Shown: piece after piece, positions 1-64,000 of the stretch
How the letters are laid out: the number at the start of each line of letters is the position of its first letter
Numbering within the stretch: position 1 is the stretch's first letter
Assembly: GCA_017654855.1 (NCBI GenBank)
Contig: CM030337.1
Location: forward strand, 3,596,001 to 3,660,000
Length of the DNA: 64,000 nucleotides
Reading direction: 5' to 3'
DNA from: Podospora anserina
Taxonomy: Eukaryota
Translations under genes and position numbers: made by a program
Notes under the pieces: model-generated
What the model was told of the DNA's origin: nothing
What the model saw: only the letters and a program-made list of their open reading frames with translations
Database searches by the model: none

Positions 1-363
1 ATTGCTCCAGCTTCCACCGCCTTCACCTTGACTAATAAAGAGAATCCCACCCTCAAGCATTACAGCACCAGTCCAAAGGCATACAGATGGTTTTGCTCAA
101 ACTGTGGCTCGTTTCTCTATTGGCAGCCGCTCGACAACGAGAAGGATTACATCTGCTTGGCGGTGGGGAGCATCGATCAGGTGTATCTTGTGGGTGGTGA
201 GAATGATGAAGGTGTGCCGAAGGAGGGATATGGGCTGGCGCTTGTGGGTGGGGGAGGCGAGCATCTCTTTTGCCAGAATGAGATCAAGGGCGTGACGGAT
301 GATATTCCGCTGTTGGGCAGGAAGAGAGGGACGAGAGTTATGGATGGGGGTGAGTCGGCCTAG
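1..363 (+). CDS. GFA/CENP-V (glutathione-dependent formaldehyde-activating) domain protein, 3' part (5' end outside window)
   Basis: Motif YSTSPKAYRWFCSNCGSFLYW matches the second CxxCG(S/T) zinc site of GFA domains; the frame is open from base 1. Confidence 0.8.
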   Translation: MAPASTAFTLTNKENPTLKHYSTSPKAYRWFCSNCGSFLYWQPLDNEKDYICLAVGSIDQVYLVGGENDEGVPKEGYGLALVGGGGEHLFCQNEIKGVTDDIPLLGRKRGTRVMDGGESA

Positions 364-637
364 AGGGATATCCTTCACTCGGATGCTTGTACAGCAGCCA
401 TATTTTATGTAGTGTGATGTTAGGTTCCCTCCATGTTATTCAAGCTGGTCAGACACAAAACTATTGATTATATAAGAGCCATCCATTGCGCTTACTGTCA
501 AACTTCTTGCTCTTTCCAAAAATCCTATCCCAATCCTTGCTCTTTCCAAAAAATGACACAACCCCACGAAGACAATGATTCGTTCGTGCCTTATTTTCAA
601 CAGGCACCTTCTTCCCTTCATTTTCCCTCTCACATCA

Positions 638-1624
638 TCACTGCAATGGCGGAATATCCGACAACCTCTGCCTCCTCCGTGGCTCCGAGCCTTCTGAATG
701 GTCATGATCGTTATCGTACCCATTGCCATACCCGTTGCTGTTATTCTCCGGCTGCGACGTCGCCTCCTCGCACTCCTTCGCGGCATTATACTTTTTGAAA
801 GCAACCTGCACCAACAATCCGACCTCCTTCCTGTCCCTCCCAATCACCCCCACCGATAACAACGCCTCCGTCTGCTCGATCCAGTCCTGCAGCTTTCGAA
901 ACTCCGCCACTTGATGCCTCAACCTCTCCGGCAATCCCTGTCCCTTCAACAGCGCCAACACACCCGCGATCACGGTGTTCACCGCCCCCAAAACCGTAAT
1001 CAGTATCGTGTGCTCGCCCGCCGACGGCCCAAGCGCAGTCAACGACGCGCCAACGATGATCTGGAAGAAATGCGAGGCATACACTATAAGATTCACAAGT
1101 CTGGAGATCATCTTCTTGTTGCGCTGGGCGCGCATGGCGGCTGCGTACATGCCCATGGCGGACTTGCGGCCCTCTTCCAGGGAGCGGCAGTCGGTTGAGC
1201 CTGGGAGTGTGGAGTTGATGCCGACGGCACGACGGAAGATTACGAGGTTCTCATCGTTTGTACGACGGATGGGGAGGCCGGCGGGTTGGCCCCAGGAAAG
1301 GTCGGTGTCGGATTTTAAGACAGTTGGGGTTGATGTCTTGGCGGGGGGATTCTTGGTGAGGCCCCTATTTCGCTCTTCAGGGGGTTGCGATGCTGATAGC
1401 GCATTGTTGGGATTTGTTGGTGCTTGGTCGGAGGTGTCTGGCTGTGCCTGGGGATTTGAGCCGGCACCTTTCAAAGGGTCATTATCTTGTGATGGCAACG
1501 GCATCTTTGATGTTGAAGGTGTGTTGTTTTGATGAGGCTGACCCAAAAGTGGGGAGGTCTCGTCGTAGTCTTGTTTATCGTCGTCGTCGACAGGGATCTC
1601 AGTGGAGCCACTTGGTTTAGACAT
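638..1624 (-). CDS. SMODS/SLOG-associating 2TM (SLATT, fungal type) domain protein
   Basis: 328 aa ORF: disordered N-terminus, then two hydrophobic helices FFQIIVGASLTALG / ILITVLGAVNTVIAGVLALLKGQGLPERLR typical of fungal SLATT proteins. Confidence 0.7.
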   Translation of the reverse strand: MSKPSGSTEIPVDDDDKQDYDETSPLLGQPHQNNTPSTSKMPLPSQDNDPLKGAGSNPQAQPDTSDQAPTNPNNALSASQPPEERNRGLTKNPPAKTSTPTVLKSDTDLSWGQPAGLPIRRTNDENLVIFRRAVGINSTLPGSTDCRSLEEGRKSAMGMYAAAMRAQRNKKMISRLVNLIVYASHFFQIIVGASLTALGPSAGEHTILITVLGAVNTVIAGVLALLKGQGLPERLRHQVAEFRKLQDWIEQTEALLSVGVIGRDRKEVGLLVQVAFKKYNAAKECEEATSQPENNSNGYGNGYDNDHDHSEGSEPRRRQRLSDIPPLQ

Positions 1625-2574
1625 CGTCGATGTCTAAAAGGGGTTTAGGTGGTGGGTTTCAATGCTGGGCTGGCTTTATATCACACTGTCTAGTCGGCAC
1701 GTACACCGAACTCCTGTTATTTGTGGCGAAAACGTCAAACTGCAGATTCGATGATGGCTGTTGGTGACAAGAAGGAAGACGCAGGGGCTTTCTGCATGCG
1801 ACATGGCGCTTTATAGAGTCCGAACGAGGCATTGGGAGAGCAGGCCAGAGGCACAACCGTGGCAGGCTGGGAGGATCGACATCTTTTTAGTCTCGGAAAT
1901 GGCTGGTGTTATCAGGTTCAGCCCTACTTGGTGTTGTGCTAATTAATCTAGTTTGATGCGGCCTAGTGTCACCCGATGACATACGGCCATACAAAAGTCG
2001 TCGATAAGAGATTCAGCTACGCCTCGGGATCAGAGTCAGGAGGTGTCTGAAAGCCACCCGTGGGAAGGATTCCCGATTTGCAAGTCGGTACGGTTTTTGG
2101 CAAATGCAACCCTGAGGCGTCGGCAGACACCGTCTGCCGTCTTCGGTGTCCAATCAGCAACTACCACACTGTGTCGCATGCTGACACCTTGGTGTCTCGG
2201 GTTGCCCGAACAGATGTCTGAAGGTTTGTGCAACGACGGCTGAGATGGCTATCACAGCACCCCAAGCAGACAACCGCCGTGTTGTGTGTAGCGTCCTTCC
2301 TGGTCTGCTCTGACTTCTGGTCCAGGATCGTCATTGATATACACAGTTCATATCTTTAACAACAATATCAAGACGGCATCATGGCTGAATGCAATGCAAG
2401 TAGTATAATCCCACCCTCGACTGGTTAGATGGACATTAACCAAGACAATCTCTCCAGCGTATGCTGTTCATAACTTACGCAGACCTCAGCTTGATTTTCT
2501 ATCCAAACCACACCACCCCAGTGGCATAGAGGCCAAGATGACCCAAAAATATCTTGATAAAGAGACTACGAACC

Positions 2575-3665
2575 TTAAAGCGCCGCCTTCCTCCCCTTGC
2601 TAAACTTCCTCCCCGCCTCTAACACCAATACCGTCTGCTGCGCGACCACCAATAACTCCATGTTCTCATCCGCAATAACCACATCGATATCCATCCTCCC
2701 CTTTTCCAACATTTTCGCCGTTGTCCGAATCAAGAACCACCCGTTCCCCCTGTTCGGATCCACCCGTTTCTTGAGCTCAACATCCAATGTCACAGTATTA
2801 CTAAACGCCTCCGCCTTCATCGCATCCTTGAGCAAATTTCTCACCACCGCCGGCCTGCCCTCGTTTCTTATGTCTGCACTTTCCCAAGCCACCATCTTGG
2901 AGTGTATCCCATGTGGATCATACGCACCACCAGTGCGCATTAACATGTCCGACATACTGGGCAGTGCATCCGCCAGGAACGTCAACAGGGTGTTATCCAC
3001 CCCGCCTTCGTGATCGGGAGAGTACTCCTCGTCGTCATTGTTTGCATAAAGGAATTTATACCACCCGTCATGAACCCCGTTTGTCGTGTGGCCTTGCCGT
3101 GGCGCAAGGATGAGCATCCGGTCTGTGAACGGTAAGAACTCCCCTTTTATCCTGCCCATTACCCAGTTGGGGTCTTTTTGGTTGGATTCTACTGCTTTGA
3201 AATTGGGGAGTGGGTTGGTAGGGGGGAGGAGGGTCCATTCTGAAGGTGAGGAGGGGCCGAGGGGGGTGTTGAAGTTGATGGCTGTGGCGATGGCGAGGAT
3301 ATTGAGATTGGAGGATTGGGTGAGGGTGGCTTGGAGGGTTGTGCTTGTTGCGCCGGTGCGGAGGGTGGTGATGGTTATGGTGGAGGCTTCGCGGGTGCAA
3401 GGGCGGAGGAATTCGAGGTGGAGTTTGAGGATGTCGGGGTGGGGGGTGTGGGCGAGATGGGTGGTGAGGGCGGAATAGATTCCGGCGGCGGTGCAGCCGC
3501 CGTGGAGGGCTGGGTGTGATGGTTAGCCTTTTGACAGGGAAGGATGGGATAAGGAGAAGAAATACTGATACCAAAGGCCCAGTCGGTGTGCCAGTCGCAG
3601 GTGTAAGTGTTGTCTGGCCCCTGGACTTTTTGAAGGTTGATTTGCTTGTGGAGTGTTTTCGCCAT
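2575..3665 (-). CDS. Thioesterase-like (double hotdog) superfamily protein, one intron (~3510-3565)
   Basis: Spliced product DWAFGI-TLHGGCTAA...HLEFLRP...FLADALP...GRMDIDVVIADENMELLVVAQQ; intron with GT...GCTAAC...CAG. Confidence 0.8.
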
Positions 3666-4704
3666 TTTCTGTTATGGCTTTCTTTCTTTTGAGTGATGGA
3701 AGAAAGGCCGGTCAGAACACAAATAAGCTTGTGTTTGTTTTATCACAATTTTTTTCCCCGGGGGGCCACACCACGCTTATATAGGTACTTTGTGAACTTC
3801 CGGTGTGCCTTCCCGAATTAGGACACATCTTTCCACACAACGGTCTGTTGGTAGCCTCATGTAACCTTGACCGGCCTGAAGGGTGTAACAGGATATCCCG
3901 GCCCAATAACATCCCCACATCAAATCGGTATGCAGACTTCACATGGGAAAGACGACTCTGGACCTCAGCCCTAAATTGGTTCGAGGTGGGAGCTTTTTTG
4001 GGACAAAATGTGGTGATTTGTTTACTTGCGTAGGTAAACCGACCCCTTAAAAGCCCCTGGCGTTTGCCAAGGGATCTGACAACACGGGTAAGGATGTGGG
4101 TGGTAAGTGTTTTTGACTTCAATGTCTTTGCGGTGCTGCTTGCTGGCGATTGGAGTTTTTAGAAATGAAAAGAAGAAGTAGGATGGTTGTATGCCATTCT
4201 TTCTCGTACCTAGCTGAGCAGTGCAGTTGCTGGTGTGCAGGCTGTCCTATTGGCCCGAATACCTGTTTAAAGAGGTATCAACGACGATGAAGCGGAGATT
4301 TGAAATGTCAGGAGTCTATTCTCCGTCGTATCAAGTACGAAAACAGAAGTGGTAGAAATATACGGTCACTCCGGGGCTTTGGGAGATCAGATGGCTGTTG
4401 GAAGTCATTTTCCTCACCCACAACGGGACCTGGTAAGGTGATTGAGGGACTGAGAGGGGACGAAGAGGAATTTCACGCTATGTGTGGTGTAATTCGCCGT
4501 GGGAGTGAACTTGCATATAGGCACGTGGGCTGAAAGGTAGGCGGGTGCAAGCCCTTTAATTTTGCAAGTACAAACAAGTATGTGCTCCTCCTATCCACTT
4601 CTAACCCTCAACCCTCTTGCCGGTTACAGCCTTTTGGCAGCTCTTTATCCATCTGCAATCACCAACCCCCACGGCTTCCGACTTCCATTCAACCCACACC
4701 ACCA

Positions 4705-5434
4705 AAAAAGTTCTCGAAGGCAGTTCTGCTGTGAAGCACTTTGTTACTCACTTTCAGCGGCGTAAGCAAACGAAGGAAAACCCGATATACGACATGGTAA
4801 CATGACTAACCTGATTCTTCACAGATTGCCTGTGCCGGCCGTCCCTCAAGCAACTACACCATTGTTGATGTTCAATGGGACTTACCCATCCAGCCCGGCA
4901 ACGCTTCCTCTGACACCATCTCCGTCAACGGAACAATCGAGAACGCGATGGATGAAATGGAATACCTCCATCTCGGCCAGAACCAACCCTTCCAAAACTA
5001 CCTACGAGCCCTTGCTCAAGCTAACACCGCTCAATACACGGAAGACACGACGGGGTGGGACTGCGACATCGAGGGTGTCGGATGCCAAGCATGGGCTCCA
5101 GAAAAAGGTATTACTTACCTCCGTGGAGTCGAGGGCACCCCCAAAAATGGCCCTGGGCCAAACGAGTGTGAGCGTGTTAGCTGCGGGCATGGGGCTACTA
5201 TTCATTGGTGCAATGAGGTACGGTGGCTACTTGATACTGGCGTTTGAGATGTCTGAGATACCTAACTGATCGATGTAGAATGGCTTTGAGAAAGAAGTCA
5301 CCTGGGATGGTATTGCGGATGGGGCGGAGGATTTGAAGGGATTGTGTGGGACACATAGGCGTTGGTCAACGGTGAAGGTCAGGGTTGATTTCAAGGATAA
5401 TTGGAATGTGGTCGTGGTGGAGAATGATTGCTGA
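4705..5434 (+). pseudogene. Secreted small Cys-rich protein, probable pseudogene; paralog of 5754-6490
   Basis: Shares NYTIVD/E-QWD, YLRG-EG-PKNGPGP-C-RVSC-H-A-I-WCN and intron positions with its neighbour. The signal-peptide exon has no ATG (AAA AAG TTC TCG) and has an in-frame TGA (CTG CTG TGA AGC). Confidence 0.6.
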
Positions 5435-5753
5435 AGGGGGCCCAGGGCAATCTTAAGCCTCGATGCTGGACTAAGGGTTCACAAGTTGGAGTGGAAAGGT
5501 TGCTGCGCTGGAGACATATGGGAGTCTCTTGATTATATGTCAGCCTTTTTCACCTCTCTTATAACAGGCATACAACAAAACCGTGAAAGTAAAGCTCAAG
5601 AACTCGGTATTCCTCATTTCATCGCCAGGATGACGCAGCGACGGCCATCATCAAGTCTCTACCTACTACCCCTCCAGCCAAGCTATCCCTTTGAGATATG
5701 AAAGCCGACTTTCATGTTCCGGGTGACCCCAGCCGAATGTTCCCGCCACTTCT

Positions 5754-6490
5754 CTAGCAAGGATCACGGCGGACGATGACGTTCCATTTGCTCTTGTAGA
5801 AAGCCTGACCCTTGACGTCCTTCAACGAACTGCCCGACCTGCAGTTATCAACTATCACCTGGGCTCCGTCGGCAATCTTCCCCCAAGTAATCTCCTTGGC
5901 AGCGTTATTCTGTTCAAATTAGCTCTCCACTCATTGAGGGGTAATTGAGTGAACCGGGAAGGGACGTACATCATTGCACCACCAGATAGCAGCATTGTGG
6001 CTGCAGCTGACACGACCGCAGTTGCCCGGCCCGGGCCCGTTCTTGGGCTTGGTACCGCCCTCCAACCCCCGGAGGTAGTCGATGCCCGTAAGAATGTAGG
6101 AGATGATGCAAGATGTTCCAAAGTTGCAATTGTAGCTCTCGAGCTCATCTAACGCGGCGCCGACCACGGAGCCGTCAGCCCGCGGTGAAATCTGGCTCTG
6201 AAATCTCTCGTTCCAGCCAGGATACAGGGCATCCATCTGGGCAATGGCTTGCTGGACAGTGCCAGTGACGGTGACAGTGCCGTTGCTGGCATCTCCGGGG
6301 GTGATGGGCATGTCCCATTGGAGTTCGACGATGGTGTAATTGGTCGCGGGGTCTGCATCTGCACAGGCAAGCTGTGGAGATGTTAGCAAGGCTGTTACAT
6401 GTCCTTAAGAAGAGCGTGTAGCAGGGGACTAACGCCAGCGAAGCTGAGCAGCAAGCTGCCGCAAAGGAAGGTGATGAGATTTGTCAACAT
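5754..6490 (-). CDS. Secreted small Cys-rich protein (2 introns)
   Basis: Signal peptide MLTNLITFLCGSLLLSFAG, then motifs PKNGPGPGNCGRVSCSHNAAIWWCND and C-terminal WNVIVRRDPC*. Confidence 0.75.
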
Positions 6491-7128
6491 TGTGGGTTGT
6501 GGTATGGATGGGCGGCGTGAGTATAGACTGGTTGATGTGGAAAGTGGTTGATGGGAGAGGAAGAGTTATGTGGTAATAGAGGACCTAGGTGCCTTATATA
6601 CCTACCTATCCATTGATAGATAATTACACCAGGTGCCTTCCAAGCCCCCACCGCCTTGTGGCTGCCGAAGAGCAGGATAAGAGTCACATAAAGACGGAGT
6701 CGTTCTTGCTGAAGACGAGTCGGGACGAGTTGACGCCTGAATGGGTATAACCAATGATCTTGCCACAAAGACACCATCTCATTTCCCAGGCCTAGGTGGA
6801 TGACGCTTTTTCGGCAATCAGCCTTCTTTTTACTCGGTCTCGTGTACTGAAATATCAGTCTCCTGACTTCTTGAAATTCCACTAACCAATCAAGCGGTCA
6901 GTCTATTTGCTCTGAGTTGCTCTGTGGGCAGCTGGCAACGATCGGAGCGATAGTCAGGTAGCTAAGGAGAGATATCCACTAAACTGCTGCTCTCGCACAG
7001 ATTGGGCACAGATTCCTGTCTACGTACATCTTGTTGATCAATTGTTTCCGACTTCACAGAAAATTCTTTTCATTACGAATTACCATCTATCAACAACTCC
7101 TCGTGCCTACCGATAATCAAACTGGGCA

Positions 7129-8953
7129 TCAAATAATTTCGCTCGCCTTCTTCTCAATATGCGGCTCCGACCCATCATCGCTAGTACAGTAACTCTTCTT
7201 GGAGCTTTCCTTGAAAACAGGCACATCAGGAATTTCCTCCTGATCCCTTCGCCCCTTCAACTCCACCGGCTCATCCTCATCCAGCTTCTCCTCCGAGATC
7301 ATCTTTGGGTTGAACGCCAGTGCTCCCTTGGGGACAAATGTCGCCGCGAACACCAAGACACTGATGATTGTCATCTGCATACCAGCAGTGAACATCAGCC
7401 CCTCACGAATGTTACCCCCGTCTGTCCCTCCGGACTCATTGTACACTCGATCTAGATACCGCCCAAGCAAGGTGCCCGAGATGGCGTATGTGACGATATA
7501 GAACGAGTACAAGAACGCCATGACGGCGCCGAGGGCTGAGACGTTCTTGTTCTTGGACTCTAGCCGAGAGAGGGACGCCTGAATATACGCAGCAAGCGAC
7601 ACATCACCAGCTGCCCAGCCAAACGAGATGGGGGCAAACGTCGCCGCCACGATCCATGCCTGCCCAACATCATCGACCGGTGGCCTCCAGAACGGGATGT
7701 ACCAGACGATCAACAACATGATGGCGTCCAATCGAAGCCATGGCATGGGTGTCTGGATGGTATTCGTAAGGAGCAACACAGCCAACGCACCCAACAGTTC
7801 ACCCAAGTTGGAACCGCCGACCATAATCTGCGACCAGGCCGAGTGCCCGAGATAGCGTCTAGCAACCTGGGGTGCGATGCCGTTCTCGAGATATCGATGT
7901 GCGTAAAGAGCGACGGCATAGCCTGGGACCAACCAGATGAACTTCCGCGAGGTGAAGAGGATTCTGCCGCCGATCCAGATAGACTCGCCGAACAGATATA
8001 GGCCACGGAATGCCGCCTTCCAGTAGGCCGGCTTCTCGTGTTGGTGGAGGGTCGACTTTCGCCGCTTGAAATCCAGCTCACTGATGAAGAACCAAATGGT
8101 GGCGCAAAATGTGAAGCAGACGGGTGTGACAATGAATGCCTTGTTGTTGCCGAGTTGAGGGATAATGACCAGTGCTGTGATAAAGGCACCTGCTGTACCT
8201 GTGATTTCGTAGAAGATGTGGACCTGAAGAGGTTTCAGCTTTTGTGTCCCAACAGAGATGGTAGGAGAGGCTAACAATGGAGTCCATCTTTCTCAGCTTT
8301 TGCACATGGCCGCCGACGATATCTCTTGGGATGACTCTTCGAATCAGTTCCACCATGCCATAGGCAATACCACTGATGCAGTAGACTGGGATCATGGCAT
8401 CGGTGTTGTAGCTAGCCATTGTCAGTGTGGGCTAGGTCACCGTTGGAAGTCATGTCAAAACTCACTCCCCGTAGTATGACCAGTCATTTATAGGGTGGTT
8501 CTCTCGGTCTGGACATCCTCTAGTCAGTCAACTGTGCTGATTCACGATCTGGAAAGCAGAGCACTCACAAGCAGCTGGCATAAAAGTTCCACCCGTTGCA
8601 GCGTCGATGATGAGGAGCAACGCCGAGCAAAGTCCAAACACTAACACAGCGCAGGCAAGGACATTCTTGGTCGGGTATCTCTTCACCAATGGACCGATGA
8701 GAATACTACCAATACATTGGCAAGCCTGATTCAACCCCGTCAGAAGACCGACACGCTCGAAGGTTCGGCTTGGCCGTCCACTCTGTATTGATTCGTAGTC
8801 GTATCGATTGGTAGCCAACGCCACTACTGAACCGTTGAAGGCCTCGAGCCCGAACTTGTAGATCATAATGCCGGCAATGTAGATGGCGATGTTGCGGCGT
8901 TCTTGTGGGGTGAAGGCCCGGAGACCATCTTTGAGATCGGCAACATAGCCCAT
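7129..8953 (-). CDS. MFS-like multi-pass membrane transporter (3 introns)
   Basis: Many hydrophobic helices over several exons (MGYVADLKDG...GLLTGLNQACQCIGSILIGPLVKRYP...MVELIRRVIPRDIVGG...); GT-AG introns join the ORFs. Confidence 0.75.
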
Positions 8954-10314
8954 GATGGCGATATCTGCCGCCGTGCAGTCACCGTCAAAAACAAGAGGAT
9001 GATTAAAGAGAACAAAGATTTGGTCCATGCAAGGCATGGAACGGGGAAGGGTCCCTCCACGTGGTTATAGTCCAGGATTGGGGGGCAAGAGCAACTTATT
9101 TTGCTGCGTGGGGATGCAACCACCCCCAAATCCGATGCCGCAAGCACCCGAGGGGGCGGGCCCCGGCCCCTGGGCTAAACGAATGGAAGGTAGAGATCGA
9201 TAGTGGCTCGTTTTGTGAGCCTCAAGGGTGCCTGATGCAGGAGCGAGCAGGGGTAGAAAGTCAAGTTACCTTCATGTTTCCACCTCAAAATACCATGTCG
9301 TATGTCGTGCGATGATATGCTGACACTCCAGCCGCAGTCCTACATCTTGTCATGACGGCAGAGCAAAGGAGGTGGTTGTGTAGCTGTGTCTGCAGGACGA
9401 CAGCAGTCTCACACCGACAGAGAGTGTCTCAAATATCAGGATGCCCCAGGTATGTTTGAACAGAATGTGTCCCATCCGGGACCGACAGGGTGGTCTGGCA
9501 TGATGTCTCTGATCCGCTATGATCGCCGTCGCTGCGTCGCAGTCCAGGTTTGCGGTGGTTCTGTTGGTGTGTGGGGTGGCGGGCAGGAGGTGAAGAGGGT
9601 GGAGGTCGCATCCCAACCCCAATCATCAATGACATGAAGAAAGAGGGTCGCAGTTTGTCAGCGCGTGTGTGGTGTGGATTAATGCCGTGTTTGAAGTGGA
9701 TGGTCGACGTTGATTTAGAGCCAGACGGTCCAACACGTGGTCTTGGCATCGATGTCGGCCAAGACCACCTCTCATCTCGACACGACCAAAAGAAGAAGCA
9801 ACGCGCATGGTCTTGTGCAACACCGCGCCAGACCCCGACGTTATAGCGAAGGGTCCACTTTGGTTCTGGTCGGGATAGCAAAAAAAAGCCTGGTTGCGGA
9901 CCGGGGCGCACAACCACCACCAGAGAGCCGTGGGCCGTTGCGCCTTGCTCATTCGTCATACAAACATCGCCCACGTCTGCCCCACACGTGTGATGGTAAG
10001 TGTGATATTACCCTAATCCGTCCCTCGGAAGTCGTTGTCGGCCCATACTTACATGGAATAGCGCGTGCCGACTTGCTTTTGTTGTCCTCGACGCCCTCAT
10101 GTCGGGACCATCATGAACCCTGTTGCATTGCACAGGTGTTCCTTCTTCTGTCTCAGCCAGGTCCCCATTGTCTTGAGCCTCTGAAAGCCGGCTCCCCCAC
10201 GCTTCCCTTCCCTTGGGACTTCAACTGTCACGAAACTCCAACTTTGCCTCAAATTTGTTTGACATACAAATCTTCTCCCGTTGGTTATCACTTTCTCTCC
10301 GTGGGCTGGATACC

Positions 10315-12582
10315 ATGACCGCCGATGCTGAGGAGCTCTTGATCCGGCCATTCCGGGATGTCGTTGCAGTCGGGACTGCCGCAGTGACCAATGCCGCTTC
10401 TCTCGGTCCACACCGTGCTGACGATGCCGATCGCATGTCAAGGGCCGCACAGGCCCTTGTTCGAGAGGGGGAACGAGCACTTAAGAAGCTGCAGCCAGTC
10501 TGGGACGACCAGGTACAAAAGCTGGGGGATATCTTCAAGAGAATGATTACACAACAAGGTATCGTGCGGCCGCTGCTCAACACATCTACTTCTCGCTGTA
10601 CCATCCAGAAGCTCATCTCAGCCCTTATCTAGCTTCTATCGAGAAACGACGTTTGATCCTGGAGGAGCTCCTCTGGGACTTTGACGATGTCACCCATCCG
10701 GATGAGTTTGATATTGAGCGGTACTCAGCTCTTCAAACTGCTACCAAAGCCCTCGCCCTAGACATTGTCGAAACTGCAAAAAGGCTGAAGCCCATCATGG
10801 AAACTGCACCAGAGATACCAGAAGGGGGATTCCCACCATTACCACCGCTTCCTACCCACCGCTCCCGACCCTGCTCTACTTCTTCTTCTCGACCAAGGGC
10901 TCATTCAAAACAGGAGGCAAACAGTAGCTGTGGTGGACGACACGGCGCCGAGCTAACACCACCGGACTCTCCCAACTGTGCCACCCCAATAGCCCAGTTT
11001 CAGGAATTCAACATCGATTCCTCTGTCAAACGCGCCAGTCTCACATCTGACTCCTTTCCTAGTCCTAGCACTGTTCGAACAGCACCTTCTCTTCTTTCCA
11101 AGAGCAGCAGTCTGACATCTTCATCCGCCCTCTTAGCCACGCCTGAGTCCGCGTTCAACCAGCCCGAAGCAACACCAAACAAAGTGAACTTCCACGAAGC
11201 TGTCATGACGCTCCTTCCACCACCAGCGTTGGGCACCGGTGATGAGGACGACCTCGAAACCAGTTCTACGACCAGCAAGAGAAGACAAGGGAGCGTCCTG
11301 ACTGAACACCGAAAGTCCAGCCGGGCTAACCCTCGTTCTGAAGATTGCAATATCGGCTCTGACAGCACATATCACAAGCTAAAGGGACTTTGCAAAGGAG
11401 CAGTCAGATTTCGGAAGGACGGCCATTGGGGCAGCATCAAGATGACAACGGAATATGGCGGTGGCGGCGGTGGAGCGGGTGATATGATGAGAGCGTCTGA
11501 TGCTATCGTGCCACTACAATACGAGGTGACCAAGGTGGCGGGATGTGCTGAGTGCGGGTATGCACACGATCTGGAGGCGGTTGAGTTGGACAAGAGCCGG
11601 AAGCGTGAGTACTTTCGTGACCCCTGAGCCCCTGAACATCGTACAAGGCCGAGGAATCTGGCCGCTAACCATTATTCTTGACACACAATAGCTGAGGGAA
11701 TCATCATCTCTGAATTCGGACCTCGATATCGATTACGACTCCTCTTCAAATCGCACCTCGGCAAGGGCGCCTCAGGTGGAAGCGCAGACGATTACTATGC
11801 TTGTCTCTGGTGTGTCAGCGCAGCTGTCACAGTCCGGGAAAGCGATGCAACAGTCTTTCGGTCAGCGGATGACCTCCTGCAGCATCTCTCCCGACACCCA
11901 CAACCATTACCACAGATACCTGGCGTGGCAGTTTGCTATGGACCAAATCCAGAACAAGCGGAGTTCGACCTTCACTTGCCCGACGGCTCCGTCCCAGTGC
12001 CCATACCGGACAACGTCACCAGGTTAGCAACAGCGATCGCAACCAAAGACCACTTCCGACGTCATGGGCGGGGGAAGTTGGAGAAGCCTCCGAGGTACGA
12101 TGGAGAAATGCTCGAGTTTATGGAAGGGGCGAGGATCATGGGGGTGATGTTTCCTGAGAAGTGGGAGGGGAAGTGGTGTCTAGGGAGACACGATGGGATG
12201 TTTGGGGCTTTCCCGTCCAAGGTTATTGAGCTTCGAGCGCCACAAGAAAGTGAGGTTCCAGTGGGCGGGGAGAGCGGCATGAATGTCTCTACACGGTGGA
12301 AATGGACACCTCCCAAGTCCGGGGGTGTGCCTTGGGTAGCGTTTGGGAAGGGGGAGGTGATCACGAATGTTCAATGTAAGTTGAAAGGGTCCATCGGCTT
12401 TGAGACATTTCGCTAATGCTTCGACAGGTCTCTATGCGGATTACTGGTGCTGGTATGGGACAAATAGTAAGGGGAAGACAGGGGTGTTTCCGCAGTCTCA
12501 TGTCGACTTGCAGACTCTGAAAGCGCAAGAGTCAGCTGCGCCAAGACGTCCAAGCAGAGGGTTGAGTTTGTTTGGGAGGTAG
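10315..12582 (+). CDS. SH3-domain-containing fungal protein (3 introns)
   Basis: N-terminal helical region, Cys motifs, then SH3-like segments (LEFMEGARIMGVMFPEKWEGKWCLGRHDGMFGAFP; WCWYGTNSKGKTGVFPQSHV). Confidence 0.75.
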
Positions 12583-12694
12583 GAGATCTCTTCTAGGCGG
12601 CAGTCTGTCCTACAATTGACACTGTTACTATTCCCTCATCACCGCATTCGGTATTTAGGGTTCAGTCCCAGCATCGCCGACTAGCATGGTTGTC

Positions 12695-13193
12695 TCAATG
12701 GTAAATTTGCCCCAAAAGCTTTTCAAGACTTTGAAGAGCATCTCGAACCTTTCCGTGCTTTTCCCTCTCCACCGGGGACATTGCTTCCTCGTCCTCGCCC
12801 TCCAGGAGTTCTATTTGCAACATGGTAAAAACATGCTGAGCGCCAAGAGGCTGGCCATCAGTACACGCATAGGCAACTGCCGTTCTGAGAGTATCTTTGA
12901 TAGCCCGGCCCTAGACAGCACGCACCAAGCAAAGAGCGGTCATATCCCGGCATCAGTTCGACGCACATTCATATTCAGCTGGCCAAGAATCTGGTAAACC
13001 TCTTCGGTCCACGATTCATCCACCGTCAGATGCTTGTTCACTCTAATGAGCTCTTTCCAAATTGCTGCTTGCGCCTCCTCGGTAAGTGGCGGGTATGAAA
13101 TGGTGACATGGATTCGGCTTTTGAAGGCCTCGTCAAAATCTTGCTTTCGGTTGGTTGTTAGAAATAAGGTGCCTTAAAAGTACTCGAATTTTC
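12695..13193 (-). pseudogene. AAA+ ATPase 3' fragment truncated by an LTR
   Basis: Minus-strand translation KFEYF*GTLFLTTNRKQDFDEAFKSRIHVTISYPPL...(intron)...GRAIKDTLRTA is the sensor-I/Arg-finger and lid region. It has one in-frame TAA where Q is expected and ends abruptly at the LTR edge at 13194. Confidence 0.85.
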
Positions 13194-13536
13194 TGTGACA
13201 AGGGCGGTGATACAGGGCTTGGAACAAATAGTTCAATTCCAGTAATAATCTTCAATGGCCTCGAAGTCCATGATAAAGGAAAACTCAGAGTAATACAGTG
13301 ATCCTGAACGCGTATTTTCTCTCTCGTCAAATGGTCCGTGCCTTCCGTGCCTCAGGCCTCTGCCAAGTCCTTCAATATCTCTCTAGGCCAATAGGATTCC
13401 TTTGATACCCGCTTTGCCTCTGATTGCCTGCCTCACTTTCGACGAGAGGCTCACGACTTGCAGTTACCCCTCCTTACGGTGATATTGGCAGTGTTGTTGG
13501 TCGTGGTCGCGGGTGGTTGGCCTTTGCCGTGTGACA
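13194..13536. mobile_element. Solo LTR, family A (343 bp; size resembles Podospora repa/grenouille-type LTRs, unverified)
   Basis: TGTGACA...TGTGACA termini; homologous along its length to 13852-14593 once the nested insert is removed. Flanks TTTTC/CTGAA do not match. Confidence 0.85.
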
Positions 13537-13851
13537 CTGAAAGCCCCTTTTCTTAGCGTCAGATTGTAGACTCCCAAATGCTATCTCCTACCTAGTACTC
13601 TTTTAGAATAGCTTACATGTGCGTACAACTGTTTAGACAATACGATCGTCTTTCAGTGAGCTTAGACTTACGCCAATGCATGCTAGCGATTGCCATTGCC
13701 CAGAAAAACGGAGTGTTTAACCAGAGATAAAAGGGGCTGTTGAGGAGTGATCCAATCAAGGCACCGGGGTATCTTGGGGTGAATGATTGACCTGTAGGTG
13801 CCTGTGTTTCTTATTCTGTTATTGCTAACGCTAACGAATGGGCTTTGAAAA

Positions 13852-14593
13852 TGTGACAAGGGCTGTAATATCAGGGCTTGGAACTCATGGTTCAATTCAG
13901 GCTAATAATCTTCAATGGCCTCGAAGAGCGTGATACTGAAAGTGAAGAAGGAAAATACAGTCTTGATGATCTGTTACAACCCTGGTGCAGGGCGGGTTGT
14001 GGGGCTACGGGAGCAAGGGCCAATCGGGAGAACGTATAGGAGAGCCAATCACAGTAAAGGACGACTGATCAGTGTGCTCAGGGCACTGAGCACAGTGAGC
14101 AGAGGTGATCAGTGGCCTTGGGAGACTGATCATGGCTTGGCACGAGGTCTATATATACGGAGGAACTGGCTGGTGTAGATAGACAGTTCCGCAGTATGCA
14201 ATACAAGTCACAATCGTTAGTATCTAGACTGTTGTGATTGAGACAAGCCATTTGTTGTACACTGTTTAGCTGTACCGAACCAGGATTGTTCAGAAGTGCC
14301 TTCAACCAGTATCCCTTTCAGAGGTTCTGGATAGGGGTTCGTCACATGATCCTGAACGCGTATTTTATCCTTCCTTGCGTGGCCCGTGCCCTTGTTGGCC
14401 TCAGGCCATCGCCAAGTCCTCCAATATCCTACTGGGCCAGTGGGCTTCCTTTGATAACCGCCTTGCCTCTGATTGTCTGCCTCACTCTTGACGAGAGGCT
14501 CACGACGTGCAGCTTCCCCTCCTTAAGGTGATATTTGGCGTTGTTGTTGGTCATGGTTGTTGGTGGTTGGTGGTTGGCATTTGCCGTGTGACA
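13852..14593. mobile_element. Solo LTR, family A, interrupted by a nested family B LTR
   Basis: TG...CA termini; perfect 5-bp TSD GAAAA (13847-13851, 14594-14598). Confidence 0.9.
13972..14346 (+). mobile_element. Nested solo LTR, family B (375 bp; crapaud-like, unverified)
   Basis: TGTTACA...GTCACA termini; 5-bp TSD TGATC (13967-13971, 14347-14351); TATA-like TATATA near 14150; 3' half homologous to the LTR at 36505-36863. Confidence 0.9.
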
Positions 14594-15051
14594 GAAAACA
14601 GTACGTGAGCCTTTAATGAAGGACTGATGGGTTAGCCTTGGTGGTTTCAATGTTTGTTGCCCATTCATCAGCATTGTTTGCCCCTAACCCCCCTGTTTTC
14701 ATTCTCATGGGTTTTTTATGTCATGCCTGAGCCGTCTGCCAGCGCTTGAGGGGGCTCTAAAATGCTGATTGGGGAGCATATGCAGGAAGAGGAGCAAGTG
14801 CATATGTCTTGATCCCTAATAATGCATCAATTGGGCCAGCCCAACCGCTCCACGCCTGCACAATCACTTCAGGGACAGTGCCCAGCTTACAAGTTTTGGT
14901 CACATCAGCCCCCCTTTCCGTTCGGTTGGCCATTAACGGCCACGGTCTGCCGCTCTCGGGCGCAGAAGCTGAAGAAACGCACGGCACATTGCATGACTAA
15001 TACACGTTCCAGCAAATGGCTTCAAAGAGCACAACACTACCAAAGTCCACC

Positions 15052-15321
15052 ATAAGTCTTGTCGCTACAAACTAGGGCAATGTCGGAAATGCAGCGACCA
15101 CATCGATCAAGCTTACAAACGCGCTGCAGAAATACCGCTAACTAACAAATATCTTAAACCGGCTACCTTTTTACTGGGTAGTAAGGTAGCTAATAAGTCG
15201 CATTACCTAACCGCTATTATGCAGTACTAATTTCCACATCTTTTTAAAGCAGTAGCGCATGTAGTGCGCTGTCGCTATAGGCATACTATAACAACTTATT
15301 GGGCATTAACCCAAGACTTAT
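15052..15321. mobile_element. Possible MITE/non-autonomous TIR element, RIP-like composition
   Basis: 10-bp inverted repeat ATAAGTCTTG / CAAGACTTAT bounding a TA-rich non-coding 270 bp. Confidence 0.3.
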
Positions 15322-16211
15322 CGGTTCCGTCCCTTAAGCCTATGGATCCAATATCCTACACTGTACGCATCCTTCTAGTACACTCTCCGAACCAGCCGAA
15401 CTTTTGCTCCTAAGAATCTCTGCCGATTCACAACATAAGGACTAAGCTCCTCCGTGATCATGTTCGTCCCTGTTTCTGGCCCCAGCTCCGGCCGGTCCCT
15501 GAAGGCTGCATCACTGTATATTATCCTCCGACTCAAGACCCCTGGATCCGAATGGAGTTTCTTCCCTAAGGATCAGCCTTTGCCTTTGCAAAAAAGACTT
15601 TGCGACTGATCGTTCTTCCACCTTGGCACTTCGTGCTCAACCATCTTCCTTGACAACTTGTGTTGAGTAGAGACACTGACACTTCTTGTGCGGCCTTTGG
15701 CTGCACCGATTCACGGCTACTCACTGTTCAACCTTCAGAGGATGCCTCTCAGGCGACGCGTACGGGAATCGTAACAGGGAGGCGCGCGAGTCCATATTAT
15801 CTTAGCTTGCGCGAGACGGAATCAGGACTGAGACTGATCGTCATGATGTGGAACAGATCAATTTTTGGCTGTCTCAGCAAGACCCCTGCGTCCGCCTGCG
15901 GACCAGTTCTAGCACTTGCTGTCATATACGGCATCATCAATCAAGGACCCACATTTGCTGGTCGGAAAATGACCAGCAAATGTGGGGCTATGCTGTCGCC
16001 TCTTGTCAAACAACGGTATGGGGTTCAGACTTGGTCAATTGGTTGGTTGTCTTGGGGAGAAAGGTGCAGGTGGCTGGCCGCTTTCGAACCTGGATACCTG
16101 AGTCTCACTGCCAAGATATTAATTCCTTAACAGTTGGTCTCACTGGCTAATTTAACACCTCTAATCCATCTCCCAAACCCCGCATTCGTAGGGAACGCCA
16201 GTTCCTCGTTT

Positions 16212-16267
16212 CACATCTCAGATAACCCACTCAGCTCCACATCTCAGATAACCCACTCAGCTCCACA
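16212..16267 (+). repeat. 26-bp tandem duplication just upstream of the NLR start codon
   Basis: CACATCTCAGATAACCCACTCAGCTC x2, perfect. Confidence 0.9.
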
Positions 16268-16284
16268 CCAACGTCCGGTTAGAC

Positions 16285-19200
16285 ATGTCGGTACACCGGA
16301 TCGGCTTCACAGAACTTTCTGGCAGTCATGGCGCCAGGGACGGACTGTACCGGGTCAAGTATGCGATCAATTCCGATGCGGGGACCCGTGACTGACGCGA
16401 AGCAGCATCATCTTTGTGCACGGCTTGCGAGGGCATCCGCAACACACATGGGAGGACAACCGGGGCAGGGGCAGTGTGCACAGGGGCAGCGTGGAGAGAG
16501 GCAACAAGAACGCGGGAACGGCGACGTCACGTAAACGAAGTATCTTGAAGTCCCTCTTTAAGTCCAAACCATCGTCCTCAGCCTCAATTTCGACCACGAC
16601 CTCGACTGCCGACAGTAATACGACCGAAGAGAGCCCTAACAAGCTGTTCTGGCCCGATGAGTACCTTACACAAGACATTCCCGAGGCGAGAGTATGGACA
16701 TATGGTTATAATGCAGAGGTAATCGGCGGGTTGTTCCAGGCGAACAACAAGAACAGCGTGTCGCAGCACGGTCGAGACTTTGCAGTGCGCGTCGAGCGGG
16801 AGATCCCAAACGAGGTGGGTGCGCTTCAATGACTCGGATAGGAGGCTTGAACTAATGATAGCAGGACCCGATCTTATTTGTGGCGCACAGCCTTGGTGGC
16901 ATTATCGTCAAAGATGTACGTCTGAACTGCTTCATACAGTAGCTAATGCTTATGTTGAGTAACAGGCGATACGCCGATCGGATGCGTGTCGTGCGCGAAC
17001 GAAACTAATCGTCTTCCTTGGCACGCCTCATCGAGGGAGTGCGTTTGCAGAATGGGGCGACATCGCGTCGAATCTAGCTCTTCTAGGACTGCAAGATTCA
17101 AACAAGAAGATCATCACGACGCTGGAGGTGAATAGCGAGGTCTTGGACAATATCCACGAGGAGTTTAAGACTATCGCGGACCAGTCTCAAATTCGGATCC
17201 ACTCGTTTCAGGAGGCACGGGGAATATCAGGCATGAAGGGCTTGCACAATAAGGTACTTTGCCAGCACATCTTGAACGTCCTTCTGAGTGTTAATCGTAA
17301 ACTCACGGCAGGTTGTAGACGATTTCTCCTCGAAGCTCGATCTGCCGCGATCTCTCGAGACTGTCGAGAGTATCGACGCAAACCACATACAGATGGCCAG
17401 GTGTAGTGATAGGGCAGATCCACAGTACCGCGCCATTGTTGGCGTACTCCAGCAGTTTATACATCGTATGGCTCTTGATGAAACCAGCCTCCAGGAAGAA
17501 CCGTCGACAGCATCCAGAGTCGAGGTTAGTATGGTAGAAACGGGAGGCGGCTCCAACATGACATTGACGAGTTAGTGTAGGAGAGCTCTGCTATAATGGA
17601 CAGCAACTGTTAACCCTGCTATAGACCCTGCTACTCTGCCTTGCCACTACATTCCGCTCCCAGAGAACCGGCGCTTCGTCGGACGGAATAGGACGCTAGA
17701 CACCCTCAAAGCGATGCTGTTCATGCGCAAGGAGTGGCGGAAAGCCGCCATTGTCGGCCTAGGCGGTGTCGGCAAGACCCAGGTCGCCCTACAGTTGGCA
17801 TACTGGACAAAGAAACACCGGCCCGAGTTCTCCATCTTCTGGGTACCGGCATTAAGCAGCGCGACCTTTGAACAGGCCTTTGCCGCGATGGCTAGGAAAC
17901 TCCCTATCCAAAGCGGCGGCGATGACGATGATCTTAAACAGTCCGTGCGGCGGTACCTGAGCTCCGAGGCGGCCGGGCCATGGCTTCTCGTGGTGGACAA
18001 CGTGGATGATAGCGATATTTTCTTTGGCTCTGCAGGTATGCCGGGCAGCATTAGCGAGTACCTTCCTGAAAGCGACGATGGCCTCACCCTGTTCACAACA
18101 CGGTCTCGAGAAGTAGCTGTGTCGGTTGCTGGGAGCGATGTAATCGACCTGTACGAGATGGACCCGCTGGAGGCGGCTGAGTTCTTGGAGAAGTCGCTAA
18201 TCTACAAGGATATGCTTCGCGATGAAGAGGCGGCAGCAGAGCTGCTAAAGGAGCTTACCTACCTTCCCCTAGCGATTACACAAGCGGCGGCCTATATTAA
18301 TATAAAACAGGTACCCCTTGCCGAGTATGTCGAGTTGCTGCACGGCACTCAGCAGGACATCATCGGCCTGATGAGCAAAGAGTTTCGGGACAAAACTCGG
18401 TACCCAGGGTCGCAGAATGCGGTGGCGACAACGTGGCTCGTATCGTTCGGCCAGATCCGCAAGTCCGACAACGCTGCCGCCGATCTGCTATCGTTTATCT
18501 CGTGCATCGAGCCCAAAGGAATACCTCAGTCGCTGTTCCCCAGCTCCGAGTCGACTGAGCAGCTGGTCGATGCAATCGGGACGTTATGCGCGTACGCCTT
18601 TCTAACCAGGCGGGGGGACAGCAAGGTATTCGACATGCACAGTCTAGTACATTTGGCAACGCGAATCTGGGCTCAGCGAGAAGGCCTGACGGCAACGACG
18701 GAGGAAAAGGCGACTCGACATCTTGCAACAGTTTTCCCATCTGACGACTACGCAAATCGCAATGTATGGAGAGAGTACCTTCCGCATGGTCTCAGGGTAT
18801 TGCAGCACAGCAAAGAGCTTGATATTAAGGAGAGGTCCGATCTGTTGTTCTGGATTGGACGGTGCTTGAGAGCGGATGGACGGATCAAGGAATCTGCTAA
18901 GAGTTTGGAAGAGGCTTGCCAATGGAGGATTCGTCATTTCGCCAAAGACCACCCCTCCCGGCTCGCGTCACAGCACGAACTCGCAAGAGCCTACCAAGCC
19001 AACGGCCAAGTCCAAGAGGCCATAGAGCTACTCGAGCAGGTCGTCGCCATTGAAGCCAAAACCCTCACTCAAGAGCACCCCGACCGGCTCGCGTCACAGC
19101 ACGAACTCGCAAGAGCCTACCAAGCCAACGGCCAAGTCCAAGAGGCCGTAGAGCTACTCGAGCAGGTCGTCGCTATTCAAGCCAAAACCCTCACCCAAGA

Positions 19201-20161
19201 GCACCCCTCCCGGCTCGCGTCGCAGCACACACTAGCAATAGCCTACCAAGCCAACGGCCAAGTCCAAGAGGCCGTAGAGCTACTCGAGCAGGTCGTCGCC
19301 ATTAGAGCCAAAACCCTCACTCAAGAGCACCCCTCCCGGCTCGCGTCACAGCACGAACTCGCAAGAGCCTACCAAGCCAACGGCCAAGTCCAAGAGGCCG
19401 TAGAGCTACTCGAGCAGGTCGTCGCTATTCAAGCCAAAACCCTCACCCAAGAGCACCCCTCCCGGCTCGCGTCGCAGCACACACTAGCAATAGCCTACCA
19501 AGCCAACGGCCAAGTCCAAGAGGCCATAGAGCTACTCGAGCAGGTCGTCGCCATTGAAGCCAAAACCCTCACTCAAGAGCACCCCTCCCGGCTCGCGTCA
19601 CAGCACGAACTCGCAAGAGCCTACCAAGCCAACGGCCAAGTCCAAGAGGCCGTAGAGCTACTCGAGCAGGTCGTCGCTATTCAAGCCAAAACCCTCACCC
19701 AAGAGCACCCCTCCCGGCTCGCGTCGCAGCACACACTAGCAATAGCCTACCAAGCTAACGGCCAAGTCCAAGAGGCCATAGAGCTACTCGAGCAGGTCGT
19801 CGCCATTGAAGCCAAAACCCTCACTCAAGAGCACCCCTCCCGGCTCGCGTCACAGCACGAACTCGCAAGAGCCTACCAAGCCAACGGCCAAGTCCAAGAG
19901 GCCGTAGAGCTACTCGAGCAGGTCGTCGCTATTCAAGCCAAAACCCTCACCCAAGAGCACCCCTCCCGGCTCGCGTCGCAGCACACACTAGCAATAGCCT
20001 ACCAAGCTAACGGCCAAGTCCAAGAGGCCATAGAGCTACTCGAGCAGGTCGTCGCCATTAAAGCCAAAACCCTCACCCAAGAGCACCCCGACCGGCTCGC
20101 GTCGCAGCAGTGGCTCGCCTACATATTGAAAGCTGCAGATTGCGATGAAGCTAGAGTATAA
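16285..20161 (+). CDS. Fungal NLR: SesB-like alpha/beta-hydrolase + NB-ARC + TPR repeats (~1191 aa, 5 introns)
   Basis: Proposed exons 16285-16358, 16406-16814, 16865-16915, 16966-17253, 17312-17528, 17625-20161. Motifs IIFVHGLRGH, WPDEYLTQDIPEARVWTYGYNA, FVAHSLGGIIVK (nucleophile Ser), FLGTPHRGS, VVDDFSS, IDANH; P-loop GLGGVGKT, Walker B LLVVDNVD, LPLAITQAAAY, MHSLVH. Confidence 0.9.
18950..20110 (+). repeat. Nine 126-bp (42-aa) near-identical TPR repeats plus a partial tenth
   Basis: Unit HP(S/D)RLASQH(E/T)LA(R/I)AYQANGQVQEA(I/V)ELLEQVVAI(E/Q/R/K)AKTLTQE; first unit starts at 18950, tenth at 20084. Confidence 0.97.
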
Positions 20162-20721
20162 TGTTAGTGGAAGTCATTAATCTATTTTTTTCTTTCATAC
20201 TTCTCTGTCTTTACTCGGGTCGTAGGGGCAAAGACAATTTTATCCTAACTATACATTAACTGCTTCGTGAATGTTCTTCGATCCTCATCTGACTCTTGGC
20301 CGCCCGTGAACTAAACACTTAAAGAACCGACTTCAAGCCAGCCTACTAACAACCCTACTGAAATGGTGAGAAAACATACAAAACAACCACAACACCACAA
20401 ATATACCCTCAGTAGGTCTCTGAATAACCACACCTGCGTGACAGTGGCTCGCTCGCAGGCCGCACTTCACGTAAGACGAAGAAAAGACATTATGGGCTCG
20501 CAGGCCATATAATAAGCACCGGATTGGCCTGATCAGAGGGCCAGAATTGCTTGCACGCGTTCGAGACGCAAAATACGAAGAAAATAAAAGTCGATGTCCT
20601 GTCTAAAATAGAATGTCCGAAGCAGACCGCTTTTATACATGACCCCTGAACCCCCCTGAATTTTCTGAGAGCCTCACTTCCTCACTCATACCCTCAGGCC
20701 TCTGGCCGCACTCCAAACCAG

Positions 20722-21140
20722 TATAGTATCGTGGCCGACGATATTTATAACTTTAACGAGACTGGGTTTATAATAGGTATTATCTTTGCAGGTATAGTAG
20801 TTACAACTTCGGATAGCCGTAGTAAGGTAAAGCTAGTCTAGCTTAGTAACTGTGAATAGGCAACGGGAATCTAAGGAGTTAATACTGTCGGCTAAGTTAT
20901 TCCTCCCTTTATTATCTTAGCTGCGTAGTATTACCTCGCCAACTAATATACTAAGTATAACCTCCCGGCCGACTAGCGTATCGCAATTACCGATAATAGC
21001 CAGACTATTAATACGGTAAGCCTAGATTAGATTAAGTACTTCGATTATTATACGGCGCCCCAGATAAAAGGTAAATACCGGTTATTAATCTTCGACGGCT
21101 ACGAAAATCATTACTTAACCGAATTCGAGCGTTACTGTTG
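20722..21140 (+). mobile_element. RIP-degenerated Fot1/pogo-like DDE transposase fragment
   Basis: Translation YSIVADDIYNFNETGF...IPPFIILAA...KYRLLIFDGYENH with many TAA/TAG stops at expected Q/W positions. Confidence 0.85.
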
Positions 21141-21370
21141 AAATAGGTATCTTGCAGGCCTGTATGATGTGGGCCTGCGCTGGGGACTAGTGATTGGCGC
21201 AGTGTACTCAAAATGAAGGAGGCTTTATCTGCAGCCTACGACAGTGGCTAGGCACTAAAGGAAGATCAATCACAGGGACGGCGCCTTACAATATATAAGG
21301 TGATCACAGTAATACAGGCTTGTGAGGCACTAAAAGATGTGGTGAACCAGTATATTGAATTGACTTATCA
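21136..21370. mobile_element. Possible LTR-like relic truncating the transposase
   Basis: Starts TGTTGAAA exactly where the transposase stops, contains TATATAA and ends ...TTATCA; no TSD found. Confidence 0.3.
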
Positions 21371-21932
21371 GGTAGGAAAATATCACAGTGAACAGTCCTA
21401 AGAGCAAGCCTCTTATAGATCTTCGGCTCCGTATTCCTCCCCCAATCTCTTCTCCGTTGCCGTACGCTAAGTCTCTGAAACTCCGGGCGCTAGCTATACG
21501 GATCTCCAGGTTAAATCGGAGGTCCGTTCGGAGGTCTGAAAGCTTATTATAATTGCCACGGCAGAGCGTTGGTGAGCACTCTGATTCTAAGCCATTGGTT
21601 GTTTCCCTCTCTGTATTTTTGTAATCATGGAGGCTACAGGCAGACACAATCTCTGCTCAGGATTCTGAAGATGGAAGCACATACCTTACCTTACCGGCCC
21701 TAATGCCAAACATTGACTCCTGAGTGCGGGCCAGGTGCTTTTTACTGGCCCGCGGCTATCATGGAAGAGCACCAGTTCCGCAGCCGATTATCCTCTGAGC
21801 AAAAAGGTATACTTCAAAGTGACAAAATGAATACTTAAAGCGATTCTGGCATTGTATCAGTTCAAGTCTTTACTTGCGAATATTTCTTGCCCTCATCCAG
21901 TTCGCTGCTGGTCGGCCTTTCCTTTCACAACA

Positions 21933-24164
21933 ATGGAGCTCCCGATGTTTGACAACCTCCAAATTTCCCTACCTGCCGTGTCCAAAAGGCCCAAGAACCT
22001 CACCACTGCGATTCCGTGGGATGGTGTGAGCAACGAACCCAGGTCTCCGTACACACCAAAGCTGTCAATTTGAAGCAAGAGTTCGTCACAACCATCTTCA
22101 GAAAACTGGGTCATTACCGAAAGTGAGATTTTCAATCAAGTCAACATCCACAAACGCTTCCACCTGCCGGACATTGCTCCAGGTCTCGAAGAAAAGAATC
22201 TCCCGGTGTTCGATGATTTCAGTCAGTCCGGCGGAACAAGCCAAGAGATTCAAGAGCTACTTGTCGCAAAACAAGTTTCCAGGCTGGCCTCCATCATGTT
22301 GTACCCTAAGCCGCTAGAGTTCAAAGGATCCGACAAATTAGCGGTGGACTCCGTCTCCTCCTACGAGACTTTCGTCAAACTCTCAACAGCCTTACTCCAA
22401 TCACTCGATATTGTTGAGTACGACGGAGAATGTCTCACGGCAGAGCAGGGCCATCTGGAGAGGCTTGCTAGCATCGTGGTTGTTAGGAGAGTTCGTGTTT
22501 CATTGGACTTTACTTGCAACGAAGACCAGCCCACAGCACCAAGATCCAAGAGGGCCCTTTTACGAGAAGAATACTTTGGACGATGTTCACAGTTCCGACG
22601 GGGAATACTGGATCTTTGGAATCTTCTCCTCCACAAATGAACGGGATATCACAAACTACGAACAACTTCATTGACGACATATGAAATTAGCAGCATGGTC
22701 TACGAGACAGGTTTGGAACACTTCCAGACGCTTATCTGCCAGGACCAGGACCAAAACTATGAAGGAAGCTCAGATCCCACCATGATCAGCTGTGCTGGTC
22801 ACGCATTTCATCAACTTAACCTCACCCTTGGCCATATCAAGTCCAAAAGGATGGCTGGCCGAATAGGCTCTGCCTTTGCCCGGGGGCAACGCTTTTCACC
22901 GCCGGACCCTCGCGAAGCCTCCGTAGGGACGCATGTATCGTGGAGTATTCTTAACAAGAACGCCGAACAACAAGAGTCTCCCGAAGGAAATCAGCGTCGC
23001 AAAAGACTCGATCTCGGGTCAATGAGTAACGTCATTGCCGTGATCATCCCATGGGTCTTTACTCTTCCGTCAGTGGCGGACAGCTTGAACAGACTCCTGC
23101 GCGGTATAGCAGAGCGTGATTTATTTCTCAAGGGCAGCGCCAGCCAGACAATCGAGCTACAGCCCCATCCGAAATACTTTGCATTTTACTGTCTCGACAC
23201 GGAAGAGTACCGGAAATTACAGTACTCGCGTGGGCCTGAAGAGTCTCGGTCGCTTTCTAATTCACCCATCACCCGAAACGGCTTGGTGAGCGGCAAAGCC
23301 GTGGGCAAGATTGGTCGTGCAAGCAGCTTTGCGTTCGACTTGGCTACTTCCCGACCCCCGAAGCCATTTCGAACGCCATTTTTATTTGGCAAGTCAGAAA
23401 AGAGTCACCTAGAGGTTGTCAAGAGAAACCAGTCAGCGCTCGATTCAGCCAACCACGAGATGAAGAGGTGGGTCTTGGAGGAGAAGGGTGTCATGGTTCA
23501 ATGCAGGTTGTACGTATCAGCTGTTGTTGCCCTTAGTGCCTCCTTGGTTATTGGTGGAATATCAATCGGCATCACAGTTGGCGACAGGATTCCTGAAGTA
23601 GATCCCTTCAACATCACCACATATTGCTGGGTTCTGGCTGCTTTCGTCGTCTTGGTCTTCAAAAGCATCCGTGTTCGCGACTGGCCATGGAATGATTTTC
23701 TACATGGCCAAGTGTTGTGCAGGAGCGTCTCGGAACTAGCATCAGTCACAGGGATCCAGGATCAGTTGATCATTGCCTACCTGTTGTACCGCGAGCCTAC
23801 GTCTTGGCTCCGTACTCGTGGGCCTTTCAATAATGTGTTTGACGGGGTGCATGATGATGGTTTCTCCATCGATCGACTAATAATTACTTGGGCCATGTTG
23901 TAAAACGGTCCCATAAGCATAGAGGTTGAGTCTGCCAGGGGCCGTGGTCTTGTGTGCCTGGATTTACGCGATGTTGTACGCTATGGCAGGGTGAACTCGT
24001 GGAGATCCGAGTTCTCAGCTATGAAGGCCGATGTCTTGTGTTGTGAAAGCTTAGAGAGACAGAAGGTACATCATGGACAGTCGCATATAACTTTGAACCA
24101 TGAGCGCCTGGTATGGTTTCGAACAATCGGGTTGTATGGTGACACCAGTGCAGTGTATATCTAG
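21933..24164 (+). pseudogene. Pseudogene of a large fungal protein with C-terminal 2-TM region
   Basis: ORFs 22206-22640, 22671-23903 and 23952-24164 share one frame, split by TGA and TAA (probable CGA/CAA mutations), with a frameshift near 22050. TM motif DPFNITTYCWVLAAFVVLVFKSIRV. Confidence 0.75.
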
Positions 24165-24734
24165 GCAGGCTTAGGTATTCACACTATACAAACAAGAATA
24201 ATGACTATAAAGAATACCAAGGGCTACCATGTATCATATATTTTGGACAGGCCGTGATTTCGTGTATCGGGAATATGAAGTGTCGTCTGAGGGTTTGATC
24301 AGGAGCTTGATTGAGCGAGTGGATGCTGCACTTGAGATCTATCTTGATCCACGTACGATACTGTATTTGTTGCAGCGCACAGAAATTAAATAAGGAGGTG
24401 AGTGGGTGCTCACTATTGATAACGTCACCGACCTCCATGATGGTAAATGAGGGCAACCAAGCTGCGGAGTTGACATGTGACAAAGGCGGCAAAAGCTTAA
24501 AAGCCATCAACTCAACCATCGACCAACACGAGAAGTTTAAACCCTAGTGAAACGCCACAATCTACCTTATCGGCAATAGCCGTTGGCGTTTTGATTTCCT
24601 TTTCTTTGAGTTCCCCACGCGCACACTTTTCCAAGCAAAAAAGGAACTCTCGGAATTCGACATTCAACCCTCCTGCTTGACCATCGATCTCTCATTGCGT
24701 GTCGTCGAATCTGACACACAAACGCCTCACAGTG

Positions 24735-26496
24735 ATGGCGCCCAATTTGCTCTCCTGTGTCAACATCACCGCGCTACTATGGGGAATCCTTGACGAACTC
24801 GACATTGACGATCGGTATCACAAGCTTGAGCTGCTCCTGTAGAGCCTTACACGAGTGCTTGCTCTCCTACATGGAAGTCCGAGTCAGAAGACGATTCAAG
24901 GATGCACCTGCAGCTCTCGTTGCCGCCATGAAACTTGCCCGGCTTGCCGAATTAGAACGTAAAGAACCTCTTGAAGAGGATCCACAGGGACGCGTATTCT
25001 GGGATGGGCTTTTCTCAGAAGATGACGAGAGTCGCCGTGAGTTCGATGATTACATTCCTGCACATTAACATACCCAGAGGTCTCCGAACACATTTATTCA
25101 AGCGATAGACAATACCGGGAGTTCCAAAAATATCTCGAGCTCTTTCCCTCTCGGAAGCACAAGTTTGATGTCATCGCCGATTTGCTTCAGCCCTCCCCTG
25201 TCATGGGCTTAGATGACGTACTCAGCCGGCTCGAGCCCACGACCAAAGAGGATCAACTTCGCAGACTTCGTTTCTTGTCTGATCTCTGCCGTTGGAACCA
25301 ACAATCGACCAAGTTCATTGAGGGGTTTCTAGCGTATCAAGCTCGTGTTGCGGAGAGAGTGACTCCCCCATTCACCACTGAACAAATATACATAACACGC
25401 CGTCAATGCGAAGTACCAGCCTGGGTTCGATTGCCTGAAATACCAGATCTTCAAGAACAATCCGACTGAGGGAAACTTGTTCGCCACAAAAAACCAAAGG
25501 ATCAAGTTCTGGTCATGAAGGGGTTATACCAGCGGTGGGACCGGGCATTCTTGAGGGCGAGCGAAGCTACCGGCCCCGTCAGACGACCACTTTCGCGCAC
25601 CGAAAGGTCTCGATTCCCTTCTGGTTGCTATGCTCATTCATGAACCTATACCTCAGTTCCGACTGGCCTTGCGCCTGTTTGTTTGGGGAATACATCACTG
25701 GAGAGTTGAAGAAATGGCGACTATCTCCCATATGGTGAATGAAGAAAATGTATACCATCGCCCGCATGGTGAATGAACCAAGCTCGTGGGATGGTCTTGG
25801 AACGCTCGTCACATTGCCCCTCGACCCTGAAATCGGCCAGCAGGAAACGCCACGAACATACTACGATCCCATCGTAAGTTCATTTCGGACAGGATTTTGA
25901 TGCGTTATACCTACTGACATGAATATGCAGATATTGGCCAGCCTTCGCAAGTATAAATGTGAACGGAGCCGCCAGTGTTAAGTGTTTAAGCCGGTGTTCA
26001 GAGACTCCCGACATGTAGCGACCATCCTGCAGGAGGTTGTTGGCGTTAAGTTACCAGCAGCCACCACCCGCCCCTCCTCTGAAATCGACTTACAGTCTAG
26101 ATCAGCAATGAATCAGGACGCAGCTCAGCAACCAAATCATGCGTGGTTATGCTACGCCAACAGTTTCTTCACGATACCGGAGGTTTATCGCAAAAAAGGC
26201 GCTACCCCGTGCCAATTTTCCACGACGCAATAGTCACTTATGATAACGCGGACCATTACTGCAACATAATAGTCCGTTCTGATGCCGCGGACTATTTCCG
26301 TACTAGACATTACCGTACTTATGGATGGAGCTTGCTTGATCGTGACACAGCTGAGGCTTTATGGCTGGACCAAGAAAGCAACTATAAGGACATGGTCAAT
26401 GAGGCTTATTTTGACGGCCTCGCCCCAACAGAGTCACATGATCCCAGTGTGACCTTGATCGTGATCGGATGGCAAACTACACGTTGTAAGGAATGA
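24735..26496 (+). pseudogene. Fragmented gene of unknown function
   Basis: Successive protein-like + strand segments with stops and frameshifts, plus a canonical intron (GTAAGT ~25873 ... CTGAC ... CAG ~25930). Confidence 0.5.
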
Positions 26497-26659
26497 AGGC
26501 GTTGAGGCTGAGCATAAAACTTGGGTAGATAGGTACCTGGTTACTTAACCAAAGTTCTCTCTTTCCTCAGATAGTGCACTACAACTTTCATCAACAGTCA
26601 TATCCTGATCTTCAACATATCACTCCCATTCATCTATTCTATCTCCTCAACCCCCTTTT

Positions 26660-28392
26660 TCAAAACCCCACAAAATCCCCTAACTCCAAATTCGGCACAA
26701 TCACCGGCCTCGGCCCCTTCTTCCTCACCAAAGTCCTTTGCTCAAACGCATACGCCAAAGCCAGCAACTTCTCCTCCTCAAACATGCCGCCCAAAAAGCT
26801 GATCCCAAAAGGAATATTAGGCCCCTGCTGCACCAACCCCCTCGCGTTCCTCGTAACGTTCCATGTGGCAGGGTAATACCCCAACGGCAACGTCACAATC
26901 GGTGCCCCCTGAATCGCCGCCTTGACAGCAGCCTGACTGGTGGGTAACACCACCGCGTCAAGATCATTTCGCTCAATCGCTCCCAAAAGACCGCCCTCGC
27001 CACCCCAATAGAGGTTGCGCTGGTATTCCTCCCAGAAGCGAATGTCAGAGTTGTTGTACCCGAGCTCGAGCGCGCCGTCCCAACGGGCGGTGTCCCTGTC
27101 GGGGAAGAACTCCAGGCTGGAGTTTTGGGTGAAGTTGCGGATGTCTTCTAGGGTGTGGAGGTTGTAAGGGTTGTGCGATAGAGAATCAAGATACACTGCG
27201 AGGTCAGAGACAAAGTCTGCGCCGAGGACGATGGAGGTTGTGTTAGGGGAGGGGACAGTGAAGTTTGCGCCGACGATGGTGGCACCGGCGGATTTCATTG
27301 TGTCGATGGCGGACCAGAAGGCGGTCATCTCTACCGTGCTGGCGTTGGGGTTGAGGGTGTTGTAAGGGATGCCGATTCTTGCCCCCGAGAGGGAGCTGGC
27401 GTTGAGGGCGGAGACGTAATCCGGGATCTTGGAGTCCTCCCAGGGGATGGTGGATGTGTAGTTATCTCTGGGGTCGTGGCCGGCGATGGCTTGGAGGATG
27501 ATGGCGGCGTCTTTGACGGTGCGGGCCATGGGGCCGATGGTGTCTTGGTGGGAGGAAATGGGGATGACGAGGTAGCGGGAGGTGAGGCCGACGGTGGGCT
27601 TGATGCCGACTAGAGATCCTTTCTGGGATGGGGAGATGATTGATCCGGAGGTCTGGATGGGTGTCAGTTTCAGGATCATGTTGTGAGATTGCTGTTGTTA
27701 CAGACCTCTGTACCAAGGGTCGCAAGACAAAGACCAATGGATGCAGCAACGCCACTGCCGCTGGAACTACCGCCGGGGTCTTCGTTGGGATAGTAAGCCC
27801 CGGTTGCCTGACCACCATACGCTGACCAACCACTGGACGAGTTACTACTCCTGTAGTTGGCCCATTGACTGAGGTTGGCCTTGCCGAGGATAATGGCGCC
27901 AGCCGCACGCAGCTTCACCGCCATGGTACTGTCATGAGGAACCTTCGCGCCCACCAGTGCAAAGGAGCCAGCAGTGTTGTTCATCTTGTCCGCTGTGGCA
28001 ATGTTGTCCTTGATCAGAATGGGAATGCCATGAAGTGGACCGAGAGTGGTCCCGTTGGCACGCATAGCATCCAGCTCAGCGGCAATGTCGAGGGCATCTG
28101 GGTTCACCTCATTGACGGCTCGTAACAGAGGGTTGACCTGTTCAATGCGTGCCAAGTAGGCCTTGACCAGGTCGACACTGGTGAAGAGACCTCTTGAGAG
28201 TCCTTCCTCCAGGTCATCGATGGTGACCTCGGTGAGGCTGGGGAAAGGGACGCCCTTGACTGTGGCATTGGTCAGCTAGACATTCTTTTAACTTGAGGTC
28301 AGTTAAACAATACCTGTCGAGCAGTTCCCGATACCTGCAAACCCCAGCCAGGCCGCAGAGGCAGCAATGAGAAGTCTTGCAAGTCTTGTCAT
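26660..28392 (-). CDS. Secreted amidase-signature family enzyme (2 introns)
   Basis: Signal peptide MTRLARLLIAASAAWLGFAG; GPLHGIPILIKDNI, GGSSSGSG, GTE/TSGSII, VGIKPTVGL, GPMARTVKD. Confidence 0.9.
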
Positions 28393-29689
28393 GATGCCAG
28401 TTCCTCCTCTAGGATGTTGAGAATGAGGATGAGAATGTCTTTCTTCTGTCCGATTCAGATGTCGCGGTCCATCTTATATAGCAGTGCCCTCATCAGTATC
28501 ACGGCATTTCCTCAGCGGGACGTTACCTCATCCACACCACCGTGCTCGGATCCGGGTTCCCGGGATGCAGTCTTGCTGGTTGAATGTCGAATCTTGGACC
28601 ATATCGCGGGGGTGGCTGGCAAAGATGCCGGGTACTGCCAGATAAGAGCCAGCTAATTGATGGTTGGGAAAGCTTGGCTGATGACGACACTGCGTGTGTG
28701 ATTGGCGGATATGAAGACAGGATCGAATAGTTTTGCTGGACCTTCAGTTAGTCACGGTTATACTGTTGATTAGAGATAGCATCGTGGGGTTCAAGACCCA
28801 TGCAGCTGTTATCGGCGGGGTTTACGGCAATAGTGCCAGCGAAGAGACCGGCATTGATTATCTTGGATGTTCATCAGAAACTCCATGCTTGCAAACGTCA
28901 CCGGAAGAAGACGTCAACGAGGTTCGGACCTTTCGCTCCGGCCATTAGAACGTTCATTTATCTTGGCGTGAACCAGCCCTTTGGTACCCCTTTCCTACAG
29001 AGAGTGGAGTATGCCAAGGTTTGTTGATTTTGAGAAGAAAACCGTTACTGTGGCAACTGATCAGGGGCAAGATGCTTTCTTCAACACTATAAGAAAGCAC
29101 TAGGTGCCTTGCAGACAACCCGGAATGGAGCAAGTAAACATTGCAATTACTCTATTAGATCCCACAATGATGTTCTCAACATCCAAAAGTTTCTCCCTGC
29201 GCACTTGAAGAAATGACAAAACTTCTACCAACAACCGAACTTTAACTCTCAAAGACTGCCACGCCCTCATACAAACGAAATCCGCAAGAAAGCGGTGCAA
29301 AGAAATGAAAAAAACATCCCCTCTAGAGGAATCCAATCCGGCAGCGTCCCTCAAATCCATCCTCCATCTCCGACTCTACAACAGCCTCCATTTCCAGCTC
29401 AAACTCCGCATGATCATCTCCAGTCCTCAACATACACCTGAGCTCACCATCAAAGATCATCGACAGCATAACGTTCTTGAGCCTAATTCGGGTCACCATC
29501 CCCTCATCATCAACCAATTTCTGCCAGTCTCCATATTCCAGAGCCCTCATTGGACATCGGAAACGACACATAGGCTTGACCGTCTTGTCCATCCTCGGTG
29601 GGGAGTTGTCACAGTTACACAAGCAAACCGCGCCCGGTGATCGGTCAAGTCAACCTTCCGATGATAAACCCACGAATGCCCCGCCGACG

Positions 29690-29960
29690 CCCACAGCGAC
29701 AGGATTTCGTTTTGGGCGCTCTTTGGGATCCAGACAACCGAGATCGTATTCCCAGCGTCCCGGACAGCTGTCATAGCGTCGTACGCTTCGTAGATATATT
29801 GCTGTCCTGACTGCTGGCGTGGATTCTTCAGTGTCAACACGTCCGTTTTGTTGCTCGTTGCGAGGATGATCCTGCGGTACCGGGCTTTCCGCAATAATCT
29901 TAGCGCATGTCCGACTACCGCAAGTACTGCTAAGTACGGGTTCTATTCCGTCCCGGGGCC
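29690..29960 (-). mobile_element. Non-LTR retrotransposon (Tad1-like) RNase H fragment, RIP-affected
   Basis: LKNPRQQSGQQYIYEAYDAMTAVRDAGNTISVVWIP resembles the PRQQSGQ...V.WIP motif of fungal LINE RNase H; flanks to ~30500 are TA-rich. Confidence 0.6.
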
Positions 29961-30789
29961 CAATATCATAGCTCCTTAATCTGCAGCTCTATAATATATA
30001 ATGCATCTGCACACCGCAGGTAAACGGCTCAAGATACCAAAATTACACTTACCAAAGTCCATTCGCATTTACAGAGGCGCTCAAAAGCAAATACTATACA
30101 ATGAGTCAGCCAAAAAGTCTCGGTGCGATGAATGCAAGTTTGAACCTACAGAACTGCATTTCCATCGATACACATCAGAAACCACGCCGCAATAACCAAG
30201 ATTATACGGCCTTAGGCTCTCCTTTCCAATACCAACCGCTTATAACCTCTTATCACTCCTTAGTTCTCAAGGACAGCTCAGCTCTCTTCCCTATCAGCTC
30301 ATGGTCTCCTATACAATATTTATTTCCTAAGAAAGCTCAGACAATCATAAGCTTCCTCCTCTACTCGCCCACCATGATAGGAGCTTAAAGGTATTAGGCT
30401 CTCCCTTCCGCTATAAACTAACCAGAGGCTCCGGCAAGGTCTTTAACGCCGGCGGCGTAGTAAAGCCCTTGGATTAATACCGACGACAAGTACCCACTAT
30501 ATATAAGACGGCGCCTATGGAAACGGTCTTTAGGTCACTCGACTGGGGTGTTTTCTTGAGTTTAGTGATTTGCTCCGGGAGATAAGGCAGAATGACCCTA
30601 CGCTAGAGGAGAAAGATAGCTTGAGGGATAGGGTAAAGACAAGGTTACTGGTTTGAGTTTTGACCTAAGCTCTTCATCTTTCTGAGAAGAGAAGACAAAG
30701 GACAATCTGGGGATTGGCTTGAAACAGAAGTTGGGAAGAAGGGTCGACACCATTTGTTTGCTTAACTACTGTCCACGATCGTAATAGCG

Positions 30790-30955
30790 ATGTTACGTTC
30801 GTTACTTCCTTGGTTGGGAACTTGGTTAAGACTCTTGGGGACGCTGTCAAATTGAGACACATCATGGACGCGGAATGTGCAGTCCGGGACGGAGAACAAG
30901 ACTACAAACCCAATGGAGGTCACATTAAGTTTGTCAATGTTAGCTTCCGCCACTG
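30790..30955 (+). pseudogene. ABC transporter fragment (TMD-NBD linker)
   Basis: LVKTLGDAVKLRHIMDAECAVRDG...GGHIKFVNVSFRH resembles the G.I.F.NV.F start of an ABC nucleotide-binding domain; the rest of the gene is absent. Confidence 0.45.
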
Positions 30956-32108
30956 TGCGCGTATCGGACATTCTGCGTTGTGTTTAATTCCCCCAGTCAA
31001 TGGCAACGAAACCACGCGACTCGACCACATGTACATCTTTGTAGTCTGATGGCGGTCTGGTGAAAAGACCTCTTCCACCGCAGTCTAGCAGCGGCATGGT
31101 CTCAAGATGAGCTCCACTCTAGGAAGTCTGATTCATGCCTTCTACGATACGCCTTCCTTAACCTTAAACCCGCAACCTAGTGTAAGCCGTAAGGCTTGGG
31201 CCGACGGCTATCGCATGCTGCATCCGCGACATGTAACCTTTCACGAGGGAACCATGGGATCCATCGACAACTTTCTAGGCCCTGTCGAACTGCATTCTAG
31301 AGTCTCAGGTTTGAAAGATGGCACACTTAAATCAGACGAGGGCTTGTGGTCTTTGTCCAGCAACAGCGCCGCTGTGTAGCCCGCGTTATCACCAACCAAG
31401 CCCGTCTATCGCAAGGGTCCTGTAAGATGGAGAATACAACAATGATGATGGGCGGGCAGATACCCCCGGGAATGGACTACGATTTGGGAACGCCGAGAGC
31501 GGACGAGCAGTTAGGCGGAGGTTTGTTCTATGCGAATTGGGTTTCTCCCTCCCTTCTATCACATATCAACCCAACAACCTCACCGTCTAGAGATACTCTG
31601 GCGACGGCTATGGATACGGCGCAGGGTTGGGAGAGTTTTTCCTTTTAGCAGATCATCGTGGAAGATCGGGAGTTCAAGCTTATCGAGTTACGTACTTTCT
31701 CCAAGGGCACCAGAATCGGAAACAAGCACAAAGGAAACCGCTAGCAGGTTGCTTTTACACCCAAGTTTGGTTTGTTGAAAACACAAAGATTCTATAAAAT
31801 ATCCCTCGGCTCCTTGGTATCGCGGGCGTGCCCTCTTCGGTACGTCGTGTAAGGCGTTGATTCTGGTCGGTCGACTCGGGGTGCAAGGCCCCACAGCGGT
31901 CACCCAACAACATTCCATCATGGCGAGCACGTACAACATGGTTAATTTGAGAGCCACTTCATCCAGTCTGGAAGCAGTTTGCGAGTCAATGTGGAAGTAA
32001 AAAGGAAAACACTCTGCTTATTTCCGAAAACACAACTTCCTCCGCTTCCTCCGCTTCCTCCGCTTTCTCCAATCAACCACAGCAAGAGATCTCTGTCCGG
32101 ATCCACAA

Positions 32109-32828
32109 TTATGCTCCCATGATAGAATGAGCTGCCAATTTGCGCCTTATATTCAATATGTCCATGAAACCTTGAACATTGGCACGGTTGACGCTTTCCT
32201 CCCAGACCTTTGTGGTATCGAGCTCCACCTGCTCAAGGTCGATAACCATCACTCGCCCGCCATCTACTATGAAAAAGTTGTTGAGTTTCATATCGGTATA
32301 CTCGACTCCGTATGATGTCAGAGTAGCGAGAGCCTTCTCAAGGCCCTGTCGCAAGTCGTCTTCGGAGAGATCGTGCCGAAGCTCGAATAGGGTCTTCCCG
32401 TCGATGAATGACAAAATTAATGTCGGGGATCCATCATACACCGCTTCGCTATAGAAATGCGGAATGATGTTCCCTTGAATTAGTTTCAAGACGTTATAAG
32501 CCTGCTTCTTTTTTTCGAACTCCTCTTCCTAGTCGGCTTTTCGCTTCTTAAGGATCACTGTCGGTGGTAAAAACCACTCAGGCCAACGCGCTTTTATCTA
32601 GGGGTAAAGAGAAACGACGGGTTGAATCAGCGCGATGAGCAAAGGTGGTGGTTTAAGGTCCAAGCAGTACACAGTCCTGCGCGGATCTAGCAACTTGGCT
32701 TTCTTAGCAACGACAAGCCGGCTGCTGAGACGAAATTCCTAACAGTGTTAGCACCGATCGTAAGGCCTACGCTAGCTAGCTTACTAAAGGAGGCTCGGCA
32801 TTTTGTAGTAGTGGCTCGCCATCTCCAT
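32109..32828 (-). pseudogene. Protein-kinase-like (RIO/KdoK-like) pseudogene
   Basis: WPEWFLPPTVILKKRKAD*EEEFE..AYNVLKLIQGNIIP...GVEYTDMKLNNFFIV...VMVIDLE; two TAG stops at probable Trp positions and a frameshift in an A-run near 32510. Confidence 0.75.
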
Positions 32829-32971
32829 CCATAGTGAGAAAACTGGTTTGGCAATTTAAATGGTGAGAAACCTGCGACCTGGTTTGAAGGAAATTTTGAG
32901 AGGGTTAGGAACTAAAAATGTTTCGTGAAATCTGACGCAGACCCCCGCCAGCCTCCTGCAAGTAGCCGACA

Positions 32972-34051
32972 CTACTGCAAACAGTTTCCAGTGTCACACA
33001 CCAGCACCCCATTCGAGTAGTTACCGCCATCATCCACCCAAATCCAATATCCGTCAGTCCCCTGTCTGACAAACTGGCGTTTCCACCCATTTGGGTGAAC
33101 AAATTCGTAACGACTATGAGCCGTTTCCCATAGCGGCGTTCCTGACCACCATTCGTATGCGCGAGGTATTCCGTCAAGAGCAACGGCGAGTGGCATTCGC
33201 GTAGAATTTTGGCTTGCTAACGTTGCCGAAAGACGCGCCCAACCTCTCCAAGCCAATCGGTAGAGTGCATACTGGATCGTGCATTGATCTTCGGAAATGT
33301 AGTACCGGGGTATGACGCAGCAATCGACATGGCACGCTTCGTTTCGAATCTGGTCTCTGTTCTGGGCTCGGAATTGCCAAAGGAGGAGGTGTACCGAATC
33401 GAAGACGAAGACTTAAGGCACTGGTAATGATATACGTATCTTTTTCTCCGATAAGCCTTAAGAAATAAACTAATGAAGACCTGTCACTTACCCCCTTATC
33501 TCTCTTTGGAGTCTTTGCGTTGTAGTTGATGGGTTCCGATTCGTAGTCCATTCTTCGGGGATGATAACAGCGGGCTGCTTCAGTTCTCCTATCATCGCCG
33601 CTCTTTCAAGTAGGTGGCTTGGTCCTGGCCAGGTCAATTGGTAGTCGACCGTGACATTCGTGTTGGTTGGTCCGGTCGGCCCTGCTTGGGATCTTGGCCA
33701 CATGAATGGCTGACCAGTGAAAGCTAGACGAGAGGTAGGTTTAAAATGCTGGTGAAAATCACATTCTACGTCCCCTTCGTTTAAGATCGGTTGGGCAGCC
33801 ACATTCAGAGGATATGCTGGGTTCTGGAGACCAACATTGTCAACCTCCGAGGGCCCGCGATAGAGCCTGTCGAGGTCAGGGCCTAAAAACTCATCGATGC
33901 TTGCCTTCGTTGGCCTGTAGACAACTCGCCGATTTATTGTCTGGAATGCATGGGTCCAGGACTTCTGACTGAGACTAGGGCGAAGATCCTCAGAAAACGC
34001 AGGCTTGGTCGCATGGAAAATATCAATCAGCTGCTCTACAGTAGCGGCCAA
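32972..34051 (-). pseudogene. PD-(D/E)xK-nuclease-like fungal protein, probable pseudogene (1 intron)
   Basis: NEGDV...TVDYQL...MIGELKQP...QREIRG|YVYHYQC..VFVFDS pattern; probable start is TTG rather than ATG, with a frameshift near 33413. Confidence 0.5.
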
Positions 34052-34626
34052 TTTGAGTGGGCAAGCTGTAAGATGCAAGAGAGAATTGGAGGAGCAAGGA
34101 GACGAACGGGGACTGGCTGCTATCCTTGAAGGGTGAGGAAGACAGATAAAGTCCTCGACAGTTTCTCTTGTTCCTGGTGGTGATGTGTCACACGGGACTC
34201 AACACTGCCGACACACTGTCTGAAAACAGTCTCGTACATGACTCGGTACCGGTGGGACAGTTGGATTAAAGACGAAGCTCTATGCGAGGCGCCCGAATGA
34301 TCGATCACTTTGCATAGGCTCAATCACACCGGCTGCATCTGGAGCGGCCGCTCAAGGAGGCCGCTTCAAATGCACCGCGTACGGAACAAGGCTATTCTTA
34401 ATCCGGCATACCTTGAAATAACGTGCCGGCCTGGCGTGGCTGGGTGTTCAGAAGTCGGCCATACCGTATTCACTACTTCAACCTCAAACCCCTCCCTTTC
34501 AGACTTCTTCTCCGTCTCTTCGGCGGTATGCCGGAACCCAACATTCCGTCGTCGGGCTTTCTCTTCGACGGACAAGATCCTTCCGTGGGATCTAAAGGGA
34601 GAGAAGAGGAGAAGCCTCATTCCCCA

Positions 34627-35806
34627 TCATCTTTCTTCTACGCTACCCGGCCGACATGGCTTCCTCCCGTAGACAATAATTAAAGGGAAATATGCATGAA
34701 CATCCGGCGACTTAAATTCTTCACGGACATGAGCGCATGTGGCAATGACTGCTTCGGGGTCCCAACCCAGGCCGTGCGTAAAGAGAGCCATAGAAATCGT
34801 CTCAAGCTCAAGGGCGAGTGAACTGATTTTCCCGATTTCCTTCAGTGTCTTGTCATTCGGCCAGGAGTTGGTGGGCAAGTTTTTAACAACCACATGGATA
34901 TCCACAAAGCCCGCTTCGCTGAGCATATCCAGATACTCAGAAGCGTCTCCAATAAGAGGGCGGCCTATCTCCCTGGCCGCGCTAGCAAGTTGATTTGCCC
35001 ATGTGCGGAGGGGTGAATTGGAAATAAGTGTTCCATTATCGGACTTTGGGGTGTAGAGTATGTTGGTAACCTCGAAATAACCGCCTGGTGTAAGCTGTCT
35101 ACCATACAAACTCCATTAGCATTTATATAACCTTGGGATTCTAAGGTAACATACTTGTACGCGCTGCTTACGATGTGTCTCGGTTTCTTAAAGCACCCGG
35201 ACAACATCCGCGCATGTATAAAGTCGAAACAACCGCTCCATGTCCAATCCTCTTCAAGGTTATCAATTTGGAACTCACAGTTTGGAGGCACGAAAGTTGG
35301 CTGAAAGCGGTGCATATCAACACCAATAACGGTTGCCTCCTCGTGCATGTCAGCAAACTCTATCGCCCATGTACCATCACCGGTACCAAGGTCGAGAACG
35401 TTGCGATACTTCTCCTCGGGACAGAGCGCTATTCGATTATCATGTGCTAACCAGCACAGCTCATGTAGAACCTCCATACGCTTCTTCTCCTGATCGTCAT
35501 GAGGCCACGGATATCTGCGTGGATCGTAATACTTGGGGAAATTTTCCTCGACGGTGTCGATGTCGTTTAGAGTCACTAACTCGTCGTCGTAGAACTGTTC
35601 TCTGCTGTTAGTATTGCAGTCGACAGGGGAAAGAGAATACTTACAGACGAGCCAATAGCGGAGTCTGCATCGTCGTCTGGCTCGTGTTCACTGCGGTCAA
35701 GCTCATCGCCGCCGTTCCACAGCTGCCCGTAAACCTGGTAATTGTCAACTGGCGTTACAGTCGAATTCGGCACACTTACTAGAAAGTCTTCGAACTGGCC
35801 TGCCAT
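34627..35806 (-). CDS. LaeA-like SAM-dependent methyltransferase (2 introns)
   Basis: YPWPHDDQEKKR, VLDLGTGDGTWAIEFADMH, VPPNCEFQIDNLEEDW, FDFIHAR, L.PGGYFE, VYGRKP; intron 35099-35154 restores frame. Confidence 0.9.
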
Positions 35807-36504
35807 TGGCTTCGGAAAAGAAGGTTCAATAAGTTGCTGGCTGCCGGCGGGCGACGTGCCAGCAGTAGGCTCAACAGGAGGCTAATGTATCTAACGTCGC
35901 TTGGGCGGATTCCCTTCATTTGGAAATGATAGACCACGCTTATGAGTCTGGTTTGGAAACACCATCATGCTTGACGGCGTTATGGTCGGAATTATTTTGG
36001 AGGGGAGACGCTGTTGGCTTGACGGAGGAAAGGAGCAAGGAAGATGCAGAATGATAATCATAAAAGGAGCTAAGCAACAGAAGAAACACGCAACATATCA
36101 AATTTCCGCATGGGAGTGCTGGTGGCAAGCTCCCAATTTGGTGGGAACTTCTTCCAAGGATGTCCCCACTGACAAATTCTTTGGTCATTCCCTTTCTACA
36201 ATTTCAGCTAAGAGAAGCAATAAGCAACCAACGCTCCGGGCCTTGACTTCGATAAATTTTGTGCCGTGGTCTTGGCGATGCCTAGGCGTGGTGTTGAAGC
36301 AGATATGTGTTAGGAGTTAGCACTTAAAATGACCCAGTAGAGACGTCCACCATGATAGTTTACACGATTTCAGTGTTTAATCGGTTATGCGGGACATAAG
36401 CTGCACGCAAATTGCAGAACCCAATACGGCTAAGCTTGAATCGGAGGGTATCCTGGAGCGCAAATGCGTGTCGCTAGAGATAGTTAAGGGGATCGCAGAT
36501 TGTG

Positions 36505-36863
36505 TGTGATGAACCCCTGTACAGAACCTCTGAAAGGGATACTGGTTGAAGGTAACTTCTGACAATTGGTTCGGTGCAGCTAAACAGTGCACAACAAGAT
36601 GTCTCAATCACAACAGCTAAGATACCACGATTGTGACTTGTATTGCATACTGCGGAACTGTCTATCTACACCAGCCAGTTCCTCCGTACATATAGACCCA
36701 GTGCCAAGCCTGGCACTGTCCTGGATCGATAGACTCGACCATCGATCCTATCGATACTGTCCCTTTTGGGGTTGACTCTCCTGGATCGATCCTCGATCCT
36801 ATTGATCCTGTTCTGATTGGTCCGTGGTGCGCCCCGCGCCCCACCAAGTGTCAAGCCGTGACA
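36505..36863 (-). mobile_element. Solo LTR, family B variant (inverted relative to 13972-14346)
   Basis: 36505-~36705 is the reverse complement of ~14140-14346; TG...CA ends; flanks TTGTG/GAGAG do not match. Confidence 0.85.
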
Positions 36864-36889
36864 GAGAGTACCTAATTTACTAACGTTAC

Positions 36890-37115
36890 GTAGTAAATAA
36901 GGTAAGTATACCTTAAGTAATCCCTATATAAGATAAGAAATCCCTAAGTAATCCTTAAGTAGAATAAGTAAGCTCTAAGTAATTCCTGAGTAGGGTGAGT
37001 ATACCTTGAGTAGCTCCTGAGTAAGGTAAGTAGACCCTGAGCAAATCCTGAGCTAGGTAAGTAGACCCTAAACAAGGTGAGCAGACCCTAAGCAAACCCT
37101 GAGCAAACCATGAGC
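36890..37115 (+). repeat. Degenerate minisatellite (~31-bp unit with 11-bp GAGCAAACCCT subunits), RIP-like decay
   Basis: Variants of GAGCAAGGTGAGCAGACCCTGAGCAAACCCT with more CA>TA and TG>TA changes leftwards. Confidence 0.7.
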
Positions 37116-37149
37116 TGAGTGAGCGGACCGGAGCCGAAGATAAGCCGGT

Positions 37150-38179
37150 CCTGAGCTCCGACTGATTTAGTTTGGATAAAGCGGCGAGGAGTCACGTGGC
37201 GAATTGAGACCAGATTCCGGTGTTGTTTCATCACCAACAACTCCCACGAAACCTCCAAAGCAATACAGAAAGCAACCCATTCTCTCGGCAAAGCCAGCAA
37301 CCCTGCTCTTCTTCTTTAAGCAGCTGTCTGTCACGTTCTTGTTGACTCTCTTCTCCCAATAAAGCCGCATCCTGTGGGAATGCTTTGGGGTGGGGAGCCC
37401 ACTCACGAGTTCAAAGATCTAAGTAAGTCCCTATGTCCAGCTTTGAGGTCTTGTTTTTTGTCACAACGAGCCACTGACCTTCGAGTTCTGTAGCCTCGAA
37501 GGCAAGACTGCTATCAAACACGGATATAATTGCAAGCTTGAAGCAGTATTCCTCACAGCTTCTTGTCCCCCTTTCGCCCAGCAGCCAAGAGGCTGTTTTC
37601 GCGGTTGTCCAACTGCGCAAAGAACTCGAAGCATTCTTACATCCAGCAACCTTTACCAGCGATGATAAGGAGCTTGAAACAATCTTCCGAGATGCCATCT
37701 CCCTCCAGGCCAGTCTCGCCCTCTAAACAGTCTAGTGGTACTGCGCCTATCCTGCCCATCGTCATGACCGCCCACCACACCACGGGATAACCTTTGACGA
37801 CACCACCATGGCAGGACGCCACCGTACCGCCAAATCCCACGCAAACCGCGTCACGTTGACCATCTCCCCCGCTCTGATAAAGCGAGGTGACTCCCGGGGC
37901 GATGACTTTAGCACGGAAAAAGTGGTTTGCCAGAGTGAAGTTATCCGCGGACACTCAACTAGACAGTATATTCACAAGCATATCGCTTCTGCGTTCAAGT
38001 TGGGTGGTATCAGTCGGTTGGCCAAGTGGATGATGTCAGTGTTTCAGCCAAAGGGGCAACGGGAACATAAGAGTGGCGAGGGTATTGTAAGGCGTTGGAG
38101 TACTGGGTTGATGGGTAGGAAGGGAACATCGAATGGGAAAAAAGAAGAGGAGGGGGAAGTGCAGTTGGTGAATACTTGA
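37150..38179 (+). pseudogene. Pseudogene of an uncharacterised fungal protein
   Basis: Continuous frame ...ELETIFRDAISLQASLAL*TV*WYCAYP...VTLTISPALIKRGDSRGDDF...VVCQSEVI with TAA/TAG at probable Gln codons; intron near 37422-37492. Confidence 0.6.
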
Positions 38180-38470
38180 GTATTGAACCCATCATCCATT
38201 CAGTGGAAACAAAGATAGCAAGGCATCTACTTACCTACATTCGGTGAAATGCTGCTGTTTCTCCTAGCTTTAGAAACCCACATGACAACATCTCGTAGAC
38301 TCGTCAGCAAGAATCCCATAAATGGCACTACCGTGACGTCTACCCGACAGCGACATTCCCGAAGAAGAATATGTGTATGTAAGGGAAACTCAACGTCTTT
38401 GTGGTGGCGCAGCCAGCTACCAGCAACTTGAGCTGACATTCCAAGCACAAACAATCACCAACACAAAGAA

Positions 38471-38544
38471 GCCCGTGTGGCGCAATTGGTTAGCGCGTCA
38501 GACTTTTAATCTGAATGTTGCGAGTTCGAGTCTCGCCATGGGCG
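38471..38544 (+). tRNA. tRNA-Lys (anticodon TTT)
   Basis: GCCCGTG/CATGGGC acceptor stem, D-loop TTGGTTA, anticodon arm TCAGA-CTTTTAA-TCTGA, T-loop GTTCGAG. Confidence 0.95.
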
Positions 38545-39043
38545 TTGTTGATGGAGATATTGTCTCCTCTTTTGCTGTCATCTTCTTTCTTTTGGCTTTG
38601 TTGATGGGTCATGTCTTTTTTTTTTGGCTGAAGCCATCTCTGGTGTTGCGTGACGAGGTTGGTGTCCAGTGAAGTGATGCAGGAACAAAACGCTGATGGC
38701 AATGGGTACAACCTCCAGAAAGTCATGCTGTGGAGTACATACAGTAGTAGGTACTTACTTATTGCTACAAGTGTATGGTACAACAGAAGAATGGCTAAAT
38801 CCGCTACTAGCTATTCACATGGTCACTATCACACGCGGGCGCGCATGGTCCCATATATAAGCTTGTAGAGCCTCCATCCCAAGCATGGCTAAGGTAGAAG
38901 AAAAGCGATGCGCCCAAGCCAGAATCTAACCCGGCCTCTTCCATGATGCACATCACTCTGCCTTCTTCTTTCCTTTGTGCGTTGCCTTGCCTTGCCCGTT
39001 CGTGAGACCTTTGGGCAGTCAAGCTCCAACCCCATAACCACCC

Positions 39044-40700
39044 TTAAACCTTCATCCCATTCTCCAACACTTTCCTCCCGCGATCATCATATACTATCGA
39101 GCTGAACGCCTCAAAGTCTTCCCCTTCCGCATCCAAAAGCCCCCCTTCATCCAGAACATCAGCCCCAAGCCTAGCATACAGTCCCTTCCCCGGCTTCGGC
39201 CACAATAACGTCAGTGGATCTTCCTCGTCCTCCTCCTCCTGCTGCCCAGCCGTCCGATCCTGGCTACCTCTCGCACTCCCATTGGACTGGACCTTTCTCA
39301 TAAAATTAATCTGTTGTCAACACCCTCGTTAGCAAGCTGAACATATCATCTCAAGGAGAGTAAAAGCAAAGAACCTTGACAAAGGAAAAAAAAGGATACC
39401 ATACCCCTTGCCCAGTAGGATTAGCATTCGCCCTCGTAAACAAACCTTCTGTTGTACCCCCGGCAAACAGCCCCCTCGGCGCACCACTCGCGTCAACCCC
39501 CGTGTCCACCACCGGACTAGGGAAAATTGGCAAATCAGGATGAAGCTCCAAGCTCGTCATCAACAAACCAACAAGCTCCTGTGCTGGCAAGGTAGACAAG
39601 TACGCTCTCTTCTGCTGGACGCTCTTCCCAGCCCAGCTCTCCTTCTTTGGCGGCCCCCTGTGAACATGCTCTTGCTTCAGCTTCTTCGCATGACTGCCCT
39701 GTCTTTCCTTCTTGGCGGCACACTCCGAGCAGAACCAGTTCTTGCTCGTGTTCTTGACGATGTCATCTGACACGAACGGGTCGTGACAGTACTGATGCCA
39801 GCCCGCATCACACCCGTCGCAGAAAACAATCTGGTTGCTGCTCGGGGAGTGCATCCTGCTGCACTTCTTGCAGAGAGCCTGCTCGGCGGTCCGCTTGCCG
39901 TAGTGGACTCGTTTCTTGGTGGCCGCTTCCATGGCTGCTGGGTTGTAGGCGTCGGGCTTCTGAACCTGCCTACCGGATTTGGTCATGGTGGCGGTTGGGG
40001 TGCTGTCACCACCACCGCCGGCTGAGAAGGGGCCATTGCCGGTGCTGGCGGTGGTAGGGGTTTCTACTTCTGAATCCGAGTCGGAGATGCCGCTGTTATC
40101 TGCTGACTGGCCTTTGAGGCGCTGGCGATGTTTGTTACTATGGCCGGTGGCCCGACTGTTGGGTTTGCCTTTGGCTTTCTTGACTTTGCTATCGGAGGAG
40201 AGGACCTTTGGGGCAGTAGAGGACTTGGTAGGGGTATTCTTGGAGGAGCCGGTAAGGCCAGCGGTGATTTTACGGATGGCACTCATGCCGGAGGTGCTCT
40301 TGGTGGATGGCGGGATAGCTAGTGAGGGCGCTGGCAATGGCACAGAGGGAGCTCTCATGGAGAGTGGTGCAGTGGCAGGCATTTGCATGGACATCTGGGA
40401 TGATGTGTTCATGCTCATGACCAGTCTTCTCTTGACATCCTCATATGTGGCTGAGGGGATGCTCGCCGTGATAGACGGTGAGCGAGAGGCCTGCGAAAGG
40501 GCCGCTCCGAGATTACTAGGCTCTCCTTTCAGTCGCTTGAGAATCATCTGAGTAGCCGCTGAGAACTGAGGGATGTATGCTGCCGAGGGACCGGTGCTGG
40601 GAGCACGCGGTGTCAACCCAATCGCCCGGGATGGAGTGGTCTTGGGGGCATCTTTCGGCGCGTCGACAGTCCCTTCTTTTGGCTTCTCTGAACTAGACAT
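39044..40700 (-). CDS. PHD-finger protein (Phf1/Phf2-like), one intron near the 3' end
   Basis: TKSGRQVQKP motif and C4HC3 PHD: CKKC...IVFCDGCDAGWHQYCH...WFCSEC. Confidence 0.85.
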
Positions 40701-41136
40701 GATGATGACCTGTGGTAACACCTGCTTTGTTAGAGATTGGTCGAAAGAGTCGGGTTGCGACCTTAAGCCGAAAGTAGCCCAGAAAACAAGTTGTGCATAA
40801 ATAAAATGTATAACTGAAGACAGATGCCTCCCTTGTATCGTCTGCAGTGTTGGAAGGTGTTCTTGGTGATATTCCGATTATTTCGTTGTGAAGGTGTCGG
40901 TTAGCAGAGTCGCAACAAGATGCTTGGAATAATTCACTGAATGGTCTGATGATGGAAGTCGCGGTGCTGGAACTTGGTGGTCCGTTCTTCTGAGGCACGT
41001 GGCTGTCACGTGCATTACCCTAACCCGCAAGGCCATCATGAACTTTTACACGCCTCCTGATTTGACAAGCCGGACATCACGAGTTGTTCAAAGAAATCTA
41101 TGAGAAAACTATATGAATGGGTGGCTCATGTCGTCT

Positions 41137-42700
41137 CTATCTAACCACACCACTTTCTCGCAGTGCTTGGATTTGGTTGTCATCCATACCAAGATGCTCT
41201 CTCAAGATCTCATTGGTATTTTGTCCGAGAGTCGGTGGTGGTGTTCGTACTCTCGGCTTACTGTGGGAGTATTTGATCGGTGTGTTGACCAGCTTGATGG
41301 GACCGCAATCCCCATGTTCCACTTCCACCACCATATTCCTTGCCTGTGTATGCTCATGGGTTAACGTAGTCAGGACATCATTGACAGCAGCATAAGGCAT
41401 GCCCTTGCCCTCAAAGATATCAAGCCACTCCTGTGTTGTTTTTGTTACCGTGATTTTCTCAATCTCGGCTTCTAGCTCATTCCGGTGTGCTACCCTGGAA
41501 GCATTGATCTTATACCTTTCATCTTCCTTCCACTCTGGACGACCAAGGCCATCGCAAAGAATTCCGAACAAACGATCATTTCCACCACCAAAGAGGATAT
41601 CACCATCTTTTGTCTCAAAAGACTTGTAAGGGACAATAGAGGCTAGCAGAGGTCAGAAGGAGATACTACAATGGTTTGAACATGTAAAACTTACGATGAG
41701 CTGTGCCCCATCGGCCGGTATCCTTCTCCCCACTGATTAAGCTGCTGCTGGCAATATTTGCCAAAGTTGCAGTCTGACAGTCACTCAGTGCAGCGTCAAT
41801 ATGCTGGCCTTTTCCAGTTTTGGCTCGGGCGAGCAGTGCAGCCATAATGCTGTTGCTTGTGTACAGGCCTGTTGTCAGGTCTGTTACTGCAACACCAACC
41901 TTGACTGGAGGGCCGTCTCTGGCGCCAGTGATATGCATCAGACCAAATTCGGCTTCTACCATCACATCGTAGCCGGCACGCTTGGAGTAAGGCCCGTTTT
42001 GGCCATATCCTGTGATGGAGGCATAGATAAGAGCTGGGTTGATCTTGTGGATGGTTTCAAAGTCCAGTCCATACTTCTTGAGCGCTCCTGGTATGTAATT
42101 CTCGACGAGAATATCACACTTGGCAGCTAGCTTATGAAGGATTTCGATCCCGGCTGGGTCTTGAAATGACAGGGCCAGGGACTTCTTGTTGCGGTTAACC
42201 TAAAGACAAATCAGCCTTCAATTCTCCTGAGCGGCATCCTGATCCAAAGACCTACCCCGAGAAAGTAGGCAGACTCCCCAGGCCCTTCAAGAGCTGAGCC
42301 AGACTTGTAGCTTGCATATGGAGGTCCCCAAGCCCTGGTGTCATCGCCTCTGACCGGATGCTCAATTTTGATGACTTCTGCTCTCAACTGGTGTTAGTCC
42401 GGGTTTCCAATTCGGAAGCGGGCAGTACTTACCCGAGGTCACCCAGGATTTGTGTACAGTAGGGCTACAAGAAACACATATGAATAAGTCTCATGCTTTG
42501 ACGCCTTGAGCTTGGAGGAGTCTTACACCGGCGAGAACTCTGGTCATATCCAACACACGGTATCCCTCGAGTGGAAGAGTGACGTCTCCCAAAGCTGCCG
42601 AGCCGGAGAACGTTCGGAAGGCTCCCGGGCCGGGTCCGAAACGCCGGCCCGTTCCGCGGAGCTGCAGGAGAGCACGGGGGACGCCAAGTATGCGGCTCAT
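41137..42700 (-). CDS. CoA-transferase family III (CaiB/BaiF), mitochondrial, multi-intron
   Basis: [55 protein letters not shown]; Arg-rich presequence. Confidence 0.92.
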
Positions 42701-43427
42701 TTTGAGAATTGAACAACTGAGGGATTCGATTTGTCGAGAAATGCAAACAAGACAACTTCCACAATGTGTGGTCGATGGAAAGGTCCATAAGGACCATTAT
42801 CCCTGGTGCTGGCAGCACTGGTGCCACTGGCGGGGCTGAAGATCCCCCGCAGCAAGCCGGAACTGCACTGAGCTCCGCAGCAACACGATCATGAATGACA
42901 GTTGACCGAGGGTAAAGCCAGAACCTCGGTATTTGACTCATGAACTCTCCAAGACATGAGAGAGACTCCATTTCATACCCCAAAAAATCATGGTCTTAAA
43001 AGAGGGCAGCAGTGACATCTGCATAACACAGCGGGAACAAGGACATGGACTTGAAGCAAGGAAGCTGTGGAACGGTCCAAGTGGGGCGGTAATTCCTCGG
43101 CAAGCAACCCCACCATGGATCCCGTCAGGTCCCTAGTGACCCTCTGCGCTGCGTAACCATGAACGGGACTGTTGGGGCCCGCTAAAACACCAGGCCAACC
43201 CAGCAATTCAGTGACAGCTGTTCGCGCAGTAAACCAGTAAGTCCAACAGATGCGTGTTTATCATCCAATACCCCGTCGCTGTGATAACTAGCTGCCCAAT
43301 CACGACAACCCTCGTCCCTGAGCCCCCCTTGCGCGCCCGACGCCTAGCTCCTGAAGTTCAACGCCCGAAACTGACACCTCGACTGGAACCGCTGCCTTAC
43401 ACGTCGAAGACCTTACGGCTCCCTTGC

Positions 43428-45867
43428 ATGTCTCCCCATAATCAAGGAGAGAGCTCCCATGCCCAAGATGACGGGATAGCCAGAGGCGACCTGCCAACGG
43501 CCGGTCAAAGTGCTGATCAGGGCGCTGCATCGAATGAACCTCCAACCCCAGCCCCGGCAAGCGCTGCCGTGGAAGAGGACCTTCTAGACTCGGGTAATCA
43601 GGACTCCCAAGAAACTGGGGACGGCACGGTGGAATCATCGACTCTCAGGCAGGACAAGGGAAAGCAGTCGTCGTCTCTTGACGATTCGAATGACCTGATG
43701 TCATCTATCGCTACGCTAAAGCCGGCTACTTCGCCAACTACCACGACTGCCACCCAGTATCTCACCATCGAATCCCGGACATACAAAGACCCTACCCCGC
43801 CGACGCCGGCCCCTTCTCAACCTCCTTCCCGAGCACCCTCGACGGCAGCAACTTCACGCTCAAGACATGGATCTTCAGAACCATCACCTACTAGGTCTGA
43901 TGTTGGTTACGACGAGAAACGATATACCAGCGAAGATGAACAAGAAAGCGGGTCAAGATCAGAAATTCAGAGCATCATGGAACAGTTCAGCGAGGAAGGC
44001 GGGGGTCCAGGGGTAGAAGAGGTCATGAGTCCACGGCTGGAGATGGCATCGCCTCTTCTTGGAAGCCCAATGTCTCACCCACCACGGAAATCAAGCTTGG
44101 AGCCTCTCACTCCTAGTCTTGCTCAGCAGTTACAAGAAGGTATACAGGGGCTACGCATATCAGGGTCGTCACCGTCAGACACACGTGGGAAGGACAAGGA
44201 AGACTTTGGACCGCCTGTTCCGCCAAAGAACGATTCAATGTACCCCGCCAGTCCAGGGCGTTCGCAGGATGATCTTCGAGGCAACGTGGACTCGCCAATG
44301 TCGCCGAGTACTCTCCATCGCCCTCCACCCCCAGAGCCCGAACCTGAACCGACGTTGCCATTTGATTTCCACCGATTCTTGGAACAGTTGCGCAATAAGA
44401 AAGCCGATCCTGTTGCCAGATATTTAAAGTCTTTCTTGTCCGAGTTTGGAAAACGGCAATGGATGGTACATGAGCAGGTCAAGATAATTAGTGATTTCCT
44501 CACATTTATCGCCAACAAGATGGGCCAGTGCGAGGTCTGGCGCGACGTGTCCGATGCCGAATTTGACAATGCCCGCGAAGGCATGGAGAAACTTGTCATG
44601 AACCGCCTTTACAGCCAGACCTTTTCGCCCGCGATTCCACCGCCACAGCCAATCCCAGGAGCGAAGCCAAGGAGACGTGGCGGGGAGCGCCCGATGGGCC
44701 CTGGACGGCGGGGACAGCACCAGGAGGATGTTGAGCGTGACGAGATTCTTGCTCAAAAGATCAACATCTATAGTTGGGTACGAGAAGACCACTTGGATAT
44801 TCCACCTGTTAATGAAAGTGGCAAGCGGTTCTTGAAGCTCGCTCAGCAAGAGTTGTTGAAGATCAAGTCGTACCGGGCGCCGAGGGACAAGATCATTTGT
44901 GTATTGAACTGCTGCAAAGTCATATTCGGTATGTTTGTTTGTGCTAGATTGTCTCGATCTTTGCTGACACCACACAGGCTTGCTTAAACACGCAAAATCC
45001 GACTCCTCGGCTGACTCGTTTATGCCCATGTTAATCTACGTTGTCCTTCACGCAAATCCCGAGCATCTTGTTTCCAATGTCCAGTACATCCTAAGGTTCC
45101 GCAATCAAGAAAAGCTTGGTGGCGAAGCCGGGTACTATCTTTCTTCGTTGATGGGAGCTATTCAGTTCATCGAGAACATGGACCGAACGACATTAACTAT
45201 TACTGACGAGGAATTCGAACAAAACGTCGAGGCTGCTGTGTCTGCCATCGCCGAGAGGCACCGTGCCGAGTCTCCACCACCTCCTCCGCCTCAGTCTGAG
45301 AAGTCTTCAGCATTGAAAGCACCGTCTGCGGGTCGTGTTTCAGCTGACACGGACGCGTCTCTTCGTCCAGATACCCCACGTCGTTCTATGTCGTCGAACG
45401 AAGGCCGTGATAGCGGTGAATACAGCGGGAATGATGAAAAGGCGGCCATCACCGGCCTTCTCCGGACGATTCAAAGACCACTCAGTACCATAGGCCGCAT
45501 CTTCTCGGACGAGCCCTCGTCTTCGGAACCCAGTACGAGCATTGCCTCGCCAGCTCGGACGCCTATGCCAGAGAGACCTGATGGTGATGCCCGTCGGCAA
45601 AGGCTGTCTGCCGAGGAGGCAGCTGCTCGGCAAGCCAGTGCCGAGACAGCTGAGGCTCAGCGGCTACACCGAGCAGAACATGCCAATATCGTCGAGACGC
45701 TGGCTGGCATGTTTCCAGATCTTGACAAAGATATCATCAGCGATGTCGTTTACCAAAAGGAGGGAAGGTAAGGATCTCCCAGCCCACCACCCAGGCTTTA
45801 CTGTGAAACTGACATCGTTCTCAGGGTTGGGCTGGCGGTTGATGCCTGCCTTGCTTTATCGTCATGA
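43428..45867 (+). CDS. VPS9: Vps9 Rab5 GEF with C-terminal CUE domain (2 introns)
   Basis: FDFHRFLEQLR, EGMEKLVMNRLY, APRDKIICVLNCCKVIFG, SADSFMPMLIYVVL, GEAGYYLSSL; CUE TLAGMFPDLDKDII...AVDACLALS. Confidence 0.95.
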
Positions 45868-46228
45868 TTGGAGGGTAGAGGACTTTCAGGAAATTCAGCG
45901 TTACAGTCACACGAAGGAGGACTCAGTCGTCCTATTTTTCAATTATTCTCATCTTTTCCTTGTTAGCGAGCATAAGACGGGGAGGTTACTTATTCCCACA
46001 ATTTATGCATTTGGTGGTTAGACGCCAGGGTGGGTGGCTGACAGAAAGTACGGTAGTAATATCTAGGCCCGGCCGATACTGATTAATTTTTAAACACACT
46101 GAGCAGTCTGCCGTTTATTTGAGTGACTTGGTGTCGTAATGCAACAGAGAGCTGTAGAGATGGGGAAAAGAGTGAACAGTGAGTGTATTGTGTAGGCTAG
46201 ATCCGCCACAAAATTCCATCAAGCAACA

Positions 46229-46300
46229 AGCTGCGTGGCGCAGCGGAAGCGCGCCGGGCTCATAACCCGGAGGTCACTCGATCGAAACGAGTCGCAGCTA
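46229..46300 (+). tRNA. Initiator tRNA-Met (anticodon CAT)
   Basis: A1:T72 pair, anticodon arm CCGGG-CTCATAA-CCCGG, initiator-type T-loop GATCGAAA; oligo-T Pol III terminator about 10 nt downstream. Confidence 0.97.
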
Positions 46301-46625
46301 GCTTGTTCCCTTTTTTTGCACTTTTTGCTCTTTGACCCTGGAAGTCATCCTCGACTCTAGTTTGCATCATTTCGAAGTTTTTTTTCTCTCGCTTCATCTT
46401 CGTTGCAGCAGTCGAACAAGGTCTTCCAAATTCGTCGACCTTTTTTTTTTTTTTGATGTTGGAGCGCAGCTGGTGTTCTCACTGCTGACTCATCCACCCA
46501 CCTACCCACCAGAATCTTATCTCCACACCGCGATGTCACCCGGCCTTCAACTTCTTGTCGTTTCCACCACACGACTTGCTTTTTTTTAATCACACAACCA
46601 AACTGAACGAAATAAGGCCGCGAGA

Positions 46626-48466
46626 ATGTGCGGTATTCACGCCGTCATCTCCCCCTCTTCTTGTTCACTCCCCGAAATCTCCCCGGAGTTGCACCAGAAT
46701 CTTGTCAACCGCGGACCGGACTATTTCGGGCAGGTTACGCGGGAATCGTCGGATGGGAGATGGAAGTTGCGGTTTACGTCTACTGTTTTGGCTTTGAGGG
46801 GCGACCGTGTCACGAAGCAGCCACTGCATGATGACAGTGGGAGCGGGGGTGGGAATGTGTTGTGCTGGAATGGGGAGGGGTGGAAGTTTATGGGGGAAGT
46901 AATTGGGGAACATGAGAATGACGGGGAGGTTATTTACCGAGGGTTGAAAGAGGCGAGGTCGGTGGAGGAGGTGATGGGGGTTTGGAGGGGGGTTGAGGGG
47001 CCTTTTGCGTTTGTTTTTTATTGTGAGGCGCTGCAAAGGGTGTTTTGGGGACGGGATCGGTTGGGGAGACGGTCGTTGATGGTGAGGAGGTTGGAGGGGG
47101 GAGCGGTGGTGTTGGGGAGTATTGCGGATGGGGAGGGGAAGTGGGAGGAGGTGGAGGCTGATGGGGTTTATTCTCTTGGGTTGGGAGATGGGGTAGCGAG
47201 GAGGCATGATTGGGTTGAGGAGGGGGAGAACTTTGTAAGTGCAAAATTCTGTCCTGGTGGGAGCTTGGGGTTGTGAGAGGGGGAGACGGGGTTGTCGAGC
47301 TTACTTTTGCAGGTGTCTAGCATCGGGGTATTTAACAAGGCGCTGCCATCTCCTGAGGGAGAGACGCCGCTGACGCGCGCGTCACCTTCTGTTCGGGCGC
47401 TCAAGGACCAGCTGGTTGAATCGCTCAAGTTGAGGGTGCTAAATATTCCCAACCCGCCATCCAGTGGAACAGGCAAGACCCGCGTTGCGGTACTGTTTTC
47501 CGGTGGCCTGGATTGTACCGTCCTGGCGAGACTATGCCACGATATCCTGGAGCCTCACCAAGAAATTGATCTCCTCAATGTTGGCTTTGAGAATCCGAGA
47601 GTGGGGGCCCGGCTGAAAAAAGAGGCCAACGGCAAAGAGGTGGACTTGTACGAGGCTTGCCCGGACAGGATCACGGGAAGGAAGTCCTTCGCCGAGTTGA
47701 AGAATGTCTGTCCCGGGCGAGTCTTTCGGTTTGTCGCTGTGCGTGGTCTTCTGCAACTGGATTTTACGCCCTTGATTGCTGACTATCACAGGTAAATGTC
47801 CCCTACTCAAAATTGCAGGCCCACCGGCAGCAAATCATTTCCCTCATCCATCCTCACAATACTGTGATGGACCTTTCCATCGCATGCGCGCTTTACTTTG
47901 CCGCCCGAGGCCAAGGGTCAGTCAGATCAGAGAGTCCAGATCCGGACTCTGAGCCCTCACCTGTTTCGTACACATCGCCCGCGCGCGTCCTGCTTTCTGG
48001 CCTCGGCGCTGATGAGCTATTTGGTGGTTACTCGCGCCATGCTGCAGCTTTCCAGCAGGACGGATACACAGGGCTTGTGAAAGAGCTCCTGCGGGACGTA
48101 AGCCGCCTGGCCGAGAGAAATCTCGGGAGGGATGATAGAGTCATGGCCCATTGGGGCAAGGAGGTAAGATTTCCGTTTCTGGACGAACGTCTGGTCAAGT
48201 GGGCCATCGCAACGCCTGCGTGGGAGAAGTGTGATTTTGAAAGGGAGGAAGAGAAGAGCGGTGTTGAAGCTGCAAAGAGAGTCCTGCGTCTTCTGGCGAT
48301 GGAGTTGGGCATGGAGGGTGTTGCGAAGGAAAAGAAGCGAGCTGTAAGTTGGCTCGGTCTAGTGCATGATATGAAAGCTTTGCTAATTTGACGGCAGATT
48401 CAGTTCGGCTCGAGGACAGCCAAGATGGAGAGCGGCCGTGACAAAGGGACAGCACTCTTGTCGTAG
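46626..48466 (+). CDS. Asparagine synthetase domain-containing protein (ASNSD1/YML096W-like), 3 introns
   Basis: MCGI start, RGPD, LCWNGE, GRDRLGRRSL, VLFSGGLDC, LSGLGADELFGGY, RNLGRDDRV, KKRA|IQFGSRTAK. Confidence 0.92.
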
Positions 48467-49986
48467 GTTTACTGATGACCAGTGCCATGCAATTGCTGGT
48501 AGACATGGACTGTCGGTGATGATACATTACAGATACTTCTGAGTCCGGTCTCGACAGGCGCAAATCTTTTGGGGTTGAGTCTTGTGGTTTCCTCGGAAGC
48601 CCTTGCTCTCCTGATTGCGAGTCTGCATCGCTGCATCGTGCACAGTGAAGTCAAAAGGCAAATCTGAGCCAGTCCATGTCTAGTGTTCTTGCTAGGTAAC
48701 GCCGAAGTTGCGGTTGTTAGAGAAGCGTTTGCATTAACTTGGCAATCAGCTAGCGCGAAATGGGATGGAGTTTTCACTTCTTTTTGTTCCATAAACTGGG
48801 AAACAGGAGCCGATGGAGAATGAGATGATGACAAAATGAAGATGGTTGTCCCGAATGTCCAAGCACGCCGCATGTGTTGGCCCTGCCATTGCCGGGTGTA
48901 TCAGATCGCCGCAAGGGGTCCGGGTCGAGGTGCCGACTTCGTATCACTGTCGCCAGCATCAAAACAGGTTGTCCTCAGCTCCGTGACTCCACGATGAGAT
49001 AGCCGTGTTTGCGGCTCTGCAGAGAAGAATGTGCAAATTCTCAACTGTTCGGATGACCGTTGCAGGTCATGGATGGCCCCTGGTTTTCCCCAGGTTAGTG
49101 AGGTTGTTCTTCCCCGGCATTTTGAGCGTGTGATCGAGTCTGGACTCGCTTCTGCGGTCCACCCGTTTTCCCCTGCAGCAGCCCGCTGACAGGGTTTGGG
49201 ATAGCCCTGGTCTCGCACCGGCCTTGCTGCCTTATTTATCCGTTTAAGCCTCGGCAGGGACCCTGAACCATTCAACGATGGCCTCCATCACATCGACAGG
49301 GTTGCATTGAGTCCCGTATTTGGTTGGGGATGAAGAAGCTGAAGGTGTTCCGCTCCTTTTCTCTCCTTTCTGTCCAATTCAATGCGCGCGCCAAGTTGGG
49401 AGAGTTTCGTGTGTCTTGTTTTTTGTTTTGCCAGTCTCCTCGTTCCTCATCAGCTCTCGATTGCAAATTGAAGAAGTCGTCTTTGGTGACTGTTCGCCCA
49501 ATCCACCTTTACGATTTGGGAATCCGCATTTCTAGCGCAACGAAACGGGCACGAAAAGCTGCATCTATTTGCTCGCATGGGTGTTAGGGCACCCCGCCAC
49601 CTGCTGCTCGTCACCGTTGGGGCTTTTTTCTTTCTGCTGGGTTCGTCACGAGACGTTCCCAGCTGTCAGTTCATATCAACGACCAACCCCCCCTCCCCTG
49701 AGTGGCAGAGACTTCCACGCCGCATCTCAACTACCAACGTTTTGTGCTATTGTCAGAGGAGTGCAGGTTATTTTGATACCTGACCTGGGGAAGACCCAAC
49801 GTTCGGTGGGACCGAACCGTTGTGTTGGTAACGCAACTGGTTTCCGGATCGGACGATTGGAATTCACGCGCATGGAATTACGGGACGAGGTTTATGTTTG
49901 GGTTTTGTTGGGGCGACGACGATCTAGTATGAGGGAATTCGGAACGGTATATTGAAGCATATATATACGAAAGGGCAACAGACACC

Positions 49987-51475
49987 ATGGGCGAGATCAA
50001 GGAATCGAGCTTTCAGGGGCCGATCAGGCCACCACTGGCGATGCCCTCTGCGCCGGGAACACCGGGGACACCGGGGACGCCGGGGACGCCGGGGACGCCA
50101 TCGACACCTACTGGCACCAATCCGTCACCCGTCCGGCCGAAGCTCTACCGTCGCCAGTCTCGCTTCACAGAAGAGCCCATGACGGAGAGGACGCCTGCCT
50201 GCTCAGCGTCGATCCACTCCTTTGATCCCTCCGCCCTTGACGACCCAAACGTCAATACTCTCACACACACAAACACCGTTCAGCAATTCCGCACCGCGAA
50301 CAGGACCGTCAGTCGAGACCTAAGCCACAGGAGCAGCAACCTCAGACGGGACCTGAACAGCTTCTCCTTTGGAGGAGCACCAGCAACCCCCGTCCTACAA
50401 GAGGAGTCCCCAACAGCAATATCAAGAACGGGGACTCTCGACCCCCCACCGCAACCCCTATCCTCCCCAACTACAGCAGAGATCCCACCACCATCTGGCC
50501 CTCTCCCACTACATCAATCAGCAGGCCTATCCCCTGAAGAGAAAAGACGGGTTTGGCTCCGGTTAGCAAACTCGGTATTGCACTCCGCGCCGACGTTGGT
50601 GCTGCTGTATATAATGTCCACCTCCATCTCGGCGTTCAGATCGACCGCCAAATTCTCGTATGTTTTTCTGCCTTCTTCATCCCCCTTGACTTACTAACAC
50701 AATCAGCTCCCCGGGCATAACCCTCCTCTCAATCCTCTACCTCGACGCAATCCTCAACATCATCACCTGCTTCCGCATCCGCTCCCCCTGGCCAAGATGG
50801 CGGTTATCCCTCCGCTTTCTTTTCGGGCTAGGGTACATGATCCTCTTTTCCGTGTACATCGGTCTCGGAAATGAGGTTTTCCCGAAGGGGTATACCTACT
50901 GGAACGTGCCAGACAAAATGGCTACACCGCTGGTGTATATCTTTCTCTGGTGGTTAGCCGCGTGGGATCTGGCCCACCTGCCGGTGTGCAGACCGGAGCT
51001 GTTAAGCTGTGCTAGGGAACGGGAGGGACAACAGGAAGCGAGGAGACCGAGTGTTGCCTTGTCGGAATTGCACCCTACCAGCTTCCGGGCTAGGGTCCCG
51101 AGTAGTGTTGGGGGGGAGAGTGTGGTGAGTTATACCTGGAGGAGGTGGGTGCAACGGACCAGGACGCATAGCACGGGGGGTGTTCACTTTCATGAAATGG
51201 GACATAATGATGTGGAGATGGGACCTACCAGGACGAGGACGAGGGAGGGGGATGTCATTGATGAGGGGGAGAGTATTAGTGGGAGGAGGTCGGAGTCGAT
51301 GAGGACGGGGACCGCGCATAGTGGGGAGGTTACACTAAGGGGGGATGAGTTTGAGAGGAGGAGTGGGGAGAAGGAGAAGGAGGCTGAAGCTGGTGGCGCT
51401 GGGAAGAGAGGAGAGGAAGGCGGGCGGCTGGAGGAAAGCCCGAAGACGGTGAGGGCTGCTGATGTTGGGCAATGA
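49987..51475 (+). CDS. Hypothetical membrane protein (disordered N-terminus, ~4 TM; intron ~50658-50706)
   Basis: Two ORFs joined by a GTATGT...CTAAC...CAG intron; central hydrophobic helices. Confidence 0.65.
50053..50100 (+). repeat. 9-bp coding tandem repeat (PGT)x5
   Basis: CCGGGRACR repeated five times. Confidence 0.9.
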
Positions 51476-53087
51476 GGTCGTTTCTTGTGGGGAGGTGCTG
51501 GTTGTGGCTGGGTTTTGCTAGGTCTCGGAGCTGGAACGGTGATAAGGTCTCGACTATCATGACCTGCGGCTTCATCGGACCTGTTGGGGATCTACCATCA
51601 AATCAGCCTTCATCAGCCTCCTCAAGAGCGACACAAGGGGTATTTATTTCGGAGTTGGAACATTTGGCATAGCGTTGTTGTTGTTTGTTTGTTGGCTTGG
51701 GCAAGCGGCGTGGGTTTGAACGGAAGAGATGAAAGACGATCACGAGGTCAAGAAAGACATGCATTTCATACACGATCATTATCATCATCACGATACCCCC
51801 CTTTTTTTTTTTTAGCTCGAACACTTCCTCATTTCCACAAAAAGTATATAAAGTGCATAGCATGTAATTATCATAATAGCCCCCTACACCTCTACTTGTT
51901 ATCATCTAATCCTAGTATAATTTCCACTCCTCTACATAGGTCGTATGAGTAACTCTTGAAACGTTAGCAGTGTGGTACACGAGTATGTTTGCACGTGCAA
52001 AATGACAGTTTTATAAGTCAATCACGCAGCTTTGGGGCCGGAGATCCTCGTGGTCAGCAGCCATTGGTGTAACATTTGTTCAAATCTTCAGCCCAGGTCA
52101 GAGTTGAGGCTAGCCCACGCCGTCGGCGAGTGTAGATCTTGGTAGAAAATTGGTCTCTTTGTGGATATCTCATCTCATTGGCAAACTGCCGTCTGGGCTG
52201 TGAAGTGTGGTTACGCAATTCATCGGTGATAGCAAACGTGAGTTGTTCGGTGGAACCTCGTGTTGAGGGCAGCTCCCAAGCACTTTGGGCTGCGTCTCTT
52301 CTTGGCGGTGCACCGCCGCAGGAAGAAGCCCAGGGACGGCGAAAACTTGCCCGGAGTTCGGGCATGACAAGATGATGGCACTACAGAGCTGATGAGGTCA
52401 GAGGAACCGTTCACAAAAACCACTGTGGACTATCGGTCAAAATGCATTCCAGAGCCAGATATTACCCCGCAGGTTGGTGAGGATGACCACCGCTCCTGTT
52501 CCTAATGCGGCAGTCAAAGGTGCGTGTAAGCGTGCCAGCAGCGGTCCAATCCAATACGCCTTGGATGTCTTGATTACATGTGCGAGTTCATCCGCGAGGA
52601 AGCTTCGCCATGAAGTTGCAGGATTTGATCTGCTCTCAATGAATTGCCCGAGGACTCTCTCTGGGCTCCGGGTTTGCAGATTAGTTGTTGTTCTGCCTTT
52701 TGGTGGTGGTGCTGCGCCTCACAAACCTGTCTGAATAGGAGGCCGTGGTGTAGGACGGGAGGGATCGCCAATAAGCGGACGGGGCCATGCATCGGGACTT
52801 CCCAATAGCGAACCGGGGGTTGTAAGTGCTACCTCTCAGCCTGGCGAGTTTGAGACCCAGCATCTGGATGGTACGTGAAATCTGCCGTGCCTCCAATTAT
52901 AGACAGACCATGCATGTCCTACCCCCTTGCTCGTGGATTGTCCCGATTGACGTCTTTCCTTCCATAGCTGAAGTGTTGTCTGGGTGTATATTATCGTCCG
53001 ACCTACCCCACCTCCTGTGAGGTTGTCTGGTTTACTCGCTATGGTGATACCACCTTGGTCCTGGCAGTTTGTGGCCGCTTGAACAAA

Positions 53088-53822
53088 ATGGCCCCTTTTC
53101 CTCTTGTTACTACTTCTATACTTGATACCCGTGGTGACAAGACCCCGGATACCACGGATAACGCTGTGATATGGATAGTGGTCTCCATCGTTGCCGGCAC
53201 TATTGGTGTCGTGACAGCCCTTACTACACTCGTCGTCTGCTACACCAAGCGTCATCAATACAAAAAGGCAAAGGCAAGAGACCCGTATCTGAGCCGCGAA
53301 GAGTTCAGCAGGAAGAGAAAGTTGAGCGCAAATGACTTGTTCAAAGAGGAGGAGACTTGGAGGGGGCATATGATCCGCAAGTCTCTCGCCAGCCGGTCAA
53401 CGAATACCATCGACCAGCAGCCACAGCAGCATCAACCAGAACCGCAACGGCAGCAACAACCTCAAGAACTGGAACATGTGCCAGGATCAGACCAGCAGCA
53501 GCAACTGCTATCTCCCGCAGCGCTCTCAACAGCAGCGACCATCAATCAGATCGACCAGCAGATTTCCGAGATGGAGCGAAAAGAATCCACGAGGCTGAAG
53601 GAAGACTGGAAGAGGTGGGAAGCCCAGGTTCGACATGAAAGGTCTGCTTCAGGGGAACAGCATCCAGCCATAGCGGCATCCAACAGTGTACCTATCATCG
53701 CTGTCCCTACGCCGCCAAAGCATCGATCCCACAACCGAGTATCGTTCCCAGAGTTGCGCCCAGAGCCGCTGAGGCCCCCGCCAAGAAATCCTGCCCGGTG
53801 TCAGCCGAGTAATGGTGGATGA
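53088..53822 (+). CDS. Single-pass membrane protein of unknown function
   Basis: TM helix VIWIVVSIVAGTIGVVTALTTLVVCY followed by a basic stretch, MIRKSLASR motif and Q-rich/coiled-coil tail. Confidence 0.7.
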   Translation: MAPFPLVTTSILDTRGDKTPDTTDNAVIWIVVSIVAGTIGVVTALTTLVVCYTKRHQYKKAKARDPYLSREEFSRKRKLSANDLFKEEETWRGHMIRKSLASRSTNTIDQQPQQHQPEPQRQQQPQELEHVPGSDQQQQLLSPAALSTAATINQIDQQISEMERKESTRLKEDWKRWEAQVRHERSASGEQHPAIAASNSVPIIAVPTPPKHRSHNRVSFPELRPEPLRPPPRNPARCQPSNGG

Positions 53823-54917
53823 GGGTATAAGCGTAGGAAAGAAGAAAATGGGAAAGAAAACGAAGATGCCGAGATTCATCAAGTATAGCTACAGGCTCCT
53901 CTCGAGGCTTCGAGCGCCGTGGCCATTGCAGCCTCACAGAGGTTGCGTGGTAGTCTGCGAGGAATTCTATGAGAAGACAGTTGGCTGATGCACAAGCCTC
54001 ATTTGTGAAGCATGTATGCATATGAGAGACACTGAGAGACCAGCTTGGTGGCTTGAAGTATAGTGCGCCGCGTACCGGCAAAAGAAAGTGCTGGAAGGAT
54101 CGCGAAGGAGGGAGAACGGAGACGCCAATCCGGTGAATGAGAGCCAATCCAAGAGCAGAAGTCGATAGGACAAATGATGAGAGGGGATTGCATAGATAGT
54201 GAAATAAACCAGATTTCATTCACCAAGCTGCATCTGCCAACCTCTAGAGTGAACTGTTGATGGTGAGAGCAACAAGTGTGGTCATCCCAAAGAGTGGAAG
54301 AAAGCCTTATCAGCTTATCTGGAGCCCGACGATCCGGCAGCCAATGGAAGCGCTCGACCAGCCCCGCCCATAAGGCTGCAAGGTCCGGTTCCGCCTGGTT
54401 CTTCAGTCATTGGCTGACTCAGCGATTTCACTTTCATTCACTTGGAGCCATCGCCCCACAGGGACCTGCCTGCCTGTCCGAGGATTTAGCAGCGGCCAAC
54501 GTCAGTTTCACCGGTCGCCGACTTTCCTTTCAACCACAACTTTCTTTGACGTTGTTCTGGTCAACAGTGTCGTCCACGATCACTTGTTGCACCCTCAAAC
54601 ACCCAAGCATCGCCTTCAAAGTTGAGATATCCCCTCCCTAGCCAAGATCAGCACCGATATCATCGACTACGCAATCAATCTCGAGTCCGGCCCTCGTTGA
54701 CCGCACAGTCGGGGCGGCACTCTTCGGGCTTCTCCGTAGAACCGCAAAGTGCTGCTTGCAAACAGCAACCCGGGCTGTTTCCTCATCGCCGCTACTTTCA
54801 ATCAAAGCTACAACTTGCACGGCTTCTGGCGGTCATTCAACAAACGCCTCCAACCTTAACAGCCTGACGGATCCTTTTCCCCCCGAAGTCATCTATTCTA
54901 CCTACGACTGCATCAAC

Positions 54918-55964
54918 ATGTCGGCCCTTTATCCTCCCCATCCCTCCTCGGCTTCCGGCGAGTACAAGGAGGACTTGAACGCCATCCTCATGTGCGCCGA
55001 GTGCAAAGAGTTTCCGCCTAACTTGATCGAGGAATTCTCATCGGGCGACATGGTTTGCGAGTCTTGTGGATTGGTCCTGGGTGAGCGTATTATTGATACG
55101 CGCTCCGAGTGGCGGACGTTCTCGAATGATGACCAGGGTAACGACGACCCTTCTCGTGTTGGTGACGGTCCCAATTTGATGATCGACGGCGATCAACTGC
55201 AAACGACAATCGCTTTCGACGGCAAAGGTGCAAAGAACCTGTCCCATCTTCAAAATAAGATGACGAACGACAAAGGCTCCAAGCAACTGCTCAATGCGTA
55301 TCGGGATATTCAAAGCTTTACCGACAGCATCAACACGGGTACCCAAGTTGCAAATGCTGCGAAGCACATTTACAAGTTGGTCGACGATGCCAAGGCCCTC
55401 AAGGGTAAATCGCAAGAAGCGATTATCGCCGGATGCATCTTCATCGCCTGTCGACAAGCAAATGCTGACCGTACTTTCCGTGAGATTTATCGCCTCACCA
55501 AGGTCTCCAAGAAGGAGATTGGCCGCGTCTTCAAGCAGCTTGAGACCTTCCTGCAGAAGGCCGGCGGTGCCGATGATATTACCAAGGCTGGGCCATTCAA
55601 CCAGACCTACCAGGCCAAGGCCTCTACTACTGCTGTCGGGCTGTGCGCTCGCTATTGCAGCAACATGGGTTTCCGCAACCCGGTCAGGGTGGAGGATGTC
55701 GCGAGACGTCTTGCCAAGAAGTCGCAACAGGTGGCTGACCTCGCTGGTCGTTCTCCCTTGTCGGTTGCGGCTGCGTGCATCTACATGGCCTCGCATTTGG
55801 TTGGAGAACCCAAGGCCTCCAAGGAAATCGCTGGTGTGGCTGGCGTCAGTGATGGTACGGTGAAGACGGCTTATCGCTATCTTTACCAGGCCAAGGATGC
55901 TCTCCTTACCAAGGAGGAATTTCCAGACGACATGCCCGATGCTTCCAAGCTCCCGGCCAACTAG
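54918..55964 (+). CDS. SUA7: Transcription initiation factor IIB
   Basis: Zn ribbon CAEC...GDMVCESCGLVL, IDTRSEWRTFSND, DPSRVG and two cyclin folds (GRSPLSVAAACIY). Confidence 0.97.
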   Translation: MSALYPPHPSSASGEYKEDLNAILMCAECKEFPPNLIEEFSSGDMVCESCGLVLGERIIDTRSEWRTFSNDDQGNDDPSRVGDGPNLMIDGDQLQTTIAFDGKGAKNLSHLQNKMTNDKGSKQLLNAYRDIQSFTDSINTGTQVANAAKHIYKLVDDAKALKGKSQEAIIAGCIFIACRQANADRTFREIYRLTKVSKKEIGRVFKQLETFLQKAGGADDITKAGPFNQTYQAKASTTAVGLCARYCSNMGFRNPVRVEDVARRLAKKSQQVADLAGRSPLSVAAACIYMASHLVGEPKASKEIAGVAGVSDGTVKTAYRYLYQAKDALLTKEEFPDDMPDASKLPAN

Positions 55965-56878
55965 GAGAAAGTCGGCTCAAAGGAGCCTCTGGCGATTTAA
56001 CCAGCGTCATTACCACCGCCATTTCGTTCGCGGAGATCCGAATTGGTCTCAAGAAGTCGATATTTTAGGATCAACCAGTTGCGGATCGATACATGGCACA
56101 CTACGTCTTATTCTTCCTCCGAACCGATACCGTGGTAAAAGCGGTGCCACCTATCCGGGGAAGCCTGGATCAGACATCAATCTTCAGGAGCGGTGCTCAG
56201 TTCACAAAGGCCGAGAGGCCTGGACTCTTCTGGCGCATTTGCACGCCCACAGCACTTTTCGCCATCAATCGGCGTTCTCTCCATTTGCCCTCTCCTCGCT
56301 TTTTTATTAATGTGCATCAACAGTGGGACATGGCGTTCAGGATGGAGGCTGGTTAGTATGCCCGAGTTTAGCGGCATCAAGATTACGGGAGATAGCTTGG
56401 TCAAACAGAACGCAGTTGGGATTCTTCTCTTTAATGACTGTCTGGAAATGTGCGCTATGCTGTTTTGTTTTGCTGTTGTGGAAGTAAAGTTATCATGTCT
56501 TTTCACTTTTCATTGCATTTATAGAGTAATAATCTCACGATACCACACAGATTTATTTCTATTGATTGTTTATCTATCAATCCAATCCTCGCAACGTGCT
56601 ATGTGCTGTTGAGATCTCTCTTAACAGTGTAAAGTTGCACAGTGTGGACGGTGCCAAGAAGTGACAGCTGCCAAGCCCATTGGGCCCCACATGGTCCCAG
56701 CGACAAATGGCAAGGTCCAAAATCCAAGCTGGCCGTGTCAATCGCGTCTTCCACAAGCAGCCGCCTCCCTCGTTATCATATCTGGGTGTCGCAACTTTTC
56801 CCCAGGACTGCACCGTTTAAAGAGCAAGTCAGCACCGAGGAGCAAACAATCATTCAGATCGCCCCAATAGACGTCGAC

Positions 56879-58727
56879 ATGCCTTCTCGGCGATCCGGTC
56901 GTGCTGCGGCCAAACGCGCTCAGCAAGCGCTTGGTAAGTAATTCACTGCAACAAGTCGCACTCCAAAGCTCCTTCTCTCTTCCAGTCACAGTCTCGGTCC
57001 CAATCCCAGTCCCAGTCCAAACTAGGCGCATCCGATCCCCACCACCACATTGTGGCATACCGTTATCCTGCACTCTGGACACTGCCTTTGACCATCAGGT
57101 TGCTAACCAGTAATCTACCATGCCTACAGAAAGCACCCCCAAGAATTTCGAGGGACTCGACGACGAAGACGAGCCCATGCCCGATGTCGATGCCGATGTC
57201 GAGGCCGACGAGGATGTTGAACCCCCGCAAGATGCAGAAGAGGAGGGTGACAAGGACGAAGACTCTGTTGCCGAAGAGGAAGAGGAGGTGGCCCAAGAGG
57301 AAGAGGAAGAGAAGTCGCCCTCACCCCCACCCGAGCCCGTCATCCGCCGCCGTCGTCTCGGCAGGCCCCCGAAGAATCGCCCGCCTGACTGGGACCAGCT
57401 TCCCATTGAGCGCCCCAATGCCGACTCGGATACTCCCCGTCGCCGTGGCAGAGGGGGTTGGCGAGGCCGTGGTGGTCGCAAAGGCCAATACTCGGCACCC
57501 ACAACACAGTCGATCGATAAAGACGGTACTGTCTTGGATATCGTCAACGACGAGGTCGACCTTCCCGAGGATCCTGAGGGTGAGAAGAAGGTGGACAAAC
57601 TGGGCAACCTTCAGGATGGTCGTGAATACCGCTGCCGCACCTTCACCGTTGCCGGCCGCGGCGATCGTCTCTACATGCTCTCCACCGAGCCTGCCAGATG
57701 TGTCGGTTTCCGCGATTCTTACTTGTTCTTCACCAAGCACAAGAAGCTCTTCAAAATTATCGTTAATGACGAGGAGAAGCGCGACATGATCGAACGCGAT
57801 ATCATCCCACATTCCTACAAAGGTCGCAGCATAGGAATCGTGACAGCGAGGTCCGTGTTCCGCGAATTCGGCGCTTTGATCATTGTCGGCGGACGGAGAA
57901 TCATCGACGACTACAACGTCGCGGCAGTTCGTGAGGATGGGGCTGTTGAGGGCGAGTTGGCGGATCCTAACGACATTTACGACCCTTCGCAGCCTTACAA
58001 CAAGAACCAATACGTTGCCTGGCATGGCGCCAGCGCGGTGTACCACTCCAATGCACCTACTGTTCCGCAGCAAAACGCCAAGATCGACACGAAGAAACGT
58101 AGAGTGGCCGTCAACGACATGAATTGGCAACTTGAGCACGCCCGTGAGGCGAGGTATGTATACTCGCTTACCCGACACCTGTCTCCCGCCCGCCACTGAC
58201 ACCTGAACAGCCAATACAACAGCATCCTGACCGATATGCGCCGCCAGAATGTCAAGGGGGTTTACAACGTCATGACCAACTTGATGCACTATCCCCGCAT
58301 CTCCCAGCCAACCCACGCCAGAATCGAACAGGTTCTCGACAGCGGCAAAGGCGAGGACGCCGAAGAGAGCAGCACATTTCCTCCGCTTGAGCCGTCCATC
58401 TCTCGGAACTTTCTGGTCATGGATACCTACATGGAGACGCCCCCGGCCGGCATCTCGCCAGCCGCCTACGAAGTGCCATTCCGCACGTCCCCTGCTGACT
58501 ACGAAGCTTCAGCAGCTGCCGACCCTCTAGCACCATTTCGAGGACTTTCGGTTATATCTGACGACATCATTGCCGAGTTGCCCCCGGATTGCCGGGCTGC
58601 TTTCGACAAGGCCAGACAAGAAGAGGTCGACTGGTTTAACAAGTGGGGCGATGAAGCCAAGAATACTTCAAGACGTGAGCCAATTGTGGACAAGGCCATT
58701 GTGCCGTATCCTGTGATGATGCATTAA
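56879..58727 (+). CDS. NPL6: Chromatin remodelling complex subunit Rsc7/Npl6/Swp82 family (canonical 531 aa; introns 56934-57129, 58154-58210)
   Basis: DPEGEKKVDKLGNLQDGREYRCRTF, LYMLSTEPARCVGFRDSYLFF, IVTARSVFREFGA, GGRRIIDDY. Confidence 0.92.
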
Positions 58728-58786
58728 TTCATGTTTGGAGGAAGTTTTTGTAACTAATCTTTTTTCTTTTTTTCCTTCTTTTTTAG

Positions 58787-59883
58787 TTCTGGGCTCTGGG
58801 TTTAATACTTTGATTTCTGCGTCTGACTTTGTTGGTCTGCACGAGGGGGAACATGGCCCTGGTATTTTTGCCAGTTTGGAGCAGCCTATTTCTGCTGAGG
58901 GTGCCCAGTGGGCTGGGACACTTTGGCCTCGTCCGCAGGCTCATTATCAGGCTGCTCCCGCCGCAGGGTTCACGGATCAGGAGTGGGCGGGTCTGGGGGA
59001 CCATGGGAGAGCGCAGTTCAGCGTTTAGGAAAGACCTGTGCCCTTTGGTCCCCAGGCCGTTCCTTTCGAGAACACCAACATTGCACCCCAAGGCTTTCCT
59101 GTCGAGAACACCAATAACGCCACCGAGACGAAGCCACCGGCCAAGAGGAAGCGTCAGCGAACCAAGAAGGATGCTGTTCCTGAGCCTCCTGCAGTTCGTG
59201 GTGACTTGTTTCTCGATGCCGCCAGCGGCCTGGTTCCAGTTTCTGCTGGGTCAAAGAAGCGAAGGGGCCGTCCTGCTGTTTCGGCTCGCAGCGTTGTCCC
59301 TAATGCTCAATCTACCCCCGGTCTGCCTCTGCTTTCGCCTGCTCCTGCCAAACACTATGGTGCTGGGGTCTTGAACGGTCACGACTCGGTATCAAGCATG
59401 ATAGGGGCCCGGTTTGCGTCTGAAGCACAGTCTATTGCTCAGTCTGTTCCCGACTTGCCGGTGCTTGCGCCCGCCCCGCCCAACATCCATGGCCATGGGG
59501 TTCTGAACGGTCACGACACGGTATCGAGCATGCCTGGGGCCCAGTTTGCCTCTGAGGTACCGCCTGCTCTGTTGAGTGGAAACGCTATGCCTAATGCTCA
59601 GTCTTCCACTGGTCTGACGATTCTTGCGCCTGCGCCGCCCAACAACCATGGCCATGGTCTTTTGAACGGCCACGACACGGTATCGAGCATGCTTGGGGCT
59701 CAGTTTGCAGCTGAGGCAGCGCCTGCTGTTCCGGCGCCGTCGTCCAATGTTGCAGCCGGGTTCCTGAACGGTCACGACACTGTGTCTAGCATGATCGCGG
59801 CTCAGATTCACTCTGGGGTGACGCCTGCTCCGTTGCCGGATTTGGCTGCTACTATGCGGCCGAGCCCGAGGAAGAGGCGTTAA
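58787..59883 (+). CDS. Cryptic terminal exon of NPL6 with one internal UAG (59026-59028); AT-hook and four LNGHD repeats
   Basis: Preceded by branch point ACTAAT, a long polypyrimidine tract and TAG; in frame with the NPL6 donor GTGAGC at 58675; a single stop in ~365 codons. Confidence 0.65.
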
Positions 59884-61456
59884 GTTCAGGTCCTAGGGTC
59901 TTTGTATGTACTATCACGGGATTTGTGTGGCGTTGTTGGGTTTGGTTTTCTAATTTCTGTTTTTCATTTCCGCCAGGTTCTTCTTTTTATTTTCAATGGG
60001 GCCTCTAGTCAGGAGACTTTGGCATTTTCTTTCTGATTTGGGACTACAAGAAGGCATTTACTTGGGGAAAGAAGAGCTATGGGCGTTGTATCGGGAGGGA
60101 CTTATTGTTTGGGAAATGCGGAAAAGAAAATGGAGGAGAGGAAAATTTGTTGGCTTATGTTGGAGTCTCTCTCCCATATTTGGGCTCCCTGTGTGGTTGT
60201 GAGTGGAATGATGAGCACAACGCATGATAAAGGGAGGGCTGCAGGGAGATGTGTGGACTGTGGATGGGAGGAAATGGATAGGCAGGGGGGGGTTTAGATG
60301 GGGAATGGATGTTGTGCTAGTGTATGTGGGTGTTGCCCTGGGATCAATTTCTGTGACGACTTTGTGAGGGATATGTATGGTCAAGAATTATACTGATGAT
60401 AGACTTGAGAGACGCTCTCTGTCATAAGAGTAAATGTTGATTCTGACCCCCAGCAGCTGTTTGACTTGCCATGTGGCGTGTGCAGTACAAAACACTGAGA
60501 TGTCTAGACGTTTTGGAAGAGCAGAAATACGGAGAAGGAGCAAGATTGTAGGGGTGAGTTTATGGAATATGACAGATCTGATGTATACAGAGATGGAGGA
60601 AGCAGCAGATCATGTATTCTGTCTTGTCCCTCCGACTGTTACCCTTCTGTCGTATTCAGTAAGGTGGCAAAACTGTAAAGCATGTATGTAACTGTGCAGG
60701 ATTGGGACCTGTCCACCTCCATCAACTAGGTACCTTGATCATTGAGGGCCTTCCACCGTTTCGAAGCTCCGAGATTCTGCGATTGGTAAGGGGGGTCCCA
60801 ATCTCCAGACACTGATCACCATAAATATGCCAGAACTGTCGACTACGACACCGGCAGGGTACTCCCGCACAAGGAATTCGGGACCGAACGGTCGATAAAG
60901 GGGTTTCCAAGAGTTCTTCTGGCGGCTGCCAAAATACGAATCATGCATCTCTGCCCAAGGCTTGCAGCTAGGTTGGTCTTTTGACGCGGGAGGATGGCAT
61001 CCAATGGCCTAGAGGGCTCGATCGAGATCTTGCATTATCTGCCTTTTTTCCCCCATGCCCATTCATTTAGATGGTCTGTTCCCTCATCCATGGGCTTGCC
61101 TACCCTCTGCTGTCTACCTACTGGGCTCTGTAAGTCTTTTGTGCAACAGCAAAAGTGCATGTGATGGATGTAATTTGTTGCCGATTTGAAGAGAGCGTGG
61201 TTCCAATCCCTTTGTGGCGGGATATGTCTTATCTCTGAGGCTCATCAGGGTAACGTTGTGAAGCCGTTGGAGGGTGCGGCCTGGAAATGTGTGTCCCTGC
61301 CATAGGCAGAGACTGAATCCTCAGGCACGGAAAGTGAAGCAAGCGTGAGGGAGTTTCGAGGATGTTGATTCTAAGGAACCCCACCATGCCATGGACAGAA
61401 CAACTGGCACTGTAAACAGTCAAGGCAACAGAGGATAGTATCCTGAACCACATATC

Positions 61457-61506
61457 AAAAGATAGTTACGAGGCCTTGAAAGATAGTTAAGAGGCCTTAA
61501 AAGATT
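61457..61506 (+). repeat. 21-bp tandem repeat (~2.4 copies)
   Basis: AAAAGATAGTTACGAGGCCTT / GAAAGATAGTTAAGAGGCCTT / AAAAGAT. Confidence 0.8.
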
Positions 61507-64000
61507 TAAAAAGCCTATTCTTTATCTAAACAGGTATAAGGTAAGTTGAGAGTTATTATACCTATCTATGACTGATTTGCAGTACCGGTTATCTTATCCA
61601 CGACGTGCCTACCTACCCAGAAGCTACAGACAAACAAGTCTTCAAGACTGATTTGCATGTTGAAATTGAACGGATGGGATATGAAGTGCTTGTCACATGT
61701 CCGTCATACAAACATTTGTTCTAGAGGGTGCGTGCGTGTCTTGACGACAGTCGTCTCGGCTACTGCAGGAGTTGATGCCTCAAGTTGCAGCTCTGATGCT
61801 TGGGATGCTTTGGGTTTATGCCATGCAGGTGGTGGTGCTTGCAGCGGAAATTCGTCCGCTGTGTCAACACCTCAGTGAGAGACTAACATTATGTGAGCCT
61901 TTATGCGGCATAAATCCAAGATTGGGTACAACCTCCGTTCATATGATGGGTTATGATGAGGTCCTTCTACGTTGGGGCTACATGTCGGCCTGGACATGTA
62001 CCGACTCCGAACATTTGCATGGAGAACTTCCAGCGTCTCTGATGGGAAAGCCGAAGTGGTCAATCCTGCAAAACGGTTTGAAAGGAAAGAAGGTAGCAAT
62101 CCCGAGCCTGATTTCCGTGTGTTGTGCCACTCCTCTCATGACGAGTCCAGGCACCGTACAGTATACAGGCAGAGTACCACTGTCATATCCGCTGTGGCTG
62201 CTTGCTGCCTGTCAATATTGACGTCTCCCTCCGTCTGTCTGTCTCCCGACCTCTCCAGCTTTCCTCCGGCGGAAATACGGACACGGGGTAAAAGACAACC
62301 CTACTGCATCTGGTAGGCCGCAAGGCACTGCTGCGCAAGAAAAAGATCGCTCCCTCTCCTGTTGCACCTCCCCACTCACACCTCAACAGTTAAACCCACA
62401 CATCGAACTTGACTCTTCACGATCGTTCAAACCTGCCTCACGTAACGCGGAGAATTCGCCACCCGTGAAACCAACCCTACCTTACTCTTTCTGAACGGAC
62501 GAACAGCTCCTGAACTGATTGGTATGTGCATGATGCAATGCACGACCTACAGTCACCTCTCGTGTGAACACTCGCTCAAAAAAAAAGACTTGTTCAAAGT
62601 TTCCTTCCTCATCAACTTTGCCCAAGCGCTGCGCTCAATAACTTTTCCAACTCCTTGGGGATACCGCCGGATGTGACCTTGAAGGCGAACGGCGGCCGTG
62701 GCGGGTAAGCCCGATTTTGTGTTGGCGCGGGGGAAAGCTGTAGGAAAGCCGGAATATCTGCATAGTGTCAGTCTAATATGATCAGACTTGCAGAGTAGCA
62801 CTGGGAAACGACAGTCGCCCCCCCCGGATAAGTGATGAACTTGTCATATTTTCCACCGTTGACGCCGAACCCCGCGCTTGTCTTCTAGAGAGAAAAGAAG
62901 TGGGATGTTTTTGTCCAGTTGTCCAAAGACGAAGTGGGCTGGTTTGGTGGTTGGCTGTGACAGCTCTCGCTGTCTTGCAGATTTCCGGGCCGGCCGTTTC
63001 GATTCTCTCTTCTTCTTCTTCCCTTCACATGGTCTCTCTTGTTGGGAATGGTTCAGTCAGTTTTGTCTTCCATTCATCCACGATCTGCGTCATCAACCAC
63101 CCATCATGAACCTCTCAAAAGACCCTGATGATCCAGATCAACACCGCCACAACTGGCCGTGTTCTCGTCATCAACAAGGAAAGACCCTGAAAAAAACAAA
63201 AATAGAAAAAAAACCTCGATCTGAAAAAAAAGAAGGGTCCAGCATGGACGATGCCGACTCTGTCCCAATCCACAATTGGAACATCCAGAACAAATCGACA
63301 CTTCTCTTTTCCAATGGAGTATTGTCATTCGATCTTCCAGCCAAGCTCAAGAAAGCCAAGCTCTTCCTGCCCTGTTGCTTCCCCTCATCTGTAATACCCT
63401 TCCCAAAGCGGGAAAAAACGATGAATAATACGACTGCGGTAATTTTTGCTTTTTGATGCTCGTCTTTCACGGATATTTTTTCTTAGGGTACTGTTACGGA
63501 AGAAAAAACCCCACGAACAAGCCCCACCCCAGAACAACTGTTACGCTAGGAGGCTAGCTAGCTATCAGACGGTCTTGGCCTCTGTCTTTTTTTCTTTCTT
63601 TCCTTTTCGCTTTTTTGCATTGGGGGTTACAGCAAACTCCACCTCTCCTCACTTGCCCCTCTCTCTGCGCACGGGGCAGTTTTGCTGCCCAACTCCGATT
63701 CTAGCCATACACAGACGCCGGAGCCCGAGGGAATGCAGCGTTAAGCTGAAAGCTGTCGAGGGGATGAACGGAGACGACGACGGCACCAGCTCGCGGTAGA
63801 TGCCCGGAGGCCAGCTTTTGCAAAACAAGGAGATGGTGGTGTCCGTCAGCACGAGACAGGGCGGAGACCACTCGGACGTAACAGGGAGCCCAGATCGGCC
63901 GTCTGGCACGGTGGACGCCGGCCGGTGGTGGGCTAGGAGAATAGATCGGATCTGACTTTTGTATTGTTGGTAGCTGCTGAAAATGTGCGCTACCTACCCC

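What the first reader, a model, noticed from the sequence alone, without database searches (positions are those of the whole stretch)
58675..59883. Candidate two-step switch (alternative intron + A-to-I editing of a UAG in a hairpin loop) making a long Rsc7/Npl6 isoform
Seen in the sequence: (1) A donor GTGAGC lies at 58675 inside the last NPL6 exon, with branch point ACTAAT, ~30 nt of pyrimidines and an acceptor TAG at 58786 beyond the normal TAA stop. Splicing joins in frame (AGA C|TT CTG GGC). (2) The new frame runs to 59883 with a single stop, TAG at 59026-59028. The 284 codons after it have no in-frame ATG until ~59398, so they are hard to explain as a separate gene. (3) The UAG lies in the apical loop of a long stem: GTCTGGGGGACCA..GGG..GCGCAG (58991-59016) pairs with CTGTGC CC..TGGTCCCCAGGC (59036-59057). 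(4) The context is UU-A-GGA (-2 U, -1 U, +1 G, +3 A). Established: Sordariomycetes perform sexual-stage A-to-I mRNA editing that favours U at -1 and hairpin loops, and that converts UAG to UGG to repair premature stops. Inference: three products of 531 aa (unspliced), 594 aa (spliced, unedited) and 879 aa (spliced and edited), giving a stage-specific RSC/SWI-SNF subunit.
Basis: partly seen in the sequence, partly recalled or inferred. Interest (0 to 1): 0.92.

Follow-up and report, generated by a model that had tools for sequence, protein, structure and literature searches.

The report
Editable stop codon downstream of Rsc7
Just after a Podospora chromatin-remodeller gene lies a fast-evolving reading frame broken by one stop codon that looks made for sexual-stage RNA editing, but the proposed splice joining it to that gene has no RNA support so far.

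Summary
All the sequence facts hold: donor-like GTGAGC at 58675, CTAAT, a T-tract and a TAG acceptor at 58786, an in-frame join, a single TAG (59026-28) in a frame open to 59883, and that TAG in a hairpin loop.

The locus is Podospora anserina-complex Rsc7 (PODANS_6_8990) followed by the annotated orphan PODANS_6_8991.

The annotated 65-nt intron that hides the TAG has weak signals and is unspliced in 4 of 4 transcript-contig sets. The TAG therefore looks like a PUK1-type premature stop corrected by sexual-stage UAG>UGG editing, a known mechanism.

The Rsc7 splice is unsupported:
- No 58674/58787 junction appears in 4 of 4 sets, one of which did keep a minor junction elsewhere.
- The donor consists of the Arg-Glu codons of Rsc7's most conserved C-terminal motif.
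- 0 of 69 homologues and 0 of 8 named Podosporaceae models are extended.
- Such a signal set arises about 1.3 times per strand per 64 kb by chance.

Even so, no other in-frame start exists. No run known to be sexual-stage, and no raw reads, could be examined, so editing and stage-specific splicing remain untested.

The parts
56879..58727 (+). Rsc7/Npl6 gene (PODANS_6_8990 orthologue), 531 aa. Exons 56879-56933, 57130-58153 and 58211-58727. Stop TAA at 58725-58727.
   Evidence: Pfam PF08624, E 3.8e-56. Both introns are skipped, with GT..AG ends, in 4 of 4 contig sets. The 531-aa product is P0018.
58675..58786 (+). Candidate alternative intron (GTGAGC ... ACTAAT ... T-tract ... TAG), in frame with f1. 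Not seen spliced.
   Evidence: Sequence. No joint in 4 of 4 sets. The donor is the R-E codons of the conserved terminal motif. Pattern chance rate is 1.34 per strand.
58789..59025 (+). f1 segment upstream of the TAG (79 codons, no ATG). Coding-like.
   Evidence: Codon-usage LLR is +11.4. 12-codon blocks are positive from 58746. Pa/T. setosa changes fall 7/15/4 on positions 1/2/3 of the annotated frame, which is the f1 wobble pattern.
58853..58990 (+). Annotated first exon of PODANS_6_8991 (ATG 58853, frame mod 2, 46 codons). Probably not the true coding frame.
   Evidence: P0001 mapped on the window. LLR is -1.0 against +7.9 for f1. Substitution pattern.
58991..59055 (+). Annotated 65-nt intron (GTCTGG...CAG) that removes the TAG and shifts the frame. 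No CTRAY branch motif. Retained in all RNA contigs.
   Evidence: No joint in 4 of 4 sets. The homologue models and the 36-nt repeat show f1 coding inside it.
58983..59062 (+). Predicted hairpin. Arms about 58991-59016 and 59036-59057. The apical loop holds the TAG.
59026..59028 (+). In-frame TAG. Candidate UAG>UGG restorative editing site at A59027, context UU-A-GGAA.
   Evidence: Published preferences. Upstream Logan ORFs end here and downstream ones start just after it. Read as A in 4 of 4 contig sets.
59029..59883 (+). Main conserved ORF (284 codons plus TAA). Holds basic NLS-like and RGRP (AT-hook-like) motifs, four LNGHD[ST]VSSM repeats and a basic C-terminus. Restricted to Podosporaceae.
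   Evidence: DNA repeats 59365-59835. No Pfam family.
59045..59114 (+). Tandem 36-nt (12-codon) duplication in f1. Its first copy starts inside the annotated intron.
59904..59976 (+). Minor 3'-UTR intron (GTATGT...CTAAT...CAG). It shows that + strand transcription continues past the ORF.
   Evidence: Joint 59903/59977 in 1 of 4 sets, depth 22.
59884..60564 (+). 3' untranslated part. Transcript contigs end at 60455-60564.
   Evidence: table 8.

Best explanation
Rsc7/Npl6 ends at its canonical TAA (58725-58727). Transcript contigs then run on unspliced for about 1.8 kb through a second coding frame (f1, about 58789-59883). This frame is fast-evolving and restricted to Podosporaceae, and the reference annotates it as the orphan gene PODANS_6_8991. 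A single in-frame TAG (59026-59028) interrupts it.

The reference model hides the TAG inside a weak 65-nt intron reached from an ATG in another frame. I take that model to be an annotation artefact, of the kind described for PUK1-like genes.

The most likely mechanism is inferred, not shown. In vegetative cells the TAG keeps the frame silent. During sexual development the ADAT-type A-to-I editing activity of Sordariomycetes deaminates A59027, which sits in a hairpin loop in the context UU-A-GGAA. UAG then reads as UGG and the frame opens.

How ribosomes enter f1 is unsettled, because f1 has no ATG. The in-frame 58675/58786 intron from Rsc7 is the only route I found, and it lacks RNA support.
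For: Identity and synteny:
- The downstream ORF is PODANS_6_8991 and its Podospora-complex, Cercophora samala, Triangularia setosa and Apiosordaria backusii homologues.
- For C. samala, T. setosa and A. backusii, the orphan homologue and the Rsc7 model share the same longest-contig length. In P. anserina and A. backusii the two genes have adjacent accession numbers.

f1 is the coding frame upstream of the TAG:
- The codon-usage LLR was trained on long ORFs of the window. It picks the right frame for the Rsc7 exon held out of training.
- For 58853-58990 it gives f1 +7.9, the annotated frame -1.0 and the third frame -11.8. For 58789-58852 it gives f1 +4.3.
- Every 12-codon block of f1 from 58746 on is positive, except the one holding the TAG.
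- Pa versus T. setosa: 21 residue differences in 39 aligned codons of the annotated frame. The inferred base changes fall 7/15/4 on its codon positions 1/2/3, and its position 2 is the f1 wobble position.
- In simulation this excess is reached in 45-87% of runs under f1 coding. It is reached in 4% under neutrality and 3% under coding in the annotated frame.

The annotated intron is doubtful:
- The donor is GTCTGG and there is no CTRAY motif.
- It is not spliced in 4 of 4 contig sets that do splice both Rsc7 introns.
- The C. samala and T. setosa models keep the codons that directly follow the TAG.
- A 36-nt in-frame tandem repeat starts inside it.

The editing site:
- The flanks match the published preferences: -1 U in 86% of sites, +1 A or G, -2 U, +2 G, +3/+4 A or G, and 62% of sites in hairpin loops (passages of PMC4817773).
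- It is the only one of 518 TAGs in the window with this stability and a loop position.
- The same paper reports 69 genes whose edited in-frame UAG had been hidden in wrongly predicted introns.
- The upstream Logan ORFs (3 sequences on 36 contigs) end at this codon. The downstream Logan ORFs (5 sequences on 46 contigs, two of them P. comata-like) start just after it.
Against: - No A>G at 59027 in 4 of 4 contig sets. The stage of these runs is unknown, and contigs drop minor variants.
- f1 has no ATG, so editing alone does not make a translatable ORF.
- Once only open frames are compared, the codon-usage support is modest. The fraction reaching the observed score is 0.45 for true frames, against 0.14 for open off-frames and 0.19 for open windows outside long ORFs.
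- The substitution test rests on one species pair, 26 inferred changes (22 of them at the first two codon positions), parsimony and a gapless alignment that I set by hand. The C. samala pair is uninformative (4.7/5.0/2.3).
- Within the Podospora complex the visible changes look near-neutral (my reading).
- No genomic DNA of relatives was available. The TAG outside the Podospora complex is therefore only inferred, from where their gene models resume.
- The hairpin loses its z-score in a 191-nt context.
- No genome-wide editing catalogue for P. anserina was found. Only passages of one paper from that listing, the sexual-development preprint, were read.
Confidence: 0.45

Rival explanations
1. A stage-specific alternative 5' splice site at 58675 joins Rsc7 codon 514 to f1, and UAG>UGG editing then extends the product to 879 aa. 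The result is a sexual-stage Rsc7 isoform with an AT-hook-like disordered tail in place of its conserved terminal motif.
For: - It is the only in-frame route from any ATG into f1. f1 is closed upstream by TGA at 58717 and has no ATG.
- The splice signals are the best in the region. CTAAT is also the branch-like motif of the RNA-supported minor intron 59904-59976.
- Coding-like statistics of f1 begin near the proposed acceptor.
- Contigs join Rsc7 and the ORF in 4 of 4 sets.
- The gap from the Rsc7 stop to the next annotated ATG is only 125 nt. Reported averages are 303 bp for 3' UTRs, 275 bp for 5' UTRs and 1581 bp between genes (passages of PMC9801653).
- Rsc7-orphan adjacency is indicated in four genera.
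- Alternative splicing combined with editing of a premature stop has a precedent in FgBUD14 (review passage).
Against: - No 58674/58787 joint in 4 of 4 sets, at contig depths 20-541. One set did retain a joint of depth 22 beside 175-325 elsewhere.
- The donor consists of the Arg-Glu codons of a motif that is near-invariant. A loose form of it lies 3-7 residues from the C-terminus in 68 of 69 homologues.
- The splice would delete that motif.
- 0 of 69 homologues (477-549 aa) and 0 of 8 named Podosporaceae Rsc7 models (512-532 aa) are extended.
- No fused protein was found by a 'longer' search or by HMMER against 1.84 billion representatives.
- Chance rate of such signal sets is 1.34 per strand per 64 kb.
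- The tail evolves about ten times faster than Rsc7: 40-66% identity against 92-96%.
Confidence: 0.2
2. The reference model is right. PODANS_6_8991 is an independent gene translated from ATG 58853 in the other frame, with a real but weak or regulated 65-nt intron (58991-59055). The TAG is simply intronic.
For: - Annotators in three genera chose the homologous ATG.
- The ATG has A at -3 and G at +4.
- The pyrimidine tract just upstream could be a promoter CT-box. This is recalled knowledge and was not tested.
- The N-terminal peptides in that frame are 46-72% identical between genera.
- Meiosis-specific splicing of weak introns is known in yeast (passage of PMC10776026).
Against: - The intron is not spliced in 4 of 4 sets.
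- The donor is poor and there is no branch motif.
- Codon usage and the substitution pattern argue against that frame.
- Coding in f1 reaches into the intron.
- The encoded N-terminus is Leu/Arg/Ser-rich, which is typical of an off-frame.
- The species are close (Rsc7 92-96% identical), so conservation of that frame can be a by-product.
Confidence: 0.15
3. Nothing here is translated. The stretch is a long Rsc7 3' UTR or overlapping non-coding transcript that carries a decaying or never-functional ORF, and the TAG is a plain disabling stop.
For: - Both candidate introns are unused, and A59027 is unedited, in 4 of 4 sets.
- There is no start codon in frame.
- There is no Pfam family and no Atlas neighbour.
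- Divergence within the complex is rapid and near-neutral-looking.
Against: - 284 codons stay open in all the Podospora-complex sequences retrieved.
- One species has lost a whole repeat unit with the frame kept (268 against 321 aa).
- The LNGHD[ST]VSSM repeat core is nearly invariant across four genera.
- There is a wobble-biased substitution pattern upstream of the TAG.
Confidence: 0.2

Closest known systems
PUK1-like genes with premature-stop-correcting (restorative) A-to-I editing in Fusarium graminearum and Neurospora crassa
   Same: - An in-frame UAG in an otherwise conserved ORF.
- U at -1 and a hairpin-loop position.
- An automated annotation that hides the stop in a wrongly predicted intron (passages of PMC4817773; review PMC11156358; abstract and passages of PMC10776026).
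   Different: - Editing has not been shown here.
- The ORF has no start codon of its own.
- It lies 60-125 nt behind another gene, on the same transcript contig.
- The protein is a lineage-restricted, disordered orphan rather than a conserved enzyme or kinase.
FgBUD14 (F. graminearum): stage-specific alternative splicing together with editing of a premature stop
   Same: It combines splicing choice and UAG>UGG editing at one locus. The stop lies in an alternatively spliced intron. This is known to me only through the review passage. The original paper was not seen.
   Different: In FgBUD14 both events lie within one gene. Here the proposed splice would fuse the ORF to a neighbouring, independently conserved gene, and neither event has been observed.
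Stop-loss editing giving C-terminal extensions (for example DBF2 in F. graminearum)
   Same: An edited UAG lengthens a protein in the sexual stage (passages; PMC13123824 seen only as abstract in the listing).
   Different: Rsc7's own stop is TAA in another frame and cannot be read through by a UAG>UGG edit. The TAG here is internal to a second frame.
Rsc7/Npl6/Swp82 family (Pfam PF08624)
   Same: The upstream gene is a full member with a canonical length and C-terminal motif.
   Different: The downstream frame has no similarity to any Rsc7 homologue found.

Membership tests
Fungal restorative (premature-stop-correcting) A-to-I editing site | An in-frame UAG interrupting a frame that is coding on both sides | tested here: met
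   Downstream homologues in four genera. Upstream codon usage and wobble-biased substitutions. Support is moderate, not conclusive.
Fungal restorative (premature-stop-correcting) A-to-I editing site | U at -1 and favourable flanking bases | tested here: met
   UU-A-GGAA, compared with the preferences quoted.
Fungal restorative (premature-stop-correcting) A-to-I editing site | The edited A lies in a stable hairpin loop | tested here: met
   Predicted only. (1 of 518 TAGs). The z-score is lost in a 191-nt context.
Fungal restorative (premature-stop-correcting) A-to-I editing site | A>G in sexual-stage RNA, absent from DNA and vegetative RNA | not testable with these tools
   Only contigs of 4 runs of unknown stage could be laid. 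All 4 read A. Contigs drop minor variants.
Fungal restorative (premature-stop-correcting) A-to-I editing site | Annotation avoids the stop with an intron that RNA does not support | tested here: met
   Annotated intron 58991-59055 shows no joint in 4 of 4 sets.
Fungal restorative (premature-stop-correcting) A-to-I editing site | The organism has the sexual-stage editing machinery (TAD2/TAD3-type ADATs with stage-specific forms) | not tested
   No genome is held for this window. A preprint mentions ADAT genes up-regulated in P. anserina sexual development (passage).
Alternatively spliced long Rsc7 isoform | Junction 58674^58787 present in RNA | tested here: not met
   0 of 4 contig sets. Raw reads and defined sexual stages were not available.
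Alternatively spliced long Rsc7 isoform | Extended Rsc7 proteins or models in relatives | tested here: not met
   0 of 69, 0 of 8 named models, none. A conserved TAG would also block such models, so this is weak.
Rsc7/Npl6 (PF08624), upstream gene only | CRC_subunit domain and conserved C-terminal motif | tested here: met
   E 3.8e-56. The loose motif is found in 68 of 69 homologues, the window's protein (P0018) among them.

The most novel reading that the evidence does not exclude
In Podosporaceae a core RSC/SWI-SNF subunit has a sexual-stage isoform made in two steps. An alternative 5' splice site swaps Rsc7's conserved terminal motif for a fast-evolving tail with AT-hook-like motifs. A-to-I editing of a UAG in a hairpin loop then licenses translation of that tail. 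The annotated orphan gene PODANS_6_8991 would be this hidden alternative last exon.
Probability: 0.2. Interest if true: 0.85.

Novelty: new member of a known kind. Interest (0 to 1): 0.55.

Why it matters
If A59027 is edited, this would be a clear restorative-editing locus in Podospora anserina. That is a classic genetic model, and I found no editing catalogue for it. It would also correct gene models carried through at least seven annotated genomes.

The locus poses a sharper question than the usual PUK1-like case, because the conserved frame has no start codon of its own. Settling how it is entered would show whether editing can gate a whole alternative exon of a chromatin remodeller, or whether an orphan ORF is being kept silent on another gene's 3' extension.

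If neither editing nor splicing occurs, it is an ordinary mis-annotated, possibly untranslated orphan.

Tried and rejected
- **Sequencing-run search.** No RNA holder is listed on record. The tool guessed 'RNA?' for 16 runs, and I laid 4 of them from 4 studies. They behave as cDNA, because both Rsc7 introns are missing from their contigs.
- **Contig depths.** The Rsc7 5' contigs have depth 3-6 and the contig holding the ORF has depth 20 in two runs. These figures cannot rank parts of a gene, so I did not use them.
- **Programmed -1 frameshifting** from the annotated frame into f1 at C-CCT-TTG (59041-59047). Rejected. The hairpin contains the site instead of following it. Phe is Leu in C. samala and T. 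setosa, which breaks the slippery run.
- **Other GT..AG introns** linking ATG 58853 or 59003 to f1. 26 combinations keep the frame open, and none has a canonical donor.
- **Skipping the last Rsc7 exon** to acceptor 58786. This lands in the wrong frame (my reading).
- **Similarity of the f1 upstream peptide to the downstream repeats.** p = 0.07.
- **Extending the A. backusii N-terminus across the TAG.** p = 0.05, and the aligned stretch lies downstream of the TAG.
- **Database scans.** Pfam found nothing for the ORF. The ESM Atlas had no usable hit. Rfam gave two sub-threshold chance hits. The weak hit P0006, of 2511 aa, is unrelated.
- **DNA of relatives.** The metagenome scan found none, and no genome is held for the window. 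Frame-wise dN/dS, TAG/TGG state, donor conservation and compensatory stem changes could therefore not be computed.
- **Literature.** Gene identifiers Pa_6_8990, Pa_6_8991 and neighbours are in 0 papers of the library.
- **Closed sources.** Supplementary tables were closed. Those of the P. anserina sexual-development preprint and of PMC9801653 may list expression or splicing of these two genes.
Full report
**1. Observation**

Reading the window confirms every sequence statement in the finding.
- GTGAGC lies at 58675-58680, inside the last exon of the upstream gene.
- ACTAAT lies at 58753-58758. An unbroken pyrimidine tract follows, up to TAG at 58784-58786.
- Joining 58674 to 58787 continues in the frame whose codons start at positions equal to 1 mod 3. 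I call this frame f1.
- f1 is open from 58720 to 59883, apart from TAG at 59026-59028, and has no ATG before 59398.
- The lengths 531, 594 and 879 aa are arithmetically right.

The hairpin is predicted as described.
- The 86-nt stretch folds to -41.5 kcal/mol with the TAG in a 13-nt apical loop. The z-score is -2.63, and 2 of 200 shuffles fold as well.
- The z-score vanishes in a 191-nt context, although the local stem persists.
- I folded all 518 TAG triplets of the + strand with 30 nt on each side. This is the only one (1 of 518) with its A in a hairpin loop and an energy of -25.4 or lower.

The intron-like signal set is not beyond chance. The pattern has 2 hits on the + strand and 0 on the - strand, against 1.34 +/- 1.07 per strand in random sequences of the same composition.

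**2. What the locus is**

The upstream gene is Rsc7/Npl6.
- Pfam PF08624 matches with E 3.8e-56.
- The exons are 56879-56933, 57130-58153 and 58211-58727, and the product is 531 aa.

The downstream frame is the annotated orphan PODANS_6_8991 of Podospora anserina.
- Homologues exist in four other species of the P. anserina complex, in Cercophora samala, in Triangularia setosa and, weakly, in Apiosordaria backusii.
- An exhaustive HMMER search of 1.84 billion representatives found only 5 hits. None lies outside this group, apart from one spurious hit.
- The window differs from strain S mat+ by a Lys/Arg change at 59258. All four RNA sets also carry that change.

Synteny is indicated across genera.
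- For C. samala, T. setosa and A. backusii, the Rsc7 and orphan models share the same longest-contig length. In P. anserina and A. backusii their accession numbers are adjacent.
- Rsc7 is 92-96% identical between these genera.
- The orphan is only 40-66% identical.

The orphan protein has no Pfam family and no Atlas neighbour. It carries:
- basic NLS-like stretches;
- an RGRP motif, which I read as AT-hook-like from memory;
- four copies of an LNGHD[ST]VSSM...AQFA repeat;
- a basic C-terminus.

One species has lost a whole repeat unit with the frame kept (268 against 321 aa).

**3. RNA evidence**

The run search listed no holder on record as RNA. I laid contigs of 4 runs from 4 studies.
- All four lack both Rsc7 introns, with GT..AG ends, so they derive from spliced RNA.
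- In all four, the contig that holds the Rsc7 coding sequence runs unspliced through 58675-58786 and through 58991-59055. It reaches the end of the ORF without a break.
- In three sets one contig continues to 60455-60564. In the fourth (X13) it ends at 59905 and overlapping contigs carry on to about 60600.
- No set shows a 58674/58787 joint or a 58990/59056 joint.
- No set reads anything but A at 59027.
- One set kept a minor GT..AG joint, 59903/59977, at depth 22 beside contigs of depth 175-325. Isoforms of roughly a tenth can therefore survive in these contigs.

Limits of this evidence:
- Contigs drop rare variants.
- The developmental stage of the runs is unknown.
- A contig across two genes does not prove a single transcript.

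**4. The reference model and why I doubt it**

P0001 maps as ATG 58853 in the frame mod 2 (46 codons). An intron from 58991 (GTCTGG) to 59055 (CAG), 65 nt long, follows, and then f1. That intron coincides with the hairpin arms and removes the TAG. Five lines of evidence argue against the model.

- **Weak signals.** The donor is weak and there is no CTRAY motif. The three RNA-supported introns here carry CTAAC, CTGAC or CTAAT.
- **No splicing.** The intron is retained in 4 of 4 sets.
- **Coding inside the intron.** The C. samala and T. setosa models keep the codons that directly follow the TAG. A 36-nt in-frame tandem repeat of f1 also begins at 59045, inside the 'intron'.
- **Codon usage.**
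  - I trained a log-likelihood on long ORFs of the window. It picks the right frame for both Rsc7 exons (exon 2 was not part of the training set).
  - It favours f1 over the annotated frame in 58853-58990 (+7.9 against -1.0) and in 58789-58852 (+4.3 against -4.5).
  - f1 blocks of 12 codons are positive from 58746 onward, except the block holding the TAG.
  - Calibration gives a likelihood ratio of about 25 without conditioning.
  - When only open frames are compared, the ratio falls to about 3-8.
- **Substitution pattern.**
  - I compared the annotated-frame peptides of the window and T. setosa over 39 gapless codons. The 21 differences imply base changes of 7, 15 and 4 at codon positions 1, 2 and 3.
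  - Position 2 of that frame is the wobble position of f1.
  - In simulations this excess is typical of coding in f1 (reached in 45-87% of runs). It is rare under neutrality (4%) or under coding in the annotated frame (3%).
  - For example, three neighbouring radical replacements in the annotated frame are all silent in f1 within WPRPQAHY.
  - The C. samala pair has too few changes to tell.

Taken together, I put about 0.8 on f1 being the coding frame upstream of the TAG.

**5. The TAG as an editing site**

The literature on fungal editing fits this site. In passages of Liu et al. 2016 (PMC4817773):
- 86% of sites have U at -1, and A or G at +1.
- There are weak preferences for U at -2, G at +2, and A or G at +3 and +4.
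- 62% of sites lie in hairpin loops, and more stable loops are edited more.
- 69 genes had a UAG>UGG site in an exon that automated annotation had wrongly called intronic.

The site here reads UU-A-GGAA in a stable loop. Its annotation shows exactly that artefact.

- A 2024 review (passages) names this premature-stop-correcting editing. It also reports that FgBUD14 combines it with alternative splicing of the intron that holds the site.
- Qi et al. 2024 (abstract and two passages) describe 71 such pseudogene-like genes.
- A P. anserina preprint (passages) mentions ADAT genes up-regulated in sexual development but gives no editing sites.
- I found no editing catalogue for P. anserina (73 papers hold at least 3 of 4 terms and 20 were listed; passages of one of them were read).
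- No paper in the library names these two genes.

The stop looks conserved in the complex. The upstream Logan ORFs (3 sequences on 36 contigs) end at this codon. The downstream Logan ORFs (5 sequences on 46 contigs, two of them P. comata-like) start just after it. Beyond the complex, I can only infer it from the fact that the C. samala and T. setosa models resume with the codon directly after it.

**6. The Rsc7 splice**

Against it:
- There is no junction in 4 of 4 sets.
- The donor GT comes from CGT-GAG, the Arg-Glu codons of a terminal motif. A loose form of that motif lies 3-7 residues from the C-terminus in 68 of 69 Sordariomycete homologues. DKAIVPY is exact in 50 of 69, and RREP is present in 40 of 69.
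- The splice would delete this motif.
- All 69 homologues are 477-549 aa, and the 8 named Podosporaceae models are 512-532 aa.
- No fused form appeared.

For it:
- f1 has no ATG and is closed upstream by TGA at 58717.
- Of the single-intron models tested from the three ATGs between 58728 and 59030, 26 keep the frame open to 59883, and none of them has a canonical donor.
- Coding-like statistics begin close to the acceptor.
- The Rsc7 stop and the next annotated ATG are only 125 nt apart. Reported averages are about 300 bp for UTRs and 1581 bp between genes (passages of PMC9801653).
- The contigs are continuous across both genes.

I therefore keep the two-step model alive at about 0.2. A variant with an internal start site inside Rsc7's last exon, using the same splice, cannot be separated from it with the data at hand.

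**7. Verdict**

- The reading that the TAG interrupts a genuine coding frame, and is a candidate for sexual-stage UAG>UGG correction, is supported by indirect evidence. It matches a known mechanism.
- The reading that this yields a long Rsc7 isoform is unsupported but not excluded.
- The locus was already annotated, probably wrongly at its 5' end.
- The decisive data are perithecial raw reads and genomic DNA of relatives.

Noticed in passing
window 59904-59976: A minor GT..AG intron (GTATGT ... CTAAT ... CAG) lies 20 nt after the ORF's stop codon. It was seen as a joint of depth 22 in 1 of 4 RNA contig sets. It is a 3'-UTR intron of the + strand transcript.
   Followed up: partly
window 56879-56933 and 58154-58222: The S mat+ reference model of Rsc7 (PODANS_6_8990, 512 aa) lacks the first exon and four residues at the exon 2/3 junction. 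The 531-aa structure, which the RNA contigs and six other named models support, has both. The A. backusii model (515 aa) shows the same two gaps.
   Followed up: partly
window 56800, 56854, 59258, 59926: Fixed differences exist between the window and the RNA contig sets: C>T in 2 of 4, T>C in 3 of 4, A>G in 4 of 4 and T>C in 4 of 4. The A>G at 59258 is the Lys/Arg difference from the S mat+ protein, so these are strain polymorphisms, not editing.
   Followed up: yes
window 56300 and upstream: In one set (X12) a single 5811-nt contig joins at least 1.8 kb of the upstream neighbour's transcript to Rsc7 and to the orphan ORF. Transcripts overlap or read through along this stretch.
   Followed up: no
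window 59365-59835; P0011: The orphan holds four diverged copies of a 78-nt unit, with start-to-start spacings of 132, 159 and 102 nt. The P. bellae-mahoneyi homologue has lost one unit with the frame kept (268 against 321 aa).
   Followed up: partly
window 59003-59005: A second ATG lies in the annotated (mod 2) frame, inside the 5' arm of the hairpin, in the context ACCATGG. That frame stays open to 59374.
   Followed up: no
window 60362-60453: A sub-threshold Rfam match to the C/D-box snoRNA family snoR64 (22.6 bits against a gathering score of 45, E 0.45) lies in the 3' untranslated part. It is probably chance.
   Followed up: no
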